DNA from: Planctomycetota bacterium
Lineage (GTDB): Bacteria > Planctomycetota > Planctomycetia > Gemmatales > Gemmataceae
Length of the DNA stretch: 64,000 nucleotides
Assembly: GCA_016872595.1 (NCBI GenBank)
Contig: VGZJ01000001.1
Location: 5,117-69,116 of the forward strand
Reading direction: 5' to 3'
Shown here: positions 1-64,000 of the stretch, piece after piece
Numbering within the stretch: the stretch's first letter is position 1
Layout of the letters: each line of letters opens with the position of its first letter
Notes under the pieces: generated by a model
What the model was told of the DNA's origin: nothing
Databases searched by the model: none
Seen by the model: only the letters and a program-made list of their open reading frames with translations
Made by a program: the position numbers and the translations under genes

Positions 1-182
1 GGCCGGAGACGCTCGGCTTCCTGCTGCTCGCGTGTACCGACGAACTGCCCGCGCCGCTGGTTCTGCGGAGCCGCCACGCCGACAAGCACGTCTGGCGGTT
101 CCTGCTCGAGTCGAGCGCGAAGTACCCGTTCGACCCCGGCGCGGTAGTTCGCAAGTGGGTTCCGGTGCTGGCCGGTAAGTAG
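1..182 (+). CDS. 3' end of a hypothetical protein (partial, runs off the window start)
   Basis: Open frame from the window edge (codons in phase with nt 3) with strong G/C third-position bias. It ends ...YPFDPGAVVRKWVPVLAGK at TAG 180-182. No family recognised. Confidence 0.5.
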   Translation, partial: PETLGFLLLACTDELPAPLVLRSRHADKHVWRFLLESSAKYPFDPGAVVRKWVPVLAGK

Positions 183-293
183 TAGTCACGCTCCTGTGCC
201 GTCGCTGAACATCACGAGAGCGAATACAAGAACCGCCGAGCGCCAACCCGCCGCGTAGCAGCGGCCCACGGCGTGTGCCTACTACTCTCAAAG

Positions 294-337
294 GGCGCGG
301 TGGCGCGCAAGTGGGTTCCGGTGCCGGTCGGGAAGTG
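294..337 (+). repeat. Degenerate second copy of the last ~45 nt of the upstream partial gene
   Basis: GGCGCGGT..CGCAAGTGGGTTCCGGTGC..AAGTGA (294-337) matches 138-182, with a 19-nt identical core at 150-168 vs 306-324. It would encode ..GAVARKWVPVPVGK* versus ..GAVVRKWVPVLAGK*. Confidence 0.7.
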
Positions 338-405
338 ACGCGCGGCGCGCGCGGCGATACAATCACCGGGCCTATTCGCACACCCGCCGCACGAGAGCCG
401 TTCCG

Positions 406-1878
406 ATGCCGTCCGATTCGATCGCCGGGTTCCTCGACCGCGCGCAGGCCAGCCGCGTGCTGTTCCCCGAACAGGTGGAACAGCTCATCCGGCAGCCGGA
501 CATTCCGCAGTCGGACCTCGCCTCGCTCTGTTCGTACCTCCAGTCGCGCGGCGTCGTGACACAGTTCCAAGCGGCCGCGATCCGCGACGGGCGCGGGCAC
601 GACCTGAACTTCGCCGGGTACCCGATCATCGACGCCATCGGCCCGTTCCCCGGCGGCACGGCGTACCGCGCGCTGCACCCCGCGCTGCGCACACCGCTGG
701 TACTGCGCCGGTACGATCCGAGCGCCTTCGCCCCGGCCGACAGCGCCGCCGCGGTCGGGCACCGGGCGCGCACGTTCGGCACGATCCAGCACCCGAACTT
801 GCTCACCCTGCTGGACGCGGGCGAGCTACAGGGCGAAGCCTACGCGGTACACGAGCAGCCGACCGACGCGGCCGACCTCGGCGCGCTGCTGAAGGAAGTG
901 GGCGGGGCGATGCCGGCGTTCCTCGCGGCCGAGTACGGCTGGGCGGTCGCGTCGGCCCTGCGCGCGGTCCACGAGCGCGGCGGGTGGCACGGCGACGTGT
1001 GCCCCGAGCGCCTGCTGGTCGGCCCGGTGCTGACCAAGACGAAAGCGGACGGCACCACGAAGCGCCGGCCCGCGCCGAACGCGACCGTGAAGCTGACCGA
1101 CACCGGGTTGATCCCGCTGCGCCCGCCCGCGAGCGCCGCGCCGCCCGCGCGCGACGCGCTCGCGTACGTTCCGCCGGAGCGCGTGGACGGCACCGCGACC
1201 GACGCTCGGGGCGACATCTACGGCCTCGGCGCGGTGCTGTACACGCTGCTCGCCGGGCGCGCGCCGTTCGCCGGGGCGAGCGCCGACGAGGTGCTGAACA
1301 AGGTGCGCACGACGGAGCCGCCCGCGCTCGCGGTCCTGCGCCCGACCGAGCCGCCGGAGCTGACGGCGCTCGTTGCGCGGCTGCTGGCGAAGCGCCCCGA
1401 AGACCGGCCGCAGACCGCGGCCGAGGTGTGCGCCGCACTCGCGCCGCTGTGCCGCCCCGGTACGGTCCCGCTGGCCGCGGCCCCGACCGTTGTGCCGACC
1501 GCGCTCCCGGTCTCGTCGATGCCGCACGCGGTCCCGGTGGCGCACGCCCTGCCGAACGCGACCGCGGCCGAGGAGCTTCCGCCCGAAGCGCCCGAAGAGT
1601 GGGGCGTCGAGCCGAACGCCTTCGCCGCGGCGCAAGACGCTTCGACCGCGGACAAGAAGCAGGTCCGCCGCCGCGGGATGACCGACGCGGAAAAGGCCCG
1701 CTCGCGCATGTGGATGATCGTCGGGCTGTGCCTGCACCTCACCGCGGTCGGCCTCATCATCGCGTGGGCGATGGGCGCGTTCTCGTCGTCCCCACCGCCG
1801 AAGGACGAGCCGGACACGAGGAAGCCGGACCCAACGCAAAAGAAAAAGGGCAAGAAGCAACCCAACCCGGATTCGTAA
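406..1878 (+). CDS. Ser/Thr kinase-like protein with degenerate catalytic motifs (probable pseudokinase) and a C-terminal membrane anchor
   Basis: Kinase-fold layout but LVLRRY in place of VAIK, WHGDVCPERL in place of HRDLKPEN, DTG in place of DFG, PPE in place of APE. TM helix MWMIVGLCLHLTAVGLIIAWAMGAF near the C-terminus. Good GC3 bias. Confidence 0.8.
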   Translation: MPSDSIAGFLDRAQASRVLFPEQVEQLIRQPDIPQSDLASLCSYLQSRGVVTQFQAAAIRDGRGHDLNFAGYPIIDAIGPFPGGTAYRALHPALRTPLVLRRYDPSAFAPADSAAAVGHRARTFGTIQHPNLLTLLDAGELQGEAYAVHEQPTDAADLGALLKEVGGAMPAFLAAEYGWAVASALRAVHERGGWHGDVCPERLLVGPVLTKTKADGTTKRRPAPNATVKLTDTGLIPLRPPASAAPPARDALAYVPPERVDGTATDARGDIYGLGAVLYTLLAGRAPFAGASADEVLNKVRTTEPPALAVLRPTEPPELTALVARLLAKRPEDRPQTAAEVCAALAPLCRPGTVPLAAAPTVVPTALPVSSMPHAVPVAHALPNATAAEELPPEAPEEWGVEPNAFAAAQDASTADKKQVRRRGMTDAEKARSRMWMIVGLCLHLTAVGLIIAWAMGAFSSSPPPKDEPDTRKPDPTQKKKGKKQPNPDS

Positions 1879-1890
1879 TCGACTGGCGCA

Positions 1891-2712
1891 ATGATTCCGT
1901 GCATCTCACAGTCAACGACGCTACCCGGCTCGTTCGCGGACGACGCCGCGGACTTTCCGGCCGGCGGGTGCCGCGCGCTCGAGGTCTGGCTCACCAAGCT
2001 CGAAAAGCACCTGCGCGACGTGTCTGCTGAGGACACCCGCAAGGCGCTCGCCGACCGCGACGTTCGGCTCGTGGCCGCCGCGTATCAGGGCGGGTTGCTG
2101 CTCTCGCAGGGCGACGCCCGCAAGACCCACTTCGACCACTACAAGCGCCGCCTCGACCTGTGCCAACAGTTCGCCATCCCCACGTTGGTGCTCGTCGCCG
2201 ACTTCGCGCAGTCACCGACCGCGGACGATCTGGGGCGGGCCGTGGTGTCGCTCGCGCAAGCCGGGCAGTGGGCCGCGGGGTTCGGCGTGCGGTTGGCGCT
2301 TGAGTTCCGCGGCACCGACGCCTTTTGCTCGTCGCTCGATACCGCGCTCGCACTCGTCGAGCAGTGCCGCGAGCCGAACGTCGGCGTGTGCCTCGATGTG
2401 TTCCACTTCTACAAGGGACCGAGCAAGGGCGAAGACCTCGAGCGCCTCAGCTCCGCGAACCTGTTTCACGTTCAGGTGTGCGACGTGGCCGGCGTGCCGC
2501 GCGAGCTGATGACCGACTCGGACCGCGTCATGCCCGGCGACGGCGACTTCCGCCTCTACGCGCTGGTCGCGCGCCTGAAGACCATCGGCTACACCGGCGG
2601 CGTCGCGCTGGAACTGTTCAACCCGGTGCTGTGGCAACTGAAGGCCACGCAGGTCGTGGAACTGGGAATGAGCGCGCTCGAACGCTTGCTCACCTCACAA
2701 CAGGCGCGGTAG
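1891..2712 (+). CDS. sugar phosphate isomerase/epimerase family protein (xylose isomerase-like TIM barrel)
   Basis: 273-aa ORF with typical family features (..LEFRG.., CLDVFHFY, GDGDF.., VALELFNP). Coding GC3 bias. Confidence 0.75.
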   Translation: MIPCISQSTTLPGSFADDAADFPAGGCRALEVWLTKLEKHLRDVSAEDTRKALADRDVRLVAAAYQGGLLLSQGDARKTHFDHYKRRLDLCQQFAIPTLVLVADFAQSPTADDLGRAVVSLAQAGQWAAGFGVRLALEFRGTDAFCSSLDTALALVEQCREPNVGVCLDVFHFYKGPSKGEDLERLSSANLFHVQVCDVAGVPRELMTDSDRVMPGDGDFRLYALVARLKTIGYTGGVALELFNPVLWQLKATQVVELGMSALERLLTSQQAR

Positions 2713-2822
2713 CCGCGAGCCGCAGGCGCACGCGGAGTCCGTACGCGCCCGCGGCGATCACGCCTGTTAACTTTCCGCGCCGCGCTCCGGTGTACCTTAC
2801 GGGGGCACACCGGAGGTTCGCC

Positions 2823-3305
2823 ATGCGTGCCAAGTTGCTCGAACAGTTCCTGTACTGAGTCCACGGGCTGTCGGCGGCGGCGTGGTTCGGGGCGATCTTC
2901 TACCGGGCCGCGGTCATCGACCGCAAGGCGTTCACGTTCTTCGCGCGCCCCGCCGACTACGAGCACTTCAGCACGCACCTCGCGCACAACATGCGGTACT
3001 TCGTCACGGCCGGGCTGCTCGTGTGCGGGCTGTCGGGGTTCGCACTGGTCGGGCTGAAGTGGGACGGGGCGAGCGCCGCGTGGCTCGCGCTCACGGGCGC
3101 GAAGGCCGGGGCGTGGCTCGCGGCGTGCGGGCTGTTCACCTACGTGTCGTGGGTCCACTGGCCGTGGCGGGCGTGCGCGGCCCCGGCCGAGTCGGCGTAC
3201 TACCGGCGGCAGGGTCAGCGCCTCGCCTACGCGATGGTCGCGCTCGCCGGCACCGGGTTCGCGCTCGGGCAGGCGGCGCGCGCCCTGCCACTGCTGAGCG
3301 CGTAG
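2823..3305 (+). CDS. 4-TM HemJ/CopD-like membrane protein; frame interrupted by an in-frame TGA at 2856-2858
   Basis: ATG 2823 preceded by GGAGG (2812-2816) gives MRAKLLEQFLY, then TGA. The same frame continues VHGLSAAAWFGAIFYRAAV... with uniform G/C-ending codons through to TAG 3303-3305. The only ATG/GTG/TTG after the TGA is ATG 2991, far inside the coding-looking stretch. The H-x6-WF-x3-FY motif in TM1 recalls HemJ. Confidence 0.55.
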
Positions 3306-3372
3306 CGCGGATGGCGCTTGTGTTCGCGCGCGGTGCGGGATACTGTCGGCGCGTCACCAACGAGGACCGCCC

Positions 3373-3777
3373 GTGACCCGACCCGACCCACCGCCGAACG
3401 CGCGCTGCCCGTACTGCGATCACGTCTTTGTCGCGAACGAAATCGCCGACGGCTGGTGCGAGCCGTGCGGCCGGCGCATCCCCGAAGTGGTGCTGAAAGA
3501 GGTCCGTCCGCGCCCGCAGTTCGCCCCGCCGCCCCCGCCCCCGGAGCCGACGCGCGCCGAGCGCGCCGAGGCCCGCCGCGCCGACACCACGCGCGCGATC
3601 GGGTTCGTCGTCATGCTGATCGGGCTGCTGGTGTGCGCCGGTGCGGTGGCGTGGATCGCGTACTGCCGGTTCCAGCGCGCCGACGCCGGGCGCGGGTTCA
3701 CGTGGATCGCCGGGGCCGGCGGGGGCCTGTTCCTGTTCGGACTGGCCCTCCTCATCGACGGCCGCGTGAGTGACTAG
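3373..3777 (+). CDS. zinc-ribbon protein with two C-terminal TM helices (hypothetical)
   Basis: GTG start 6 nt after GAGGA. CPYC..x14..CEPC motif, a Pro-rich linker, then two hydrophobic helices. Confidence 0.65.
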   Translation: MTRPDPPPNARCPYCDHVFVANEIADGWCEPCGRRIPEVVLKEVRPRPQFAPPPPPPEPTRAERAEARRADTTRAIGFVVMLIGLLVCAGAVAWIAYCRFQRADAGRGFTWIAGAGGGLFLFGLALLIDGRVSD

Positions 3778-3797
3778 CGCCCGCCCGGCGCGCGGGG

Positions 3798-5093
3798 TCA
3801 ACCGATCACCGCGAGGCTCTCGCTCGCGGCACCGATCGTCTGTTCGATGTGTGCGTCGGTCATCGCGGCGCAGGTGAACGCGGCCTCGAACTGGCTGCAC
3901 GGCAGGTACACGCCGCGGTCCATCATCGCCCAGAAGAACCGGGCGAACCGGGCCGTGTCGCTGGTCTTCGCGGTGTCGAGGTCGGTCACGTCGGTGCCCG
4001 TAAAGAACAGCGTCCACATGCTGCCGACGCGGTTGAACCGCGCGGGCACGTTCGCAGTGCGCGCGGCTTCGAGCAGGCCCGCGCCGATGCGCGCGCTTTG
4101 CGCGTCGAGGCGCGCGTACGGCGGGTTGTCGCGCAGTTCGGTGAGGGTGGCGATGCCCGCGGCCATCGCGACCGGGTTGCCGCTCAGGGTGCCGGCCTGA
4201 AACACCGGGCCCGCGGGCATGACCTTGCCCATGACGTCGGCGCGCCCGCCGTACGCGCCGACCGGATAGCCGCCGCCGATGATCTTGCCGTAGCACGACA
4301 GGTCCGGGCTCTCGCCGAGCAGCACCTGCGCGCCGCCGTAGCCGAGCCGGAACCCGGTCATCACCTCGTCGTAGATGAGCAGCGCGCCGTGCTTCTGGGT
4401 CAGGCGGCGCAGTTCGCGCCGGAACTCGTCGGACGGGGGCACGAGGCCCATGTTGCCGACGATCGGTTCGAGGATCACGCCGGCGATCCGGTCGCCCTTC
4501 GCCGCGAACAGCTCCGCGAGCGCCGCGGTGTCGTTGAACCGCAGCACCGTCGTGTCGTTGGTGCACCCGGCGGGAACGCCGGGGCTGTTGGGCACGCCGA
4601 GCGTCAGCGCGCTGCTGCCGGCGGAGACGAGCAGCGAGTCGACGTGGCCGTGGTAGCACCCGGCGAACTTGACGATCCGGTCGCGCCCGGTGAACCCGCG
4701 CGCGAGGCGGATCGCGCTCATCGTCGCCTCGGTGCCACTCGACACGAACCGCACCATTTCGACGCTCGGCACCGCGGCGATCACCAGTTCGGCGAGTTGG
4801 GTTTCGAGTTCGCACGGCGCGCCGTAACTGGACCCGTTCATCAGCGCGGCAACGGCCGCGTCCACCACCTTGGGGTGACAGTGACCGAGGATCATCGGCC
4901 CCCACGAGCCGATGAAGTCGAGGTACTCGTGGCCGTCGAGGTCGTAGAGGCGCGGGCCGTGGGCGCGGGCGATGAACAGCGGGCTGCCGCCGACGCCGCC
5001 GAACGCGCGGGCCGGGCTGTTGACGCCGCCGGGGATGGCGCGCTTCGCGCGCTCGAAGGCGAGTGCGCTCTTGGTGCGATCAGGCGTTTGCAT
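3798..5093 (-). CDS. hemL: glutamate-1-semialdehyde 2,1-aminomutase
   Basis: MQTPDRTKSALAFERAKRAIPGGVNSPARAF..GSWGP..; full-length class-III aminotransferase typical of HemL. The start was moved to ATG 5093; the longer ORF-track extension is Arg-rich noise. Confidence 0.95.
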   Translation of the reverse strand: MQTPDRTKSALAFERAKRAIPGGVNSPARAFGGVGGSPLFIARAHGPRLYDLDGHEYLDFIGSWGPMILGHCHPKVVDAAVAALMNGSSYGAPCELETQLAELVIAAVPSVEMVRFVSSGTEATMSAIRLARGFTGRDRIVKFAGCYHGHVDSLLVSAGSSALTLGVPNSPGVPAGCTNDTTVLRFNDTAALAELFAAKGDRIAGVILEPIVGNMGLVPPSDEFRRELRRLTQKHGALLIYDEVMTGFRLGYGGAQVLLGESPDLSCYGKIIGGGYPVGAYGGRADVMGKVMPAGPVFQAGTLSGNPVAMAAGIATLTELRDNPPYARLDAQSARIGAGLLEAARTANVPARFNRVGSMWTLFFTGTDVTDLDTAKTSDTARFARFFWAMMDRGVYLPCSQFEAAFTCAAMTDAHIEQTIGAASESLAVIG

Positions 5094-5117
5094 GGAGAAC
5101 TTTGGTGGGTGGTTCGG

Positions 5118-5159
5118 GCCGCTTGCGGCTTCGCGAGCGCTCGCGAAGCCGCAAGCGGC
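5118..5159. terminator. 42-bp perfect palindrome (21-bp stem) between the kinase gene and hemL
   Basis: GCCGCTTGCGGCTTCGCGAGC|GCTCGCGAAGCCGCAAGCGGC. It lies 12 nt downstream of the kinase stop (5171) and 25 nt upstream of the hemL start. Confidence 0.6.
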
Positions 5160-5170
5160 TGAGGGCGCGC

Positions 5171-7126
5171 TCACTTCGCGACGAGCGCGGCGATCTTCTG
5201 CGCGCGCGCCACTTGCTCTTTGACGCGCGGCTCGGGGTCGTCGTCGTACAGCTCGGTCACGTCGCGACAGCGGTTCCGCACGTCGCGGCGCGCGGCCCCG
5301 AGGTCGGTGTCCTTCACCTTGTCGGCCAGCGCCTGAGTCTCGTCGAGCCACGTTTTCAAGCGGTCCACGCGCGCGACGAGGGGGTCGTTGGCCGGGCGCG
5401 TGAGGTTCAACTTGATCTGCCCGGCGAGGAGGAACCACGCGCGCTTGTCGGCGTCCTTCTCGGTCAGCGCGACCAGCGCGTCGCACGCGCGCGACGCGCG
5501 GTCGTGGTCGCCGAACTCGCGGAGCCGCAGGATGCGGACCGCCAGCGCTTCGGGGTTGGTGGGGTCTCCCTTCACCGGCTGGTCGTTGATCTTAAGGGTC
5601 TCGATCTTGGCCGGGAGCTTGCTCAGCTCGGCGCTGGCCGCGGCGATGTCGGCGAGGCGCTTGTCGGCGAGCCAGCCCCAGCGCGCCTTCGCCAGTTGGT
5701 CCTCCTTGGTGGTGAACGGCAGTTTGCCCTCGTCGGGGAACCGGCCCTTCACCTTCGTCCACAAGATTTTCGCCTGCTCGATGTTGCCGTCGCGCTCGGC
5801 GGTGATCGCGCCCCACGCCGCGCCGTAGGCCTCGGGGTCGTCGTGGTCGGTGGGCTTTTCGAGCTTACTGGCGAAGCGCGTCGCAAGCTGCCGCTCGCGG
5901 TTCTTCACGGTCAGGTCGCGGAACACGGCCGCGGCCTTCTCGACGGTCTCGCCGCCGCTCGCGCCGTGGGCGTCGAGGAACTTGGTCGCGGCTTCGAGCT
6001 TCGCCTCCGGGGTCTCTGCCTTTTCAATCGCCGCGTACATCTTCTCCGGCGAGGGCGACTTGACCGCGAGGTACACGCCGAAGGCCATCGCCGCCAGCAC
6101 CCCAACGATGCCGACCGCGTGGACCCACTTCCGTTGCAAGAACGGCACCTGCTCGGCTTTCTTCTTTTTCTTCTTCTTGCCGCGGAGCGCGCGGGCCGCT
6201 TCTTTGTCGGTCGCGTCCATGCGCGCGCCGTCTTGGTTGGTCTTCTTGAGCGTGCGGGCCTCGGCCTTCATCAGCCCGGCGCTCTTGCGCGCGAACTGGT
6301 CCTCCTCCACCTCGGCCAGCATCCGGGCCACCCACGCCGCGTCGATGGGCCGGCTCTCCTTGTCCTTTTCGAGCAACTGGAGGATCAGCGACTCGAACTT
6401 CGGGGGCAGGTCGGCGACCAACTTGCCGATCCGCGGGGCCTTCTCGTTCACGTGCTTCAAGAACATCTCGACGGTCGTTTCGGCGGTAAACGGCTTGCGC
6501 CCGGTCAGCAGTTCGAAGAACACGATGCCGAGCGAGTACAGGTCGGACTTGTTCGACAGGTTGCGGTCGCCCTTGCACTGTTCGGGCGACATGTACGCGG
6601 CCGTGCCGATTGTACTGTTCGCACCGGTCAGCGCGGTCACGTCGGTGTCCTTCGCGATGCCGAAGTCCGTCAGTTTCAGAACGCCGTCCCTCGTAATCAT
6701 CAGGTTGGAGGGCTTCAGGTCGCGGTGGATGATGCCCTTGTCGTGGGCGTACTGGAGCGCCTCCGCGAGTTGTTTGCCGTAGGACAGTACCTCTTCCCAG
6801 CCGAGTTTGCCGCGGCGCGCGAGGATCCGGTCGAGGGCCTCGCCGTCGATGTACTCCATCGCAATGTACGGGTTGGCCTTGTTGATCTTGCCGTGCGCGA
6901 TGAGGCGGACGATGTGCGGGTGCTTGAGCTGCTTGAGGATGTTGGCCTCGCGCTCGAACCGGGCCATCGCCCCCTCGTTACCGAGCAACCCGAGGGCGAC
7001 GACCTTCAGCGCGATGGAAATCACCTTGTCGTCGCGCTGGAACTTGGCCCGGTACACGGTGCCCATCGCCCCGCTGCCGAGTTCCTTCTCGATCAGAAAC
7101 GGGCCGATCTGCTGCCCCACCAGCAT
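5171..7126 (-). CDS. Ser/Thr protein kinase with a poly-Lys tract, TM helix and C-terminal helical (TPR-like) domain
   Basis: Canonical motifs GSGAMGTVY, IALKVV, HRDLKPSN, DFG, SPE. KKKKKKK followed by the TM helix WVHAVGIVGVLAAMAFGVYLAV. Start set at MLVGQQIGPF (ATG 7126). Confidence 0.9.
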   Translation of the reverse strand: MLVGQQIGPFLIEKELGSGAMGTVYRAKFQRDDKVISIALKVVALGLLGNEGAMARFEREANILKQLKHPHIVRLIAHGKINKANPYIAMEYIDGEALDRILARRGKLGWEEVLSYGKQLAEALQYAHDKGIIHRDLKPSNLMITRDGVLKLTDFGIAKDTDVTALTGANSTIGTAAYMSPEQCKGDRNLSNKSDLYSLGIVFFELLTGRKPFTAETTVEMFLKHVNEKAPRIGKLVADLPPKFESLILQLLEKDKESRPIDAAWVARMLAEVEEDQFARKSAGLMKAEARTLKKTNQDGARMDATDKEAARALRGKKKKKKKAEQVPFLQRKWVHAVGIVGVLAAMAFGVYLAVKSPSPEKMYAAIEKAETPEAKLEAATKFLDAHGASGGETVEKAAAVFRDLTVKNRERQLATRFASKLEKPTDHDDPEAYGAAWGAITAERDGNIEQAKILWTKVKGRFPDEGKLPFTTKEDQLAKARWGWLADKRLADIAAASAELSKLPAKIETLKINDQPVKGDPTNPEALAVRILRLREFGDHDRASRACDALVALTEKDADKRAWFLLAGQIKLNLTRPANDPLVARVDRLKTWLDETQALADKVKDTDLGAARRDVRNRCRDVTELYDDDPEPRVKEQVARAQKIAALVAK

Positions 7127-7301
7127 GGCACCAACCCCCCGCGAGCGCGTGCGACAGCGGTCATTGTAGGGCAACCGGCCCGCGAAGCGAAGAACGTAAC
7201 GCCTCCCGGTTCCACGCAATCCGCCTGTGCCGTTGGGCCGTCTTGAGGGTATAATCCTGTCGAGTCCCCGGTGGCCCGCGCGCCGGCTCGGAGGTCGATA
7301 C

Positions 7302-10300
7302 ATGGCCGCTGTGCTCGAGAAGAACGACCCCGCCGCCCGGCACGAGTCGCAGGTCGATGAGCAGATCGCGCAGGCGTCCAGCCGCATCCGCGCGCACGAC
7401 CTCGCGTTCGGCGGGCTGGTCCTCGTCGCACTCGTGTTGGTCTACGCCGTCGCGATGATCCTGCTCGACAAGTACCTCGTGCTTCCGGAGTGGGTCCGCC
7501 AAGGCGCGCTGGGCGCGTTCGGCGCGCTCGTCGGCGGCACCGCGTACCTCGCGCTCGTGCGCCCCCTGCGCAAGCAGATCAACCCGCTGTACGCGGCCAA
7601 GCGCGTCGAGGGGACGATTGACGACCCCAAGAACAGCGTGACCGGGTACGTGGACGCGCGCGAGAAGGGCGACCTGAACGGCACCGTGAAGGCCGCGCTC
7701 GCCAGCCGCGCCGCCGCCGCCGCTGCCGCCGCCGACGTGGACCGGGCCGTCGATCACCGCAGCCTGCGCTACCTCGGCGGGGTCGCGGTCGCGTGCTTCC
7801 TCGCGCTGGTCGTCCTGTTCTTCGTGTTCCGCGGCGCGCAGTTCATGTCACTACTGGGGCGCACGTTCGTGCCGTTCTCCAGTGACCCCATCGCCACCCG
7901 CACGCAACTCGCGCTCGTGAAGCCCGAACCGGCGGACCCGACCATCACCACCGGCCAGAGCGTCACCGTTCAGGTGCGCGTCGAGGGCCGCGTGCCCGCC
8001 GCCGACGCCCCGGACAAGGTGCGGCTGCTGGTGCGCCACAACCCGGCCGACCCGAACTACGAAGAGCTCCCGATGGTGCCCGGCGCGACCAACCGCGACT
8101 GGGAACTGCGCGTCCCCGATTACCTCGTCCAGAACGGGTTCTGGTACAAGGTGAGGGCCGGCGACGCCGAAACCCCGGAGTACAAGGTCACGGTGCGCGC
8201 GCTCCCGGCGTTCACCGAGTTCCGCGCCACCTACGAGTACCCCAAGTACCTGCGCCGGGCCCCGGACACGGTCACGGAACCCGCGGTGCGTGCCCCGCGC
8301 GGCACCACCGTCACGCTGACCGCCAAGACCAACCGCGAGGTCCGCTCCGGCGACATCGTCATCGACCGCGCCGCGCCCGTGGCGGGCGCGCCGGTGCCCA
8401 ACGACCCCAAGGCGCTCCAGTTCACGTTCAAGGTCGCCAACAGCGGCTCCTACAAGTTGGTGTTCGTCGCCACCAACGGCGAGCGCAGCGCCGACGTGTT
8501 CCAAGCCCCGATCACGGTCGAATCGGACCACGCCCCGCAGGTCGTCATCACCAAGCCCGAAGAGGAGGAGACGACCGCGCCCGCGAACGGCCAGCTCGCG
8601 GTGGACGGCAAGATCGGCGACGACCACGGCATCGCCACCGTCGCGCTCAAGATGAAGCTGGTCGCGCCCGTCGAGCGCCCGCTGCCGGACGTGCCGTACC
8701 TCAACGGCACCGCCCCCACGTTCCGCCGCGACAAGGACGGTACGTTCCCCACGAACCTCGATTACAAAGGCTCGGTCGATCTCGCCAAGCTCACGAAGGA
8801 CGCGGCCGGCGTCGCGCTGAAGCTCGACGACAAATGCGTGATCGAGTTCTGGCTCGAAGCCACCGACAACTGCACCGAGCCGAAGGCCAACGTCGGCAAG
8901 TCGGCCGCGAAGCGCCTGCGCCTCACCCCGCCGGTTTCGGAGCCGATGGAGCAGAAGACGCAGGACGACCGGAAGAACGAGCGGAAGAACGAGGAGCAGA
9001 AGCACGGCAACGACCAAAAGCAGAAGCTCGATAACGAGAACCGCGACCCCAACAAGAAGGACGGTCAGGGCGGGAAGACCGAGCCGAAGACCGGCAAGGA
9101 CGGGAACGACGGCAAAGGCGGCGACCCCAAGGGCGACGTGGGCAAGACCGCGGACGACCTGCAGCGCCAGCTCGACCGCGAGAAGAACTCTGGCGGCGAC
9201 GCCAAGCCGAACCCGTCCGCCGCGACCAACCCCGACGAGCGCCCGAACCCGGCCGAACAAAAGCCGAAGCCGCAGGACATGCCCGGCATGAACGGGATGA
9301 ACGGCGCGGCCGAGCCAAAGCCAGAACCGAAGCCAACGGACCCGATGCAACCGCCGGGCATGAACCCCGGCGCGCCCGCCGAAACCAAGACGCAAGGCGA
9401 CACCAAGAAGCCGGACGAGCCCGGTCAGCAGAAGCCGCAGCCACAACCGCAAGGCGGCACCGATCCGAAGACCGACAAGAAGGACAACGCGCCGGCCGAA
9501 GAGCGCGGCGCGCCGGGGCCGGGCGCGGGCGTGCCCGGCAACGACAAAGACCCGCCCCCGCCGGCCCCCAAGGGCGGCGACCCGAAGCGCGACCCGTCCA
9601 ACGGCGGCGCGGGCAAACCCGGCACCGACCCGAAGGACGTGCCCCAGCCCGGCGCGCCCAAAGCCGGCCCGCCCGAGGCCGCGCCCAAGCCGCCGGTACA
9701 AGAGCCGAAGCGCGGCGACGAGAAACCCGCGCCGCAACAGAACCCGGCCGAACAACCGAAGCCCGGCGCGCCCGAGGCCGGCGACGGCAAGCCCAAGACC
9801 GCGCCCGCTCCGGCCGACACCAAGCCGATGCCGAAGGACCCGATGATGATGCCGGGCGGCGCGGACTCCGACCCGAAGCCCGCGGGCGGCGCGAACGACA
9901 TGAAAGACCCCAATGGCGGCACCAACGCGGCCGAGACCAAGCCCGACGACAAGAAGGACGCCCCAACGGGCACCGGCGGGAAGCCACCCGAAAAGGGCGC
10001 GGAGAAGCCCGTTCCGAAGGACAACAAGAACGAACCGAACGGCGGCGGCACCGACGCGCCCATGCCGAAGGAAAAGATCGACGACAAGACGCGCCGCGAC
10101 CTCGAAGAGGCCGCGAACAACCTCAACAGCCCCGACGAGAACAAGCGCCGCGACGCGCAGAAGAAACTCGACGACGCCATCGGCAAGGACAAGCGCGAGG
10201 AGTTAGAGAAGCTTCAGAAGGACTTGAACTCGAGCGACAAGGCCACCCGCGACGCCGCGCGCCAAAAGGTCGAAGACCTCAAGAAGGAACTCGACAAGAA

Positions 10301-11204
10301 GAACCCGGCGGGCGGTGGGGACACCAAGGGGCCGAAGGACCCGCCCAAGATCGACGACAAGACCAAGCAGGAGATCGAGAACGCGGTCAACGACCTCAAC
10401 AGCCCGGACCCGGACAAGAAGCGCGCCGCGCAGGAGAAGCTCGATAAGCTGGTCGGCGAGAAGAACCGCAAGGAGGCCGAGCAACTGATGCAAGACCTCA
10501 GGTCCGACGACAAGGACAAGCGCGAGGCCGCGCAGCAGAAACTCGACGAACTACGCAAGCAACTCGAAGGGAAGAAGGACGACGCCCCCACGAAGGGCAA
10601 GGAGCCGACGAAGGAGGAGATCGACGACCTCGTGAAGAAGGCGCAAGACCTGAACTCGCCGGACGAGGCCAAGCGGAAGCAGGCCGAAAAGGACCTCGAC
10701 GACAAGATCGGCGAGGAGGCGCGCAAGAAGCTCCAAGACGAGATGAAGAAGAAGGACATGATGCCGCCGGACCCGGAGCGGCTCAAGCGCGAGATGGAGG
10801 AGTGGAATAAGGGGCCGGGCCGCGGCACCCCGAACAAGGGGCCGATGGAGTCGGACGCTAAGAACCGGGCCAAGACCGCACAGCTGCAGTTGGAGGAGTT
10901 CAAGAAGGACGAGAACCGCGACCGGATCAAGAAGCAGAAGGACTGGACCGACGCGGAGTACGACAAGTTCATCAAAGACATGGAGCGGTACGTAGACGAG
11001 CTGAAGAAGGTGGCCGAACGGCCCGCCCCGGCCCCAGCGCCGTCGCCGAAGGACGCCAAGGACCCGGTGTTCAACCCCGGCACCGCCGGCAAGGTGGACG
11101 GCCCGCGCGGGATGGGCGACGCCGGCGTCGGCGGCCCCACGGTCGCCCCGCCGGGCTTCGAGGACCTGCGCAAGCGCTTCAACGACGCGCTCAAGAAGAA
11201 GTAA
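7302..11204 (+). CDS. very large membrane-anchored protein (DUF4175-like N-terminal part, ~450-aa K/P/D/G-rich low-complexity region, HEAT-like C-terminal repeats)
   Basis: ATG 7302 after GGAGG. TM helices near the N-terminus, then beta-rich repeats resembling DUF4175-family proteins (from memory). 1300 aa with consistent coding bias. Confidence 0.85.
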   Translation: MAAVLEKNDPAARHESQVDEQIAQASSRIRAHDLAFGGLVLVALVLVYAVAMILLDKYLVLPEWVRQGALGAFGALVGGTAYLALVRPLRKQINPLYAAKRVEGTIDDPKNSVTGYVDAREKGDLNGTVKAALASRAAAAAAAADVDRAVDHRSLRYLGGVAVACFLALVVLFFVFRGAQFMSLLGRTFVPFSSDPIATRTQLALVKPEPADPTITTGQSVTVQVRVEGRVPAADAPDKVRLLVRHNPADPNYEELPMVPGATNRDWELRVPDYLVQNGFWYKVRAGDAETPEYKVTVRALPAFTEFRATYEYPKYLRRAPDTVTEPAVRAPRGTTVTLTAKTNREVRSGDIVIDRAAPVAGAPVPNDPKALQFTFKVANSGSYKLVFVATNGERSADVFQAPITVESDHAPQVVITKPEEEETTAPANGQLAVDGKIGDDHGIATVALKMKLVAPVERPLPDVPYLNGTAPTFRRDKDGTFPTNLDYKGSVDLAKLTKDAAGVALKLDDKCVIEFWLEATDNCTEPKANVGKSAAKRLRLTPPVSEPMEQKTQDDRKNERKNEEQKHGNDQKQKLDNENRDPNKKDGQGGKTEPKTGKDGNDGKGGDPKGDVGKTADDLQRQLDREKNSGGDAKPNPSAATNPDERPNPAEQKPKPQDMPGMNGMNGAAEPKPEPKPTDPMQPPGMNPGAPAETKTQGDTKKPDEPGQQKPQPQPQGGTDPKTDKKDNAPAEERGAPGPGAGVPGNDKDPPPPAPKGGDPKRDPSNGGAGKPGTDPKDVPQPGAPKAGPPEAAPKPPVQEPKRGDEKPAPQQNPAEQPKPGAPEAGDGKPKTAPAPADTKPMPKDPMMMPGGADSDPKPAGGANDMKDPNGGTNAAETKPDDKKDAPTGTGGKPPEKGAEKPVPKDNKNEPNGGGTDAPMPKEKIDDKTRRDLEEAANNLNSPDENKRRDAQKKLDDAIGKDKREELEKLQKDLNSSDKATRDAARQKVEDLKKELDKKNPAGGGDTKGPKDPPKIDDKTKQEIENAVNDLNSPDPDKKRAAQEKLDKLVGEKNRKEAEQLMQDLRSDDKDKREAAQQKLDELRKQLEGKKDDAPTKGKEPTKEEIDDLVKKAQDLNSPDEAKRKQAEKDLDDKIGEEARKKLQDEMKKKDMMPPDPERLKREMEEWNKGPGRGTPNKGPMESDAKNRAKTAQLQLEEFKKDENRDRIKKQKDWTDAEYDKFIKDMERYVDELKKVAERPAPAPAPSPKDAKDPVFNPGTAGKVDGPRGMGDAGVGGPTVAPPGFEDLRKRFNDALKKK
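10077..10760 (+). repeat. Three in-frame tandem repeats (period 273/270 nt) inside the large protein gene
   Basis: Units start at IDDKTRRDLEEAANNLNSPDENKRRDAQKKLD (10077), IDDKTKQEIENAVNDLNSPDPDKKRAAQEKLD (10350) and IDDLVKKAQDLNSPDEAKRKQAEKDLD (10620). Each carries LNSPD/LNSSD/LRSDD-K-R-x-A-x-x-KL HEAT-like motifs. Confidence 0.8.
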
Positions 11205-11213
11205 CGCGCCGAA

Positions 11214-11255
11214 GCCGTTCGTAGTGGCCCGCTTCAACGGATCGCTACGAACGGC
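11214..11255 (+). terminator. hairpin downstream of the large protein gene
   Basis: GCCGTTCGTAG (11214-11224) pairs with CTACGAACGGC (11245-11255): an 11-bp perfect stem with a 20-nt loop and no clear T-run. Confidence 0.4.
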
Positions 11256-11360
11256 TCCATGGAGCCGCGCAATCTGGAAAGAAGTTCACATCTGGTCTAG
11301 ATTTCTTTACACACCAAGATTTAGTATACACCTGAGCGCACGGGGCGGGCGGCTCGTCGC

Positions 11361-11388
11361 CTTCTGTAGCCGGCCGCTGCGAGGCCGG
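11361..11388. repeat. REP-like palindromic element (CTTCTGTAGCCGGCC..GAGGCCGG family)
   Basis: CTTCTGTAGCCGGCCGCTGCGAGGCCGG nearly equals the reverse complement of 19303-19330. The flank TCGCCTTCTGTAGCCGG (17 nt) is identical at 11357 and 19178. Confidence 0.7.
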
Positions 11389-11485
11389 CAGCCAAACCGC
11401 GCGCGTCGCCCCGGCCTCAACGGGTTCGGATTCAGGAGCAATTCTGCGTCGTGCAGCCGAACCCACTTCGGCCCACTCCGTGCGC

Positions 11486-11576
11486 GTTGTGCAACCGATT
11501 TCGATTTCGCCCCGATTCGGCAGTGCACGGACGGGGCGAAGGGCACGGGTGTGTTGTGCAACCGATTTTGATTTCG
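11486..11576 (+). repeat. Two 24-nt direct repeats 67 nt apart in an intergenic region
   Basis: GTTGTGCAACCGATTTCGATTTCG (11486-11509) and GTTGTGCAACCGATTTTGATTTCG (11553-11576) differ by 1 mismatch. A CGCCCCG..CGGGGCG hairpin lies between them. Confidence 0.7.
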
Positions 11577-11648
11577 ATGTGCGGACGTTTCGGGGAGGGC
11601 CGTCGATGGGCTGAGTGACGCTGGGGCGGGCCGCACTACTATCGCACC

Positions 11649-11897
11649 GTGAAGAGCATCGAGCGCGTCGTGAAGACGTACACGGGCACCGGCGTGGTCG
11701 GCGAGGAGGCCCCGCGCCTCGACGAGTTCGCGCGGATCGGGCGCACGCTGGGGATTGACCAGCGCAGCGCGACTCTGCCCGAGGATACTCGGTTGAACGA
11801 ACTGCGGGTACTGGCTGAACTGAAGCAGCACCAACCGGCCCGCGACCGCCGCGCGCCGCGCCGCTGCCACCGGACCGCGGGCGTTCTGATACGCTAA
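11649..11897 (+). CDS. small hypothetical protein (uncertain)
   Basis: GTG-start 82-aa ORF. The first ~45 codons have strong G/C-ending bias (SIERVVKTYTGTGVVGEEAPRLDEFARIGRTLG); the tail is Arg-rich. No family recognised. Confidence 0.3.
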   Translation: MKSIERVVKTYTGTGVVGEEAPRLDEFARIGRTLGIDQRSATLPEDTRLNELRVLAELKQHQPARDRRAPRRCHRTAGVLIR

Positions 11898-11919
11898 CTG
11901 CACCTCCACGGGGTGCGCC

Positions 11920-13536
11920 ATGTCCGCGGCCAATCGCTATCTGGTTTCGTTCGACGCCCGCGACACGTTTCACCGCTTCGCGGACGTACTCGTCATCGGG
12001 GCCGGCATCGCCGGGCTGCGGGCGGCGCTCGAGGTCCCGCCCGACCTGTCGGTTCTCGTCGTCACCAAGGACCGTGTGACCGAGAGCAACAGTTCGTACG
12101 CGCAGGGCGGCATCGCCGGGGTGCGCGCGCCCGAGGACACGTTCGAGAACCACGTCGAAGACACTCTGATCGCCGGCGACGGGCTGTGCGACCGCGACGT
12201 GGTCGAACTGGTCGTGCGCGAGGCCCCGCACCAGATCGAGAAGCTGATCGAGTTCGGCACCAAGTTCGACGAGGAGAACGGCCGGCTCGCGCTGACCCGC
12301 GAGGGCGGGCACAGCCACCGGCGCATCGTCCACGCGCTCGGCGACAGCACCGGGTTCGAGATGATGCGCGCCACCATCGCCTACGCCCGCACGCGCCCGA
12401 ACGTCCGCATCTGGGACGACACGTTCACCATCGACCTGCTGACGCACGAGGGCGCGTGCCGCGGCGCGGTGGTCGCGCGCAACGGGACCGGCAAGTTCCT
12501 GATCTGGGCGAAGCAGGTGGTCCTCGCGTCCGGCGGGTGCGGAATGGTGTACCGCGAGACCACGAACCCCGCGGTCGCGACCGGCGACGGGATGGCCGCC
12601 GCGTACCGGGCCGGCGCGGACCTGCGCGACATGGAGTTCATGCAGTTCCACCCCACGGTCCTCTACGTCGCGGGGTCGGCGCGCTACCTCGTGAGCGAGG
12701 CGGTGCGCGGCGAGGGCGCGCACCTGCGCGACGTGAACGGGGTGCGGTTCATGCCCGACGCGGACCCGCGCGCCGAGCTCGCCCCGCGCGACGTGGTGGC
12801 CCGCGCCATCTTCCGCACGATGGAGAAGACTCAACACCCCAACGTGTACCTCGACCTGTCGCACCTCGACCCGGCGATGGTGCTGACGCGGTTCCCCGGC
12901 ATCAACCGGGTGTGCAAGGGCTTCGGCCTCGACATCACAAGGGACCGCGTCCCGGTGCGGCCCGGCGCGCACTATATGGTGGGGGGCGTGTCCGTGGACG
13001 CGCAGGGCCGCACCTCGGTGCCGGGGCTCTGGGCCGCGGGCGAAGTGACCAGCAGCGGGCTACACGGCGCGAACCGGCTGGCCTCGAACAGCCTGATCGA
13101 GGGGCTGGTGTACGGCACCAGTTGCGGGCGCGGCGCGGCCGAGGCGGTTCGCGCGATGCCGCGCGACCTGACCGCCCTGCCCTTGCGCTCGGCGGTCCCC
13201 GAAGCCGAACCGGACGCGCGGCTCGACGTGGCCGACCTCACGGCGGCGCTGCGGGCGCTGATGGTGCGCAAAATGGGCATCGTCCGCGACCGCGCGCGGC
13301 TGCTCGAAGCGAAAGAGGACTTAAGGTTCTGGTGCCGGTACGCGCTGTCGCGCGAGTTCGACGGCAAGGCCGGGTGGGAGCTTCAGAACCTGCTCACGGT
13401 GGCGCGGCTAATGGTCGCCGCGGCACTGGCGCGCGACGAGTCGCGCGGCACGCACTTTCGCAGCGACTTCCCGGCGCGCGACGACGCCCGCTGGGGCCTG
13501 CGGCACGTGACGAGCGAGCCGTTCGTCTCGCTGTGA
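11920..13536 (+). CDS. nadB: L-aspartate oxidase
   Basis: DVLVIGAGIAGLRAAL FAD-binding motif, SNSSYAQGGIAG, HYMVGGV, and the succinate dehydrogenase/fumarate reductase flavoprotein-like C-terminus RGTHFRSDFP. Confidence 0.93.
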   Translation: MSAANRYLVSFDARDTFHRFADVLVIGAGIAGLRAALEVPPDLSVLVVTKDRVTESNSSYAQGGIAGVRAPEDTFENHVEDTLIAGDGLCDRDVVELVVREAPHQIEKLIEFGTKFDEENGRLALTREGGHSHRRIVHALGDSTGFEMMRATIAYARTRPNVRIWDDTFTIDLLTHEGACRGAVVARNGTGKFLIWAKQVVLASGGCGMVYRETTNPAVATGDGMAAAYRAGADLRDMEFMQFHPTVLYVAGSARYLVSEAVRGEGAHLRDVNGVRFMPDADPRAELAPRDVVARAIFRTMEKTQHPNVYLDLSHLDPAMVLTRFPGINRVCKGFGLDITRDRVPVRPGAHYMVGGVSVDAQGRTSVPGLWAAGEVTSSGLHGANRLASNSLIEGLVYGTSCGRGAAEAVRAMPRDLTALPLRSAVPEAEPDARLDVADLTAALRALMVRKMGIVRDRARLLEAKEDLRFWCRYALSREFDGKAGWELQNLLTVARLMVAAALARDESRGTHFRSDFPARDDARWGLRHVTSEPFVSL

Positions 13537-13609
13537 CATTTTCGCCCAATCCGTTACGCCCGGTTCGTCGTCTGCCCTGTATCGCCCGTTACACTCCGAG
13601 GATTCTGCC

Positions 13610-14191
13610 GTGACGAAGATGCTGCTGCTCGCGGTCGCCGCGCTGTTCGGGTTCGGCACCGCCGCCCGCGCCGACGACAAAAACCCCATCGTGCTCAAGG
13701 TCGTTACCAAGAGCGACAAATACAAACTCGACCTCGGCGGCAAGACCGCGGAGGAGTACAAGAAGGCGCTCGAGGACGCGGCGAAGAAGTCGGCGGCCGG
13801 CGAGTTGCTCCGCCCGCCCGCGCCGCCGAAGGTGGACTTCGTGTTGGAGATCAAGAACACGGGCAAGGAAGCGGTCACGATCTTCGTCGGCGGCGACCCG
13901 AACGTGTACACGTTCGAACTGACCGGCGGCGCGGGCAGCGTGACCATGAACAGCGGGCTGGCGTTCACGGCCGACTTCCGCCTGCCGAAGGAAGTGACGC
14001 TGGCCGCGGGCAAGACCTACGAGATCGCCATCAAGCAACTGTCCGACGGGAGCCGCGGCGCGAGCCGGTTCGTGTACTGGACCGGGCCGGGCGAGTACAA
14101 GTTGACCGCGAGCTACTCGCTGGCCGACAAGGACGGGGGCAAGGGCGCGGTGCTCAAGAGCGAGGCGGTGAAGATCACCGTCGAGAAGTAA
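13610..14191 (+). CDS. secreted hypothetical protein
   Basis: Signal peptide MTKMLLLAVAALFGFGTAARA, followed by a Lys-rich beta-type sequence. Good coding bias. Confidence 0.75.
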   Translation: MTKMLLLAVAALFGFGTAARADDKNPIVLKVVTKSDKYKLDLGGKTAEEYKKALEDAAKKSAAGELLRPPAPPKVDFVLEIKNTGKEAVTIFVGGDPNVYTFELTGGAGSVTMNSGLAFTADFRLPKEVTLAAGKTYEIAIKQLSDGSRGASRFVYWTGPGEYKLTASYSLADKDGGKGAVLKSEAVKITVEK

Positions 14192-14233
14192 GCGAACCAC
14201 AGCGCCGCGCGGGGCGTCTTGTGCGATACGCAC

Positions 14234-14262
14234 TTGACTCCCCCACGCAGCGGCGTACCGTT
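14234..14262 (+). promoter_or_regulatory. possible sigma70-type promoter for the cimA leader
   Basis: TTGACT (14234-14239), a 16-nt spacer, then TACCGT (14256-14261). This is a weak -10, and planctomycete promoter rules are poorly known. Confidence 0.2.
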
Positions 14263-14283
14263 ACTTCGAGAGAGACAATTATC

Positions 14284-14358
14284 GTGCCGACCGTTTTCCC
14301 TACCCCCGCCGCTCGCGCCGCCGTGATTGGCGTCGTAGTCGTCATTACCACCGGGTAA
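14284..14358 (+). CDS. 24-codon leader peptide MPTVFPTPAARAAVIGVVVVITTG (Val/Ile/Thr-rich)
   Basis: GTG 14284 sits downstream of a GAGAGAGA tract; TAA is at 14356-14358. The terminal run V-I-G-V-V-V-V-I-T-T uses the rare codons GTA and ATT. It lies directly upstream of the attenuator helices and cimA. Below the ORF-track length cutoff. Confidence 0.6.
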   Translation: MPTVFPTPAARAAVIGVVVVITTG

Positions 14359-14359
14359 A

Positions 14360-14393
14360 CGGGGTCGGCCGAAGGTACAGCCACACGACCCCG
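14360..14393 (+). promoter_or_regulatory. putative antiterminator helix of the cimA attenuator
   Basis: CGGGGTCG (14360-14367) is the exact complement of CGACCCCG (14386-14393). The latter overlaps the 5' arm of the terminator. Confidence 0.5.
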
Positions 14394-14416
14394 GAGCGAA
14401 CGCTTCGGGGTTTTTT
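14389..14416 (+). terminator. intrinsic terminator 20 nt upstream of the cimA start
   Basis: CCCCGGAGC (14389-14397), GAAC loop, GCTTCGGGG (14402-14410): 9 bp including one G-U pair, followed by TTTTTT (14411-14416). Confidence 0.7.
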
Positions 14417-14435
14417 CGTTCCCGCGCGAGGCCGC

Positions 14436-16007
14436 ATGAGCCGCGTTTCCATCTACGACACGACGTTGCGCGACGGAAGCCAAGGCGAGGGCGTGAACTT
14501 CTCGCTCCAAGACAAACTGCTGCTCACGCGGCGGCTCGACGAGATCGGCGTCGATTACATCGAGGGCGGCTACCCGCTGTCGAACCCGAAGGACGCGGAG
14601 TACTTCCGCGCCGTGCGCGAGTTGCCGCTGGCGCACGCCGCGGTCGTGGCGTTCGGGATGACGCGCAAGAAGACCGGCACCGCGGCCGGCGACACCGGGC
14701 TGAACGCCCTGCTCGCAGCCGAAACGCCGGTCGTCACCATCGTCGGGAAAACGTGGGACTTCCACGTTACGAACGTGCTGGGCGCGACGCTCGACGAGAA
14801 CGTCGCGATGATCGCGGACTCTGTCGCCCACTGCCGCGCCGCCGGGCGCGAGGTGTTCTACGACGCGGAACACTTCTTCGACGGCTACCGTGCGAACCCG
14901 GAGTACGCGCTACGCACGCTCCGGGCCGCGGCCGACGCCGGAGCGCGTGTGGTGATCCTGTGCGACACCAACGGCGGCACGATGCCGGAGCGCGTCGCAG
15001 AGGTGGTGGCGCGTGTGAAGAGCGAGCTATCGTGCGAGGTCGGCATCCACTGCCACAACGACTGCGAACTCGCGGTGGCGAACTCGCTAGCCGCAGTGCG
15101 GGCGGGCGCGGCACAGGTACAGGGCACGATGAACGGCATCGGCGAGCGGTGCGGTAACGTCGATCTGGTGAGCGTGATCGCCAACCTCGCGCTCAAGTAC
15201 GGGCGCGAGGTGCTGAAGCCCGGCAGCCTCGCGCGGCTGACGGAAACGTCGCGATACGTGTACGAACTGGCGAACATGAACTTCCGCAGCGGGCAGCCGT
15301 TCGTCGGGCAGAGCGCGTTCGCCCACAAGGGGGGGATGCACACGCACGCGGTCGCCAAAGACCCGGCGACCTACGAGCACATCGCCCCCGAGGCGGTCGG
15401 CAACGAGCGGCGGATTCTGGTGTCCGAGCTGTCCGGGCACTCGACGATCCTGACGAAGACGACGAAGTACGCGGTGAGCCACGACAAGGCGCTGATGACG
15501 AAGATTCTGGGCGCGGTGCAAGACCTCGAACACGCCGGGTACGAGTTCGAGGCGGCGGAAGCCTCCTTCGACTTGCTGGTGAAGAAGGCCGCGGGGCTGT
15601 ACACGCCGTGGTTCGAGCGCGCCGCGTACCGCGTCAACATCGAGGCCGGCGCGGACGGCGCGCCGACCACCGAGGCGACCGTGAAGCTGCACGTCGGGGG
15701 GCGCGTCGAGCACACCGTGAGCGAGGGCGACGGCCCGGTGAACGCGCTCGACGGCGCGCTCCGCAAGGCGCTGGTTCCAAACTTCCCGCGGCTCGATGAG
15801 ATGCAGCTCGTCGATTACAAGGTGCGCGTGGTGAACGCAAAGGCCGGCACCGCGGCCCGCGTGCGCGTGGTGATCGAGTCCCGCGACGGCACCGACGTGT
15901 GGGGCACCGTGGGCGTGAGCGAGAACGTCATCGAGGCAAGCTGGCTCGCACTGGTGGACAGCATCGAATACAAACTGTTCAAGGACGAGGAGCAGTCTGC
16001 AAAGTAG
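14436..16007 (+). CDS. cimA: (R)-citramalate synthase (LeuA-related, TIGR00977 type)
   Basis: IYDTTLRDGSQGEGVNFS, YIEGGYPLSNPKD, GKTWDFHV, FYDAEHFFDGY, CDTNGG, HCHND, and a C-terminal LeuA-dimer-type regulatory domain. It closely tracks my recollection of Geobacter CimA rather than GFP-motif LeuA. Confidence 0.85.
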   Translation: MSRVSIYDTTLRDGSQGEGVNFSLQDKLLLTRRLDEIGVDYIEGGYPLSNPKDAEYFRAVRELPLAHAAVVAFGMTRKKTGTAAGDTGLNALLAAETPVVTIVGKTWDFHVTNVLGATLDENVAMIADSVAHCRAAGREVFYDAEHFFDGYRANPEYALRTLRAAADAGARVVILCDTNGGTMPERVAEVVARVKSELSCEVGIHCHNDCELAVANSLAAVRAGAAQVQGTMNGIGERCGNVDLVSVIANLALKYGREVLKPGSLARLTETSRYVYELANMNFRSGQPFVGQSAFAHKGGMHTHAVAKDPATYEHIAPEAVGNERRILVSELSGHSTILTKTTKYAVSHDKALMTKILGAVQDLEHAGYEFEAAEASFDLLVKKAAGLYTPWFERAAYRVNIEAGADGAPTTEATVKLHVGGRVEHTVSEGDGPVNALDGALRKALVPNFPRLDEMQLVDYKVRVVNAKAGTAARVRVVIESRDGTDVWGTVGVSENVIEASWLALVDSIEYKLFKDEEQSAK

Positions 16008-16059
16008 GAGGCACGCTCCGTGTGCCGTCGCTACTCACGGCACACGGAGTGTGCCTCCT
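16006..16059 (+). terminator. 22-bp hairpin overlapping the cimA stop codon
   Basis: AGGAGGCACGCTCCGTGTGCCG (16006-16027) pairs with CGGCACACGGAGTGTGCCTCCT (16038-16059): one G-U pair, a 10-nt loop, no T-run. Confidence 0.5.
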
Positions 16060-16087
16060 ACTTTGATAGACAGGGGAAACAACGATC

Positions 16088-19000
16088 ATGGCGACCGAAC
16101 TTCCGAAGGCGTACGACCCGAAGGCCGCGCAGGAAAAGTGGCTCACGTTCTGGGAACAGAAGGGCTACTTTCACAGCACGCCCGATGCAACGAAGAAGCC
16201 GTTCACCATCGTGATCCCGCCGCCGAACGTGACCGGCGCGCTGCACATGGGGCACGCGCTCAACAACACGCTCCAAGACGTGCTGATTCGCTGGAAGCGG
16301 ATGCAAGGCTTCAATGCCCTGTGGATGCCCGGCACCGACCACGCCGGCATCGCGACACAGTCCGTGGTGGAACGGCTGGTGCTTCAGCAGGAGAAGAAGA
16401 ACCGCCACGACCTCGGCCGCGACGAACTCGTGCGCCGCATCTGGGAGTGGAAGGACAAGTACGAGGCCCGCATCCTCGGCCAGCTCCGCGAGATCGGCGC
16501 GAGCGCCGATTGGAAGCGCACGCGCTTCACGCTCGACCCGGTATGCGCGCGGGCCGTGCGCGAGACCTTCTTCCGCATGTTCCGTGACGGCTACATCTAT
16601 CGCGGCAAGCGCCTCGTGAACTGGGACACGCACCTTCAGACCAGCGTGGCCGACGACGAAACCGACACGGTGGACACCAAGGGCGGGTTCTGGACGTTCA
16701 AGTATCAGGTGGACGGCGAAGCCGACACGTTCATCTCGTTCAGCACGACGCGCCCGGAGACGATGCTCGGCGACAGCGCGCTGTGCGTGCATCCAAGCGA
16801 CGAGCGCTACAAGCACCTCGTCGGCAAGACGGTGACGCAGCCGCACACTGGGCGCAAGATTCCGATCATCGCGGACGGCCAGCTCGCGGACCCGAAGCTC
16901 GGTACGGGTTGCGTGAAGGTGACGCCGGCGCACGACCCCAACGACTACGCCTGTTGGCAGCGGCACCCGGAAATCGCCGTCATCAACATCCTGAACCCGG
17001 ACGGCACGATCAACGAGAACGGCGGCGAGTACAAGGGGCTGGACCGCGCCAAGGCCCGCGACGCCGTGACCGAGAAGATGAAGGAACTCGGCCTTTACAT
17101 CGACCGCGCCGACCGCGACATCCCGCTCAAGATCAGCGACCGCAGCAAGACGCCGATCGAGCCGTACCTGTCGGACCAGTGGTTCGTGAAGATGGCCGAC
17201 CGCGACGACGCCAAGCCCGGCCTCGCGCAGATGACGATGGACGCCGTGACATCTGGGAAGGTGAAGTTCTTCCCCGAGCGCTACGCGCGCTCGTACCTCG
17301 ACTGGCTCGGCGAGAAGCGCGACTGGTGCATCAGTCGCCAACTCTGGTGGGGCCACCGCATCCCAGTGTGGCAGTCGAAGCCGATGCGCGACAAGGACAC
17401 AGTCGCGATTGCTGAGCGGCGGCTTACTCAGTGCAGTGCGCTCAGCAACGCGGTTGCAAACGAGCGGGCGTTCATCAAACTTGAGATCAACACCGAGGGC
17501 GCTGAACCGACGCTTCTAAAGAGTGATGCAGGTGCCTTCGGCGCAGTGGCAACTGCCACGAACTACATCTATGTGTGCCTTGCTGAACCGAACCCGACGG
17601 CAGAACAAGAGCTATCTGGACTCGGCTATCAGCAATCAGAGGATGTGCTCGACACATGGTTCTCGTCGGCCCTGTGGCCGCACAGCACGTTGGGCTGGCC
17701 GGGGCCGACGCTGCCGGAGGAGCGCGCCGAACGCACCGCGCCCGACTGGGACGCGATGCGCGCCTACTACCCCACCAGCACGCTGGTGACGAGCCGCGAC
17801 ATCATCACGCTGTGGGTGGCGCGTATGGTGCTAACCGGCCTCTACAACGTGGGCGACATCCCGTTCCATCAGGTGTACATCACGCCGAAGGTGCTCGACG
17901 GCTTCGGCGAGACGATGAGCAAGTCGAAGGGGAACGGGGTGGACCCGCTCGACATCATCGACCTGTACGGCACCGACGCCATGCGCTACGGCATGGTGAA
18001 ACTCGCCACCGAGACGCAGGACTCGAAGCTGCCCGTGGCGAACATCTGCCCGCACTGCAAGAAAGACGTGGCAGTGAAGCAAGAGCACATGTACATGCGG
18101 ACCAAGAAGCTCACTTGCCCTGAGTGCAAGAAGGAGTTCCGCCCCGGCGGGCCGTGGCCGACCGAAGACCCCGACCGCCCCACCGCGAAGCAAGGCTCAG
18201 ACCGCTTCGAGGAGGGTCGGAACTTCGCGAACAAGATGTGGAACGCGACGCGGTTCCTGCTGATGAACCTTGAGGGCTACACCCCCGGCCCGGTGAAGCT
18301 GGAGGAACTGCCCACCGAGGACAAGTGGCTGCTGTCGCGGCTCGCGACCACCACGAAGGCCGTGACCGCGGCGCTCGAGGGGTACAAGTTCAGCGACGTG
18401 GCCCGGCTCGTCTACGACTTCGTGTGGAGCGAGTTCTGCGACTGGTACATCGAGATGAGTAAGGGCCGGCTCAAAGACGCCGCCGCGCGCCCGCAAGCGC
18501 AGCGTGTGCTGGCCGGCGTGCTCGACGGTATCTTGCGGCTGGTGCAGCCGGTGATGCCGTTCGTGTCCGAATCGCTTTGGGAGGCGCTGCGCGACGCGGC
18601 CCCCGAGCGCGGGCTGCCGACCCCGGCGCGCGCGGAAGAGGCCGCTTGTATTGCCAAGTGGCCGTCGTACCCGGAGGCGTGGATCAGCGCCGACGTGGAG
18701 GCCCGGTTCGCGCGGATGCAAGAGCTGGTGCGCGGGGTGCGCGAGGTGCGGAACCGCTATCAGGTGGACGACAAGACGAAGCTCGACGTGGCCGTGAAGT
18801 GCAGCACGGACGTGGCCGCGGAGTTCAACGCGCTGGCCGCGTTCATCGGCCCGCTCGCCAGCATCTCCAACCTGACCGCGGGGCCGGCGGTGCCCAAGCC
18901 GAAGCCGTCCGGCGGCGTGGTGCGCCCGGAGTTCGAGGCGTACGTGGCGCTCGCCGGCCACATCGACGAAGCGGCCGAAGCGAAGCGCCTTGAGAAGCAG

Positions 19001-19171
19001 ATCGCCGACAAGAAGAAGTCGCTGGAGGGAACGAAGGCGAAGCTCGCCAACGAGAAGTTCGTGAGCAGCGCGCCCGCCGAGGTGGTACAGGCCCAGCGCG
19101 ACCTGCTGGCCGACATCGAGAAGCAAATCGCCTCGCTGGAAGAGAACCTGAAGGAGCTGAAGGGCGAGTAA
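16088..19171 (+). CDS. valS: valine--tRNA ligase
   Basis: PPPNVTGALHMGH, CISRQLWWGHRIP, DVLDTWFSS, KMSKSKGN, NFANKMWNATRF, and the C-terminal coiled coil. It contains two insertions (see findings). Confidence 0.97.
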   Translation: MATELPKAYDPKAAQEKWLTFWEQKGYFHSTPDATKKPFTIVIPPPNVTGALHMGHALNNTLQDVLIRWKRMQGFNALWMPGTDHAGIATQSVVERLVLQQEKKNRHDLGRDELVRRIWEWKDKYEARILGQLREIGASADWKRTRFTLDPVCARAVRETFFRMFRDGYIYRGKRLVNWDTHLQTSVADDETDTVDTKGGFWTFKYQVDGEADTFISFSTTRPETMLGDSALCVHPSDERYKHLVGKTVTQPHTGRKIPIIADGQLADPKLGTGCVKVTPAHDPNDYACWQRHPEIAVINILNPDGTINENGGEYKGLDRAKARDAVTEKMKELGLYIDRADRDIPLKISDRSKTPIEPYLSDQWFVKMADRDDAKPGLAQMTMDAVTSGKVKFFPERYARSYLDWLGEKRDWCISRQLWWGHRIPVWQSKPMRDKDTVAIAERRLTQCSALSNAVANERAFIKLEINTEGAEPTLLKSDAGAFGAVATATNYIYVCLAEPNPTAEQELSGLGYQQSEDVLDTWFSSALWPHSTLGWPGPTLPEERAERTAPDWDAMRAYYPTSTLVTSRDIITLWVARMVLTGLYNVGDIPFHQVYITPKVLDGFGETMSKSKGNGVDPLDIIDLYGTDAMRYGMVKLATETQDSKLPVANICPHCKKDVAVKQEHMYMRTKKLTCPECKKEFRPGGPWPTEDPDRPTAKQGSDRFEEGRNFANKMWNATRFLLMNLEGYTPGPVKLEELPTEDKWLLSRLATTTKAVTAALEGYKFSDVARLVYDFVWSEFCDWYIEMSKGRLKDAAARPQAQRVLAGVLDGILRLVQPVMPFVSESLWEALRDAAPERGLPTPARAEEAACIAKWPSYPEAWISADVEARFARMQELVRGVREVRNRYQVDDKTKLDVAVKCSTDVAAEFNALAAFIGPLASISNLTAGPAVPKPKPSGGVVRPEFEAYVALAGHIDEAAEAKRLEKQIADKKKSLEGTKAKLANEKFVSSAPAEVVQAQRDLLADIEKQIASLEENLKELKGE

Positions 19172-19181
19172 TGCGCGTCGC

Positions 19182-19330
19182 CTTCTGTAGCCGGGATCAT
19201 TGACCCCGGTGTTGATCCGCTCGTCTAGCTTATGCCTCACTGAGACCGGCTACAGAAGCACGGCCGTTGCGGAAATGTTGTAGCTGAACGGCGCGTCTGG
19301 CTCCGGCCTCAGTGAGGCCGGCTACAGAAG
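19182..19330. repeat. cluster of REP-like palindromic elements between convergent valS and truB
   Basis: CTTCTGTAGCCGG (19182-19194) is inverted relative to CCGGCTACAGAAG (19246-19258). A second unit, CCGGCCTCAGTGAGGCCGGCTACAGAAG, lies at 19303-19330. CCTCACTGAGACCGGCTACAGAAG and CCTCAGTGAGGCCGGCTACAGAAG are direct copies. Confidence 0.75.
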
Positions 19331-19334
19331 AAAC

Positions 19335-20204
19335 TCACTGGTGGAACATGACCCGGGTAACGAGCACGCCGCGCTCGACGATGCCGATCCCCACCAGTTC
19401 GCCCGACTCGCCGAGGAGTGCGAGTTCCACTCCTTCGGGCGGCTGACGCCCACTTGTCGTGACGATGGGGACGCGCTGACCTTGCCGCAAGCGCAGCGCT
19501 TCTTCGGCGCTCAGCGGCAGTTGCGGGAACCCGGCCAGTACGGTGAGCATCGGTTGTAGCTTCAACTCCGCGGGCGGTTCGTCCACGCCGACACCCTGCC
19601 CCGCCGCGAACGGCCCCACGCGCGTGCGCCGCAGCGTTTGCACCATGCCGCCGCAGCCGAGCGCCGCACCGAGGTCGCGCGCGATAGAGCGGATGTACGT
19701 GCCCTTCCCACAGTCCACTTCGACATCGAGATACGGCCACACGAAGCCGGTGACGCGAATCGCGTCGACGCGCACCGACCGCGCCGCCAGCGCGACTTCC
19801 TTTCCCTTGCGCACGAGGTCGTGCGCCCGCCGGCCGCCGACGCGCAGCGCGCTCACCGCGGGCGGTACCTGCTCGATCACGCCCACGAATCGTACCAGCG
19901 CCGCGTCGATCTGCTCGCGCGAAACGGGCGGCGCGTTCGTCTCGGTCACGTCGCCGTCGGCGTCGTCGCTCGTACTGGTTGCGCCGAGCCGGACGCGCGA
20001 CGTGTAGCTCTTGCCCATCGCCTGAACGTAGTCCGCGAGGCGCGTGGCGAGGCCGACGCACACGACGAGTACGCCCGTCGCCAGCGGGTCGAGCGTACCG
20101 GTGTGCCCGATCTTGGTCTTCCGCGGGAACCAGCGCTGCACGCGGTTCACCGCGTCGCGCGAGGTCATTCCGCCCGGCTTGTCGATTACGAGGATGCCGT
20201 TCAC
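19335..20204 (-). CDS. truB: tRNA pseudouridine(55) synthase
   Basis: GILVIDKPGGMTS, and GHTGTLDPLATGVL containing the catalytic Asp motif. Confidence 0.93.
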   Translation of the reverse strand: MNGILVIDKPGGMTSRDAVNRVQRWFPRKTKIGHTGTLDPLATGVLVVCVGLATRLADYVQAMGKSYTSRVRLGATSTSDDADGDVTETNAPPVSREQIDAALVRFVGVIEQVPPAVSALRVGGRRAHDLVRKGKEVALAARSVRVDAIRVTGFVWPYLDVEVDCGKGTYIRSIARDLGAALGCGGMVQTLRRTRVGPFAAGQGVGVDEPPAELKLQPMLTVLAGFPQLPLSAEEALRLRQGQRVPIVTTSGRQPPEGVELALLGESGELVGIGIVERGVLVTRVMFHQ

Positions 20205-20293
20205 GATTGGATACCGGCGGGCTCACGCCGCGCCGCTCGCTCTCTCCGTATCTTACCCCGCGAACGGACACCGCGACCGCGCACGAGGTTCCC

Positions 20294-21244
20294 ATGCCCG
20301 GTGGCACCTGTGTGATTTACAACCCGGCCGCGGGCCGCGGAAGGGCCGAGCGCCTGCTTCGGGCGCTGCCGCCGGCGCGCGCGCGCGACGTGGAACTGCG
20401 CCCGACCGCGCGGGCCGGGCACGCGGAGGAACTGGCGCGGGTGGCGAGCGAAGAGGGGTTCGCGAAGGTGGTCGCGGCCGGCGGCGACGGCACCGTTCAC
20501 GAGGTCGCCAACGGCGTGCTGCAAAGCGGGCGCGACCCGGTGTTCGGCGTCTGGCCGCTCGGCTCGGCCAACGACTTCGCCTTCACACTGGGCATGGGCG
20601 AATGGTGGAAGCGACACGAGCAGAACCCGCCGACAGATACGCTGTCGATTGACGTGGGCCGCGCGACCGCCGGCCCGCGCACGCGGTACTTCGTGTGCAA
20701 CCTCGGCGTCGGGTTTAACGGCATGGTGAACGGCGAGGCCCGCAAGACGCGCTGGCTCCGCGGCCTCCTGCTGTACGGTTGGGCGTTCGTCAAGTCGATG
20801 GTGAAGCACTTCAAGACCCCGACGATGACGGTGCGTTTCGATGGGCGCGCCGTGACGACGCCGACGCTCGCGCTGTCGGTGCTGAACGGTCAGCGCGAAG
20901 GGAACTTCCCGCTGCGACCCGACGCGCGCCTTACGGACGGCCGGTTCGACTACATGCACGCGACGCGGCTCACGCGCTGGCACCTGATGCGCTACCTGCC
21001 CGCGATGGTCCGCGGCACGCTGCCCACCAATCACAAGCTGCTGACGCTCGGACGCGCCGCACGCATCGAGGTGAAGTGCGAAGCGCCGCTGTGCGTCCAC
21101 GCCGACGGCGAGTTCGTGTGCGTGCCGGAAGACGACTTGCGCGAGTTGGTAGTCGAGGCGCTGCCCGCGCGGTTGCGCGTCGAGGTGTTCCCGCCCGCGC
21201 TGTACGGCGGGCGGGACGCGCGCGGTTCGCGCTACCCGACGTAA
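20294..21244 (+). CDS. diacylglycerol/lipid kinase family protein (YegS/LCB5-like)
   Basis: VIYNPAAGRG.., VVAAGGDGTVHEVANG, PLGSANDFA. Start set at ATG 20294; the upstream part of the ORF-track entry is Arg-rich. Confidence 0.85.
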   Translation: MPGGTCVIYNPAAGRGRAERLLRALPPARARDVELRPTARAGHAEELARVASEEGFAKVVAAGGDGTVHEVANGVLQSGRDPVFGVWPLGSANDFAFTLGMGEWWKRHEQNPPTDTLSIDVGRATAGPRTRYFVCNLGVGFNGMVNGEARKTRWLRGLLLYGWAFVKSMVKHFKTPTMTVRFDGRAVTTPTLALSVLNGQREGNFPLRPDARLTDGRFDYMHATRLTRWHLMRYLPAMVRGTLPTNHKLLTLGRAARIEVKCEAPLCVHADGEFVCVPEDDLRELVVEALPARLRVEVFPPALYGGRDARGSRYPT

Positions 21245-21459
21245 ACGCCCCACTTCTCGACGCGATTCGGGTCCGGCGGATCGACCTCGCCGGGCGGGTC
21301 GCCCGCGGACTCTTTGTCCGGTTGCGGCGGGTTGGCCTCGGACGGCGGGTCGCCGGCGCGGGGGTCGCGCACACCGGGCGGATCGGCGGTCGGCGGCGCG
21401 AACGGGTCGCCCACGCCCGTCGGGTCGCCGACGCCGATCGGGTCACCGACCTCGGACAT
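21232..21459 (-). CDS. small Pro/Asp-rich protein with GDP repeats (hypothetical)
   Basis: 75-aa ORF with almost exclusively G/C-ending codons and repeated GDP(I/T/F)G / GDPP units. It overlaps the convergent lipid kinase gene by 13 nt. Confidence 0.45.
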   Translation of the reverse strand: MSEVGDPIGVGDPTGVGDPFAPPTADPPGVRDPRAGDPPSEANPPQPDKESAGDPPGEVDPPDPNRVEKWGVYVG

Positions 21460-21664
21460 GATGCGGACTTCTGCCTACTCGGACTCGACGGGTTCGACCG
21501 TCGGCCGCGCCGCCGACGGCACGACGCGGTGGCCCAGTTCTTCCAGCGCCAGCGCGAACTTGAACGACGACACGGCACCCTCGACTGATCGGGTCAGCGC
21601 GACCGCCCCAGCGCCGGCCGCACCGCCGACACGCGGGGCCGCACTATTCGTGACCGTGATAACG

Positions 21665-21690
21665 AAAAACCCGCGCGAAGCCGCGCGGGT
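21665..21690 (-). terminator. intrinsic terminator after the ArsR-family gene
   Basis: CCCGCGCG (21670-21677), AAGC loop, CGCGCGGG (21682-21689). A plus-strand AAAAA run (21665-21669) gives a U-run on the minus strand. Confidence 0.65.
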
Positions 21691-21711
21691 TCGTGTGCGC
21701 TCGCGGCGCGA

Positions 21712-22023
21712 TCAGTTATGCGGAATCTCGACACGGCACCAACCGAGGTCCACGAACGTGGCCTTGTTGGTATCGTGGTGGAAGACCTTGGGGTGCAGCG
21801 AGTACACGACGAACCGTCCGTCCTTGTCGAACTCGACGAGGCCGGCGTCGCGGAGCACGCTCAAGTGGTGCGACACGTTCACGATCTCGGTCTTCAGGGC
21901 GTGGGCGATCTCGGTCACGTTCATCGACTTCGCGCGCAGGCACTCGATAATGCGGATGCGGTTCGGCTCGGCGATGGCGCTCAGCATCTTGGCGCACCGC
22001 TTCGCCTGCTCTTCGTCGGTCAT
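21712..22023 (-). CDS. ArsR/SmtB-family transcriptional regulator
   Basis: MTDEEQAKRCAKMLSAIAEPNRIRIIECLRAKSMNVTEIAHALKTEIVNVSHHLSVLRDAGLV: the winged-HTH signature of ArsR family members. Confidence 0.88.
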   Translation of the reverse strand: MTDEEQAKRCAKMLSAIAEPNRIRIIECLRAKSMNVTEIAHALKTEIVNVSHHLSVLRDAGLVEFDKDGRFVVYSLHPKVFHHDTNKATFVDLGWCRVEIPHN

Positions 22024-22118
22024 TGCGTCTGGCCCCGGTGGGTGCGGGCGCGTTCGGCCCGGTGAAGTTCTTTCGACCGTTCTCGTTGTACACTCGCGCG
22101 CGGCCAAAACAAGCCGCG

Positions 22119-22349
22119 CTAGCCGTTGCCCTTGCGCCCGCACCACGCGGCCCCGCACGGCGGCCCGTCGCCGCGGCAGTTGGTAGCAGGCGCGCCCTCG
22201 ACCACGCGCCCCGGCGCGGGCAGCCCGATCAGCCGGTCCAGTTCGGTGCCGGCGCACTTGGGGCACGCCACCGCGGTCGCGGCGCGCGCCGTCACGAGCG
22301 CCTCGAAGCTGTGCTCGCACGCCTTGCAGGTGTACTCGTAAAGTGGCAT
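22119..22349 (-). CDS. FmdB-family zinc-ribbon protein
   Basis: MPLYEYTCKACEHSFE...CPKCAG matches the CxxC_CxxC_SSSS signature. Confidence 0.85.
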   Translation of the reverse strand: MPLYEYTCKACEHSFEALVTARAATAVACPKCAGTELDRLIGLPAPGRVVEGAPATNCRGDGPPCGAAWCGRKGNG

Positions 22350-22361
22350 CGGTTCGCTCCG

Positions 22362-23345
22362 TTACTTGCGGCGCTTCTTGTACAGTTCGCTCGCCTTAAA
22401 CAGGATTTCCCGCTCCTCGGCGGTCAGGCTCTCTTGTCCGAGCTTCGACACCTTCTCAAGCACCGCGTCCACCTTCGCTTCGAGCTGTTCGTCGGCGGGC
22501 TTGGACGGGGCCGCGGGGGGCGGCGCGTGGACCGGCGCGCCCACCGGTTCCGGCTCGCGCTCCTCGCGCACCGGCGCGGGGATCACCCGCAACCGCGGGC
22601 GCGCCCGCGCGCGCTTCGACCGCACGAACACGGCGCTGAGGTTCAGTTCCAATTGGTAGTACACCAGCCCGAAGAGCGCACCGCCGAGGTGGGCGAAGTA
22701 CGCGGTACGCCCGCGCGGGGCGTTCGGGTTCACCAGTTCGCCGGTGGCCGAGAGCGCGTCGAACCCGACCCAGAGCGTCGCCAGCAACCACACCGGCATC
22801 GGGATCACGAAGAACAGGAGCACCTGTTGGCGCGGGTAGTGGAAGGCGTACACGATCAGCACGCCGAACACCGCGCCGCTGGCCCCGACCGCGCGCGCCG
22901 TGTCCGCGATCCCCGCGACCTGCGCGAGCATGTAGATGAGGCTCGACACCAGCCCGGAGGCGAGATAGAGCAGGACGAGTTCGCGACTCCCGTAGCGCTC
23001 CTCCAGTCGTGACGCGGTGAAGAACAGCACGAGCATGTTGCCGAACAGGTGCATGATGCCGGAGTGTAGCAGGAGCGGCGTTAGCAGCCGCCACACTTCG
23101 CCTTCGAGTACCTTCGCTTGGTCGAACGCCCCGTATGTGACGAGCGGGCTGCGGAGGATCGGGTTATCCCCTTCGGCGCGAGCCGGTGGCCCCGCGGTGA
23201 GGGCTTGGCCGAAGAAGATGCCGACCGTGAGCGCGACGAGCCAGACGGTCGCCCCTTGCTGGCCCATGCGGTCCAGAAAGCTCGGCCCCTCGCGATAGTA
23301 GTCCCGGTCTTGGATGCCCATGCCTGCCCCCGGTGGCGCGCCCAC
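22362..23345 (-). CDS. rhomboid-family intramembrane serine protease
   Basis: HSGIMHLFGNMLVLFF and GASGAVFG (catalytic Ser), AHLGGALFG (catalytic His), six TM segments. The start could instead be ATG 23321. Confidence 0.88.
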   Translation of the reverse strand: MGAPPGAGMGIQDRDYYREGPSFLDRMGQQGATVWLVALTVGIFFGQALTAGPPARAEGDNPILRSPLVTYGAFDQAKVLEGEVWRLLTPLLLHSGIMHLFGNMLVLFFTASRLEERYGSRELVLLYLASGLVSSLIYMLAQVAGIADTARAVGASGAVFGVLIVYAFHYPRQQVLLFFVIPMPVWLLATLWVGFDALSATGELVNPNAPRGRTAYFAHLGGALFGLVYYQLELNLSAVFVRSKRARARPRLRVIPAPVREEREPEPVGAPVHAPPPAAPSKPADEQLEAKVDAVLEKVSKLGQESLTAEEREILFKASELYKKRRK

Positions 23346-23455
23346 GCACCTAACTTACCAGACGGCGAGCCGAACGGGAACGAACGGCCGCGCTACCAGC
23401 GCGTTCTGGCCTCTTGACAAGCCGTCGCGCGGCCCTTACAAATCCATCTGAACGC

Positions 23456-23528
23456 GGCCCTATCGTCTAGTGGCCTAGGACGTGGCCCTCTCAAGGCCAA
23501 AACTCGGGTTCAAATCCCGATAGGGTCA
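23456..23528 (+). tRNA. tRNA-Glu (anticodon CUC)
   Basis: Hand-folded cloverleaf: acceptor GGCCCTA/TAGGGTC (one G-U), anticodon arm TGGCC-CTCTCAA-GGCCA, T arm TCGGG-TTCAAAT-CCCGA. The D region TCGTCTAGTGGCCTAGGAC is typical of tRNA-Glu. No encoded CCA. Confidence 0.9.
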
Positions 23529-24801
23529 TCTGAACGTCCGAACAGGACGCGACCGGAGCGGACAGGAACGGCCCGAAGGCTTGATAATCAAGCACTTCGG
23601 CCGGGGTTGTCCGCTCCGGTTCGTTTTGGTCCGTTCCCGTCCGCGCCGCATTTCGCGCCGCTTCGTGCGCCGGATTCTGCGCCGCTTTTTGGAAGTGGTC
23701 TTCCGTCACTTGTAAATAGTGTTCGCGAGCTACGGCCAGACTGTTCCCCAACCACTCACAAACGACGTGCGCGGGGAAACTGTTCGCGAGGTCTGTCTGA
23801 CACGACGCACGCAATCCGTGGAACAGGCGCGGCCACGGCTTTACCCCAGCCCGTTTGAGAATCCGCAGCAGCGGGTTCCGCCAGTTCGTCGTCAGCCCGT
23901 TCCCCATTCCCGAATCGGAGCGGTTGAAGTTGATAACGTGTACCTGCCCCGGTTCGGCCGCCTCGAACGCATCGCGCAGGTACGGGTACAGTTCGGGGAA
24001 GATCGGAACGACGCGCTGGGCCTTTCCGACGTGTTCGGTTTTCGGTGAGCGAACAACGAACCGGTTCTTATCCCAAAGAATGTCGCCCCACGTCAGCCCC
24101 AAGTGTTCGCTCGGACAGCGAAGACCCGCGTACCGGGACAGGGCGACGATCAGCCGCCACTCCGCCGACGGGCACGCGTCCAACACAGAGCGAATGGTTG
24201 CGACCGGAACGTACTCCTGCCGTTCGGGGTTCCCGCCCGTCGCGGTCTTCACTCCGGCGAAGGGGTTGGCGGTAATGATCCGCTTGCGCACCGCGTAAGC
24301 AAAGAACTGTTTCGCGCGGCCGGTCAACCGGCGCGCGGTGTTGAGCGCGAGTTCGTTCGCGAGCAGCTTGCGGTAGAAACCGTCCGCGTCGGCTTCGTTC
24401 ACGTCGGGGACGGTCTTCGCTTCCCCGAAGTACGCGACGAGCGCTTTCCCGGCTTGGTCGAGATTGATCGCGGTTCCGCGTTTCACGTCGGTGCGCGCCG
24501 TCTTGTATTCCGCGACCAACCCCGCGACCGTGACCACCTTCACGGGTTCTCGCGGCGCGACCAGTTCAACCTTCACCAACTTGTCGCGGAGTTTCTCGCC
24601 GATCTCCGACAACCACAAGGCGGTGCGGGCCGGGATCGGTAGCGCGCCATTCTTCGCGGCGAGCAGTTCCTCGACGTGACGGGCGATGCTCTCCGCGCCC
24701 GCGAGGGAGATTACGCCGAGCCGGATAGTTTTCCGCTGGTCGTCGGCGTTGACGAACTGGATGCGCTTGCGACCGTTGGGGTCGGAAATGACGGAAGCCA
24801 T
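23491..24801 (-). CDS. tyrosine recombinase / phage-type integrase
   Basis: N-terminal SAM-like domain, catalytic signature GLRCPSE ... HGLRASCQT ... REHYLQV. It is immediately adjacent to, and overlaps, tRNA-Glu. Confidence 0.9.
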   Translation of the reverse strand: MASVISDPNGRKRIQFVNADDQRKTIRLGVISLAGAESIARHVEELLAAKNGALPIPARTALWLSEIGEKLRDKLVKVELVAPREPVKVVTVAGLVAEYKTARTDVKRGTAINLDQAGKALVAYFGEAKTVPDVNEADADGFYRKLLANELALNTARRLTGRAKQFFAYAVRKRIITANPFAGVKTATGGNPERQEYVPVATIRSVLDACPSAEWRLIVALSRYAGLRCPSEHLGLTWGDILWDKNRFVVRSPKTEHVGKAQRVVPIFPELYPYLRDAFEAAEPGQVHVINFNRSDSGMGNGLTTNWRNPLLRILKRAGVKPWPRLFHGLRASCQTDLANSFPAHVVCEWLGNSLAVAREHYLQVTEDHFQKAAQNPAHEAARNAARTGTDQNEPERTTPAEVLDYQAFGPFLSAPVASCSDVQMTLSGFEPEFWP

Positions 24802-25083
24802 GTTGCAACCTTTCTGAGAAGTGGCCGGGCCGATGGGGTGTCGCGCTTCTCAGTTCGCGTCAGCCCCACCGGTGAACCGGCCAAAGGCGGTTGAAGTATA
24901 CCCGGCGCTCGCGCCGCGCGCGAGGCCGGTTGTTCAGGTTCTTCCGAATCGCACCGACCGAACGGCACCTTAACCGGAACGCACACGCGGTCGGACAGAG
25001 TAGCGGGCGCGTGAAACTAACTCTGTCTCGATGCCTGACTGCTCCCGGTGCGGGCGCTGTTCTTCGGCACGGTTCGGAAGAAC

Positions 25084-25440
25084 CTACGACGACGGCGGGG
25101 CGAACAGGCTCGGCAGGTCGAGCGGCGCTGCCGGGTGGATACGGTCCCAACGGGCATCGCCCTCGACACAAAGCAGCGTGTTCCCCGCCGGAATTCGTGC
25201 AGCATATTGCAGTTCGACAACTCGCCCCGTGTCGCCGTCGCACCCGTACCAGCGCCGGCCAGTCAGCAGGGCGCGAATCCCGGTGTGGAGAACGCGCAGC
25301 GCGGGAACGAGGTCCGCGGCGGGGTCGCGGTCGAACACCAGCGCCCCGTCCTCGACGGTCGGCCCGCACTCCCCGACGAGCGCGAGCAGTTCCGCCGCGG
25401 TGGTCGGTGCGCGCGTTCGCACTTCGTCACCGGTGCTCAT
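25084..25440 (-). CDS. hypothetical protein (element-encoded)
   Basis: 118-aa ORF with good GC3 bias. Its ATG overlaps the TGA of the upstream replication gene (ATGA at 25437-25440). Confidence 0.55.
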   Translation of the reverse strand: MSTGDEVRTRAPTTAAELLALVGECGPTVEDGALVFDRDPAADLVPALRVLHTGIRALLTGRRWYGCDGDTGRVVELQYAARIPAGNTLLCVEGDARWDRIHPAAPLDLPSLFAPPSS

Positions 25441-28097
25441 CGGTCCCCCGTATCGCGGAATTCGTGCGGCCGGTCGTCGTTACTGAACCGTGTTCGCGCC
25501 TTCTCGTTCGGGGTGATCCCATCACCAGCATCACCAGCATCACCGGACGGAACCGTTCCCCCGCCCGGTGATGCCGGTGATGCTGGTGATGCTGGTGATG
25601 GTTGCGGCTGGTCAGCGGGAACCGCGGAGCGGACGTACCAGCGCACCGAGTTATCCGCGCTGACGGTTTGTTTCCGGTCAATCATGCGACCGTTAAAGTT
25701 GCGCCGGGCGAAGTGCCGGAACCTGTATCCGAGTGCGCGGCTGTCAACCTTCCCGCACAACTCCTCGACGGCGGCGCGCAAATCGGGCAACCACGCGGGG
25801 GGAGGGTCGGCCGGTTTGCGAATGGCGTCGATGATCTCGCCCGTCGTCACCCCGCGGCACTCGGAGTCCATCCGTTCGAGCGTGTCGAGCAGCGCGGACA
25901 TGGCGAGCGCTTCGCAATCCGCCGCGGACTGGAGCGCCAGTCGCGTTTCGCCGGGGTCGGGCAGGCCCGCGAACACGAGCACTTCGCGCACGACAGCGGA
26001 CCACCCCTCGAACGACCCCCACGGCGTCAGCCCGTGCGTTGGCTTCCCGGCAACCACCCAACCGCGAAGGATCGTGAGCGCCGCGGAGAGCAGCGCGCCG
26101 CGGTTGGCGCGGACGTGTGCCCGGAGGTCCGGGTACTTGAAACCGGTTTTCATCTCCGGCCGTTCGTCGGGCGATTCCATGCGGCAGTGGCACACGCGGC
26201 GGGAAGTGTCGCCGTGCAGTTGGACGTTGTTTCCGGTCGCGAACCAAGTGACGTGAAGGGGGCCGTCGTACACGCGGTTCCCACCCAAGAGCCGATCCTT
26301 CCAACGGTCGGCGGTCAGCGCGGCGTCAAAAACGTCGTTCCCGACCGCGCCCGCGAGGTTGTCGAGAAGAACCATGCGGTCCCCCTCGACGGCCAGCGTC
26401 GTGATGCGCTTCCGCAGCTCGTCGCGGTCGGACGTGTACGACATGACCGGGAACCGGCGGCCGGTGACGGTCAGGGCGAGCACGTCCGCGAGCAGCCCCT
26501 TCCCCGCCGCGCGCACGTTCGCGTCCATCAGGAACAGCGGCGCGGGACCGGAGAAGGCGAACCAAGCGAGCGGGGTGAGCAGCCCCGCGAACCATGCCGA
26601 GCGGTGCGCCGGCGATTGGAACGGGAAGTCGGATACCACGTCCGACAGCACGTTTACCGCGGCAGCAACGTCGGCGCTCGTCGGTTTTTCGGGAACAGTT
26701 ATCTTCAGATCACCGGGGAGACAAACGAGCAGGCGCGAACCGCGGTCGTACCCGGACGCGGCGAGAATCTTCCCGTCGGGAAGCAACACGGGATGCGGAA
26801 CGACGGCTTCCAGACGGCGCACGGAAGACCAATCCTTCCGCGCCCCGACCGCGGCGACGCACCAATCCGGCGGGTGCGCGGAAACCAATTTCGCGTCCCC
26901 GCCCGAACCGCGCCACTGCATCCACGCAGCGCACCACGTCAAGCGCTCCCGCAACAGCGGGTTCGGCAGTTCGCGAATAACGGGCATGGCATCGGGACGC
27001 CTGATGAGCGCTGAGGAATCGTCCTCTGTCTGCGCTTCGGTGACGTGAACCAACATCCCGCCGCGCTGGTACAGGTCGGGATCGCGCGCGAGGGCGCGAA
27101 TCGCTTCCGCGTTAACGCGATACTCGTCGGTGCCAATCACGATTTGCGGTGCAACGTTCTTCGGATCGGCGAGCGGTTCGTCCGGCGGTTCGACCGTCAC
27201 GGCGTTCGCGGTCAGGAGGGCGCGCAGCTCGTCGCCGCGCTGGTTCCACGGCACCGCGGCGCGCGCCGGGTCGGTCAACCAGTCGCGCACGTCCTTCGCG
27301 GATTCGGGCGGCAGCGCCCAGCGCACCGGACGGCGGAGCGCCTTCGCTAACGCGGTCGCGACCGAAATCGCCCCCGTGCGCCCCGGCCACTCGCCGCTGT
27401 CTTTCCGGTCGTTCTCCCCGACGATGATGATTTCCCGGCCCGCGTCGAGGTCGCGGAACAGTTCGGCCAGCAGCGCCGCACCGCCGGAGTTCGACGGCCT
27501 ACCGACGGCAGCGAGGCCCGCCGCGGTGAGCGCCGCGGTATCGGTCGGCCCCTCGACCGGAAACACAGCGCCGGAGCGCTCGCGCCACCCGGTCGGCAGC
27601 GTAAGCCCCTGCTTGCCGATCCTCGCTTTGTTGGTCGGCTTGCCTCCTTTGATCGACACGCGCTTACCCCAGCGCCGGAGCAGCCCGACGACGTTCCCGG
27701 CCGCGTCGCACTCCGCGAACGTGTAGCAAGCGCCGTGCGATTCGTCCGGGTTGAAGCCGAGCAACGGAAGCGCGTCGAGGGCATCGGCCGAGAGCTTCAA
27801 CTCCGCGGCGAGCTTGTGCCGACGGTCGGCGTCGAGGTTCGCGGCGAACTTCGCGGCGCGCGCCCGCCAGTCGGTGCCCGCGCCGGACGGCTTCTTCTTC
27901 GCTGACGGGTTCGGCGCAGATCCGTCGAGCCGGTGAAGCCAACCGGCTTCGCCGCACTTCTTCGCGCTCTCGACGCGCTGGCAGATCGCGGCGGAACCGT
28001 CCGGCGCGACGAGACACCAATCGGGTTTCTTGCACACCGGGCAGGGGTTCGACGCGCTGACGGCGCGCATTCCCTTCCCGTTCGAGTCGGTTATCAT
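25437..28097 (-). CDS. replication protein: Zn-finger + Toprim primase domain fused to a P-loop NTPase (P4/D5-like helicase) region
   Basis: CPVCKKPDWC..ICQR zinc motif. Toprim-like VEGPTDTAAL ... IIIVGENDRKDSG. Later a Walker-A-like ANVRAAGKGLL and a Walker-B-like MVLLDNL. 886 aa. Confidence 0.8.
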   Translation of the reverse strand: MITDSNGKGMRAVSASNPCPVCKKPDWCLVAPDGSAAICQRVESAKKCGEAGWLHRLDGSAPNPSAKKKPSGAGTDWRARAAKFAANLDADRRHKLAAELKLSADALDALPLLGFNPDESHGACYTFAECDAAGNVVGLLRRWGKRVSIKGGKPTNKARIGKQGLTLPTGWRERSGAVFPVEGPTDTAALTAAGLAAVGRPSNSGGAALLAELFRDLDAGREIIIVGENDRKDSGEWPGRTGAISVATALAKALRRPVRWALPPESAKDVRDWLTDPARAAVPWNQRGDELRALLTANAVTVEPPDEPLADPKNVAPQIVIGTDEYRVNAEAIRALARDPDLYQRGGMLVHVTEAQTEDDSSALIRRPDAMPVIRELPNPLLRERLTWCAAWMQWRGSGGDAKLVSAHPPDWCVAAVGARKDWSSVRRLEAVVPHPVLLPDGKILAASGYDRGSRLLVCLPGDLKITVPEKPTSADVAAAVNVLSDVVSDFPFQSPAHRSAWFAGLLTPLAWFAFSGPAPLFLMDANVRAAGKGLLADVLALTVTGRRFPVMSYTSDRDELRKRITTLAVEGDRMVLLDNLAGAVGNDVFDAALTADRWKDRLLGGNRVYDGPLHVTWFATGNNVQLHGDTSRRVCHCRMESPDERPEMKTGFKYPDLRAHVRANRGALLSAALTILRGWVVAGKPTHGLTPWGSFEGWSAVVREVLVFAGLPDPGETRLALQSAADCEALAMSALLDTLERMDSECRGVTTGEIIDAIRKPADPPPAWLPDLRAAVEELCGKVDSRALGYRFRHFARRNFNGRMIDRKQTVSADNSVRWYVRSAVPADQPQPSPASPASPASPGGGTVPSGDAGDAGDGITPNEKARTRFSNDDRPHEFRDTGDR
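25512..25601. repeat. inverted arrays of 9-bp repeats (iteron-like) inside the 3' end of the replication gene
   Basis: CCATCACCAGCATCACCAGCATCACCGG (25519-25546) is the exact reverse complement of CCGGTGATGCTGGTGATGCTGGTGATGG (25574-25601). There are extra GGTGAT units at 25512 and 25567, and a GGAACCGTTCC palindrome between the arms. Confidence 0.8.
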
Positions 28098-28173
28098 GGT
28101 TATGTGTTGTGTTCGAGTGACAGCCCATTGTCACCGCGTCGGGTCGGCCTGCCGGGGCCGACCCGTCCGCGTT

Positions 28174-28428
28174 TCAGTGGGCGGAGGGTTCGGAACCGGT
28201 TTCGACCACAGCTTTGCCTTCGGCCCGCGCGAGCAGCCACGCGGAGAGTTTGGCGCGGTGGTACAGCACGCGCCGACCGATCTTCACGCGGCCGACGGGT
28301 TCGCCGGCGTCGGCCAACCGGCCGAGCGTCTTCGCGGAGAGATTGGTCAGCCGCGCGGCTTCGTTTTGGTCAACAGTGAGGGTGTCGAGGGCCGCGGGCG
28401 GCGCGACGGGGAGCAGGTCAGCGCGCAT
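28174..28428 (-). CDS. excisionase-family (MerR/AlpA-like) helix-turn-helix DNA-binding protein
   Basis: LTVDQNEAARLTNLSAKTLGRLADAGEPVGRVKIGRRVLYHRAKLSAWL matches the excisionase-type HTH pattern. Confidence 0.8.
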   Translation of the reverse strand: MRADLLPVAPPAALDTLTVDQNEAARLTNLSAKTLGRLADAGEPVGRVKIGRRVLYHRAKLSAWLLARAEGKAVVETGSEPSAH

Positions 28429-28648
28429 CGGCCACCCCCTCCCGCTTCGCGGGCGCGCGGGCGGTCAGTTCGTCGCCGAACGCAATGTGGATACCCAGCG
28501 TGTTCAGTTTGCGCCGGGTGACACACTCCAGCGCGCGGTCCTTACTGCGCCGGGCCGAGAACAGCACGGCGAGCAGATAGAGGGGACTGTCGGAGAGAAC
28601 GGGCGGCGGATTGGGTTGCAGACACGGTGGCACGGTCGCGGCTCGCAA
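28418..28648 (-). CDS. small hypothetical protein (element-encoded)
   Basis: 76-aa ORF overlapping the start of the excisionase-type gene by 11 nt. Moderate coding bias; no family recognised. Confidence 0.35.
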   Translation of the reverse strand: MRAATVPPCLQPNPPPVLSDSPLYLLAVLFSARRSKDRALECVTRRKLNTLGIHIAFGDELTARAPAKREGVADAR

Positions 28649-28751
28649 TCAGGTGAGGGCGTCCCATCGCGCCCCTTCACGAGATTGCGCCACGTCACGA
28701 AAAAAATGCGTGACGGCCTTGTTGTTCCAGCGAATCCTTTTCGCCGCGCCG

Positions 28752-30821
28752 TCATGACGAACCGTGACGGCGCTTGTAACGGCGCTCCTGTTCGGCCTCG
28801 TCTGCCTTCTGCTCCTCGATGAGCGCGGCGAGTTCGTCCGGTGTTTCGCAGTCCGCCGGGATGATGGCTTTCATGGTTTCGGTAAGCGGTACATCCCGCG
28901 CAACCGGCTTCTTGTTCGCGGTGCGGCGTGCGCAAAACGCTTTCCATGCGGAGGTATTGCTCACACCCCCGGCGCTGACGCCGGTTTCGGCGGATACGGT
29001 GTCTCGCGTAACCGCGTCGGGATCGTCCGCGGCGTGCTTCTCCAACCATTCGCGGACGCGAACTTCGGCCTCGTCGCGGGGAACGCCCTTCGCCTTCGAG
29101 TTTTCCGACGATTCCCCTTCGCCCGATTGCCGAGCGCCCGGAGTTGCGTCGGTTAGCGATTGCGTTCCCTTGTCCGGTTGGGAGTCGGTAGGCTTGTCCC
29201 CGTTGTCGTGTGGCGGGACAATCTGCCGCGCGCGAGTCGGTAATGCGTGAGGCGCGGATCCGTTCGCGGAAACGACGGTCGGGAGGATTTGCCAGTCAAT
29301 CGGCCACTTCGACCGTCGATTGGGGTCGGGAGTGACGAACCCACGAAGGTACAGTTCGTTCATCGCCTTGTCCGTCAATTCGGTCGCTTTGGTCCCGTCA
29401 GTGCATCCGGCGTCCATCAGTTCCTTGCGCAGAAGGATGTACGGCGCGTACAAGTGCCCGTCGCGGAATCGCTCCACAAGGTACTGTTTCAGGAGCGCGA
29501 CGGCCTCGGCGTTCGGTCCCGACGGTTCGCCTTCGCGCCTGCCGGTGGGACGCGCGCTCGTCGGCGGTGTGGTGGAGTGCCTCAGTTCGTGTAGCCGCGT
29601 ATCGATGCTGGTAGTCCAGTAAGCCTCCCGGTCGCTCGCGACCCCCTCGATAATGCACTCCCTGTCGTTCATCAGTTCCCGCGCGGTCTTAAGTACCGGA
29701 TCATATTCGGCGAATGGGATTCCGAACGCCGCGCACAGGTTGCGAGCATCGCAAAGCGCCTTTGACCAACGGGAAGCGGCTCGCTCCGTGAACGACCGCG
29801 AAACTTCGTGCTTGCAGTCTGGCTCGTCTTCCCAGTGAAGGTACTCGACGCCGTTTCGCACGTCGGTTCGCATCTTTCGACCCATCTCCGCGACCTTCTT
29901 TTGCCGCGCTTCCGTCAGATGGCGCGCGGCAACGTAGCCCGTGAACAGAATCCAGCTAATCACCTCGAACGGGTTCGCGTCGTCTGGCAGCGGGTCGGGT
30001 AATACAAAGTCGGGCCGCTGGTGTGCGTTCTCCACAGCGGCGAGTTCTTTGCGTGCCGTCGCGTCGGCCGGTTCCGTTTCCGGCGACGGCGCGAGCGGCG
30101 CGTTGCTACGCTCACACGCTTTCACACACTGCTCGACGATCTTGAACGCCGTGGTCGTCTCCTCGTGGTGTCCGGGGAGAGAAATCGGTTCCTTGATGTC
30201 GGACGTGTCCACGCCCTGCGCGACGCAGAAACGGTAAGCGCGGCGCGCGATGTCGGTCGCCGGCTTGTCGCCGAACGCCGCGAGCAGCGGATCCGTTACG
30301 GGTGGGTTGTGAAGAAGCATCCGCTTCAACTCGGCTTGCGCCCAGCGCAGCCACGTTAGAAGCGCGCGTTCGTCCGTCGGAGGCCGCGGTTCGGCATCTG
30401 GGGCCGGAACGGGCGCGCGGGCGTGATCGCTCTGTTGTTGGCGGGTTGGCAGTTCGACAAGTGCGGCGACCGGCGACGCGGCCGGTTCAACGGACTGCGC
30501 CGCGGTTACTTGGAGCGCGGCTTTCAATCGAGGCCAATCGCTGTGCAGCGGTGAACGGTCGTCCGCGGCAAGCGAGTTGAGGAACTGTTGAAGCTCGATG
30601 GTCAGCGAGCCGGCGCGGTTGCGTTGGATCAACTGGCGACACAGCGCTCCACCCGTCCGCGCGATCTCTGCGCGGAGTTCCTCTTTTCGCTCGGCGGTCG
30701 TTCCCTTCGCTGGCTTCGGGGGAGAATAGACCCAAGACACCACGCCGTCGTAGAATTCGCGATTGAACGCATCGACGGCCGGAATGAACGCGGCGACCGC
30801 CGCGGAAAGCGTGTCGGGCAT
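28752..30821 (-). CDS. large hypothetical protein (689 aa, element-encoded)
   Basis: Long ORF with consistent coding bias. Start set at MPDTLSAAVAAF (ATG 30821). No motif recognised apart from a possible HTH near the C-terminus (VTRDTVSAETGVSAGGVSNTSAWKAF). Confidence 0.75.
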   Translation of the reverse strand: MPDTLSAAVAAFIPAVDAFNREFYDGVVSWVYSPPKPAKGTTAERKEELRAEIARTGGALCRQLIQRNRAGSLTIELQQFLNSLAADDRSPLHSDWPRLKAALQVTAAQSVEPAASPVAALVELPTRQQQSDHARAPVPAPDAEPRPPTDERALLTWLRWAQAELKRMLLHNPPVTDPLLAAFGDKPATDIARRAYRFCVAQGVDTSDIKEPISLPGHHEETTTAFKIVEQCVKACERSNAPLAPSPETEPADATARKELAAVENAHQRPDFVLPDPLPDDANPFEVISWILFTGYVAARHLTEARQKKVAEMGRKMRTDVRNGVEYLHWEDEPDCKHEVSRSFTERAASRWSKALCDARNLCAAFGIPFAEYDPVLKTARELMNDRECIIEGVASDREAYWTTSIDTRLHELRHSTTPPTSARPTGRREGEPSGPNAEAVALLKQYLVERFRDGHLYAPYILLRKELMDAGCTDGTKATELTDKAMNELYLRGFVTPDPNRRSKWPIDWQILPTVVSANGSAPHALPTRARQIVPPHDNGDKPTDSQPDKGTQSLTDATPGARQSGEGESSENSKAKGVPRDEAEVRVREWLEKHAADDPDAVTRDTVSAETGVSAGGVSNTSAWKAFCARRTANKKPVARDVPLTETMKAIIPADCETPDELAALIEEQKADEAEQERRYKRRHGSS

Positions 30822-31085
30822 TTTGCACCTATGGAGCTTGCCGGGCCGGTCGCGCTGGTCCCGGTAGGTGCGACCGGCACCAGCGCAACCGCGTTGAACC
30901 CGTTGGCCCGTCGGCCAACCGGCTACCCGACAGATGAAGTGTACATTCAATCACTAAATTCGTTCAAGCCGAACGCGGCAGAAACGGGTCGGGATTTCGC
31001 CAAAAAATGTGCGTCAGTTCGCCAGCGGTGTGCGCGCCGGTCGCGCGGACTTTTCCGCCCCGCCCGGCTTCCAATCGCGCCTTTT

Positions 31086-31649
31086 CTAGGTGTCACCTTT
31101 TTGGGGTTCTGGCGAAGTGGGCGGCACGGGTTCGTCTGCGGGCGACATGAGCGCGAGGCGCTTCCGCACCGTGTCGAGGTGATCGTTGTAAGCGGGTAAG
31201 TCCTTGCCAGATTCGATCAAGCGATCCAGTTCCGACGGGACGTTCTCGCGCTCACGCTTGACCACTTCCCGAACGTACTCGGCCGGGTCCGTCGGTTCGG
31301 TCGGGGCGAGCGGCAGGGGACCGGCCAGCTTCAGCACCGCGAGCGCGACGGTTAGGCGATCCGATTCGTCGGCTTCGTCGAGGGCCGCGGCGAGGGCGTC
31401 GATTGCCTTCGGAACGAGTGCCCGCAGCCGGTTCGCGGCCGCGCCCCAGATGTCGGCGCGACGCACCGCGAGCGCGGCGCGGAACTCCGGCGAGTACAGA
31501 CGCCAGCGCGTCACGCTGACGCGATTGATCTTCAGCAACTCCGCTGTTTCGGTGTCGTTCTTCCCCGCGGCCAGCAGGTCAACGGCGCTCTGTTGCGTCA
31601 TGGTCAACCCGTCGGCGTGCGAGCGGGCGGACGGTTTCGCGCGTTTCAT
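31086..31649 (-). CDS. HTH-domain protein (terminase-small-subunit-like or regulator; uncertain)
   Basis: QQSAVDLLAAGKNDTETAELLKINRVSVTRWRLYSPEFRAAL is an HTH followed by helical and acidic regions. The start could be ATG 31649 or ATG 31601. Confidence 0.6.
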   Translation of the reverse strand: MKRAKPSARSHADGLTMTQQSAVDLLAAGKNDTETAELLKINRVSVTRWRLYSPEFRAALAVRRADIWGAAANRLRALVPKAIDALAAALDEADESDRLTVALAVLKLAGPLPLAPTEPTDPAEYVREVVKRERENVPSELDRLIESGKDLPAYNDHLDTVRKRLALMSPADEPVPPTSPEPQKGDT

Positions 31650-31856
31650 GCGTTCGTGCCGTTTTTTTAGGTGCGGGTTTAGCGGGTCGGGCCGGTGTGG
31701 GGACGTTAGCATTCGCCAGCATTCGCACCGCGGTTGCCTGCCGTTGGGGTGCCCTTCCGCCGCAAACGTGTAGCCGACCGTAGCCGAGCGTTCACGACGC
31801 GCCAACCGACCGCATTTTACCTCATCCGACTGTTCGGCGCTAGCTCGGTGCGGCGG

Positions 31857-32195
31857 TTACGTTTTGTCGGTCGGGGCGCGGCGGCGCGCGAACAGCCAGC
31901 AGATACCGGCCAGCGGGAGCAGCAACAGGACGAGGATGAGCAGGAAGTACAAACGCCCGCCGAAGAAGCGTTTGGGGAAGTCAACGAGGAATTCGCGCCA
32001 CGTTCCTTCGATCCAACCGAGTTGCATTGCGATGTAGGCGGCTACGAACGGAATCGCGAGGTAGAAGGGGAGCAGGTAGTAGTCCCGGCGACTCATTTTG
32101 TCGGCGGGTTGGGCGGGCTTGGCGGACGCGGGCCGGTGGACGCGGGCACGTTGGAGGCGCGCGGCTTCGTGGCGGGCTTTGCGGTTCGCGGACAC
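31857..32195 (-). CDS. small membrane protein (2 TM, hypothetical)
   Basis: YYLLPFYLAIPFVAAYIAMQLGW and LYFLLILVLLLLPLAGICWLF helices. An alternative start is ATG 32096. Confidence 0.5.
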   Translation of the reverse strand: MSANRKARHEAARLQRARVHRPASAKPAQPADKMSRRDYYLLPFYLAIPFVAAYIAMQLGWIEGTWREFLVDFPKRFFGGRLYFLLILVLLLLPLAGICWLFARRRAPTDKT

Positions 32196-32291
32196 GTTAC
32201 AGTTCCCCCGCGAAGGCGCGGTTCAGCACGCTCGGCCGCAGCGCGTCGAGTTCCGCCGCTGTCGCCGACTGCTCCGTTCGCACTTCGTCCT

Positions 32292-34821
<2,530 letters not shown>

Positions 34822-34844
<23 letters not shown>

Positions 34845-35262
34845 TCAGATCCATCGCTTTCACTTGGGACTCGATGTAGGCCTGCTCCTTACGAGTGATG
34901 CCGTACTTTTCGTACAGTGCCTCGTCCGTCCAAGTGCTGTTCCATGACTGCACCGGCACCCAATCGTATGTGGAGTGCAGTGCATCTTGCGTGATCTTCC
35001 GCAGCGAGGCAAGAAAGCGAAAGAACCGGGTCGTGTAGTATGACTGCAGGCTTTTCGCTGCCCGTTGTGAACTAACGTGGAAGAACAAGAATGACTGTGT
35101 GCATACTGAAGGCGACGGCGCGATCTGCGGTTTGCCCAGAATCTGGTGTGGTAATCCATCTCCACCATTAAATGCCTTCGGAACAAGAACCTTCCAAGAG
35201 TCAATCAGATGGACGTTCTTAGTTACCACGCTGCGCTTTGTGTAGCCTACACCCCGTTTCAT
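34822..35262 (-). pseudogene. C-terminal remnant of a DNA-methyltransferase-like (R-M associated) gene
   Basis: ..HLIDSWKVLVPKAFNGGDGLPHQILGKPQIAPSPSVCTQSF...WTDEALYEKYGITRKEQAYIESQVKAMD resembles the C-terminal parts of adenine-methyltransferase/R-M proteins (from memory). No catalytic N-terminal half is present. Visibly lower GC. Its stop overlaps the helicase start region. Confidence 0.45.
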
Positions 35263-36437
35263 CTTGCGGATGTAGTACAGAGTACAGCCTGCCGACCGAA
35301 GCGCAATGGGAATACGCGTGTCGAGGCGGGCCCACGGAGAACAAGCTGGACTACGGTTTCGACTACTATTTGGATCGGCCGTCGAACACGTTGTTGCCGG
35401 AGCAGGCGAACTTTGACAATAAGCTGGGACGAACGTGCAAAGTGGGTTCTTATTTCCCGAACAAGTTGGGTTTGTTTGACATGCACGGCAACGTGTGGGA
35501 GTGGTGCGTGGATGAATTGAAAGATGACAAAGGGGATCCGCAGCGCGTGCATCGGGGTGGCGCCTGGCACAACGGGAGGGAAATCCGGGCGTTGTCGCGC
35601 AGCCACAGGTACCCGCCGTCATTCCAGAGCATCCACCTGGGCCTGCGCCTGGCCCGAGTTCCCGTTGGCAAAGACATCACGAAGGAAAAGCCGCCGGCGA
35701 AGAAAGCGGACTTCACCAACAGCCTCGGGATGGAGTTCGTGAAGGTGCCCAAGGGGACGGGGTGGCTCGGCGGCGGGAACGGCAAGCAAGGCGAAACGAA
35801 GGTCGTGATCGAGCAGGATTTCTACCTCGGCAAGTACGAGGTGACGCAGGAGGAATGGGAAAAGGTGATGGGGGTGAACCCGAGTGTATTCAAGCGCGAG
35901 AACGATGTGGTGAAGGGCATCCCGGACGCGGAGTTGAAGCGGTTCCCGGTCGAGAATGTGTCGTGGGACGACTGTCAGTTGTTCATCAAGAAGTTGAACG
36001 AGCGGGAGAAGGATTCGGGCTGGGTGTACCGGTTGCCGAAGGAGTCGGAGTGGGAGTACGCGTGTCGGGGCGGTCCGGTGGACAAACTCGACAGCGCGTT
36101 CGACTACTACTTCGCGAAGCCGACGAACACGCTGCTGCCCGATCAGGCGAACTTCGCCACACAGACCGACAAGGCGTTGAAGCTCACGTGCAAGGTGGGC
36201 TTATACGAGGCGAATAGACTTGGATTGCATGATCTGCATGGAAACGTGCGCGAGTGGTGTGACGACCCCGCGACCGGGGCCGATGGGGCCTCGTACCGGG
36301 TGTACCGGGGCAGTTGCTGGCTCAGCCGCGGCGGGGTCTGCCGGGCGGCGTACCGTTCCTCGAGCCCGCCGTCGTACCGGTACTACGCCCTCGGCTTGCG
36401 TCTTGCCCGAGTTCCGTCGGCCCCGTCGGGCAAGTGA
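35238..36437 (+). CDS. FGE/SUMF1-domain protein: N-terminally truncated first domain plus a complete second domain
   Basis: Homology starts abruptly at YSLPTEAQWEYACRGG (about 35283), i.e. mid-domain, followed by HGNVWEWC..RGGAW..GLRLARVP. Then comes a full second copy (FVKVPKG..YLGKYEVTQEEW..VSWDDCQ..RLPKESEWEYACRGG..HGNVREWC..GLRLARVP). The only start is TTG 35238. Confidence 0.75.
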   Translation: MCSLHPVSSCGCSTEYSLPTEAQWEYACRGGPTENKLDYGFDYYLDRPSNTLLPEQANFDNKLGRTCKVGSYFPNKLGLFDMHGNVWEWCVDELKDDKGDPQRVHRGGAWHNGREIRALSRSHRYPPSFQSIHLGLRLARVPVGKDITKEKPPAKKADFTNSLGMEFVKVPKGTGWLGGGNGKQGETKVVIEQDFYLGKYEVTQEEWEKVMGVNPSVFKRENDVVKGIPDAELKRFPVENVSWDDCQLFIKKLNEREKDSGWVYRLPKESEWEYACRGGPVDKLDSAFDYYFAKPTNTLLPDQANFATQTDKALKLTCKVGLYEANRLGLHDLHGNVREWCDDPATGADGASYRVYRGSCWLSRGGVCRAAYRSSSPPSYRYYALGLRLARVPSAPSGK

Positions 36438-36537
36438 TGTTGTCTGTGACGGGCCACCGAATCGCCGGGCTGAGTCGCAGATACGATGCGAGCTTCCCAC
36501 CTGCGGCGCGTGCTGCGGGCGAGTGCGCTGCTGGCCC

Positions 36538-36566
36538 GTGAAAATCCCCCTTTGGTCGCTTTTCAC
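36538..36566 (+). terminator. hairpin downstream of the FGE-domain gene
   Basis: GTGAAAA (36538-36544) pairs with TTTTCAC (36560-36566), with a 15-nt loop. Confidence 0.35.
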
Positions 36567-36748
36567 ACGTAGTAAGTTGAACCTTCCCAATACGTTCAGT
36601 CAACCGGCGCGCGCTGTACAACTTCCGTGCTTGGCACCGGGGGCAGGACAAGGTAGAAATGGTAAGGCCGCTGGAATCGGCCCTTCGCCCGCCCCACGGA
36701 CCCGGCACACGGACGCGCCCGGGGACCGACGTTGTGAGGACACAACCC

Positions 36749-37849
36749 ATGGCGCGTCGTAGCGCCGACCCTGCCAGTAGCACCGGCCCGAAATCGCCCT
36801 CCTCCGGCCTCCGCCGCTCGGACCGCTTCCTGATCGGCTTGCACCCGTTCGACCGGGTCGTTTTCGTTTCCCACGTCCAGCCCGACCCCGACAGCCTCGG
36901 GAGCATGATCGGCTTGGCGCACCTCGTCGAATCGCGCCTCGGCAAACCCACGGTCATCACCCGCGACGGCCTCATCAGCCGCGCCGAAAACCGGGCGATG
37001 GTGGACGTACTGCACCTCGATCTGGTGCCCGTCGAAGACGTGGACTGGCGGGCCAACGACGCCGTTGTGATGGTGGACAGCCAACCGCGAACCGGGCGAC
37101 ACACGTTCCCCGAAGACGTGCCCCTGTACGCGGTCCTCGACCACCACGACACGCCCGGCGACCTCGACGGGGTCGCGTTCACCGACATCCGCGCGACCCA
37201 CGGCGCGACCTGCACGCTCGTCACGAAATACCTGATGGAACAGGACGCGGTGATCCCGGAAAAGGTCGCCACCGCCCTGCTCTACGGCATCGAAACGGAA
37301 GTCACCGGCTACCCGCGCGAGGCCGGCCCCGCCGACGACGCGGCCCTCATCTCGCTCTACGCCGTCGCCGACAAAGACCTCATCGCCCAGATCCGCAACG
37401 CCCGTCTGCCGCACACCTACTTCGAGTGCATGCTGCAGGCGATGCAAAGTTCGTTCATCTACGACCGGCTCTCGATGAGTTGGGTGAACCCGCTGCCGCA
37501 ACCGGAACAGGCCGCGGAAGTAGTGGACTTCATGATCCGCTTCGAAAAGGTGGATTACGCCTTCTGCGGCGGGGTGTACGAAGACACGCTCGTTCTGTCG
37601 GTGCGCGCGGCCATCGAGAACGCCCACGCCGGCGAGATCTTGCGGCAGGTGGTCGGGAAACTCGGCCGCGCCGGGGGCCACGACCGGCGCGCCGGCGGTG
37701 CGATCCGCCTCACCAGCACCGCCCCCAGCGCCATCGAAGACATGCAAAGCGAGCTCCGCCGCCGGTTCCTCAAGGCGCTCAAGATCGAAGACGTCCGCGG
37801 TCAGCGCCTCGTCCCTCTCCGCGACATGCTCGAAAACCTGCAATCGTAA
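36749..37849 (+). CDS. DHH-family phosphoesterase (NrnA-like)
   Basis: VFVSHVQPDPDSLGS, VMVDSQP, LDHHDTPG and a DHHA1-type GGHDRRAGG motif. Start set at ATG 36749. Confidence 0.85.
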   Translation: MARRSADPASSTGPKSPSSGLRRSDRFLIGLHPFDRVVFVSHVQPDPDSLGSMIGLAHLVESRLGKPTVITRDGLISRAENRAMVDVLHLDLVPVEDVDWRANDAVVMVDSQPRTGRHTFPEDVPLYAVLDHHDTPGDLDGVAFTDIRATHGATCTLVTKYLMEQDAVIPEKVATALLYGIETEVTGYPREAGPADDAALISLYAVADKDLIAQIRNARLPHTYFECMLQAMQSSFIYDRLSMSWVNPLPQPEQAAEVVDFMIRFEKVDYAFCGGVYEDTLVLSVRAAIENAHAGEILRQVVGKLGRAGGHDRRAGGAIRLTSTAPSAIEDMQSELRRRFLKALKIEDVRGQRLVPLRDMLENLQS

Positions 37850-38350
37850 CGGACCTACCGAGCTAGCAATTACCTGAACTCGCGTTTACATTTCTCCCAC
37901 ACGACGCGCACTCGCAGGTGTGCGATTGTGGGGCAGTCGCGCCCGCCAACTGTCTAACTGTGCTATCCAGTTGGCCGAGACTTCCCACCGGCACCGAAAT
38001 TGCGCTCTAACATTCGCACAACGCGAATAGCGCCAACGATATTCCGGCCGAGTCGTCTGAAATCCTGAAACTATTGGGCCTTTGCGACGATCTTACTTAC
38101 AGCGCAAGGAACCTCCCCGCGACGTTTGGCACGAGGCGTGCACGAGAAAAACACCCCAATCGTCCCGAACCCGCGGATTCTTGAAAGATGTCAGGGGTAT
38201 GGCCCCCTATTATCAGTCAGTCGGGGAAATAGAACCGGGCTAGAGCGAATTACTAGTGCCCGAACGATTTCCCCAGCAGCGAAACCCGAACCCCTTTGGG
38301 CGGCCCCGGTTGCGACCGAGCGGCGCCCCCAAACGCCGGGAGGACTCACG

Positions 38351-38809
38351 ATGGCACGACAAGACGCACTACTCCGCCTCCACAAGAACCTGATCGCGCG
38401 GCGCACCGAACTGCGCAAGCGTTTGGGACTCGAACTCGAGGAACTCGGCCACATCAAGCACTCGTCGGCCTCCGGCGACGTGGCCGATGCCGCGTTCGAC
38501 GCCAGCGGCGAGGAAATCGCTTCCACACTGGCCGAACTCGAAGCAAAGGAGTTGGCCCAGATCGAGCGGGCGCTCCGCCGACTCAAGGCCGGCACCTACG
38601 GCAAGTGCGAGGTCTGCTCGCTCTCGATCCCGGTCGCCCGGCTCAACGCCCTTCCCTTCAGCACCTTCTGCGTGGGGTGCCAGCGCGAGATGGAGGCCGA
38701 TGGCGGCTGGAACGGCGCGAACGGTCACACCGACTGGGGCCGGATCGCCGACGGCACCACGATGGACGAGCGCGAGGTCAGCATCTCGGAGCTCGAGCGC
38801 TCGACCTGA
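38351..38809 (+). CDS. DksA/TraR-family C4 zinc-finger protein
   Basis: GGAGG 9 nt upstream of ATG 38351. A coiled-coil N-terminal part, then CEVCSLSIPVARLNALPFSTFCVGCQ. Confidence 0.85.
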   Translation: MARQDALLRLHKNLIARRTELRKRLGLELEELGHIKHSSASGDVADAAFDASGEEIASTLAELEAKELAQIERALRRLKAGTYGKCEVCSLSIPVARLNALPFSTFCVGCQREMEADGGWNGANGHTDWGRIADGTTMDEREVSISELERST

Positions 38810-39026
38810 GCAAGTCGGGCCGGTTGCGCCGGTTCTGCGAGGCCCGTGGCCTGAACAGGCCGCGGGCTTTGTTCGTGTTGTACCGGCGCGCGGCCCGACG
38901 CTGTTGCGCCTTTAGCGATCGCGGTCCCGTTCCCGCTTCGCGCGGCGGGTAGAGTGGAACAGGTTGCGCCGCGCGCCCTTCACCCGAATCGCGCCGGCCC
39001 ACCCACTTTCACTCAAGGAGCGCGAC

Positions 39027-40181
39027 ATGCGCGGAAAGCTGGTGCCGGTCGCGGCGTGCGGGCTGTGCGCGTTCCTCGGCGGCGCGGTCGCTCAGGTGTG
39101 GTTCTCGACGCCGGCCCCGGTCGCGGCGCAGCCCGGCCCGCCCCTGCCCCCTGTCCCGGACCTCTTCGGCGCGGACAAGGACAAAGACAAGGCCGCGCTG
39201 CCCGCCGAGCGGTTCCAATCGATCGCGCGGCAGTTCAGCCCGTGCGTCGTCGCGGTGGACGCGGTCAAGCCGCCCGCGCCCGGTTCAAAGACCAACCAGC
39301 CCGAAGAGGAGTCCGGGTCCGGCGTCATCCTCAAATTCCCCGGCGCGAGCGGAGTCGTCGTCGTCACCAACTACCACGTCGTCGGCGCGGCCCCGGCGAA
39401 CAAGGTGTACGTCACCCTCTCAGACGGGCGCATCGTCCAACCGGCGCGGACTTGGACCGACCCGGAATCCGACATCGCGCTCTTGAACATCGAAGACGAC
39501 ACGCTGCCGACCGCGGCTCTCGCGGACAGCGACCGCGTCAAGCGTGGCCAATGGGTACTGGCATTCGGCAGCCCGTTCGGGCTGAACCAGACCGTGACGC
39601 ACGGGATCATCTCGGCCACGAACCGCGGGCAGATTTCGCTCGGCTCGACGATCCGCATCAAGGAGTTCCTGCAAACGGACGCGGCCATCAACCCCGGCAG
39701 TAGCGGCGGCCCACTCGTCGATCTCGACGGCAAGGTGGTGGGCATCAACACGGCCATCGCCTCGAAGAGCGGGAGCAGCAGCGGCGTGTCGTTCAGCATC
39801 CCGGCGAACATGGTGAAGCGGATCGCGGCGCAGCTCATCGAAAAGGGCAGCGTGACCCGCGGCTACCTTGGCGTGCAGCTAGCGACCGCGCTCGAACCGT
39901 CGGAAGCGCTGCGGTTGGGCCTTTCGCGCGTCAGCGGGGCGCTGGTGGAGATCGTTCACCCCAACACGCCGGCGAGCGCCGCCGGCCTGCGCGTCGGCGA
40001 CGTGATTCTACAAATCGAGGACGTAATCGTGCGCGACGAGAACCACCTGATCAACACGGTGTGCGCGCTGCCGCCCGGCCAGAAAGTGAGGCTGACGGTA
40101 TGGCGCGATAAGAAGTCGCAAGCCGTAGACGTGACCATCGGTGAGTACGCGCCGCGCACGTCGCGGAGCGCGCGCCCGTAG
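39027..40181 (+). CDS. HtrA/DegP-family serine protease with a PDZ domain
   Basis: AAGGAG RBS and a signal/anchor sequence. Catalytic triad context TNYHVV, DIALL, NPGSSGGPLV. PDZ region GALVEIVHPNTPASAAGLRVGDVIL. Confidence 0.9.
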   Translation: MRGKLVPVAACGLCAFLGGAVAQVWFSTPAPVAAQPGPPLPPVPDLFGADKDKDKAALPAERFQSIARQFSPCVVAVDAVKPPAPGSKTNQPEEESGSGVILKFPGASGVVVVTNYHVVGAAPANKVYVTLSDGRIVQPARTWTDPESDIALLNIEDDTLPTAALADSDRVKRGQWVLAFGSPFGLNQTVTHGIISATNRGQISLGSTIRIKEFLQTDAAINPGSSGGPLVDLDGKVVGINTAIASKSGSSSGVSFSIPANMVKRIAAQLIEKGSVTRGYLGVQLATALEPSEALRLGLSRVSGALVEIVHPNTPASAAGLRVGDVILQIEDVIVRDENHLINTVCALPPGQKVRLTVWRDKKSQAVDVTIGEYAPRTSRSARP

Positions 40182-40257
40182 TGCGAACCGGACCACAAAC
40201 GAACGCGGGCCACCCTTCGTGGCGGCCCGTAGTGCTTCGGCGCGGAACGGAGGGGGG

Positions 40258-40365
40258 TTAGTCCTCGTTCTGTTGCTTTTTCCGGAGGAAGATCATCAGG
40301 CCGATGAGCGCGAGTAGCGCCACGAACATGCCGGCCATCACCCACCAATTGCCCAAGAAGTCCAT
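40258..40365 (-). CDS. 35-aa single-TM peptide (hypothetical)
   Basis: ATG..TAA ORF MDFLGNWWVMAGMFVALLALIGLMIFLRKKQQNED, not in the ORF track because it is too short. A hydrophobic core plus a basic tail. Weak evidence only. Confidence 0.3.
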   Translation of the reverse strand: MDFLGNWWVMAGMFVALLALIGLMIFLRKKQQNED

Positions 40366-40636
40366 GATCGTTCCCCTTAAAGGTCGGCCCTTTCCGGGCG
40401 CGCGAATGATAGGGCCGGGTCGGTTGCGAGTCTCACGGACCGCGGCCCCGGTACGTTTAGCACCCGTGTTCTACTCGCCCCCGCCCGGCGATGCAAGCGC
40501 GCATCCAAAAAACCTTGAAATACTCACGCCCCGCGCGCCTTGCCACCCCACCGGCGCGCCCCATTATTAACGAGTGTGTGCGCGAGATCATTCGACATCG
40601 AGAGACCTCTCCCCTCTCTCGGCCCACTGGACGACG

Positions 40637-43600
40637 ATGAACGCGACCGGCCCGGAACGGGTTCGCACCGGCACTCTCCTCTACACCGACGACATCGGCC
40701 GCGACGCCTGCGGCATCGGCGGGGTCGCCGCGCGCGACGGGAAACCGTCGGCCGAGGTGCTACGCAAAACCGTTCTCGCGCTCCGCGCGATGGAGCACCG
40801 CGGCGGCGTGTGCGGCGACGCCGGCGACGGCGCGGGGGTCCTCGCCGCCATCCCCCAAGAGTTCTTCCGCGAAGAGGCCAAGCGGCTAAAGTTCGACGGC
40901 GCGCGCGACCTGCGCGCCGAAGACGCACTCGCCGTCGGCGTGCTGTTCGTCTTCGAACCGGACGCCGCGCGCGCCGAACAGGTCCGAAGGCTCGTGCGCG
41001 AGTTGACCGCCGGCGGACCGGTCACGCTGCTCGGCTTCCGCTCCGTGCCCACGAACGAAGACGCGCTCCCGGCGAAAGCCCGCGCCACGCGCCCCAGCGC
41101 CATTGACCACGCGCTGTTCAAGGTCGAAGGCGATCCCGCCGACGCCGACAAGTGGCTGTTCCTGCGCCGCCTCGAACTGCGCCAGCGACTCAGCGCCGCC
41201 GGCCTCAGCGCCTACATGCCGACGCTGTCGGCGCGCGTGATCGGCTACAAAGGGCTGTTCACCAGCGGGCAACTCGCGGACTTTTACGTTGACCTGACGA
41301 ACCCGGCGTTCGAGACCGGCATCGCCACGTTCCACCGCCGGTACAGCACGAACACCTTCCCGAACTGGACCCTCGGCCAGCCGTTCCGCTTGACCTGCCA
41401 CAACGGCGAGATCAACACCGTTCGCACGAACCGCAACGCGGTCAGCGCGTTCGCCCGCGCGCTCCAGCCGCCGCTGCCCAGTGGCGAACTGCTGACGCCG
41501 CGGATGAGCGACTCCGCGAGCCTCGACGAGTGGGTCGAGTACCTGATGCTCCAACAGAACTGGAGCATGTTGCGCGCGCTGCGGCTGTCGATCCCGCCCG
41601 TGTGGGATACCGAGGCCGACGTGTGGGGCCAAGAAGCGTTCGACCTATTCACCTACTATCGGCGCACGTTCGGCAGCCTCGCCGCGTGGGACGGCCCCGC
41701 GGGCATCATCGGCACCGACGGCCGGATGCTCGTCGGCCTCGTGGACCGCATGGGCCTGCGCCCGGTGCGCTGGTGCTCGGACCGCCGCGGCTGGCTCTAC
41801 ATCGGCTCCGAGTCCGGCGTGTACGGCCTCGACAACACCACCATCGTCGCCAGCGGGCAGCTCCAACCCGGCCAGATGATCGCGCTGGACACCGCGACCG
41901 GCGAGCGCCTCGATAGCTACCAAATCATGGCCCGCGTCGTCGCCGAAGCGAGGGACGAACTGGGCGACGTGCGCGAACTGAACCGCCGGCAGATCGTCAT
42001 TCCCGAAGGGTTCGACTACACGCGCCAAGTCGATGACACCGTGGGCGCGATGCTGGCGGATCGGACGTGGTCGCTCGACCACCTGCTGCAGGCCGCCGGC
42101 TGGGACTTCGACCGCGCGGTGTTCGTGCGCGACATGGCGAAGCTCAAGAAGGAGCCGCTGTCGAGCATGGGTCACGACCGCGTGCTGACCGTCTTCAGCC
42201 AGCACCACCCGACGCTGTTCAAGTACCTGCAGCAGACGTTCGCGGAGGTGACGAACCCGCCCATCGACCCGTACCGCGAAGGCGGGGCGATGTCTCTGGC
42301 GACGTACTTGGGGCGCGCGCAGGCGAACCCGTCGCGCGCGAGCGACGACGCGCTGCTGCTGCTGCGCCAAATGGAACTGCCCTCCCCCGTCATCTCCGAC
42401 GCCATCGTCGAAGAGATTCGACTGAACGAGGTGCTGGCGTTCGAACTGCTCGACGCGACCTTCCCGCTGTCCGGCGGGGCCGAGGCGCTGAAGGCGAGCC
42501 TCGTCGCGCTCCAGAGCGCCGCGGAGAAGGCCGTTCACGCCGGCAACCACGTCCTTTGCATCTCCGACAAAGAGGCGTGCAAGCGCGGCATCTTCCCGAT
42601 CCCGTCGCTGCTCGCGCTCGGCGCGGTGCACCAGTACCTGTGTCGGCAGGGCTTGCGCGACAAGTGCAGCCTCATCGTGCAGGCCGGCGACATTCAAGAG
42701 GGCCACGACGTCTGCTGCCTCGTGGCGTTCGGCGCGGACGCGGTCCACCCGTACCTCATGCTGCGGCTCGTCAAGGACGGCCTCACGTTCAAGGACCCGG
42801 ACTCGAAGAACGAGTACCGGCTCGAACCGCGCGAGGCGCTGGAGAACCTGTTCGCGGCGCTCGAAGACACAATCAAGAAGGTGATCTCCAAGATGGGGAT
42901 CACGACTATCGAGGGCTATCGCGGGGCGCAACTGTTCGAGGCAGTCGGGTTCGGCCCGGAGCTGATGGCGTTTCTCGGCGACTTCCCCTCGCGGCTCGGC
43001 GGCATCGGGTTCGCGGAACTCGTCGAGGACGCGCAGTGGCGCGTACAGCAGGCCGAGAAGATGACCGTGCTGGGCCGCAACCGCGACTATCACGCCTTCA
43101 ACGCGAAGGTGCGGATGGCGCTGCGCGACGCCGTGAAGGAGGCCCACCCGGAGCCGGAACAGGGCGGTGGCGAGATGGCCTACACCGCGCCGCCGGAAGA
43201 GACCGACCCGAACGCGCCCATCAAGGTCGGCGAGAAGTTCGTGAAGTTCTCGGACATGGTCAACACCCGCGTGCCCACCGTACTGCGAGACCTGTTTAGC
43301 GTTGCGTTTGGTGCCAAGCCGCAAGCGGCGCACGAAGTCCAGCCGGCGCAGGACATCATCAAGAACCACTTCCGCGGCGCGGCCATGAGTCACGGGGCGC
43401 TGACCGGCGCGTCGCACATGACCATCGCCGCGGCCGTGAACGAACTGGGCGCGACCAGCAACAGCGGCGAGGGCGGCGAGGCCCGCTGGCGCAACGACCT
43501 CCCCGCCCGCGCCTACGGCCCGTTCTGGGACAAGGTCCGCGCGCAGCGGCTGGCGCACCCGGAAATCTACACCCTCGGCGGCGACCTCGCGAAGAGCCGG

Positions 43601-45349
43601 TTCCGCAGCCGCATCCGGCAGGTCGCCAGCGGGCGGTTCGGGGTCGACGCCGAGTACCTCGTCAACGCCGACGAACTGTCCATCAAGATGGCGCAGGGCG
43701 CGAAGCCCGGCGAGGGCGGGCAGTTGATGGGCAAGAAGGTGACGACCGAGATCGCGGAGATCCGGTTCGCCAAGCCCGGCACCGACCTCATTAGCCCGCC
43801 GCCGCACCACGACATCTACAGTATCGAAGACCTCGCGCAACTCATCTACGACCTGAAGGCCGCGAAGCCCGGCACGCCGGTATCGGTGAAGCTCGTCGCG
43901 GTCGAGAACATCGGCACCATCGCCGTGGGCGTGGCGAAGGCCGGCGCGGACATCATCGAGATCGACGGCATCGACGGCGGCACCGGCGCGGCGATGGTGT
44001 CCTCGAAGGAGCACGCCGGCCTGCCGAGCGAGATGGGTTTGGCCGAGGCGCATCAGGCGCTCGTCGTGAACGGGATGCGCACCTGCGTGAAGCTCCGCGT
44101 CGGCGGCGGCATCAAGAACGGCCACGACGTCATCAAGTACGCGCTGTTCGGCGCGGACGAGTTCAGCTTCGGGCAGGGGCTGATGGTGTCCGTCGGCTGC
44201 ATCGTGTGCAAGTCGTGCCACATCCCGAACTGCCCGACCGGGATCACCGGTAGCCCGGAAATCTTCAAGGGCCACCCCGAACACACGAAGGCGTACCTGC
44301 ACGCGGTCGCGAACGAAGTGCGCGCGCTGCTCGCACGCATGGGCTTCAAGCACCTGAGCGAGATCACCGGGCGCACCGACCTGCTCACCAAGCGCACCGA
44401 CTTCAAGAAGGAACACTCGCGGGCCGCGCTGCTCGACGTGTCGCGGTTCCTCCAACCGGACATGGCGATGTCGCGACTCGCGGCGAACCACCCGCAGGTG
44501 CCGGGGAACCGCGGCGTGTGCGACATGACCGGCTCGCTGAATGACAGAATCTTGGCCGCGGCCTACGACGCCATCGACACCGCGCAGAACGCCGACCTCG
44601 TGTTCCGCGTGAAGAACAGCGACCGCGCCGTGGGGGCGACGGTCGCGGGGCAGATCGCCAAGCTGTACGGCCGCGAGGGAATGCCGAACCACCGCAAGAT
44701 CAAGGTGCGGCTCGACGGCGAAGTGGGCCAGAGCTTCGGCGCGTGGTGCGTGAACGGCCTCGACCTCGAACTGCGCGGGTTCGCGCAGGACGGCGTCGCG
44801 AAGGGGATCAGCGGCGGCACCGTCGTCGTCACGCTCGACTACACGATCAGCAACTACGGCGGCGAGATTCAGAGCTTGACCGGGAACAACGTGGGCTACG
44901 GCGCGACCGGCGGCACGGTGTTCATCGGCGGGCGCGCGGGCCACCGGCTCGGCATCCGTAACAGCGGGGCGACCATCGTGGCCGAGGCCGCGGGCAAGTA
45001 CGCCTGCGAGTACATGACCCGTGGCAAGGTTCTCATCCTCGGGCCGGTGGAGAACGAGATCGGCTCCGGCATGACCGGCGGCGAGTTGTTCGTCTTCGAC
45101 CCCGAGACCGAAGCCCCCGCGAAGCTGCACGGCAAGAGCGTGACCGTCATCGACTGCTCGCACGTCGATTACGAGTGGATGCACCCGCTGCTGCACCAGT
45201 ACTTCGCCCGCACCGGCAGCCGGCAGGCGGAACACATCCTGAAGAACTGGGCCGACGTGCGCCGCGGCCGCCGGCTCCGCAAGGTACTCCCGCTCGCGGT
45301 CGCGCGGGCGATGGAAGACCTGAAAACCGCTGGCACCAACGCCGGCTAG
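40637..45349 (+). CDS. gltB: glutamate synthase large subunit
   Basis: N-terminal amidotransferase Cys (DACGIGGVA), central and FMN-binding domains (GEGGE.., ISPPPHHDIYSIEDL, IDGIDGGTGAA), and a C-terminal GXGXG domain. Start set at ATG 40637. Confidence 0.95.
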   Translation: MNATGPERVRTGTLLYTDDIGRDACGIGGVAARDGKPSAEVLRKTVLALRAMEHRGGVCGDAGDGAGVLAAIPQEFFREEAKRLKFDGARDLRAEDALAVGVLFVFEPDAARAEQVRRLVRELTAGGPVTLLGFRSVPTNEDALPAKARATRPSAIDHALFKVEGDPADADKWLFLRRLELRQRLSAAGLSAYMPTLSARVIGYKGLFTSGQLADFYVDLTNPAFETGIATFHRRYSTNTFPNWTLGQPFRLTCHNGEINTVRTNRNAVSAFARALQPPLPSGELLTPRMSDSASLDEWVEYLMLQQNWSMLRALRLSIPPVWDTEADVWGQEAFDLFTYYRRTFGSLAAWDGPAGIIGTDGRMLVGLVDRMGLRPVRWCSDRRGWLYIGSESGVYGLDNTTIVASGQLQPGQMIALDTATGERLDSYQIMARVVAEARDELGDVRELNRRQIVIPEGFDYTRQVDDTVGAMLADRTWSLDHLLQAAGWDFDRAVFVRDMAKLKKEPLSSMGHDRVLTVFSQHHPTLFKYLQQTFAEVTNPPIDPYREGGAMSLATYLGRAQANPSRASDDALLLLRQMELPSPVISDAIVEEIRLNEVLAFELLDATFPLSGGAEALKASLVALQSAAEKAVHAGNHVLCISDKEACKRGIFPIPSLLALGAVHQYLCRQGLRDKCSLIVQAGDIQEGHDVCCLVAFGADAVHPYLMLRLVKDGLTFKDPDSKNEYRLEPREALENLFAALEDTIKKVISKMGITTIEGYRGAQLFEAVGFGPELMAFLGDFPSRLGGIGFAELVEDAQWRVQQAEKMTVLGRNRDYHAFNAKVRMALRDAVKEAHPEPEQGGGEMAYTAPPEETDPNAPIKVGEKFVKFSDMVNTRVPTVLRDLFSVAFGAKPQAAHEVQPAQDIIKNHFRGAAMSHGALTGASHMTIAAAVNELGATSNSGEGGEARWRNDLPARAYGPFWDKVRAQRLAHPEIYTLGGDLAKSRFRSRIRQVASGRFGVDAEYLVNADELSIKMAQGAKPGEGGQLMGKKVTTEIAEIRFAKPGTDLISPPPHHDIYSIEDLAQLIYDLKAAKPGTPVSVKLVAVENIGTIAVGVAKAGADIIEIDGIDGGTGAAMVSSKEHAGLPSEMGLAEAHQALVVNGMRTCVKLRVGGGIKNGHDVIKYALFGADEFSFGQGLMVSVGCIVCKSCHIPNCPTGITGSPEIFKGHPEHTKAYLHAVANEVRALLARMGFKHLSEITGRTDLLTKRTDFKKEHSRAALLDVSRFLQPDMAMSRLAANHPQVPGNRGVCDMTGSLNDRILAAAYDAIDTAQNADLVFRVKNSDRAVGATVAGQIAKLYGREGMPNHRKIKVRLDGEVGQSFGAWCVNGLDLELRGFAQDGVAKGISGGTVVVTLDYTISNYGGEIQSLTGNNVGYGATGGTVFIGGRAGHRLGIRNSGATIVAEAAGKYACEYMTRGKVLILGPVENEIGSGMTGGELFVFDPETEAPAKLHGKSVTVIDCSHVDYEWMHPLLHQYFARTGSRQAEHILKNWADVRRGRRLRKVLPLAVARAMEDLKTAGTNAG

Positions 45350-45396
45350 CGGCGATGATGGCGCGTCGAACCGGACACGCCATCGAGAGCCACACC

Positions 45397-46821
<1,425 letters not shown>

Positions 46822-46920
46822 GCGCGCACGGGGTGGCGAACGCAAAGCCGTGCTGACCCCGGGCTATTGAGTGCAACGCCTTCGGCGTAACGACGAGAAC
46901 CAATACAGCGAGGAGCAGCT

Positions 46921-47934
46921 ATGTATCGCCTACTCACCCTCTCGGCGCTCGTCGCGCTCGCGGCTCCGCGCGCCAGCGCCGCGGACGCCAAGCCGCTCGC
47001 GCTCGAGGGGCACGCGGCCGGCGTGCCCGCGGTCGTCTTCATCGGCGACGGGAAGGTTCTCGCCACAGGGAGCGAGGACATGACCGTGAAGTTGTGGGAC
47101 GCCGCCACCGGCAAGGAACTTGCGGCACTGAAGACCGGCGCGGTGCAGTCGCTCGCCAGTTCGCGCGACGGGGCGCGGCTCGCGGTCGGCGCGCACACCG
47201 GTACGGTGCGCGTGTGGGACGTCGAGACGCGCAAGGAACTGCTAGCGTACAAATCGTCCAAAGGCGATACCGCGGGGCTGGAGTTCTCGCCCGACGGCAA
47301 GGTCCTCGCGGTCGGCGGCGGCGGGTTCGACGGCAAGGCCGACAAAGCGTTCGGCTCGATCACGCTGCTGAACGCGACCGACGGGCGCGAACTGATGTCG
47401 GTCCCGTGGCCCGACAACCGCGTGACCGGGATCGCCTTCGCCCCGGACGGCAAGACACTCGCGGCGTGCAGCAGCAACGGCACGGTCGTGCTGTGGGACA
47501 CGGCCACCGGCAAGAAGATCAGCGACCTTGGCACGAACCCGAACGGCGCGAGCGGCCTCGCCTATTCGCCGGACGGCAAGCTCGTGGCGTGCGGCAACTT
47601 CTACCGCGAACTCACCATCAAGTTGTGGGACGTGACAACCGGCAAGGAGGTACGCACGCTCACGAAGAAGTCGAACGTGTCCGCGTTCGCGCTGCGGTTC
47701 GGCCCGGACAGCAAGACGCTGGCCGTGGGCGGGTTCGATCAGGACGCGCTGCGCGACACCAAGGCGCGCGGCGCGTACGTCGCGCTGTGGGACACCGACA
47801 CCGGCAAGGAGCGCGCGCTCGCCGGCCACACGCGCGGGGTGACGTCCGTGGCGCTGTCGCGCGACGGAACACGCCTCGCTGCGAGCGGACTCGACAAGGC
47901 CGCGCGCGTGTGGGAGTTGAAGGAAGACAAATAA
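46921..47934 (+). CDS. secreted WD40-repeat protein
   Basis: Signal peptide MYRLLTLSALVALAAPRASA. Repeated ..DG..LA.G..D.TV.LWD.. blades. Confidence 0.88.
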   Translation: MYRLLTLSALVALAAPRASAADAKPLALEGHAAGVPAVVFIGDGKVLATGSEDMTVKLWDAATGKELAALKTGAVQSLASSRDGARLAVGAHTGTVRVWDVETRKELLAYKSSKGDTAGLEFSPDGKVLAVGGGGFDGKADKAFGSITLLNATDGRELMSVPWPDNRVTGIAFAPDGKTLAACSSNGTVVLWDTATGKKISDLGTNPNGASGLAYSPDGKLVACGNFYRELTIKLWDVTTGKEVRTLTKKSNVSAFALRFGPDSKTLAVGGFDQDALRDTKARGAYVALWDTDTGKERALAGHTRGVTSVALSRDGTRLAASGLDKAARVWELKEDK

Positions 47935-48050
47935 TTAACTCCCGTCGCTCGCGGTCTCGCGAGCCCCGGACGGGGCCGCAAGTGGCGCACGTGTCACCGG
48001 CGCGCGCGTCCCGTATACTCTCCTCACTTTCACCCGCCGGAGAACCGTAC

Positions 48051-50618
48051 ATGCTTCGCTTCCGTACCGGCGCGCTCTTGGTCGCGCTGTCTGGTGTGCT
48101 GCTCGCGCTCAGCCCGGTGCAACTGCCCGCGCAACCACCGAAGAAGCTCGTCGCGCCGACCGCGACCGACCCCGCAACCATGAAGGTCGCGAAGGGGTTC
48201 AAGGTCGAGTTGCTGTACACCGTGCCCAAGAACGAAATGGGCTCGTGGGTGTGCATTACGCCCGACGACAAGGGGCGGCTCATCGTCAGCGACCAGTACG
48301 GGGCGCTGTACCGCGTCACCCCGCGCGGGATCGGCCAGAAGCCGGAGCAAACCGGCGTCACCAAGATTCCGGCGCAGATCGGCAGCGCGCAAGGCTTGTT
48401 GTGGGCGTTCGACGCGCTGTACGTGGTCGTCAACTCGCCCGGCAAGAGCGGGCTGTACAAAGTCACGTCGTCGCAGAAGAACGACACGCTCGACACGGTC
48501 GAACTGCTGCGCGCGTTCGACGGCGGCGGCGGCGAACACGGCCCGCACGCGGTGCTGCGCCACCCGGACGGCAAGCGCCTCACTGTCGTCTGCGGCAACC
48601 AGACCAAGCTCACCAAGTTCGACACAACGAAGGTTCCGCCGGTGTGGGGCGAGGACCACCTGCTGCCGCGCCTGCCGGACGGCAACGGGTTCATGAAGGG
48701 CGTGCTCGGGCCGGGCGGCGCGATCTATAACATCACCCCGGACGGCAAGAACTGGGAGCTGTTTAGCGTGGGGTTCCGCAACCAGTACGACGCAGCGTAC
48801 AACCGGGCCGACGACCTGTTCACCTACGACGCCGATATGGAATGGGACTTCAACACGCCGTGGTACCGGCCCACGCGCGTGTGCCTCGTGAGCAGCGGCA
48901 GCGAGTGGGGCTGGCGCAACGGTGCGGGCAAGTGGCCGGTTCACTACCCCGACACGTTGCCCCCGGTGGTGAACGTGGGCCCCGGTTCGCCCACCGGCGT
49001 GAGTTTCGGGTACGGGGCGAAGTTCCCGCAGAAGTACCAAGACGCCTTCTTCATCTGCGACTGGAGCTACGGGAAGATGTACGCGGCCCATCTGCGGCCC
49101 GGCGGCAGCGCGTACACCGCGGAACTGGAAGAGTTCGTCACCGGCACGCCGCTGCCGCTCACGGACGTGTGCATCAACCCGCACGACGGGGCGATGTACT
49201 TCACCATCGGCGGGCGCAAGACCCAGAGCGGCCTGTACCGCGTCACGTACACCGGCGAAGTCGATACACCGAAGTTCCCGGTCCCGATGACCGACGCCGG
49301 TGTCTCCGCGGCCGCGCGCACGACGCGGCTCCAACTCGAGGCATTCCACACCAAGATCGGCGCGCCCGCGGTTGACGCGGCGTGGAAGGAACTCGATAGC
49401 GCCGACAGGTTCGTGCGGTTCGCGGCCCGCACAGCACTGGAACACCAAGACCCGAAGCTGTGGGCCGACAAAGCCCTCGCGGAGAAGGACCCGCAGAAGG
49501 CGATCCTGTCGCTGCTGGCGCTCGCCCGCGTCGGCGGGCAGTGCCCGGAGCACGTGCGCCCCCACAAGCCCGATGCCGAACTGCGCGCGTCGATCCTCAA
49601 GAGCCTGAACGCGATCGACGCGAAGAAGCTCACCACGGCGCTCCAGATCGACCTCGCGCGGACGTATCAGGTGGCGCTCAATCGGCTCGGCCCGCCGGCC
49701 GCCGACGAGCGCGCGGCCCTCCTCACCAAACTGAGCGCGACATTCCCCACCAAGGACCGCGCGCTCGACGGGATGCTGCTCGAGATTCTGGTGTACCTGC
49801 AAGACGACACCGTCGCCCTGAAAGGCGTGCAATTGCTCGCCGACGCGCCCACTCAAGAGGAGCAGATCGAGTACGCTCGCTCGCTGCGCGCGCTAAAGGT
49901 CGGCTGGACGATGGACGCGCGCAATACCTACTTCGCGTGGTTCCTGAAGGCCGCGGCGTACAAGGGCGGGAGCAGTTTCGCCAAGTTCCTCGCGCTGATC
50001 CGGACCGACGCCGTCGCGACGCTGTCCGCGGAGGAGAAAGTCGTGCTGAGGGAACTTCTGGCGACCGACCCCGCGAGCGTGAAGCTACCGCCGGAGCCGG
50101 CGCGGCCGTTCGTGAAGGCGTACAAGCTCGCGGACCTGACCGACGCGCTCGACAAAGGGTTGAAGTCGGGGCGCGACTTCGACCGCGGGCGCAAACTGTT
50201 CGCGGCCGGCAAGTGCTTCGCGTGCCACCGCTTCGACGGCGAAGGCGGGAGTAACGCCCCGGACCTGACCGGCGTCGCCGGGCGGTTCAGCGCGCGCGAC
50301 CTGCTCGAATCGGTCGTCGACCCGAGCAAGGAAGTCAGTGACCAGTACGCGGCCGTTGAGATTCGCACGACCGACGACCGCGTCGTGACGGGTCGCATCG
50401 TGAACCTGAGCGAAGACTTCGTGATGGTAAACACCGACATGCTGAACCCCGGCGGCACGACGCGCATCGACCGCAAGTTGATCGAATCGATGAAGCCGTC
50501 GAAGCTGTCGATGATGCCGACCGGGTTACTCGACACGTTCAAGGAAGACGAAGTGTTGGACGTGATGGCGTACATGCTGTCGCGCGGCGACCGCACGCAC
50601 GCGATGTTCAAGAAGTGA
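48051..50618 (+). CDS. PVC-type heme-binding CxxCH protein (beta-propeller dehydrogenase-like domain + HEAT-like region + cytochrome c domain)
   Basis: Signal peptide MLRFRTGALLVALSGVLLALSPV, N-terminal FKVELLYTVP.., C-terminal CFACHRFDGEG heme-binding motif. Start at ATG 48051 within the longer track ORF. Confidence 0.85.
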   Translation: MLRFRTGALLVALSGVLLALSPVQLPAQPPKKLVAPTATDPATMKVAKGFKVELLYTVPKNEMGSWVCITPDDKGRLIVSDQYGALYRVTPRGIGQKPEQTGVTKIPAQIGSAQGLLWAFDALYVVVNSPGKSGLYKVTSSQKNDTLDTVELLRAFDGGGGEHGPHAVLRHPDGKRLTVVCGNQTKLTKFDTTKVPPVWGEDHLLPRLPDGNGFMKGVLGPGGAIYNITPDGKNWELFSVGFRNQYDAAYNRADDLFTYDADMEWDFNTPWYRPTRVCLVSSGSEWGWRNGAGKWPVHYPDTLPPVVNVGPGSPTGVSFGYGAKFPQKYQDAFFICDWSYGKMYAAHLRPGGSAYTAELEEFVTGTPLPLTDVCINPHDGAMYFTIGGRKTQSGLYRVTYTGEVDTPKFPVPMTDAGVSAAARTTRLQLEAFHTKIGAPAVDAAWKELDSADRFVRFAARTALEHQDPKLWADKALAEKDPQKAILSLLALARVGGQCPEHVRPHKPDAELRASILKSLNAIDAKKLTTALQIDLARTYQVALNRLGPPAADERAALLTKLSATFPTKDRALDGMLLEILVYLQDDTVALKGVQLLADAPTQEEQIEYARSLRALKVGWTMDARNTYFAWFLKAAAYKGGSSFAKFLALIRTDAVATLSAEEKVVLRELLATDPASVKLPPEPARPFVKAYKLADLTDALDKGLKSGRDFDRGRKLFAAGKCFACHRFDGEGGSNAPDLTGVAGRFSARDLLESVVDPSKEVSDQYAAVEIRTTDDRVVTGRIVNLSEDFVMVNTDMLNPGGTTRIDRKLIESMKPSKLSMMPTGLLDTFKEDEVLDVMAYMLSRGDRTHAMFKK

Positions 50619-50637
50619 TCGCGACGCGCCAACAACA

Positions 50638-50671
50638 ACGACGCGCAGAGGTTCACACCTCTGGGCGTCGT
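50638..50671 (+). terminator. hairpin after the heme-binding protein gene
   Basis: ACGACGCGCAGAGG (50638-50651) pairs with CCTCTGGGCGTCGT (50658-50671), with one mismatch and a 6-nt loop. Confidence 0.45.
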
Positions 50672-50679
50672 GCGTGTAA

Positions 50680-50766
50680 TGGGCGAGGCGGGATTCGAAC
50701 CCGCATGCCCCTCACGGGGCGGCGGATTTTAAGTCCGCTGTGTCTAGCCAGTTCCACCACTCGCCC
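50680..50766 (-). tRNA. tRNA-Leu (anticodon UAA)
   Basis: Reverse complement GGGCGAG...GCGGA-CTTAAAA-TCCGC, long variable arm CGCCCCGTGAGGGGCAT, T arm GCGGG-TTCGAAT-CCCGC, acceptor CTCGCCC plus A. Confidence 0.88.
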
Positions 50767-50810
50767 GGAACGGAAATCATTGCAGGTCGCGGGACGAGCG
50801 GCAAGGCGAC

Positions 50811-51155
50811 TCAATCGAACATGCCGGCCACGTCCACGAGCTTCTTGACCTGATCGGCCCCGAGGCGGCCGACCATCGCGCGGACGGCTTCGAGGTCCGC
50901 GAACACCGCTCCGGGCTTGCGTCCGGGCTTGCGCCCCGGCTTCGCGCCCGCGGGGACCGCCCTGCCCGCCTTCCGCTTCTCCTTCTTGATGTTCGACTTG
51001 TAGTTCGAGATGTGCGTCGTCTTAAGCTCGACGCCGAACGTGTCGCGGATAAACGACTGCAGTTCTTTCGTCTTGACCTTCCACCCTTTCTCGTCGAGGG
51101 CGGCCTGAACCATCGCCTTTTGTGTGGGCTTCCCGTCCGACGTACCGCGAGGCAT
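50811..51155 (-). CDS. small Lys-rich protein (possibly DNA-binding; hypothetical)
   Basis: 114 aa starting MPRGTSDGKPTQKAM.. after a GGAGAA RBS. It contains KKEKRKAGRAVPAGAKPGRKPGRKPG. Coding bias is acceptable. Confidence 0.55.
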   Translation of the reverse strand: MPRGTSDGKPTQKAMVQAALDEKGWKVKTKELQSFIRDTFGVELKTTHISNYKSNIKKEKRKAGRAVPAGAKPGRKPGRKPGAVFADLEAVRAMVGRLGADQVKKLVDVAGMFD

Positions 51156-51180
51156 CGGTGTTCTCCAGATGTGTGAATGG

Positions 51181-51206
51181 GCGTTGAGATGTACAACTCT
51201 CAACGC
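51181..51206. promoter_or_regulatory. 9-bp perfect inverted repeat between the sulfate-binding protein gene and the Lys-rich protein gene
   Basis: GCGTTGAGA (51181-51189) pairs with TCTCAACGC (51198-51206). It lies 26-51 nt upstream of the minus-strand ATG at 51155, and could be an operator or the terminator of the upstream gene. Confidence 0.35.
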
Positions 51207-51297
51207 GCCTTTATGTAGAGTATATTTCTGACAACGTGTAGTAGGCCGCGTAACTTTTTCAGTTTCCGCAGGTTGCCGCGTCGGTATAACCCGACGG

Positions 51298-52296
51298 TCA
51301 GCGGCCGGATTGATAGATGCGGTCGAACTCGCCGCCCTCGGAAAAAAAGTCGGTTTGGATCGCGGTCCACGAACCGAGACCGAAGCGATTGTCGTCGGCG
51401 CTGAGGAGCGTGTGGGGGAAGGTGCCGTCGCCGGGCGTCGGGTCGCCGAGGCGGAAGAATAGCGACGAAATGATCTCGCGCGCCGCGGGGTTGGTGGAGA
51501 TAAAGTTGAGGTATGCCTCCGCGACCGCGCGCGTGCCCTTTCTGTCAACGTTCGCGTCAACGAGCGCGACGTGCGGTTCCGCGCGGATGCTCACCGGCGG
51601 GCGCACGATCTCAACGAGGTCTTTCAACTCGCGCTTTTCCAGTTCCGCCTCGTTCTCCCATGTGAGGTGAACGTCGCCGATGTTCTTGCGCGCGAACGTC
51701 ACGGTCGCGCCGCGCGCGCCGGTATCGAGCACCGGGACGCGCTTGTACATTTCGGTTACGAACGCCCGCGCCGCGGCCGTCGTACCGCCGCGGTTCAGCA
51801 CGTCGAGCCACGCGCCGAGCATCGCGAGCTTCGCCCCGCCGCCGGTTTTCGGGTTGGCGGTCACGATCTTCACGCCCGGCTTCAACAGGTCCGGCCAGTC
51901 GCGGATCCCGAACGGGTTCCCCTTCCGCACGACGAAAACGATTGTCGAGATGTACGGTAGCGAACGGTTCGGCAGCCGATTCTCCCAGCCGTCGGCAACC
52001 AGCTTCTTCGCGCGGATGTTGTCGATGTCGTTCCACATCGCGAGCGTAACCACGTCGGCCGGGATGCCGTCGATGACCGCGCGCGCCTGACTCCCGGATC
52101 CGCCGTGCGACTGGCGCACGCGCACCGTTCTGCCGTGCGCGCCCGCGTAGAACGCGGCGAAGGCGTGGTTGAGTTTGCGGTACAGTTCGCGCGTCGGGTC
52201 GTAGGAGACGTTGAGCAACTCGAAGTCGGCGCGCGGCCCGCCGCACCCGGAGAGCGCGGCCAGCGCCCCTGTCGTGAGGAAGTGACGTCGGTTCAT
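51298..52296 (-). CDS. sbp: sulfate/thiosulfate ABC transporter substrate-binding protein
   Basis: LLNVSYDPTRELY, QSHGGSGSQARAVIDGIPADVVTLA, IVFVVRKGNP, TANPKTGGGA and WENEA track E. coli Sbp/CysP closely. Signal MNRRHFLTTGALAALSGC. Confidence 0.92.
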   Translation of the reverse strand: MNRRHFLTTGALAALSGCGGPRADFELLNVSYDPTRELYRKLNHAFAAFYAGAHGRTVRVRQSHGGSGSQARAVIDGIPADVVTLAMWNDIDNIRAKKLVADGWENRLPNRSLPYISTIVFVVRKGNPFGIRDWPDLLKPGVKIVTANPKTGGGAKLAMLGAWLDVLNRGGTTAAARAFVTEMYKRVPVLDTGARGATVTFARKNIGDVHLTWENEAELEKRELKDLVEIVRPPVSIRAEPHVALVDANVDRKGTRAVAEAYLNFISTNPAAREIISSLFFRLGDPTPGDGTFPHTLLSADDNRFGLGSWTAIQTDFFSEGGEFDRIYQSGR

Positions 52297-52324
52297 ATGC
52301 AGATTGTACATAACGCGGCGCGAT

Positions 52325-52984
52325 TCACTTCGGCGGGCGCAGCGATTCCACTTGGGGCAGGTCGTCGAGCGTGTTCATGCCGAAGGCTTGTAGGAACTTT
52401 TTCGTCGTGCCGTACAGTTGCGGGCGGCCGAGCGAGTCGTGCCGCCCGGCCACCTTCACAAGCCCCTTTTCCATCAACTGACGGATCACCTCGCCGCACG
52501 CCACTCCGCGAACTTTCTCCACTTCCGCGCGCATTATGGGTTGCCGGTACGCAACCACGGCGAGGGTTTCGAGCGCCGCGCCGGTCAGGCGCAGTTCGTG
52601 CCCGGTGCGCTTCAGGCGCGCGAGCCACGAGTGGTACACCGGGCGGGTGAGCAGTTGGTAGCCGCCGGCGATCTCCTCGATCTGAAACGCGGTGCCGTCG
52701 GCGTCGTACAACACGCGCAGGCGCTCGACTGCGGCGCGGGCCTCGGCCGCGTCGAGCAACCCGGCCACGTCCGCGAGCTTCCGCGCCGCGAGCGGCTCGT
52801 CGGCGATCAGCAACGCGGCCTCGACGCGCGCCAGTTTGCCGTCGCGCGCGTTCGGCACGCGCGCCGCCGCCTCACCGACGGGATCGAACCGCGCGTGCAG
52901 CGCGCGCGGCACGCGCGCGTTGTCGCGGTGGCGCGTGTACGGGCGGCGCGCCGCCGGGCCGAAGCGCTGGCGCAGGTGGTTCAT
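52325..52984 (-). CDS. scpB: segregation and condensation protein B
   Basis: [12 protein letters not shown].., [55 protein letters not shown]. Confidence 0.9.
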   Translation of the reverse strand: [219 protein letters not shown]

Positions 52985-53064
52985 GCGAACGGCTCCTTGT
53001 GCCCGAATCGCACGCACGATACAGTATCCCCCTGCGTTCGTCACCCCCAGTCAAGCGGTGCGCC

Positions 53065-54276
53065 GTGCCCGAACTGTGGTCCGCGTTCCTCCCGCACCCG
53101 TGGAACCTCGTTGCCGCCGGCGCGGTCGCCGCCGCGCTCGTCTTCGGGTTCATCGGCGCGTCCGCGTTCCTCGGCATCTGGGCCGAACGCAAGGTGTCCG
53201 CGCGCATGCAGGACCGCCTCGGGCCGACGCGCGTCGGCCCGCTCGGGCTGCTCCAGTCACTCGCTGACGGCATTAAGTTGATCGCCAAGGAGGACGTGGC
53301 CCCGCACGGGTCCGACAAGTTCCTCTTCAAGTTGGCCCCGTATCTCGCGTTTTGCGCCGCGTTCTGCGGGTTCCTCGCGCTCCCGTTCGGCGCGGGCCTC
53401 GTCGCGCACGAACTGAACGTCGCCGCGTTCTTCATGCTCGCGGTGCTGTCGAGCGAAGTGTTCGGTGTCGTACTCGCCGGGTACGCGAGCGCGAGCAAGT
53501 GGTCGCTGTTCGGCGGCGTGCGCGAGGCGGCCCAAGTGGTGAGCTACGAGGTGCCGCGCGCGATGTGCGTGGTGGTGCCGGTGTGCGTCGCCGGCACGCT
53601 CAACCTGAACACTATCGGGCACCAGCAACAGGGCGCGTTCTGGAACTGGAACCTGTTCCACGACCCGTTCACGTTCGTTGCGTTCTTCGTGTTCTTCATC
53701 ACCGCGACCGCGAGCTGCAAGCGCGCGCCGTTCGACCTCGCGGAGGCCGAGAGCGAACTCGTGGCCGGGTTCCACACCGAGTACAGCGGCATCCGCTGGT
53801 CGTACTTCTTCCTCGCGGAGTACGGCAGCATGTTCGCGGTCAGCGGGCTGGCGTCGCTGCTGTTCCTCGGCGGCTGGCACACCGGGCTCCTGCCGTTCGA
53901 GCCGAGCGTCGAGTTCGGGTTCTGGCTCGGCAACCTGTTGAACGTCGGCGTCTTCGTCGGCAAGTGTTGGCTTCTCGTGCTGGTGATGATGTGGATGCGC
54001 TGGAGCCTGCCGCGGCTGCGCATCGATCAGGTGATGATGACGTGCCTCAAGTACTTCCTGCCGATGAGTTGCGTGCTGCTTGTGGGCGTGTGCCTGTGGC
54101 AACTGCTCGTGCCGTCCGCGGTCGCGGTGGTCGTGAAGTACGCGATGGCGGGCGCGTGCGCGGCCGGCGCGCTCGCGGTGTTCGTGAGCCTGTTCCGTTC
54201 GCCGGGAACCGCGTTCGCCCCCGCCGGACAGTTGCCCGGCGCGTGGGACGGCCACACGTTCGCGCCGAAGAAGTGA
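53065..54276 (+). CDS. nuoH: NADH-quinone oxidoreductase subunit H (stand-alone copy)
   Basis: AERKVSARMQDRLGPTRVGPLGLLQSLADGIKL, ELVAGFHTEYSG, RWSLPRLRIDQ. GTG 53065 is preferred over ATG 52999 because the codons between them lack coding bias. Confidence 0.88.
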   Translation: MPELWSAFLPHPWNLVAAGAVAAALVFGFIGASAFLGIWAERKVSARMQDRLGPTRVGPLGLLQSLADGIKLIAKEDVAPHGSDKFLFKLAPYLAFCAAFCGFLALPFGAGLVAHELNVAAFFMLAVLSSEVFGVVLAGYASASKWSLFGGVREAAQVVSYEVPRAMCVVVPVCVAGTLNLNTIGHQQQGAFWNWNLFHDPFTFVAFFVFFITATASCKRAPFDLAEAESELVAGFHTEYSGIRWSYFFLAEYGSMFAVSGLASLLFLGGWHTGLLPFEPSVEFGFWLGNLLNVGVFVGKCWLLVLVMMWMRWSLPRLRIDQVMMTCLKYFLPMSCVLLVGVCLWQLLVPSAVAVVVKYAMAGACAAGALAVFVSLFRSPGTAFAPAGQLPGAWDGHTFAPKK

Positions 54277-54326
54277 GCGCGTGGGGCGTTGGTCGCGCCG
54301 GGACCAGACGCTAAACAAGCCACACC

Positions 54327-56621
54327 ATGCGCATTCGACCGTACCTCGTTCTCGCCCTGCTCTGGCTGCTGTACTTTCACCCGCTCGTGTTGCGCCCGGC
54401 GCACACGCTGTTCGCGCCGTACTCGGACTTCCTCGCGGAACACCTGCCGGCGAAGCTGTTCCTCAACCGCGAGTGGCGCGCGACCGGCGCACTGCCGCTG
54501 TGGAACCCGTACCACTTCTGCGGCGTGCCGTTCGTTCACGACATTCAGGTCGGGGCGTTCTACCCGCCGAACGCGGTCGTGTACCTTGTGCCCGGACGCG
54601 CGGTCGGGGCGGCGCTCAGTTGGGTGATCGCGCTGCACGTCCTCGCGGCCGGTATCTTCGCGTACCTCTACGCCCGCGCGCGCGGCTTGGGCGAACTCGG
54701 CGGCGTCGTCGCCGCGACCGGGTTCATGCTCTCGTCGAAGTGGATGACGCACCTGCTCCTCGCCGGGCACACCGTCACCATCGGCCTCGCGTGGCTGCCG
54801 CTCTTGCTGCTCGCCATCGAGCGCGCGGTCGCGCGGCGCAGCGCCCGCGGCGCGGTGTGCGCGGGCGCTGTGGTGGCGCTGCTCGGCCTCGGCACGCACC
54901 CGCAATGGGCGTTCTACGCGGTGCTGTTCGCGCTCGTGTGGACGTTCCCCGCGGGGCTCGCGGCGCGGAAGCCGTGGCTCGCGTGTTGGGCCGGGGCCGG
55001 CGCGGTCGCGTTCCTGCTCGGTGCGGTGCAGGTGCTCCCGACGCTGGAAGCCGCACAGTTCTCGGCACGAAGCGGCGGCCTCGATGCGCAGGGAACGCTG
55101 TCTGTTGGCATCGGCACCCTCTTCGCGCTGGTCGGCCCGTCGCGGGCGTACTCGCCGCCGCACTCGTGGGAAATGCAGGGCGTGTTCGGGCTGTTCTGGC
55201 TGGGGGCCGCGTGCGCCGCGCCGCTGCTCGGCGCGACCCGCGCCCGGTGGCAGTTCGGCGTGTTGTGCGGGCTGTTCGCGTTCGCGCTCGGCGGCGCGGT
55301 TCTTGTGGAATGGCTACCGGGGTTCGACCTGTTCCGCGTGCCGACGCGGATGCTGGTGGTCGCGGCGTTCCCGCTCGCGTTTCTCGCGGGAACCAGCGCG
55401 GACGCGGTGGCGCGCGCCGCGTGGAGCGCCGACGCGCGCCTCGCGCTGTCGCGCGGGTTCCGTCGCGCCGTGTACTTCGCCGGCCTGCCCACGATCCTCG
55501 GTCTCGCGTTCTCGGCCGGCGAGGTGAGCCGCGAGTTCGTCGCGTACTGGCTCGCGGCGCTCGTTTCGTTGCCGCTGTTCGTGCGCGTTCTGCAACAAGG
55601 GCGAACTTCACCACACGCGCGGGTCGCCCTGCTGGGCGCGATCCTCCTTGCGGACCTTGTCGCGCCGACCGCGCGCTACGTTGCGGTGAGGCCACAGGCC
55701 GAACTGCACCCGACGTCGCCGTTGCTCGAATACCTCGCCGCGCGCCCGGAGCCGGTGCGCGTCCTCGATTGGGACGTGGGGCAGAACGGGGCCGATTCGT
55801 CGGTCCTCGGCACCGGCGCGCCGCAGGCGCTCGTGCGCGGCGTCGCCACGCCGCGCGGGTACAACCCGCTCGACGTGCGCCACTACCGCGAGTTCCTCGC
55901 GCTGATTCTGAACGACCCCGGCCCGTTGCGCGGCAACGGCCCGTACACGCAGCAGGTGATCCCGAACTTCGAGGTCGGGAACGACACACTGTTCCGGTTG
56001 CTCGCGGTCACGCACCGCGTCGCGCCGCCGGGCGCGTACGCGCCGCCGGGCGAATGGAAGGTGCTGCTCACGGACCCCGCGCCGCCCGCGCCGCCGCCGC
56101 TCGCGCCGGGTTCGCCCAACCCGCTGCCGCCGCACGCCCTAACCGAGGCCGCCCCTGCCCCGCCGCGGGCATGGGTCGTGCCGCGCGCTGCGCCGCTGCC
56201 CGAAGACATGGCCGACGCGCTGGCCGCACTGAAACGCGCCGACTTCGCGCGCACCGTGTTCCTGACCAACGCGGCATCGACGGCACACGCCGGCCCCGCA
56301 CCGGGCGCGGCGCGGATCGTCGAGTACCGCGCGAACCGCGTAACGGTGGAACTGGACGGCTCCGCGGGCTGGCTGGTGCTGAGCGACGTGTGGTTCCCCG
56401 GTTGGACGTGCCACATCGACGGGGCCGAAGTGCCGGTCGAGCGGGCGAACCACGCCTTCCGCGCCGTGCCGGTGCCGGCCGGGGCGAAGGTCGCGGTGTT
56501 CACCTTCGCGCCGCGCTCGTACCGCGCCGGCTGGTGGGTCAGCGCGGCGGCGCTCGCGCTGGTGCTCGCGTTCGGCGCGTGGTGCGCCGCGCGGCCTACC
56601 CCCCGCGCCGGCGCAGGGTGA
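54327..56621 (+). CDS. polytopic membrane protein, YfhO/glycosyltransferase-like
   Basis: 764 aa with more than 10 predicted TM helices. The N-terminus (LWNPYHFCGVPFVHDIQVGAFYPPN) resembles the YfhO family (from memory). The C-terminal domain has the motif WFPGW. Confidence 0.75.
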   Translation: MRIRPYLVLALLWLLYFHPLVLRPAHTLFAPYSDFLAEHLPAKLFLNREWRATGALPLWNPYHFCGVPFVHDIQVGAFYPPNAVVYLVPGRAVGAALSWVIALHVLAAGIFAYLYARARGLGELGGVVAATGFMLSSKWMTHLLLAGHTVTIGLAWLPLLLLAIERAVARRSARGAVCAGAVVALLGLGTHPQWAFYAVLFALVWTFPAGLAARKPWLACWAGAGAVAFLLGAVQVLPTLEAAQFSARSGGLDAQGTLSVGIGTLFALVGPSRAYSPPHSWEMQGVFGLFWLGAACAAPLLGATRARWQFGVLCGLFAFALGGAVLVEWLPGFDLFRVPTRMLVVAAFPLAFLAGTSADAVARAAWSADARLALSRGFRRAVYFAGLPTILGLAFSAGEVSREFVAYWLAALVSLPLFVRVLQQGRTSPHARVALLGAILLADLVAPTARYVAVRPQAELHPTSPLLEYLAARPEPVRVLDWDVGQNGADSSVLGTGAPQALVRGVATPRGYNPLDVRHYREFLALILNDPGPLRGNGPYTQQVIPNFEVGNDTLFRLLAVTHRVAPPGAYAPPGEWKVLLTDPAPPAPPPLAPGSPNPLPPHALTEAAPAPPRAWVVPRAAPLPEDMADALAALKRADFARTVFLTNAASTAHAGPAPGAARIVEYRANRVTVELDGSAGWLVLSDVWFPGWTCHIDGAEVPVERANHAFRAVPVPAGAKVAVFTFAPRSYRAGWWVSAAALALVLAFGAWCAARPTPRAGAG

Positions 56622-57936
56622 ACAACAGGAGCGCCGCGCCGGCAATCGCGCTGCACAGTGAACCGAGCAGGATGCCGAGTTTCGCGTCGGTCAGCAGGCG
56701 CGGGTGTTGCGCCTCGGGGAACGCCAGACCCGCCACGAACAGCGACATCGTGAACCCGATGCCGGCGAGGAACCCGCCGCCGAGGAGCATCGGCCACGTC
56801 ACGCCCTGCGGCAGGGCCGCGACGCCCAACCGCACCGCGACGAAACTGAACAGCACCACGCCAACCGGCTTCCCCAAGAACAGCGCGAGCGCGGTCGCAA
56901 CCGAGACGGATTCGGTGATCGCGCTCGTGTCGATCTGCACGCCGGCGTTGGCGAGCGCGAACAGCGGCATGATGACGAACCCGACCCACGGGTGCAGCCC
57001 GGTTTCGAGGCGCTCCAGCGGCGACACGCTCTCCTTCGCCGCGAACGCCATCATCTGAAGCTCGCCCGCGTCCGGGCCGGTGTCGTCGTGTTCGAGCCGC
57101 GCGGCCACGTCCACCATCGAGAGGCGCAGCGCGTCGCGCCCGACCCACGCGCTGGGCGGCGTGAGCAGGCCGAGCAGCACGCCCGCGACCGTGGGGTGAA
57201 CGCCGGACTTGTACACTGCGAGCCAGATGCCCGCGCCCACGAACACGTAGACGGTGATGGCGCGCACGCCGGCGCGGTTGAGCGCGTAGGTGAGTACGAA
57301 GCCGCCCGCGGCCAGCGCGAGCATCGCCCCGTCCAACCCGCTGCTGTAGAACGCGGCGATCACGACGACCGCGCCGATGTCGTCGGCAATGGCGAGCGAG
57401 AGCAGCATGATCTTGAGCCCGAACGGGAGCCGCGGGCCGAACAGGGCCATGATGCCGACCACGAACGCGATGTCGGTCGCCATTGGCACGCCCCAGCCGC
57501 GGAACGGCGGCGCGCCGAACTGCTTCGCCTGTAGCGCCATGTAGATCGCGGCCGGCACGATCATGCCGCCGAGCGCCGCGGCCACCGGCAGCGCGGCCTT
57601 CCGCGCGTCGCGCAGTTCGCCGGCCACAAGCTCGCGCTTGATCTCCAACCCCACGACGAAAAAGAAGATCGTCATGAGCACGTCGTTCACGACGAAGTGT
57701 CCGAGGTCGCCGCCGAGGGTGAACGGGCCGATGGTGACGAGAACCGGCGTGTGCCAGAACTTGGCGTACGCGCCGGCGAGTGGCGAGTTCGCGAGCACGA
57801 GCGCGACGACCGTGCAGATCAGGAGCACGACGCCGCTGGCGGACTCGATCTGGAGGAACCGGGACAGCGGGCGCGTGAGTCGGCGGATCGGGGGCACCGG
57901 CAGATGCGGGTTGGTCGCGGTAGTCGCTTTCGCCAT
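56596..57936 (-). CDS. nhaA: Na+/H+ antiporter NhaA
   Basis: FLQIESASGVVLL.., the ADDIGAVVVIA motif, 12-TM organisation. Start set at ATG 57936. It overlaps the convergent upstream gene by 26 nt. Confidence 0.9.
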   Translation of the reverse strand: MAKATTATNPHLPVPPIRRLTRPLSRFLQIESASGVVLLICTVVALVLANSPLAGAYAKFWHTPVLVTIGPFTLGGDLGHFVVNDVLMTIFFFVVGLEIKRELVAGELRDARKAALPVAAALGGMIVPAAIYMALQAKQFGAPPFRGWGVPMATDIAFVVGIMALFGPRLPFGLKIMLLSLAIADDIGAVVVIAAFYSSGLDGAMLALAAGGFVLTYALNRAGVRAITVYVFVGAGIWLAVYKSGVHPTVAGVLLGLLTPPSAWVGRDALRLSMVDVAARLEHDDTGPDAGELQMMAFAAKESVSPLERLETGLHPWVGFVIMPLFALANAGVQIDTSAITESVSVATALALFLGKPVGVVLFSFVAVRLGVAALPQGVTWPMLLGGGFLAGIGFTMSLFVAGLAFPEAQHPRLLTDAKLGILLGSLCSAIAGAALLLFTLRRRGG

Positions 57937-58428
57937 GAGGTAGAAGTGTAGTCTGCGGGGCGTACGAAAAAAACGCCGCCGCGATTGAACCGCACCTTCA
58001 TCCTGTAATAGTAAAAAACGAGGGAGCACAGTAAACGGATGTGCGCGTCGGCGTTATGTTTCGGCCGCCGGAAGCCAACACAGGAAGTGTTGTGCAACAT
58101 CCTCAACACGTGCCACATCGGAGCGCGTGACCGACGGGTCGTTTTCTCGAGTCTGGTACGCAGTTCTTTGCTCGTTATCAGAGCAGGCTTGCAGTCGAGG
58201 TGCGCGCAGGGTGCTCTTTCAAGCCCGCGGCACGCGGAAACGCCTAACCACATCACGAACAAGTCATAACAGGCTCTGGGGAAGCCGAACGGCCGCGGTT
58301 CGGGGTACTCGGCACACGGAATCGAGCCGCAGTGTGGCGAAAAGCGCGAAAAATCACGCGCGGGGTACGTCCTATTTTCCGCACGGCGCGCCCCGGCGCG
58401 CCCTCTCCCCGCGTTGGAGCCAGTGCCC

Positions 58429-59268
58429 ATGCCGTACAGCGCCGAAATCAACCGCGCACAGCCCACGAGCTTCGTGTTCCTCGTCGATCAATCGGGGTCG
58501 ATGGGCGACCCCATCGGCGGAACCGGGCGGCGCAAGTCCGAGGCCGTCGCCGACGCCATCAACCGATTGCTCCACGCCCTCGTGCGGCGCTCGACGAAGG
58601 GCGACGGCGTGCGCGACTACTTCCACATCGGGGTAATCGGGTACGGGGCGAAGGTGGGGCCGGCACTCGGCGGCAAGCTGACGCCGGAACAGCTGGTGCC
58701 GATCAGCGCTGTGGCGGACAACGTGTTGCGGGTCGAGGAGCGAACGAAAAAGGTGGACGACGGCATGGGCGGCGTCGCGTCCATGACGGCCAAGATGCAG
58801 GTGTGGTTCGAGCCGGTGGCGGACGGCTCGACGCCGATGTGTGCCGCGCTCGAACAGGCCCGGCAGCGGGTCGCGGCGTTCGCGGCCCGCTACCCGCACG
58901 CCCACCCGCCCATCGTTCTCAACATCACCGACGGCGAGGCCGACGACCCGGAAGCGGCGGTCGAAGCCGCGGCCGGTGCGGTCCGCGCGGTCGCCACCAC
59001 CGACGGCAACGTGTTGCTGTTCAACCTGCACGTGTCGTGCTCGAACTGGAACCCGGTATCGTACCCGGACTCCGACGCGGCCCTGCCCGACAAGTACGCG
59101 CGGCTGCTGTACCGCACGTCGAGCGTGCTGACCCCGCGGGCCGTGACCCTCGCGGGCGCGAAGGGCTATCGCGTGAGCGCGGCGTCGCGCGGGTTCGTGT
59201 TCAACGGCGACGCCGTGACCGTGAGCGAGTTCCTCGACATCGGCACGCAGGTCCCGCCCCCCCGGTAG
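58429..59268 (+). CDS. vWA-domain protein (TerY-like)
   Basis: MIDAS motif VFLVDQSGSM, and ITDGEADD later. GGAG lies 9 nt upstream of ATG 58429. Confidence 0.85.
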   Translation: MPYSAEINRAQPTSFVFLVDQSGSMGDPIGGTGRRKSEAVADAINRLLHALVRRSTKGDGVRDYFHIGVIGYGAKVGPALGGKLTPEQLVPISAVADNVLRVEERTKKVDDGMGGVASMTAKMQVWFEPVADGSTPMCAALEQARQRVAAFAARYPHAHPPIVLNITDGEADDPEAAVEAAAGAVRAVATTDGNVLLFNLHVSCSNWNPVSYPDSDAALPDKYARLLYRTSSVLTPRAVTLAGAKGYRVSAASRGFVFNGDAVTVSEFLDIGTQVPPPR

Positions 59269-59279
59269 CGCGCACCCCC

Positions 59280-59987
59280 ATGCCGACCCGCTCTGCCACG
59301 TTCTGGGTTCCGAAGCGCGGCCACGCGCCGGAGGAGTACGAGGACGCCGCCGCCGCGGTCGACGGCGCGGGCCGGTACGCCGTCGCGGACGGGGCCGCGG
59401 AGAGCGCGTTCGCGCGGCCGTGGGCCGAGGCGCTGGTTCGCGCGTTCGTGGCCCTGCCGCCGGCGCGCACCGCGTGGGGCGAGTGGCTCCCGGGGGCACA
59501 GACCGCGTGGGCGGACGCCGTCGGCACCGGGCCGCGCCCGTGGTACGTCGAAGAAAAGGTCGAGGAGGGCGCGTTCGCCACGTTCGCCGGCCTCGTGATC
59601 GACGACGACGGGTGGCGGGCGTTCGCGGTGGGCGACGCTTGCGTGTTCCAGTTCCGCGCCGGGGCGCTGGCGTCCGCGTTCCCGGTGGAGCACGCGGCCG
59701 ACTTCGGCACCGTGCCCAAGTTGCTCAACTCGCGCGCCGCGCCCGCGCGGGCCGAGGCCGACGCCGACGCCACCCCCGGCGACCGACTCCCCGGCGACTG
59801 CTTCCTGCTCGCCACCGACGCCCTCGCCCAGTGGGTGCTGCGCCGGCACGAGGCCGGGGCCGGGCCGTGGGTCGAGCTCGAACCGGCCCTGACCGGGGAC
59901 GGGCCGTTCGCGGAGTGGGTGAGCGCCCGCCGCGCCGCGGGCGCGATGAAGAACGACGACGTGACGCTGATCGTGGTTCACACCTGA
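59280..59987 (+). CDS. PP2C-family Ser/Thr phosphatase
   Basis: ..EDAAAAV..YAVADGAAES.., GDACVFQ, ATDAL, DDVTLIVV metal-binding motifs. It starts 11 nt after the vWA gene. Confidence 0.8.
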   Translation: MPTRSATFWVPKRGHAPEEYEDAAAAVDGAGRYAVADGAAESAFARPWAEALVRAFVALPPARTAWGEWLPGAQTAWADAVGTGPRPWYVEEKVEEGAFATFAGLVIDDDGWRAFAVGDACVFQFRAGALASAFPVEHAADFGTVPKLLNSRAAPARAEADADATPGDRLPGDCFLLATDALAQWVLRRHEAGAGPWVELEPALTGDGPFAEWVSARRAAGAMKNDDVTLIVVHT

Positions 59988-60007
59988 CGCGCGCCGGAGG
60001 CCCCGCG

Positions 60008-62545
60008 ATGCCGCTCCCGACCGGGTCGGACTACTTCGAGGCGATCCAGAACCCGCAGTTCTGCTTCGAGCGCCCGGCGCTGCGCGGCGGCCGGGTCGTG
60101 TGCGACGGGGCCGGCGTACCGAAGCCGATCACGGGAAACTTCGCCGAGGTGTACGAGTTCATTGGTGCCGGCGGCAAGCGCTGGGCGGTGAAGTGCTTCA
60201 CCCGCGAGATCGCCCAACTCCACCACCGCTACTCCACGACCGACGCGGCGCTGAAGGCGGCGCGCGCCGAACACGACCTGTCGTTCCTCGCCGGGTTCGA
60301 GTACGTGCCGCACGGCATCCGCGTAAACGGCGCGTGGCACCCCGTGGTACTGATGGACTGGGTGCAGGGGCAACTGCTCAACGACTTCGTGCGCGGCCAG
60401 TTGCACGCCCCGCACCGGTTGAAGGGGCTGGCGGAGATTTGGGTGCGGCTGGCCCAGAACCTGCGCGACGCCGGGATCGCCCACGGCGACCTGCAACACG
60501 GCAACGTGATGCTCGTGACGACCCCGCGCACCGCGCGCGTGGTGCTGGTGGACTACGACGGCATGTACGTGCCCGCCCTCGCCGGCACGCCCGCGAGCGA
60601 GTGCGGGCACCCGAGCTACCAGCACCCGGAGCGCGCCGGCGACCCGTTCCACGCCGAGGCGGATCGGTTCCCGCTGCTGGTGGTGTGCGCCGCGATCCGC
60701 GCGCTCGCGGCCGGCGGGCAAGCCCTGTGGGACCGGCACGACAACGGCGACAACTTGCTGTTCCGCGAAGCCGACCTGAAGAACCCGGGCGGGTCCCCAC
60801 TGCTGCGCGAACTGTGGGCGCTGCCCGACCCCGCGGCGCGCGCGCTGGCCGGGTGGGTGGTACTCGCGAGCCGGATGCCGCAGCGCGAAGTCCCGCACCT
60901 CGCGGACGTCTGGGCCGGCGGCGCGCCGCGCCTGACCGCCGAACAGCGGAAGCAGGTGGACCGCGTCCTCGGTGGGCGCGCCCCAGCGCTCGAACCGAAG
61001 CCGCCACCCGCTGCGACACCGGCACCGTCGCCCCGCACGATCCCCGTTCCCGCGGCGCGGCTCGCGCCGACGCCCGCGCCACGGATGCCCCCGAAGAAGG
61101 GACTGAAAAGGAAGAAGGGCAAACCTGCGTCGCCGCTCGCGGCCGTGGTCGCCCTCAGCGGCGGGTTGCTGTGTGCCTTCGCGGTTGGCCTGATCCTGTC
61201 ACGGAATCTTGCCGCGCCGAAGCCCGCGGTCGAAACGGCGACCGCGCCGGAGCCACCGATAAACGCCCCGCCGACGGTACCCGTGCCGCAACCGCTCCCG
61301 AAAGTGCCGCCGAACAAGCCGCCGCCGAAGCCGCCCGCGCCGGAACCGCCCAAGAAGCCGAGCGCCGAGCTGCGCCTCGCCGCCGGCCCCGTGACCCTCA
61401 AGCCGGGTCAGCGGGTGAGCGTCGACGTGAACCTGACGCGCGACGGCACCTTCGGCCCCGTGGTGCTCACGCCCACAGCGGTGACAAAGGGGCTAACTGT
61501 CACGCAGGGCGTGCCCGCGTTCGGCGACACCGTGCGGGTCGAACTCGCCGCCGCCACGGACCTCGCGCCGGGAACCGTGACGGTGCGGTTCCGCTCGGAG
61601 TTGGGCGGGGTCGCGACGGGCGCGCCGTTCGAGCTGACGGTGAAGGTCGTGCCGCTCTCCGCCCCGGCCGGCACCGGCGACGTGCTCGCCACCCTCGACG
61701 GGACCGTGTACCGCACCGCGATCAGCGCGGACGGGACCCGCGCCGTGGCCGGCGGCGTGGGCGGCCAGTTGCAGCGCGTGGACCTCAAGACCGGGGCCGA
61801 ACTGCCGCCGCTCAAGGGCACCATCGGGTTGATCCAGCACATGAGCGCTTCGGCCGACGGCACGCGCGCCGTGGTCGCGTTCGGGCAGGTGATCGAGGTC
61901 TGGGACCTGAGCGCCGGGAAGGTGCTTCACAAGCTGACATTCGGCGCGCGCCACGTCACGGCGCTCGCGCTCTCCGCGAACGGCAAACGGGCCGCTGTGG
62001 GCGGATTGGAGGGCGACATTCAGGTTTGGGAAGCGGACTCCGGCAAGGAACTCGCGCGCCTGACCGGGCACACGAAGATGATCGGCGGGCTGGCGCTCTC
62101 CGCGGACGGCACGCGCGCCCTCTCCTGCGCGCACGACAAGACCGCGCGCGTTTGGGACGTACTCACCGCGACCGAGTTGCGGCAGCTCCCCGCGACGCAG
62201 TTCATGCAGACCGTGGCCGCGCTCTCCGCGGACGGCAAACGCGCCGTCACCGCCGGGTACACGAAACTGCACGTGTGGGACGTATCCAACGGGAAGGAAC
62301 TGCACCGCCTCGAACCCAACACCGGGTACATCCAAGGCGTGGCCCTCACTCCGGACGGAAAGCGCGCGGCGTCCGTCGGACTCGCTAAAATGGTCATCGT
62401 GTGGAACCTCGACACGGGCAAGGAGCTGCGCCGGTTCGACGGCCACACGGACTACCTCAAGTCCGTCGGCATCACCGCGGACGGCACGCGCGCGGTGTCC
62501 GGCGGGAACGACAAGACCGTGCGCCTGTGGCGACTCAACGACTGA
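60008..62545 (+). CDS. membrane-spanning protein kinase with an extracytoplasmic beta-sandwich and a 7-bladed WD40 propeller
   Basis: N-terminal kinase (YFEAIQNP.., WAVKCF, HGDLQHGNVM, VDYDG), a Pro-rich linker, TM helix LAAVVALSGGLLCAFAVGLIL, then 7 repeats carrying S(A/P)DG(T/K)RA. Confidence 0.88.
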   Translation: MPLPTGSDYFEAIQNPQFCFERPALRGGRVVCDGAGVPKPITGNFAEVYEFIGAGGKRWAVKCFTREIAQLHHRYSTTDAALKAARAEHDLSFLAGFEYVPHGIRVNGAWHPVVLMDWVQGQLLNDFVRGQLHAPHRLKGLAEIWVRLAQNLRDAGIAHGDLQHGNVMLVTTPRTARVVLVDYDGMYVPALAGTPASECGHPSYQHPERAGDPFHAEADRFPLLVVCAAIRALAAGGQALWDRHDNGDNLLFREADLKNPGGSPLLRELWALPDPAARALAGWVVLASRMPQREVPHLADVWAGGAPRLTAEQRKQVDRVLGGRAPALEPKPPPAATPAPSPRTIPVPAARLAPTPAPRMPPKKGLKRKKGKPASPLAAVVALSGGLLCAFAVGLILSRNLAAPKPAVETATAPEPPINAPPTVPVPQPLPKVPPNKPPPKPPAPEPPKKPSAELRLAAGPVTLKPGQRVSVDVNLTRDGTFGPVVLTPTAVTKGLTVTQGVPAFGDTVRVELAAATDLAPGTVTVRFRSELGGVATGAPFELTVKVVPLSAPAGTGDVLATLDGTVYRTAISADGTRAVAGGVGGQLQRVDLKTGAELPPLKGTIGLIQHMSASADGTRAVVAFGQVIEVWDLSAGKVLHKLTFGARHVTALALSANGKRAAVGGLEGDIQVWEADSGKELARLTGHTKMIGGLALSADGTRALSCAHDKTARVWDVLTATELRQLPATQFMQTVAALSADGKRAVTAGYTKLHVWDVSNGKELHRLEPNTGYIQGVALTPDGKRAASVGLAKMVIVWNLDTGKELRRFDGHTDYLKSVGITADGTRAVSGGNDKTVRLWRLND

Positions 62546-62588
62546 CCGCGGGGGCGACCGCGACGAACACCACTCCACTCCATCCAAC

Positions 62589-63047
62589 ATGACACGACCT
62601 CGTATGACGAGCGAAAAAGACTTCCAAGGCGTGCTCGACAAGAACCCCGGTGACTGGCAGACGCGCCTCGTGTTCGCCGACTGGCTCGACGAGCGCGGCG
62701 ACGAGCGCGCCGCGGGCTACCGCGCGCTGGGCGTGCAGCGCGTGTACCCGCGCGGCGGGAACAGCCACTGCTGGAGCCGCGCCAAAGAAACGAACTGGTG
62801 CCTGTACCGCGGGCACGAGGCGCTCGTCGACGACTGGTTCGACCTGACCACCCACAAGGGCGAGCCGGTCCACGCGATCTTCCGGAGCCGGCGCAAGGCC
62901 GAAGACGCCGCGGCCCGGTCGTTCCTCAAGCTCCCCGCCGAGCGGCGGGCGTACCTGCTGAGCGAGTTCGTCCCGCACCCGCCGGTGCCGGTCAAGCCCG
63001 CCGCTCCGCCCACGGCCGTACCGGAAACGAAACCCGCTGCCGAGTAG
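62589..63047 (+). CDS. TIGR02996-domain protein
   Basis: DKNPGDWQTRLVFADWLDERGDERAAGYRALG is the signature of the Gemmata-expanded TIGR02996 N-terminal domain. Confidence 0.8.
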   Translation: MTRPRMTSEKDFQGVLDKNPGDWQTRLVFADWLDERGDERAAGYRALGVQRVYPRGGNSHCWSRAKETNWCLYRGHEALVDDWFDLTTHKGEPVHAIFRSRRKAEDAAARSFLKLPAERRAYLLSEFVPHPPVPVKPAAPPTAVPETKPAAE

Positions 63048-63050
63048 ACG

Positions 63051-64000
63051 ATGCGCGTCTTCGTGTACGAGCACATGACCGCGACCGCGACCGGGCGCGC
63101 GCCGGGGTCGCCCGAACACGGCATGTACCGCGAAGGGCGCGCGATGCGCGACGCGCACGCGGCCGACCTGCGCGCGGCCGGCGCGGACGTAACGACGTAC
63201 CCCGACGACGCCCCGCCGTGCGACGACCACCGCTTCCTGCTCGAAGTGGCGCGCTCCGACCGCCAACTCATCATCGCCCCGGAACTGCACGGCACACTTC
63301 ACGCGCTGACCGTCCTTGCGCGAACGAAAGGGAACCCACTCGGCCCGTCGCCGGATGCGGTCGCGCTCACGTCCGACAAACTCGCACTGGCAGAACACTG
63401 GCGCGCCTGCGGCGTGCCGACGCCCGCGACCACCGACCGCGAACCAACCGCGTGCGACGCCGCCGGAGGCGTCATCGTAAAGCCCCGGTTCGGGGCCGGT
63501 TCGACCGCGACCTATTACCTCGACTGCCGACAGGATTTCTACCGCGTCCGCGCGCTGCTGGACGCGGCGAACGACGACGTTGGGCCGATGATCCTACAAG
63601 ACTTCGTGCCGGGGCGCGCCGCGAGCGTGGCGTTCCTGTGCGGCCCGCGCGGGCACCTCGCACTGCCGCCGGCGTTCCAGTCGCTCAGCGCCGACGGGCG
63701 GTTCAAATACGAGGGCGGCGAAGTGCCGATCCCGCCGGCGCTCGCGGCCCGCGCGACCGCGCTCGCGACACGCGCGGTCGCGTGCGTGCCGGGGTTGCTC
63801 GGTTATGTGGGCGTCGATCTGGTGTTGGGCGAAACCGCGGACGGCACGGGCGACCGGGCCATCGAGATCAACCCGCGCCTCACAACCTCGTACCTCGGCC
63901 TGCGCGCGCTCACGACGTGCAACCTCGCGGAGCTGATGCTCCGCATCGCCACCGGCGACGAGTGCGCCGCACCCCAGTGGAAGCCCGGCCGCGTGTACTT
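63051..64000 (+). CDS. ATP-grasp-fold protein (COG1821/MfnD-like), partial at the window end
   Basis: ATG 63051 lies 3 nt after the upstream stop. The frame is open to the end of the window with strong coding bias. VIVKPRFGAGS.., VGVDLVLGE..AIEINPRLTTSY are ATP-grasp motifs. Confidence 0.7.
   Translation, partial: MRVFVYEHMTATATGRAPGSPEHGMYREGRAMRDAHAADLRAAGADVTTYPDDAPPCDDHRFLLEVARSDRQLIIAPELHGTLHALTVLARTKGNPLGPSPDAVALTSDKLALAEHWRACGVPTPATTDREPTACDAAGGVIVKPRFGAGSTATYYLDCRQDFYRVRALLDAANDDVGPMILQDFVPGRAASVAFLCGPRGHLALPPAFQSLSADGRFKYEGGEVPIPPALAARATALATRAVACVPGLLGYVGVDLVLGETADGTGDRAIEINPRLTTSYLGLRALTTCNLAELMLRIATGDECAAPQWKPGRVY

Follow-up and report, generated by a model that had tools for sequence, protein, structure and literature searches.

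A putative Ile- and Val-responsive leader-peptide attenuator ahead of cimA in Planctomycetia

The cimA leader and its neighbours

The stretch of DNA analysed here (64 kb, referred to throughout as the window) derives, by similarity, from a Gemmata-like member of the Gemmataceae, the closest records from that family being 81–85% identical in cimA and 88% identical in nadB. The window's cimA (14436–16007, + strand) had been read on a first pass as citramalate synthase, an identification upheld by its match to TIGR00977 (699 bits, cutoff 450), a model that five distant cimA orthologues also match. Downstream on the + strand lies the valine-tRNA ligase gene valS (16088–19171; NF004349, 1034 bits), probably the second gene of a regulated operon of which cimA would be the first, and upstream on the same strand is a gene for a secreted protein (13610–14191, 193 aa). 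A 29-bp hairpin sits between cimA and valS in the window and could restrict co-transcription of valS.

The interval between the secreted-protein gene and cimA carries a compact series of features, all on the + strand. The −35 hexamer of the leader promoter, TTGACT (14234–14239), is invariant among four aligned Gemmataceae. The −10 hexamer, TACCGT (14256–14261, spacer 16 nt), is a putative assignment because a consensus promoter scan makes no call there; its T, A and final T are shared at the equivalent position in the alignment by the relatives L002 and L007 (TAACTT). Transcription would then start near 14268, at the edge of a purine tract, GAGAGAGA (14268–14275), that lies 8 nt 5' of a GTG codon and may act as a Shine-Dalgarno-like site. 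This tract is weak in the window, and GAGAGAA is kept in the alignment with L002 and L007.

That GTG opens a leader ORF of 24 codons (14284–14358, with its TAA stop at 14356–14358) encoding MPTVFPTPAARAAVIGVVVVITTG. An ORF listing gives a 45-aa frame here, starting in the leader frame at GTG 14221, which is 5' of the conserved promoter. The earliest start in this frame past the predicted transcription start is GTG 14284. The first-pass annotation had described precisely this mini-ORF with a Val/Ile run, and it is present: the codons at 14323–14355 are GTG ATT GGC GTC GTA GTC GTC ATT ACC ACC GGG, the first eight of which (V I G V V V V I, 14323–14346) form the candidate regulatory run. Codons in this run that had been called rare are indeed so, with 6 ATT to 54 ATC, and GTA accounting for 3 of 120 Val codons, in the window's own cimA and valS.

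Two nucleotides past the leader stop begins the 5' strand of the putative antiterminator, CGGGGUCG (14360–14367). Read directly from the sequence, CGGGGTCG at these positions is, as had been claimed, the exact reverse complement of CGACCCCG (14386–14393), the antiterminator 3' strand, which overlaps the 5' arm of an intrinsic terminator hairpin. That hairpin was likewise correctly recognised, together with its GAAC loop, and proves slightly longer than first described, with GACCCCGGAGC and GCTTCGGGGTT (14387–14397 and 14402–14412) forming 11 pairs at −19.5 kcal/mol. The accompanying U-tract, TTTTTT at 14411–14416, was accurately placed (its first two bases double as the closing bases of the stem), as was the cimA ATG at 14436, 20 nt beyond the end of the terminator. 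Further 5', region 1 (14286–14301) pairs in the minimum free energy (MFE) structure with 14352–14369, which would sequester the antiterminator 5' strand in an untranslated transcript, and a hairpin of −13.4 kcal/mol (14307–14332) lies within the leader ORF right before the Val run. The latter is a possible RNA polymerase pause hairpin; its counterparts are GCGCA-GGGAG-UGCGC in relatives and GCGCG...CGCGC in L009.

The energies of the alternative structures fit three regulatory states. The free transcript reaches its MFE of −62.1 kcal/mol with region 1:2 and the terminator formed, as opposed to −50.7 kcal/mol when the antiterminator is forced. Upon blocking the 5' part to 14352, a model of a stalled ribosome, the terminator fold lies at −25.1 and the antiterminator fold at −23.2 kcal/mol, and the nascent RNA from 14353 to 14401 adopts the antiterminator fold (−18.0 kcal/mol). 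Upon blocking to 14370, as with a ribosome at the stop, the terminator becomes the sole possible fold (−21.5 kcal/mol). Taken on their own, the window folds are no better than those of shuffled sequences (z = −0.95 and −0.77).

Recurrence across Planctomycetota

The case for an attenuator rests on 80 cimA loci from other Planctomycetota. Conservation in relatives, which the first-pass annotation had put forward as a check, is borne out at about 50 of these, in which the mini-ORF is kept together with its run of Ile and Val and with the two alternative helices, and the helices co-vary. Here the unit directly 5' of cimA comprises a sigma-70-like promoter, an ORF of 15–36 codons that has a run rich in Ile, and secondarily in Val, towards its end, and a strong intrinsic terminator. 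A strong terminator lies within 280 nt upstream of cimA at 52 of the 80 loci, and at 28 of the 80 no recognisable element is present. At most loci the hairpins are canonical (−16 to −30 kcal/mol, followed by T5–T9), and some Gemmataceae variants (L001, L004 and L009) show a poor U-tract or lack a strong terminator.

The comparative statistics lie far outside chance expectation. For the mini-ORF, we took the best ORF ending 10–60 nt before the terminator and counted Ile in its last 16 codons: two or more are found at 43 of 52 loci (7.7% at random positions, 18.7% in dinucleotide shuffles) and three or more at 29 of 52 (1.7% and 5.3%, respectively). An in-frame ATG stands 14–36 codons upstream of the leader stop at 31 of 43 loci, against 19% of controls, and the promoter motif TTGACn-15..19-TAnnnT occurs in the 90 nt preceding the leader start at 31 of 41 loci, against 0.4% of random windows. 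In several lineages the −10 hexamer ends 6–8 nt before the ATG, and the leader mRNA there may be leaderless. A covariance model built from 43 loci yields one match per locus, always 5' of cimA, and on the window a sole match at 14320–14420 (57 bits, E = 9e-12). These comparisons indicate that the putative attenuator unit is widespread in the class Planctomycetia. Candidate carriers in culture are Gemmata obscuriglobus or G. massiliana, Gimesia, Novipirellula rosea and Rhodopirellula maiorica. A metagenome scan with the 15-mer ATTACCACCGGGTRA, which is too unspecific a probe, matched at least 120 loci, and the element is absent from the 120 listed.

Across the 64-kb window, the cimA leader is the only terminator-like site preceded by a mini-ORF with an amino-acid run, and no other attenuator-like site or branched-chain amino-acid gene was found there. 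Intrinsic terminators look scarce in Planctomycetota, with only two clean ones in these 64 kb.

Family-wide codon counts bear on which amino acid would be sensed. Of the last 16 leader codons 21.7% encode Ile, as against 4.8% in cimA, a 4.5-fold enrichment; Val is 1.44-fold enriched and Leu is depleted at 0.27-fold. This profile speaks against a peptide that is merely hydrophobic. ATT provides 70% of Ile codons in the leaders as against 21% in cimA. The predicted sensed residue across the family is mainly Ile, with Val second, and a run dominated by Val is particular to the window's clade. The first-pass annotation had described the leader as rich in Val, Ile and Thr and had proposed sensing of Val and Ile, both of which are enriched family-wide; Thr is rejected as a sensed residue, as it shows no enrichment (0.98-fold).

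The antiterminator was assessed with per-lineage alignments and with alignment-free duplex statistics. Both were adopted because a joint MAFFT alignment misplaced the lineages: in a single alignment of all 43 leaders lacking the 3' terminator arm, RNAalifold found no pairs. With that arm removed and lineages treated separately, RNAalifold predicts the antiterminator helix independently in three of them, Gemmatales among them. Duplexes of the stop-codon region with the 5' arm of the terminator have a mean z of −1.72 over 49 loci, with 41% below −2. The mean for cognate partners is −15.97 kcal/mol, a value that 0 of 10000 permutations reach, and permuted partners give −13.27±0.44 kcal/mol.

Compensatory change in the helices, likewise put forward earlier as a check, is seen in the data, in that antiterminator and terminator stems co-vary between lineages. 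Within the Pirellulales-type set the antiterminator is 89% paired (at most 61% when slid), with a covariation score of 0.278 against 0.184±0.027 that 0 of 500 shuffles reach. The Gemmatales set is 90% paired (at most 60% when slid), with antiterminator covariation there not significant, its value being reached by 60 of 500 shuffles. The terminator stem is 92.5% paired over 43 loci, with 29 double-change cells against 13.8±2.4. Complementarity of region 1 and region 2 is kept with changed sequence in the window (GCCGACC/GGTCGGC), L002 (CCGAACC/GGTTCGG) and L045 (GTCGCC/GGCGAC); as a family-wide trait this pairing is unsupported (mean z −0.42), and we retain it for the window's clade only.

The leader stop codon tracks the stem. 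It is TGA at 16 of 18 loci of the CCCTCAGG class and TAA or TAG at 13 of 15 loci of the CCCTGAGGCC stem class, and it often falls inside the antiterminator strand (gccTGAgg; ggccTAGggc), its position in relatives ranging from within the 5' strand to about 12 nt before it. The stop codon may be part of the antiterminator helix, co-evolving with the terminator stem. From the stop to the terminator the median distance is 30 nt, and the last Ile codon precedes the first paired base of the antiterminator by a median of 16 nt (10th–90th percentile 13–25). The 3' edge of a ribosome's footprint lies some 12–15 nt ahead, so that a ribosome held at the last Ile codon would leave the antiterminator strand just free.

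At no fewer than 47 loci valS begins 3' of cimA in the same orientation, and in 11 of these the gap is −4 to +13 nt. Since valS follows cimA, often within 13 nt, the switch probably controls both genes: the earlier proposal named cimA as the target, and the regulated unit is probably cimA-valS and not cimA alone.

Proposed mechanism and rival explanations

We conclude, with a probability of roughly 85%, that the cimA leader would function as a classical ribosome-mediated (leader-peptide) transcription attenuator of cimA, and probably of valS too. From the observed anatomy, conservation, co-variation and geometry we infer stalling, read-through and a physiological response along the following lines. 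Transcription would begin at the conserved promoter, with a ribosome translating the 24-codon leader behind the advancing RNA polymerase. With charged tRNA-Ile and tRNA-Val plentiful, that ribosome would reach the stop at 14356–14358, where its footprint would cover the antiterminator 5' strand (14360–14367); the terminator (14387–14412) with its U6 could then form, and transcription would end 20 nt 5' of cimA. Upon scarcity of Ile or Val, the ribosome would instead stall on the run at 14323–14346 and leave 14360–14367 free to pair with 14386–14393 once that segment is made. This pairing would sequester the terminator 5' arm and allow the polymerase to read through into cimA-valS, and the expected consequences are more threonine-independent Ile synthesis and increased charging of Val-tRNA. 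Were the leader not translated at all, region 1 (14286–14301) would pair with 14352–14369 and the terminator would form, which would make the default state off.

The hairpin and U-tract might instead be a mere terminator of the secreted-protein gene, with the mini-ORF and octamer there by chance. The hairpin does sit 3' of a same-strand gene, spurious ORFs abound in GC-rich DNA and the single-sequence fold z-scores are not significant; yet the whole element accompanies cimA regardless of what lies upstream. The upstream gene varies among loci, the 193-aa gene recurring in only 2 others, and at about half of the loci the closest coding-like ORF upstream lies on the other strand (by a crude GC3 heuristic that serves as supporting evidence only). 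A conserved promoter between the upstream gene and the leader, together with Ile enrichment, ATG starts and antiterminator complementarity far above controls, also speaks against this reading, which the comparative data effectively refute and which we consider very improbable indeed. A switch that is real but flipped by an RNA-binding protein, a small-molecule riboswitch or uncharged tRNA in T-box fashion, the ORF being incidental, would accommodate the weak Shine-Dalgarno-like sequence and the fact that leader translation is predicted from sequence. It has a precedent of sorts in Streptomyces coelicolor, in which the attenuator-like ilvB and leuA leaders proved not classical upon codon mutation, so that leader codons may not matter (PMC1262725). 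Conservation at the cimA leaders is nonetheless at the codon level, comprising an in-frame ATG, Ile codons that interchange as synonyms (ATT/ATC), a stop located on the antiterminator strand and a constant distance of about 16 nt between the last Ile codon and the helix; the intervening nucleotides are not conserved. Moreover, no T-box, riboswitch, amino-acid leader (Leu, Thr, His or Trp) or other relevant Rfam match was obtained for window positions 13500–15000 (E up to 10), for the whole window (gathering score) or for the element in 8 other loci (E up to 1), and such a trigger seems quite unlikely.

The remaining alternative concerns output: a translated, Ile/Val-sensing leader could act mainly through Rho-dependent polarity, mRNA stability or translational coupling to cimA. 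In its favour are the wide spread of distances from the terminator to the cimA start (20–268 nt) and those Gemmataceae variants, L001, L004 and L009, in which the U-tract or terminator is deficient. The same variable distance argues against sequestration of the cimA ribosome-binding site, and most loci carry strong canonical hairpins with T5–T9 and an antiterminator that co-varies specifically with the terminator 5' arm, making this route, too, an unlikely one as compared with ribosome-mediated attenuation of transcription.

Known attenuators and coupling in Gemmata

The closest mechanistic parallels are the leader-peptide attenuators of ilvGMEDA (ilvL) and ilvBN (ivbL) in E. coli and Salmonella, which likewise feature a short leader ORF with a branched-chain codon run and multivalent Ile/Val sensing, mutually exclusive antiterminator and terminator helices with the ribosome at the stop masking the antiterminator strand, and a branched-chain biosynthetic operon as the target. 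The planctomycete element differs in belonging to another phylum, with no sequence or Rfam similarity to these, in targeting cimA (the citramalate route) and valS instead of ilv genes, in having Leu codons depleted and not included in the leader, and in a stop codon that frequently sits inside the antiterminator helix and changes along with the stem. In Geobacter and its deltaproteobacterial relatives an Ile-specific T-box precedes cimA/leuA-like genes, a system for which our literature search gave no confirmation. There, too, Ile-tRNA charging controls terminator read-through ahead of citramalate synthase, but by direct binding of uncharged tRNA to the RNA, whereas a translating ribosome would be the sensor in the window, which has no T-box match.

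Leader-peptide attenuation over a tRNA ligase gene, as proposed for valS, has precedents in pheST (pheM leader) of gamma-proteobacteria and in trpS and leuS of Streptomyces (PMC1262725). In those systems the leader codons match the amino acid of the ligase and the ligase gene comes first; the cimA leader, in contrast, is mainly Ile-rich family-wide, and valS stands second, after a gene for the biosynthesis of another amino acid. The uORFs of actinobacterial ilvB that combine Ile/Val/Leu runs with terminators, the Corynebacterium ilvB-II uORF among them (PMC1262725, PMC10272879), resemble our case as comparative predictions in a GC-rich non-proteobacterial phylum with a branched-chain run beside a terminator. 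Their antiterminators are often unclear, unlike the clear and co-varying one of the planctomycetes, mutating the codons was without effect in S. coelicolor, and both target gene and phylum differ. That no such attenuator had been described for cimA or for Planctomycetota, as the first-pass annotation supposed, agrees with literature searches on cimA or planctomycete attenuators, which gave only irrelevant papers. For the citramalate (threonine-independent) route to isoleucine, the element would be the first cis-regulatory RNA switch on record, and it would be the first classical attenuator described in Planctomycetota, a phylum in which gene regulation is almost unexplored.

For the mechanism to operate, a ribosome would have to translate the RNA no more than about 100 nt from the polymerase that is making it, and the need for ribosomes on nascent RNA gives it a bearing on the debate over Gemmata. 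A claim that transcription and translation are spatially segregated in this genus has been made (Gottshall 2014, as cited in PMC6212462), and coupling of the two has been disputed since 2014 (PMC6212462, PMC6554331). Under strict segregation the attenuator could not work. If it does work, the switch would provide a simple genetic read-out for the disputed coupling, and a reporter placed on it would test coupling directly. We incline, with some reserve, to the broader proposal that a previously undescribed Ile (and Val) attenuator family, kept across orders of Planctomycetia, controls cimA-valS, and that its presence in Gemmataceae would constitute genomic evidence of transcription-translation coupling in Gemmata. 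One controlled operon would then tie Ile synthesis (cimA) to the charging of Val-tRNA (valS), an unusual arrangement. On the practical side, the element could serve as an Ile/Val-responsive part in planctomycete genetics, and the covariance model offers an annotation handle for about 50 loci.

The element upstream of cimA and its recurrence

The first-pass annotation had placed an attenuator with a Val/Ile/Thr-rich leader peptide ahead of cimA, and all of its parts are found on the forward strand: a leader ORF from GTG 14284 to TAA 14356-14358, encoding MPTVFPTPAARAAVIGVVVVITTG; an antiterminator pair in which CGGGGTCG (14360-14367) is exactly complementary to CGACCCCG (14386-14393); an 11-bp terminator hairpin, GACCCCGGAGC-GAAC-GCTTCGGGGTT (14387-14412, -19.5 kcal/mol); T6 (14411-14416); and the cimA ATG at 14436. 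The downstream gene is indeed citramalate synthase (TIGR00977, 699 bits versus a cutoff of 450), and the leader codons described as rare are so in cimA plus valS (ATT 6 versus ATC 54; GTA 3 of 120 Val codons). nadB lies upstream of the element, and valS (16088-19171, forward strand) is the next gene after cimA. Taken alone, the window structures are thermodynamically unexceptional (z = -0.95 and -0.77), so the claim cannot rest on this single sequence.

A CimA protein scan of species-representative genomes gave 80 loci from other Planctomycetota (handles L001, L002 and so on), labeled Gemmataceae, Fimbriiglobus, Gimesia, Schlesneria, Planctomycetaceae, Pirellulales/Pirellulaceae, Novipirellula, Rhodopirellula and similar; TIGR00977 confirmed five distant cimA loci. 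Within 280 nt upstream of cimA, 52 of the 80 carry a strong hairpin with a T-run, almost always preceded by a short ORF that is Ile-rich over its last 16 codons (ends such as VVAIEIIIREVRP, VGVIIVGIIIRENYWS, MSITIITIRAIIIGWVT, MNHSICSIQNISIGGIIIARPLQHA and SSIIIICKITGSS directly before the stop; AVIGVVVVITTG in the leader adjoining the window in the comparison). That the mini-ORF is conserved in relatives is borne out against controls: at least two Ile codons occur in 43/52 loci, versus 7.7% of random positions in the same loci and 18.7% of dinucleotide shuffles of the same segments, and at least three in 29/52 (versus 1.7% and 5.3%, respectively), while an in-frame ATG lies 14-36 codons 5' of the stop in 31/43 loci versus 19% of controls. 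A covariance model seeded with 43 element sequences gives one match per locus, always upstream of cimA, and also finds six non-seed members (L031, L056, L067, L070, L004, L006); its only match in the 64-kb window is 14320-14420 (57 bits, E = 9e-12).

Alternative helices and the amino acid probably sensed

The sequence surrounding the leader stop codon matches, as its complement, the 5' arm of each locus's own terminator. Duplex energies average z = -1.72 relative to shuffles over 49 loci (41% below -2), and cognate duplexes average -15.97 kcal/mol versus -13.27±0.44 for permuted partners, a value reached in 0/10000 permutations. The terminator stem varies by lineage in three types, and the antiterminator strand changes accordingly: CGGGGU with 5' arm ACCCCGGAGC in the Gemmata type, gccUGAgg with CCCTCAGG in the Planctomycetales type, and ggccUAGggc with CCCTGAGGCC in the Pirellulales type. 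Run without the 3' terminator arm, RNAalifold recovers the antiterminator helix in each of the three lineages (11, 6 and 12 pairs). Compensatory changes are seen in both helices, namely in the terminator (43 loci; 92.5% paired, 29 double-change cells versus 13.8±2.4) and in the Pirellulales-type antiterminator (89% of cells paired versus at most 61% with the partner slid; covariation score 0.278 versus 0.184±0.027, reached by 0/500 shuffles). The Gemmatales antiterminator is 90% paired versus at most 60% with the partner slid, its covariation being not significant over seven sequences.

The leader stop codon, which lies inside the antiterminator strand or just 5' of it, often falls within the helix and co-changes with it: of two stem classes compared, one uses TGA (16/18 loci) and the other TAA or TAG (13/15). 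The last Ile codon precedes the first paired antiterminator base by a median of 16 nt (10th-90th percentile 13-25), close to how far a ribosome footprint extends on its 3' side, roughly 12-15 nt; the terminator follows the stop at a median of 30 nt. The free window transcript favors the terminator together with region 1:2, a pairing of 14286-14301 with 14352-14369 that would sequester the antiterminator 5' strand (-62.1 kcal/mol, versus -50.7 when the antiterminator is imposed). If the RNA is blocked to 14352, mimicking a stalled ribosome, the states are nearly iso-energetic (-25.1 versus -23.2) and nascent 14353-14401 adopts the antiterminator fold (-18.0); blocked to 14370, as by a ribosome at the stop, the terminator alone can form (-21.5). 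As modeled, these energies reproduce textbook three-state behavior. Support for region 1:2 is confined to the window's clade. In this clade (the window, L002, L007 and L045) the leader run has moved toward Val (VVVVI).

We put the probability that the element is a functional leader-peptide attenuator at roughly 0.85, with the original reading supported but amended as to the amino acid, the regulated unit, the promoter and the clade-limited region 1:2. Of the three amino acids prominent in the window's leader, Ile stands foremost across the family (21.7% of the last 16 leader codons versus 4.8% in cimA, 4.5-fold), Val is retained at 1.44-fold, and Thr drops out (0.98-fold); ATT makes up 70% of Ile codons in leaders versus 21% in cimA. 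The leader might instead encode a hydrophobic micro-protein, but Leu is depleted (0.27-fold) while Ile is enriched, a pattern that amino-acid-specific sensing predicts and such a protein would not be expected to match, so this reading is disfavored. Nor is the hairpin the terminator of the upstream gene, since the element has its own conserved promoter motif and the upstream gene varies: the 193-aa ORF of the window (its N-terminal start signal-peptide-like, MLLLAVAALFGFGTAARA) recurs in 2 other loci, nadB in 8, and a crude GC3 heuristic gives a divergent upstream gene in about half of loci. Four aligned Gemmataceae all share TTGACT (14234-14239), with a TAnnnT hexamer 16-17 nt after it, and 31/41 loci have TTGACn-15..19-TAnnnT in the 90 nt preceding the leader start, versus 0.4% of random windows.

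The probable regulated unit and relation to known attenuators

The proposed target, cimA, stands, but the regulated unit probably extends to cimA-valS, and valS may still be co-transcribed in this genome. The ancestral regulated unit was very probably a cimA-valS operon, because at least 47 loci have valS downstream of cimA in the same orientation, 11 of them with a gap of only -4 to +13 nt. In the window the 80-nt gap is taken up by a perfect 29-bp hairpin (16000-16065; 8-nt loop; -60.1 kcal/mol, z = -10), lacking a U-tract and any second copy in the window; the cimA stop codon is part of its 5' arm. Palindromic or tandem-repeat insertions occupy this site in L045, L050 and L055, and GGGATGA repeats in L048. 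The hairpin could represent a REP-like insertion, a site of processing or stabilization, or a partial terminator.

The predicted mechanism is the classical one of the ilvGMEDA, ilvBN, thr and pheST attenuators; novelty would lie in the target (the citramalate route together with valS), in the phylum, and in such details as a stop codon embedded in the antiterminator. The element has no match among Rfam 15 families, in the window or in eight other loci, and a full-text search for cimA or planctomycete attenuators gave nothing relevant, the 2010 survey of Lopatovskaya et al. lying outside that search. Caution comes from S. coelicolor, where leaders before ilvB and leuA that look similar to those described here failed mutational tests (PMC1262725). 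The window host is a Gemmata-like Gemmataceae, and for Gemmata spatially segregated transcription and translation have been claimed and disputed (Gottshall 2014, as cited in PMC6212462 and PMC6554331). For an attenuator of this ribosome-mediated kind to be conserved, translation must be co-transcriptional, and the element would offer a direct genetic assay for this.

Variant leaders and window context

Many Gemmataceae leader ORFs contain a hairpin, GCGCA-GGGAG-UGCGC (peptide AAQGVR), noted for L001, L003-L006, L009, L016 and L056, with a window equivalent at 14307-14332. In L009 the stem reads GCGCG...CGCGC; the change is compensatory but replaces two amino acids, suggesting that selection acts on the RNA, not the peptide. 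Pirellulales-type leaders (IIIREVRP-stop) carry GGAGG/GGGAG 12-15 nt before the stop. Such features might promote pausing, either as a hairpin or as an internal Shine-Dalgarno-like site. Leaders ending in Pro-stop (EVRP, MEDGP) occur in L033, L034, L037, L050, L055 and others; Pro-stop is known to slow peptide release, and would hold the ribosome longer on the antiterminator strand. In L003, L018, L022, L025, L026 and L074 only 6-8 nt separate the end of the predicted -10 hexamer from the leader ATG (site about 35-37 nt upstream of the ATG), so the leader mRNA would begin at or beside its AUG and be leaderless, whereas the predicted 5' UTR in the window is about 16 nt. Three loci, L010-L012, lack the attenuator; about 70 nt upstream of their cimA ATG lies a T-rich stretch reading in frame CLIVVFRAIVPDSVFLLLWDGFT-M, which may be a mis-called start or another leader arrangement.

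The 64-kb window has very few clean intrinsic terminators, in which a strong hairpin runs straight into a T-run, and two stand out among 18 loose candidates, that before cimA and one at 21691-21668 (reverse strand). The only Rfam tRNA matches in the window are at 23456-23528 (forward) and 50680-50766 (reverse), and its genes are typical of planctomycetes (Ser/Thr kinases, DUF1501, WD40, FGE-sulfatase, gltB).

What the first reader, a model, noticed from the sequence alone, without database searches (positions are those of the whole stretch)
58429..62545. TerY-P-like vWA / PP2C / kinase triad in which the kinase is a transmembrane receptor with a WD40 propeller
Seen: three genes are packed with 11-nt and 20-nt gaps. 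The first is a vWA protein with an intact MIDAS motif (DQSGS). The second is a PP2C phosphatase (ADGAAES, DDVTLIVV). The third is an 845-aa kinase. Its kinase domain is atypical: HGDLQHGN instead of HRDLKPxN, and DYDG instead of DFG, closer to APH/ELK-type kinases. It is followed by a Pro-rich linker, one clear TM helix (LAAVVALSGGLLCAFAVGLIL), a beta-sandwich-like segment and seven WD40 blades each carrying S(A/P)DG(T/K)RA. Upstream lies a ~490-nt lower-GC intergenic region. Established: the vWA(TerY)-PP2C-kinase arrangement is the TerY-P triad defined by comparative genomics of tellurite-resistance-associated genes, and it was later reported as an antiphage system in a large 2020 heterologous screen. 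Inference: as I recall those kinases, they are soluble. Here the kinase would place a beta-propeller outside the cytoplasmic membrane. That suggests a variant in which an extracytoplasmic cue, rather than or in addition to an intracellular one, drives phosphorylation of the vWA partner. This receptor-type architecture may be undescribed.
Basis: partly seen in the sequence, partly recalled or inferred. Interest (0 to 1): 0.7.

Follow-up and report, generated by a model that had tools for sequence, protein, structure and literature searches.

The report
Membrane receptor version of TerY-P triad
Three tightly packed genes encode a metal-binding adaptor, a phosphatase and a membrane-spanning kinase with a seven-bladed propeller predicted to face the periplasm; this is a real but common planctomycete variant of a known phosphorylation triad whose reference form defends against phages.

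Summary
The vWA (58429-59268), PP2C (59280-59987) and 845-aa kinase (60008-62545) genes lie on the + strand with 11- and 20-nt gaps. PADLOC profiles place them in TerY (E 9.5e-95), PP2C (2e-29) and STK_OB (1.8e-67). The kinase matches only positions 1-296 of 562, so the OB part of the reference is absent. In its place are a basic Pro-rich linker, one TM helix, a beta-sandwich and a seven-blade WD40 propeller.

- The kinase has a Hanks/eukaryotic-type fold (non-RD, HGD), not an APH-like one.
- Relatives are not typically soluble. About 85% of close relatives carry a TM helix after the kinase domain, and two kinases matching most of STK_OB end in hydrophobic tails.

The architecture is not rare. 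Of the 120 best full-length hits, 104 are kinase+TM+WD40. In other genomes, 52 of 61 kinase genes with enough upstream DNA have vWA+PP2C directly upstream.

Planctomycete kinases with periplasmic WD40 arrays are published. I found no paper linking them to TerY-P. The gene neighbourhood is housekeeping, so a defence role is unproven.

Verdict: a new variant of a known kind, of moderate interest.

The parts
57937..58428 (.). Divergent intergenic region between nhaA (-) and the triad (+), with lower GC. Only the last ~148 nt (from 58281) are conserved with the orthologous locus.
   Evidence: GC 0.59-0.60. Gene calls. Nucleotide homology with L082 begins at 58281. No Rfam family and no sigma-70-like site.
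58429..59268 (+). TerY-like vWA protein, 279 aa, with an intact MIDAS (D20, S22, S24, T135, D168).
   Evidence: PADLOC TerY E 9.5e-95 over the full length. Pfam VWA_2. MIDAS residues are 100% conserved in 62 homologues. No hydrophobic segment.
59280..59987 (+). PP2C-family phosphatase, 235 aa, with its metal-binding aspartates intact (D22, D37-G38, D119, D180, D226-D227).
   Evidence: PADLOC PP2C E 2e-29 over the full length. Pfam PP2C_2 is below its cut-off. Invariant acidic residues in 58 homologues.
60008..62545 (+). Receptor-type TerY-P kinase, 845 aa, whole gene.
60008..60922 (+). Cytoplasmic kinase domain (aa 1-305). Non-RD Hanks-type fold with K62, H159-G-D161-L-Q-H-G-N166 and D182-Y-D-G.
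   Evidence: PADLOC STK_OB E 1.8e-67, profile positions 1-296 of 562. Invariant residues in alignment A1. Model pLDDT 92. Foldseek best hits are CaMKII, ASK1, DAPK and PknS. Motif equivalences.
60923..61132 (+). Pro-rich juxtamembrane linker (aa 306-375) ending in a polybasic stretch, KKGLKRKKGK.
   Evidence: Sequence. 7 K/R in the residues before the helix. 59% identity to the ortholog, against 94% for the kinase domain.
61133..61201 (+). Single transmembrane helix (aa 376-398).
   Evidence: Kyte-Doolittle window score 2.45, the only segment above threshold. The positive-inside pattern places the N-terminus in the cytoplasm.
61202..61369 (+). Pro-rich, probably disordered extracytoplasmic linker (aa 399-454).
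   Evidence: pLDDT about 46-55. 48% identity to the ortholog.
61370..61648 (+). Beta-sandwich domain (aa ~455-547) with no family assignment.
   Evidence: Eight strands, pLDDT about 72-84. No Pfam hit (protein 7). 55% identity to the ortholog.
61673..62542 (+). Seven-blade WD40 propeller (aa 556-845), predicted periplasmic.
   Evidence: Pfam WD40 and beta-propeller families. Model pLDDT above 90 with 27 strands. Best PDB match is 5yzv, the WD40 domain of Thermomonospora curvata PkwA (TM 0.93, rmsd 1.8 A). Seven [ST][AP][DN]G[TK]RA motifs.

Best explanation
This is a three-gene phosphorylation switch of the TerY-P type. Its kinase belongs to a large, mostly planctomycete clade of single-pass receptor kinases.

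Proposed mechanism:
1. The kinase domain sits in the cytoplasm.
2. The beta-sandwich and seven-blade WD40 propeller sit in the periplasm and bind a macromolecular ligand, a protein or a glycan.
3. Ligand binding changes kinase output, probably through clustering or dimerisation. The kinase is non-RD (HGD), so it is unlikely to depend on activation-loop phosphorylation.
4. The kinase phosphorylates a cytoplasmic partner. The most likely partner is the co-encoded vWA protein or a site that its MIDAS then binds.
5. The PP2C reverses this phosphorylation.

Shown here: family membership of the three proteins, intact catalytic and MIDAS residues, conservation of the triad, and predicted topology.

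Inferred: the ligand, the substrate, and the biological role (envelope or environment sensing versus phage defence).
For: Family membership: PADLOC TerY 9.5e-95, PP2C 2e-29, STK_OB 1.8e-67.

Intact active sites:
- MIDAS and PP2C aspartates are invariant.
- Kinase K62, D161, N166 and D182 are invariant.
- Hanks-type fold, model pLDDT 92.

Conserved unit:
- vWA>PP2C>kinase in this order upstream of 52 of 61 related kinases.
- No other recurrent neighbour.
- The 77% ortholog keeps the triad.

Topology:
- One TM helix.
- K/R count 7 before versus 2 after the helix; in the family the N-side carries more in 80 of 101.
- Domains found after the TM helix in relatives are PA14, Laminin_G_3, NPCBM, B_lectin, DUF1080, PEGA and FGE-sulfatase, typical of secreted or glycan-binding proteins.
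- DeepTMHMM-based published work places WD40/TPR arrays of planctomycete kinases in the periplasm (PMC11032199).

Modular sensor:
- Among the 149 nearest representatives, 127 have a TM helix, 55 have WD40, and the median length after the TM is 497 aa.
- WD40 status barely follows kinase-domain similarity: 28 of 55 versus 37 of 94.
- Against the 77% ortholog, the outside parts diverge faster than the cytoplasmic ones. Propeller 85.5% and sandwich 55%, against kinase domain 94%, vWA 92% and PP2C 91.5%.
Against: - No experiment bears on this locus.
- Topology rests on hydropathy, the positive-inside rule and family context, not on a dedicated predictor or reporter fusions.
- Phosphorylation of the vWA protein has not been shown for any TerY-P triad in the literature I could read.
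- Pfam Pkinase does not hit this protein at E<=0.1.
- 7 of 61 related kinases lack an upstream vWA/PP2C, so the kinase can also occur without them.
- The surrounding genes are housekeeping (GltB, HtrA-like, ScpB, NuoH, NhaA), which gives no support for a defence role.
Confidence: 0.55

Rival explanations
1. It is an antiphage defence system in the strict TerY-P sense. The periplasmic propeller detects a phage component during adsorption or genome entry, and the phospho-switch triggers protection or abortive infection.
For: - All three proteins hit the profiles built from the TerY-P defence system.
- The triad alone was reported active against T7-like phages (Gao et al. 2020, as summarised in PMC7699616).
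- No other conserved partner gene occurs, so the triad is self-sufficient.
- The outside domains diverge fastest and are exchanged among close kinase relatives.
- Several genomes carry more than one locus.
- A synteny break lies directly upstream of the triad.
Against: - The tested system has an OB-fold kinase. That part is absent here (profile 297-562 unmatched).
- The neighbourhood is housekeeping, not a defence island.
- No effector domain is evident.
- The outside domains in relatives look like glycan or substrate binders, which fits nutrient or envelope sensing equally well.
- Planctomycete receptor kinases are expanded generally as signalling proteins (PMC11032199).
Confidence: 0.25
2. 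The hydrophobic segment is not a membrane span, or the topology is inverted. The WD40 propeller would then be a cytoplasmic scaffold, as in PkwA-type STK-WD40 proteins and STAND-type WD40 sensors.
For: - The best structural match of the propeller is the WD40 of PkwA, an actinobacterial kinase-WD40 protein.
- WD40 is classically a cytoplasmic fold.
- 11 of the 120 best full-length hits have kinase+WD40 with no segment above my hydropathy threshold.
- In 10 of 101 single-pass relatives the charge bias is reversed.
Against: - The segment is 23 residues long and strongly hydrophobic (score 2.45), with a polybasic stretch on the kinase side.
- A kinase needs cytoplasmic ATP.
- 104 of 120 relatives share the helix in the same position.
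- The post-TM regions of relatives hold secreted-type domains.
- Published predictions for the class place the WD40 arrays in the periplasm.
Confidence: 0.1
3. The three genes are unrelated neighbours, and the resemblance to a triad is coincidental.
For: The Pfam hits to VWA_2 and PP2C_2 are weak for these proteins.
Against: - The PADLOC profiles are hit at E 1e-95 to 1e-29.
- The same order and strand occur in 52 of 61 loci from many phyla.
- The gaps of 11 and 20 nt indicate one transcription unit.
Confidence: 0.01

Closest known systems
TerY-P (TerY-phosphorylation triad). Defined by Anantharaman, Iyer and Aravind 2012; reported as an antiphage system by Gao et al. 2020; PADLOC models TerY, PP2C and STK_OB.
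   Same: - A vWA protein with MIDAS, a PP2C and a divergent Ser/Thr kinase in one operon.
- All three proteins hit the system's profiles.
- The triad is the only conserved unit.
   Different: - The kinase lacks the OB-fold part of the reference. Only profile positions 1-296 of 562 match.
- It also lacks the zinc ribbon described for CoCoNuT-linked triads (PMC11090510).
- Instead it has an internal TM helix followed by about 450 residues predicted to lie outside the cytoplasm.
- No ter genes or DNA-processing genes were seen among the neighbours scanned.
Planctomycetota membrane Ser/Thr kinases with periplasmic WD40 or TPR arrays (Odelgard et al. 2024, PMC11032199).
   Same: A cytoplasmic kinase domain, usually one TM helix, and C-terminal WD40 repeats predicted to be periplasmic. 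Reported also for Gemmataceae.
   Different: - That survey was based on Pfam Pkinase, which does not hit this protein at E<=0.1.
- It does not mention vWA or PP2C partners (0 occurrences).
- Here the kinase belongs to the TerY-P-type clade and sits in a triad.
PkwA of Thermomonospora curvata (Ser/Thr kinase fused to seven WD40 repeats; PDB 5yzv).
   Same: A kinase with a C-terminal seven-blade WD40 propeller. The propeller is the closest solved structure (TM 0.93, 29% identity).
   Different: - The kinase subfamily differs.
- I know of no vWA/PP2C partners for PkwA.
- I did not check the PkwA sequence for a TM helix.
Receptor Ser/Thr kinases paired with a PP2C: PknB/PstP and StkP/PhpP. Also M. 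tuberculosis PknD with an extracellular NHL beta-propeller. These are cited from my own knowledge.
   Same: The logic is the same: an extracytoplasmic sensor, one TM helix, a cytoplasmic Hanks-type kinase and a cognate PP2C that resets the signal. PknD shows that a propeller can serve as the outside sensor.
   Different: - The sensor folds differ (PASTA, NHL).
- There is no vWA partner.
- Those are RD kinases, whereas this one is non-RD (HGD).
Actinobacterial GAP1-N2-linked kinase + PP2C + vWA sets (Kaur et al. 2020, PMC7159879).
   Same: [quoted passage not shown]
   Different: Those sets are linked to a GTPase-centred conflict system. No WD40 outside domain is described there, and the lineage is different.

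Membership tests
TerY-P triad | TerY-like vWA protein with an intact MIDAS | tested here: met
   PADLOC TerY E 9.5e-95, profile 1-272 of 277. D20/S22/S24/T135/D168 are invariant in 62 homologues.
TerY-P triad | PP2C-family phosphatase with catalytic aspartates | tested here: met
   PADLOC PP2C E 2e-29, profile 9-238 of 242. D22, D37-G38, D119, D180 and D226-D227 are conserved.
TerY-P triad | Ser/Thr kinase domain of the TerY-P subfamily | tested here: met
   PADLOC STK_OB E 1.8e-67 over profile 1-296. Family motif H[GAC]DLQHGN. Hanks-type fold.
TerY-P triad | The three genes adjacent, co-oriented and conserved together | tested here: met
   Gaps of 11 and 20 nt. vWA+PP2C upstream of 52 of 61 related kinases. 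The ortholog locus L082 keeps the triad.
TerY-P triad, experimentally validated form (PADLOC STK_OB) | C-terminal OB-fold domain on the kinase | tested here: not met
   Profile positions 297-562 are unmatched. By contrast, L063 and L040 match positions 1-500 and 1-519. Here the region after the kinase domain is a linker, a TM helix, a sandwich and WD40.
TerY-P triad | Protection against phage | not testable with these tools
   Reported only for the reference system (PMC7699616). There are no data for this variant.
TerY-P triad (2012 definition) | Linkage to ter genes or to DNA-processing/restriction modules | tested here: not met
   The neighbours scanned (32-64 kb) are GltB, an HtrA-like protease, ScpB, NuoH, a solute-binding protein, YfhO-like, NhaA, a TIGR02996 protein and an ATP-grasp protein. 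The only restriction-like gene lies 24 kb away. To my knowledge this linkage is frequent rather than obligatory.
Planctomycete receptor Ser/Thr kinases with periplasmic WD40 (PMC11032199) | Cytoplasmic kinase, a single TM helix and a C-terminal WD40 array outside the cytoplasm | tested here: met
   One TM helix at aa 376-398. Charge bias. Seven-blade propeller. The topology is predicted, not measured.
Planctomycete receptor Ser/Thr kinases with periplasmic WD40 (PMC11032199) | Detected by Pfam Pkinase (PF00069) | tested here: not met
   No PF00069 hit at E<=0.1 for this protein. Many relatives do carry a precomputed PF00069 hit.
APH/ELK-type (aminoglycoside-phosphotransferase-like) kinases | APH-like fold without the Hanks-type activation segment and C-lobe | tested here: not met
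   The best 50 Foldseek hits listed are eukaryotic-type or Hanks-type protein kinases. Equivalents of the activation segment DFG...APE are present.

The most novel reading that the evidence does not exclude
The planctomycete-centred clade of TerY-P triads would be a diversified family of periplasm-facing pattern-recognition receptors. Each would consist of:
- a non-RD kinase on a conserved chassis;
- exchangeable propeller or lectin-like outside domains;
- a PP2C brake;
- a vWA adaptor.

Such receptors would detect phage or other invaders at the envelope before genome entry. This would be a bacterial counterpart of plant receptor-like-kinase immunity, and it would give the TerY-P defence system its first identified input.
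Probability: 0.12. Interest if true: 0.8.

Novelty: new variant of a known kind. Interest (0 to 1): 0.42.

Why it matters
How TerY-P works is unknown. Neither its trigger nor its substrate has been identified in the literature I could read. A large natural set of triads with a conserved kinase, PP2C and vWA but interchangeable outside sensor domains would suggest that the input is read by the kinase's C-terminal module. It would also offer ligands to test.

The finding links two separate literatures: the expanded receptor kinases of Planctomycetota, and defence-associated phosphorylation triads. It also corrects an assumption, because membrane attachment appears to be the rule in this kinase family rather than the exception.

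If the role is ordinary envelope or nutrient sensing, the locus is one more member of a big signalling family. In that case, profile-based defence finders would over-call TerY-P in planctomycetes.

Tried and rejected
- The 2012 TerY-P paper (PubMed id 23044854, PMC4104200) and Gao et al. 2020 (PMC7985843) are not held in the library. I could not check which kinase architectures they list.
- Literature searches for TerY-P with WD40, PP2C or vWA found no description of this architecture.
- The upstream intergenic region has no Rfam family and no sigma-70-like promoter. Nothing further was pursued there.
- I looked for a fourth conserved gene or effector next to the triad in 80 loci. Only shadow ORFs and sporadic neighbours turned up.
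- The downstream TIGR02996 gene is 91% identical in the ortholog locus. This is ordinary synteny that continues into the next gene, so I rejected it as a system component.
- I searched the window for a second triad and found none.
- I looked for a defence-island context and found none.
- The beta-sandwich has no Pfam family.

Full report
**1. What is in the sequence**

Three + strand genes lie at 58429-59268 (279 aa), 59280-59987 (235 aa) and 60008-62545 (845 aa). The gaps between them are 11 and 20 nt. An independent gene call on a public contig with identical sequence gives the same three products.

The window is about 72% GC. The 492-nt stretch between the divergently transcribed nhaA gene and the first gene drops to about 0.59-0.60 GC. 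This stretch holds no Rfam family and no sigma-70-like site.

**2. Family assignment**

| Protein | PADLOC profile | E-value | Coverage |
|---|---|---|---|
| vWA | TerY | 9.5e-95 | full length |
| PP2C | PP2C | 2e-29 | full length |
| kinase | STK_OB | 1.8e-67 | profile 1-296 of 562 only |

Pfam is much weaker. VWA_2 is just above its cut-off, PP2C_2 is below its cut-off, and there is no Pkinase hit. Pfam does give strong WD40 and beta-propeller hits at kinase residues about 563-845.

Functional residues are intact and conserved in homologues collected from other genomes:
- vWA MIDAS: D20, S22, S24, T135 and D168 are 100% conserved in 62 sequences.
- PP2C: D22, D37-G38, D119, D180 and D226-D227 are conserved in 58 sequences.
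- Kinase: K62, H159-G-D161-L-Q-H-G-N166 and D182-Y-D-G are invariant in 31 sequences.

**3. The kinase domain**

An AlphaFold2 model built on alignment A1 has mean pLDDT 92. Its best PDB matches are CaMKII, ASK1, DAPK, ULK1 and the bacterial Hanks-type kinase PknS, with E about 1e-9 and TM-scores of 0.5-0.6.

A profile search of PDB sequences aligns the motifs as follows:
- HGDLQHGN corresponds to HRDLKPEN.
- D182 corresponds to the DFG aspartate.
- GHPxYQHP corresponds to GTPxYxAPE.

The domain is therefore a divergent, non-RD kinase of the eukaryotic/Hanks type.

**4. The rest of the kinase protein**

After the kinase domain the order is:
- a Pro-rich linker ending in KKGLKRKKGK;
- the only strongly hydrophobic segment of the protein, aa 376-398;
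- a Pro-rich, low-confidence linker;
- a beta-sandwich at aa ~455-547, pLDDT about 72-84, with no Pfam family;
- a seven-blade propeller at aa ~558-842 with pLDDT above 90.

The closest solved structure to the propeller is the WD40 domain of the actinobacterial kinase PkwA, PDB 5yzv (TM 0.93, rmsd 1.8 A). A relaxed form occurs once per blade, seven times in all.

**5. Topology**

Several lines point to a cytoplasmic kinase and a periplasmic C-terminus:
- Seven K/R residues precede the helix and two follow it.
- Among 101 single-pass relatives, the kinase side carries more K/R in 80 and fewer in 10.
- In relatives, the regions after the TM helix contain PA14, Laminin_G_3, AbfB, NPCBM, B_lectin, 3-keto-disaccharide hydrolase (DUF1080), PEGA and FGE-sulfatase domains. 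These are typical of secreted, often glycan-binding, proteins.
- A published DeepTMHMM-based survey of Planctomycetota kinases reached the same conclusion for WD40 and TPR arrays (PMC11032199).

This topology is a prediction, not a measurement.

**6. How common the architecture is**

*Kinase domain alone.*
- It finds 3529 cluster representatives (50% identity) at E<=1e-30 among 1.84 billion proteins.
- Of the 149 nearest representatives, 127 have a TM helix after the kinase domain and 55 have WD40. The median length after the last TM helix is 497 residues.

*Full-length protein.*
- Of the 120 best hits, all carry the TerY-P-type kinase domain and 104 are kinase+TM+WD40.
- The closest relative besides the window's own entry is 77% identical (P0122).

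*Exchange and divergence of the outside domains.*
- WD40 status hardly follows kinase-domain similarity. The nearest kinase-domain neighbour is also a WD40 protein for 28 of 55 WD40 kinases and for 37 of 94 others. Outside domains therefore seem to be exchanged on a conserved kinase chassis.
- Between the window protein and its 77% ortholog, identities are as follows.

| Region | Identity to the 77% ortholog |
|---|---|
| kinase domain | 94% |
| vWA | 92% |
| PP2C | 91.5% |
| propeller | 85.5% |
| beta-sandwich | 55% |
| linkers | 48-59% |

**7. Conservation of the triad**

A scan of one genome per species found at least 579 relatives, and 80 loci were fetched.
- Of 61 kinase genes with at least 2.5 kb of upstream DNA, 52 have vWA then PP2C directly upstream on the same strand. 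Two have vWA only and seven have neither. Three of those seven are second kinases in a locus that holds a triad.
- Seventeen kinases have a TM helix followed by WD40. They include loci from Thiotrichaceae and Thiomargarita, so the combination is not confined to planctomycetes.
- No further gene recurs next to the triad.
- In the orthologous locus L082 the triad and the downstream genes are syntenic, but the upstream neighbours differ. Homology begins 148 nt before the vWA start.

**8. The 'soluble kinase' premise**

Two kinases match the STK_OB profile over about 500 of its 562 positions: L063 from Bacteroidales and L040 from Nitrospiraceae. Both end in Gly-rich hydrophobic segments. Membrane attachment therefore looks general in this family. 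The window's variant differs in having an internal TM helix followed by a large outside region, in place of a cytoplasmic OB fold followed by a tail anchor.

**9. Literature**

- TerY-P is described as a vWA protein, a PP2C and a kinase fused to a zinc ribbon in CoCoNuT-linked triads, or to an OB fold in the stand-alone defence system (PMC11090510 and PMC10542128).
- The stand-alone system is reported active against T7-like phages (PMC7699616).
- Kaur et al. [quoted passage not shown]
- Odelgard et al. 2024 describe cytoplasmic-kinase / periplasmic-WD40 proteins in Planctomycetota, without any mention of vWA or PP2C.
- I found no paper joining these observations.
- I could not read the 2012 founding paper or Gao et al. 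2020.

**10. Function**

The genes around the triad are housekeeping: glutamate synthase, an HtrA-like protease, ScpB, NuoH, a solute-binding protein, a YfhO-like protein and NhaA. The nearest restriction-like gene is 24 kb away.

My best reading, at confidence 0.55, is a receptor-kinase phospho-switch:
1. A periplasmic ligand is bound by the sandwich-propeller module.
2. Binding changes kinase output.
3. The vWA protein is the likely target or phospho-site reader.
4. The PP2C resets the state.

Whether the biological role is envelope or nutrient sensing or phage defence is open. I put strict defence at about 0.25.

**11. Verdict**

The locus is a new variant of a known kind. It is also a member of a large family that already sits in the databases and is not a unique find. 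Interest is moderate (0.42). Its main value is in pointing to the kinase C-terminus as the variable input module of TerY-P-type triads, and in linking planctomycete receptor kinases to that system.

Noticed in passing
L040:5998-7695 and L063:2905-4566: These two kinases match the PADLOC STK_OB profile almost end to end. Both finish with Gly-rich hydrophobic tails resembling glycine-zipper TM segments, so the reference-type TerY-P kinase may be tail-anchored rather than soluble.
   Followed up: partly
P0132, P0147, P0241-P0245 (proteins): Some relatives carry two TerY-P-type kinase domains in one polypeptide (tandem kinases).
   Followed up: no
window 58281 (boundary) versus L082:8275: Nucleotide homology with the orthologous locus (88-92% identity) starts 148 nt upstream of the vWA start codon. 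The upstream neighbours differ (nhaA here, a GFO_IDH_MocA oxidoreductase there), so a rearrangement breakpoint abuts the triad.
   Followed up: partly
window 62589-63047 (+): A 152-aa protein with the TIGR02996 'rpt_mate_G_obs' domain typical of Gemmata. It is 91% identical in the ortholog locus, which points to a Gemmataceae origin for the window.
   Followed up: yes
window 32295-34844 (-): An 850-aa protein hits the PADLOC type IIG restriction-methyltransferase profile (E 5.8e-35) and Pfam ResIII. It is the only defence-like gene seen among the neighbours scanned.
   Followed up: no
window 46921-47934 (+): A stand-alone 337-aa WD40 propeller protein with about 30% identity to the kinase's propeller.
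   Followed up: no
L044:5986-6708 and L044:6674-10135: The kinase gene of this Gemmataceae triad is split into two overlapping ORFs. The cause is either a frameshift (pseudogene) or an assembly error.
   Followed up: no
L046:3278-6391 (similar in L041): In Thiomargarita and Thiotrichaceae, a second protein of about 1038 aa with several TM helices and a WD40 domain lies directly downstream of the TM-WD40 kinase.
   Followed up: no
window 60984-61513 (kinase aa 325-502): The linker, TM helix and first half of the beta-sandwich cannot be aligned at the nucleotide level with the 77% ortholog, although the flanks are 88-92% identical. This is a local hypervariable stretch.
   Followed up: partly
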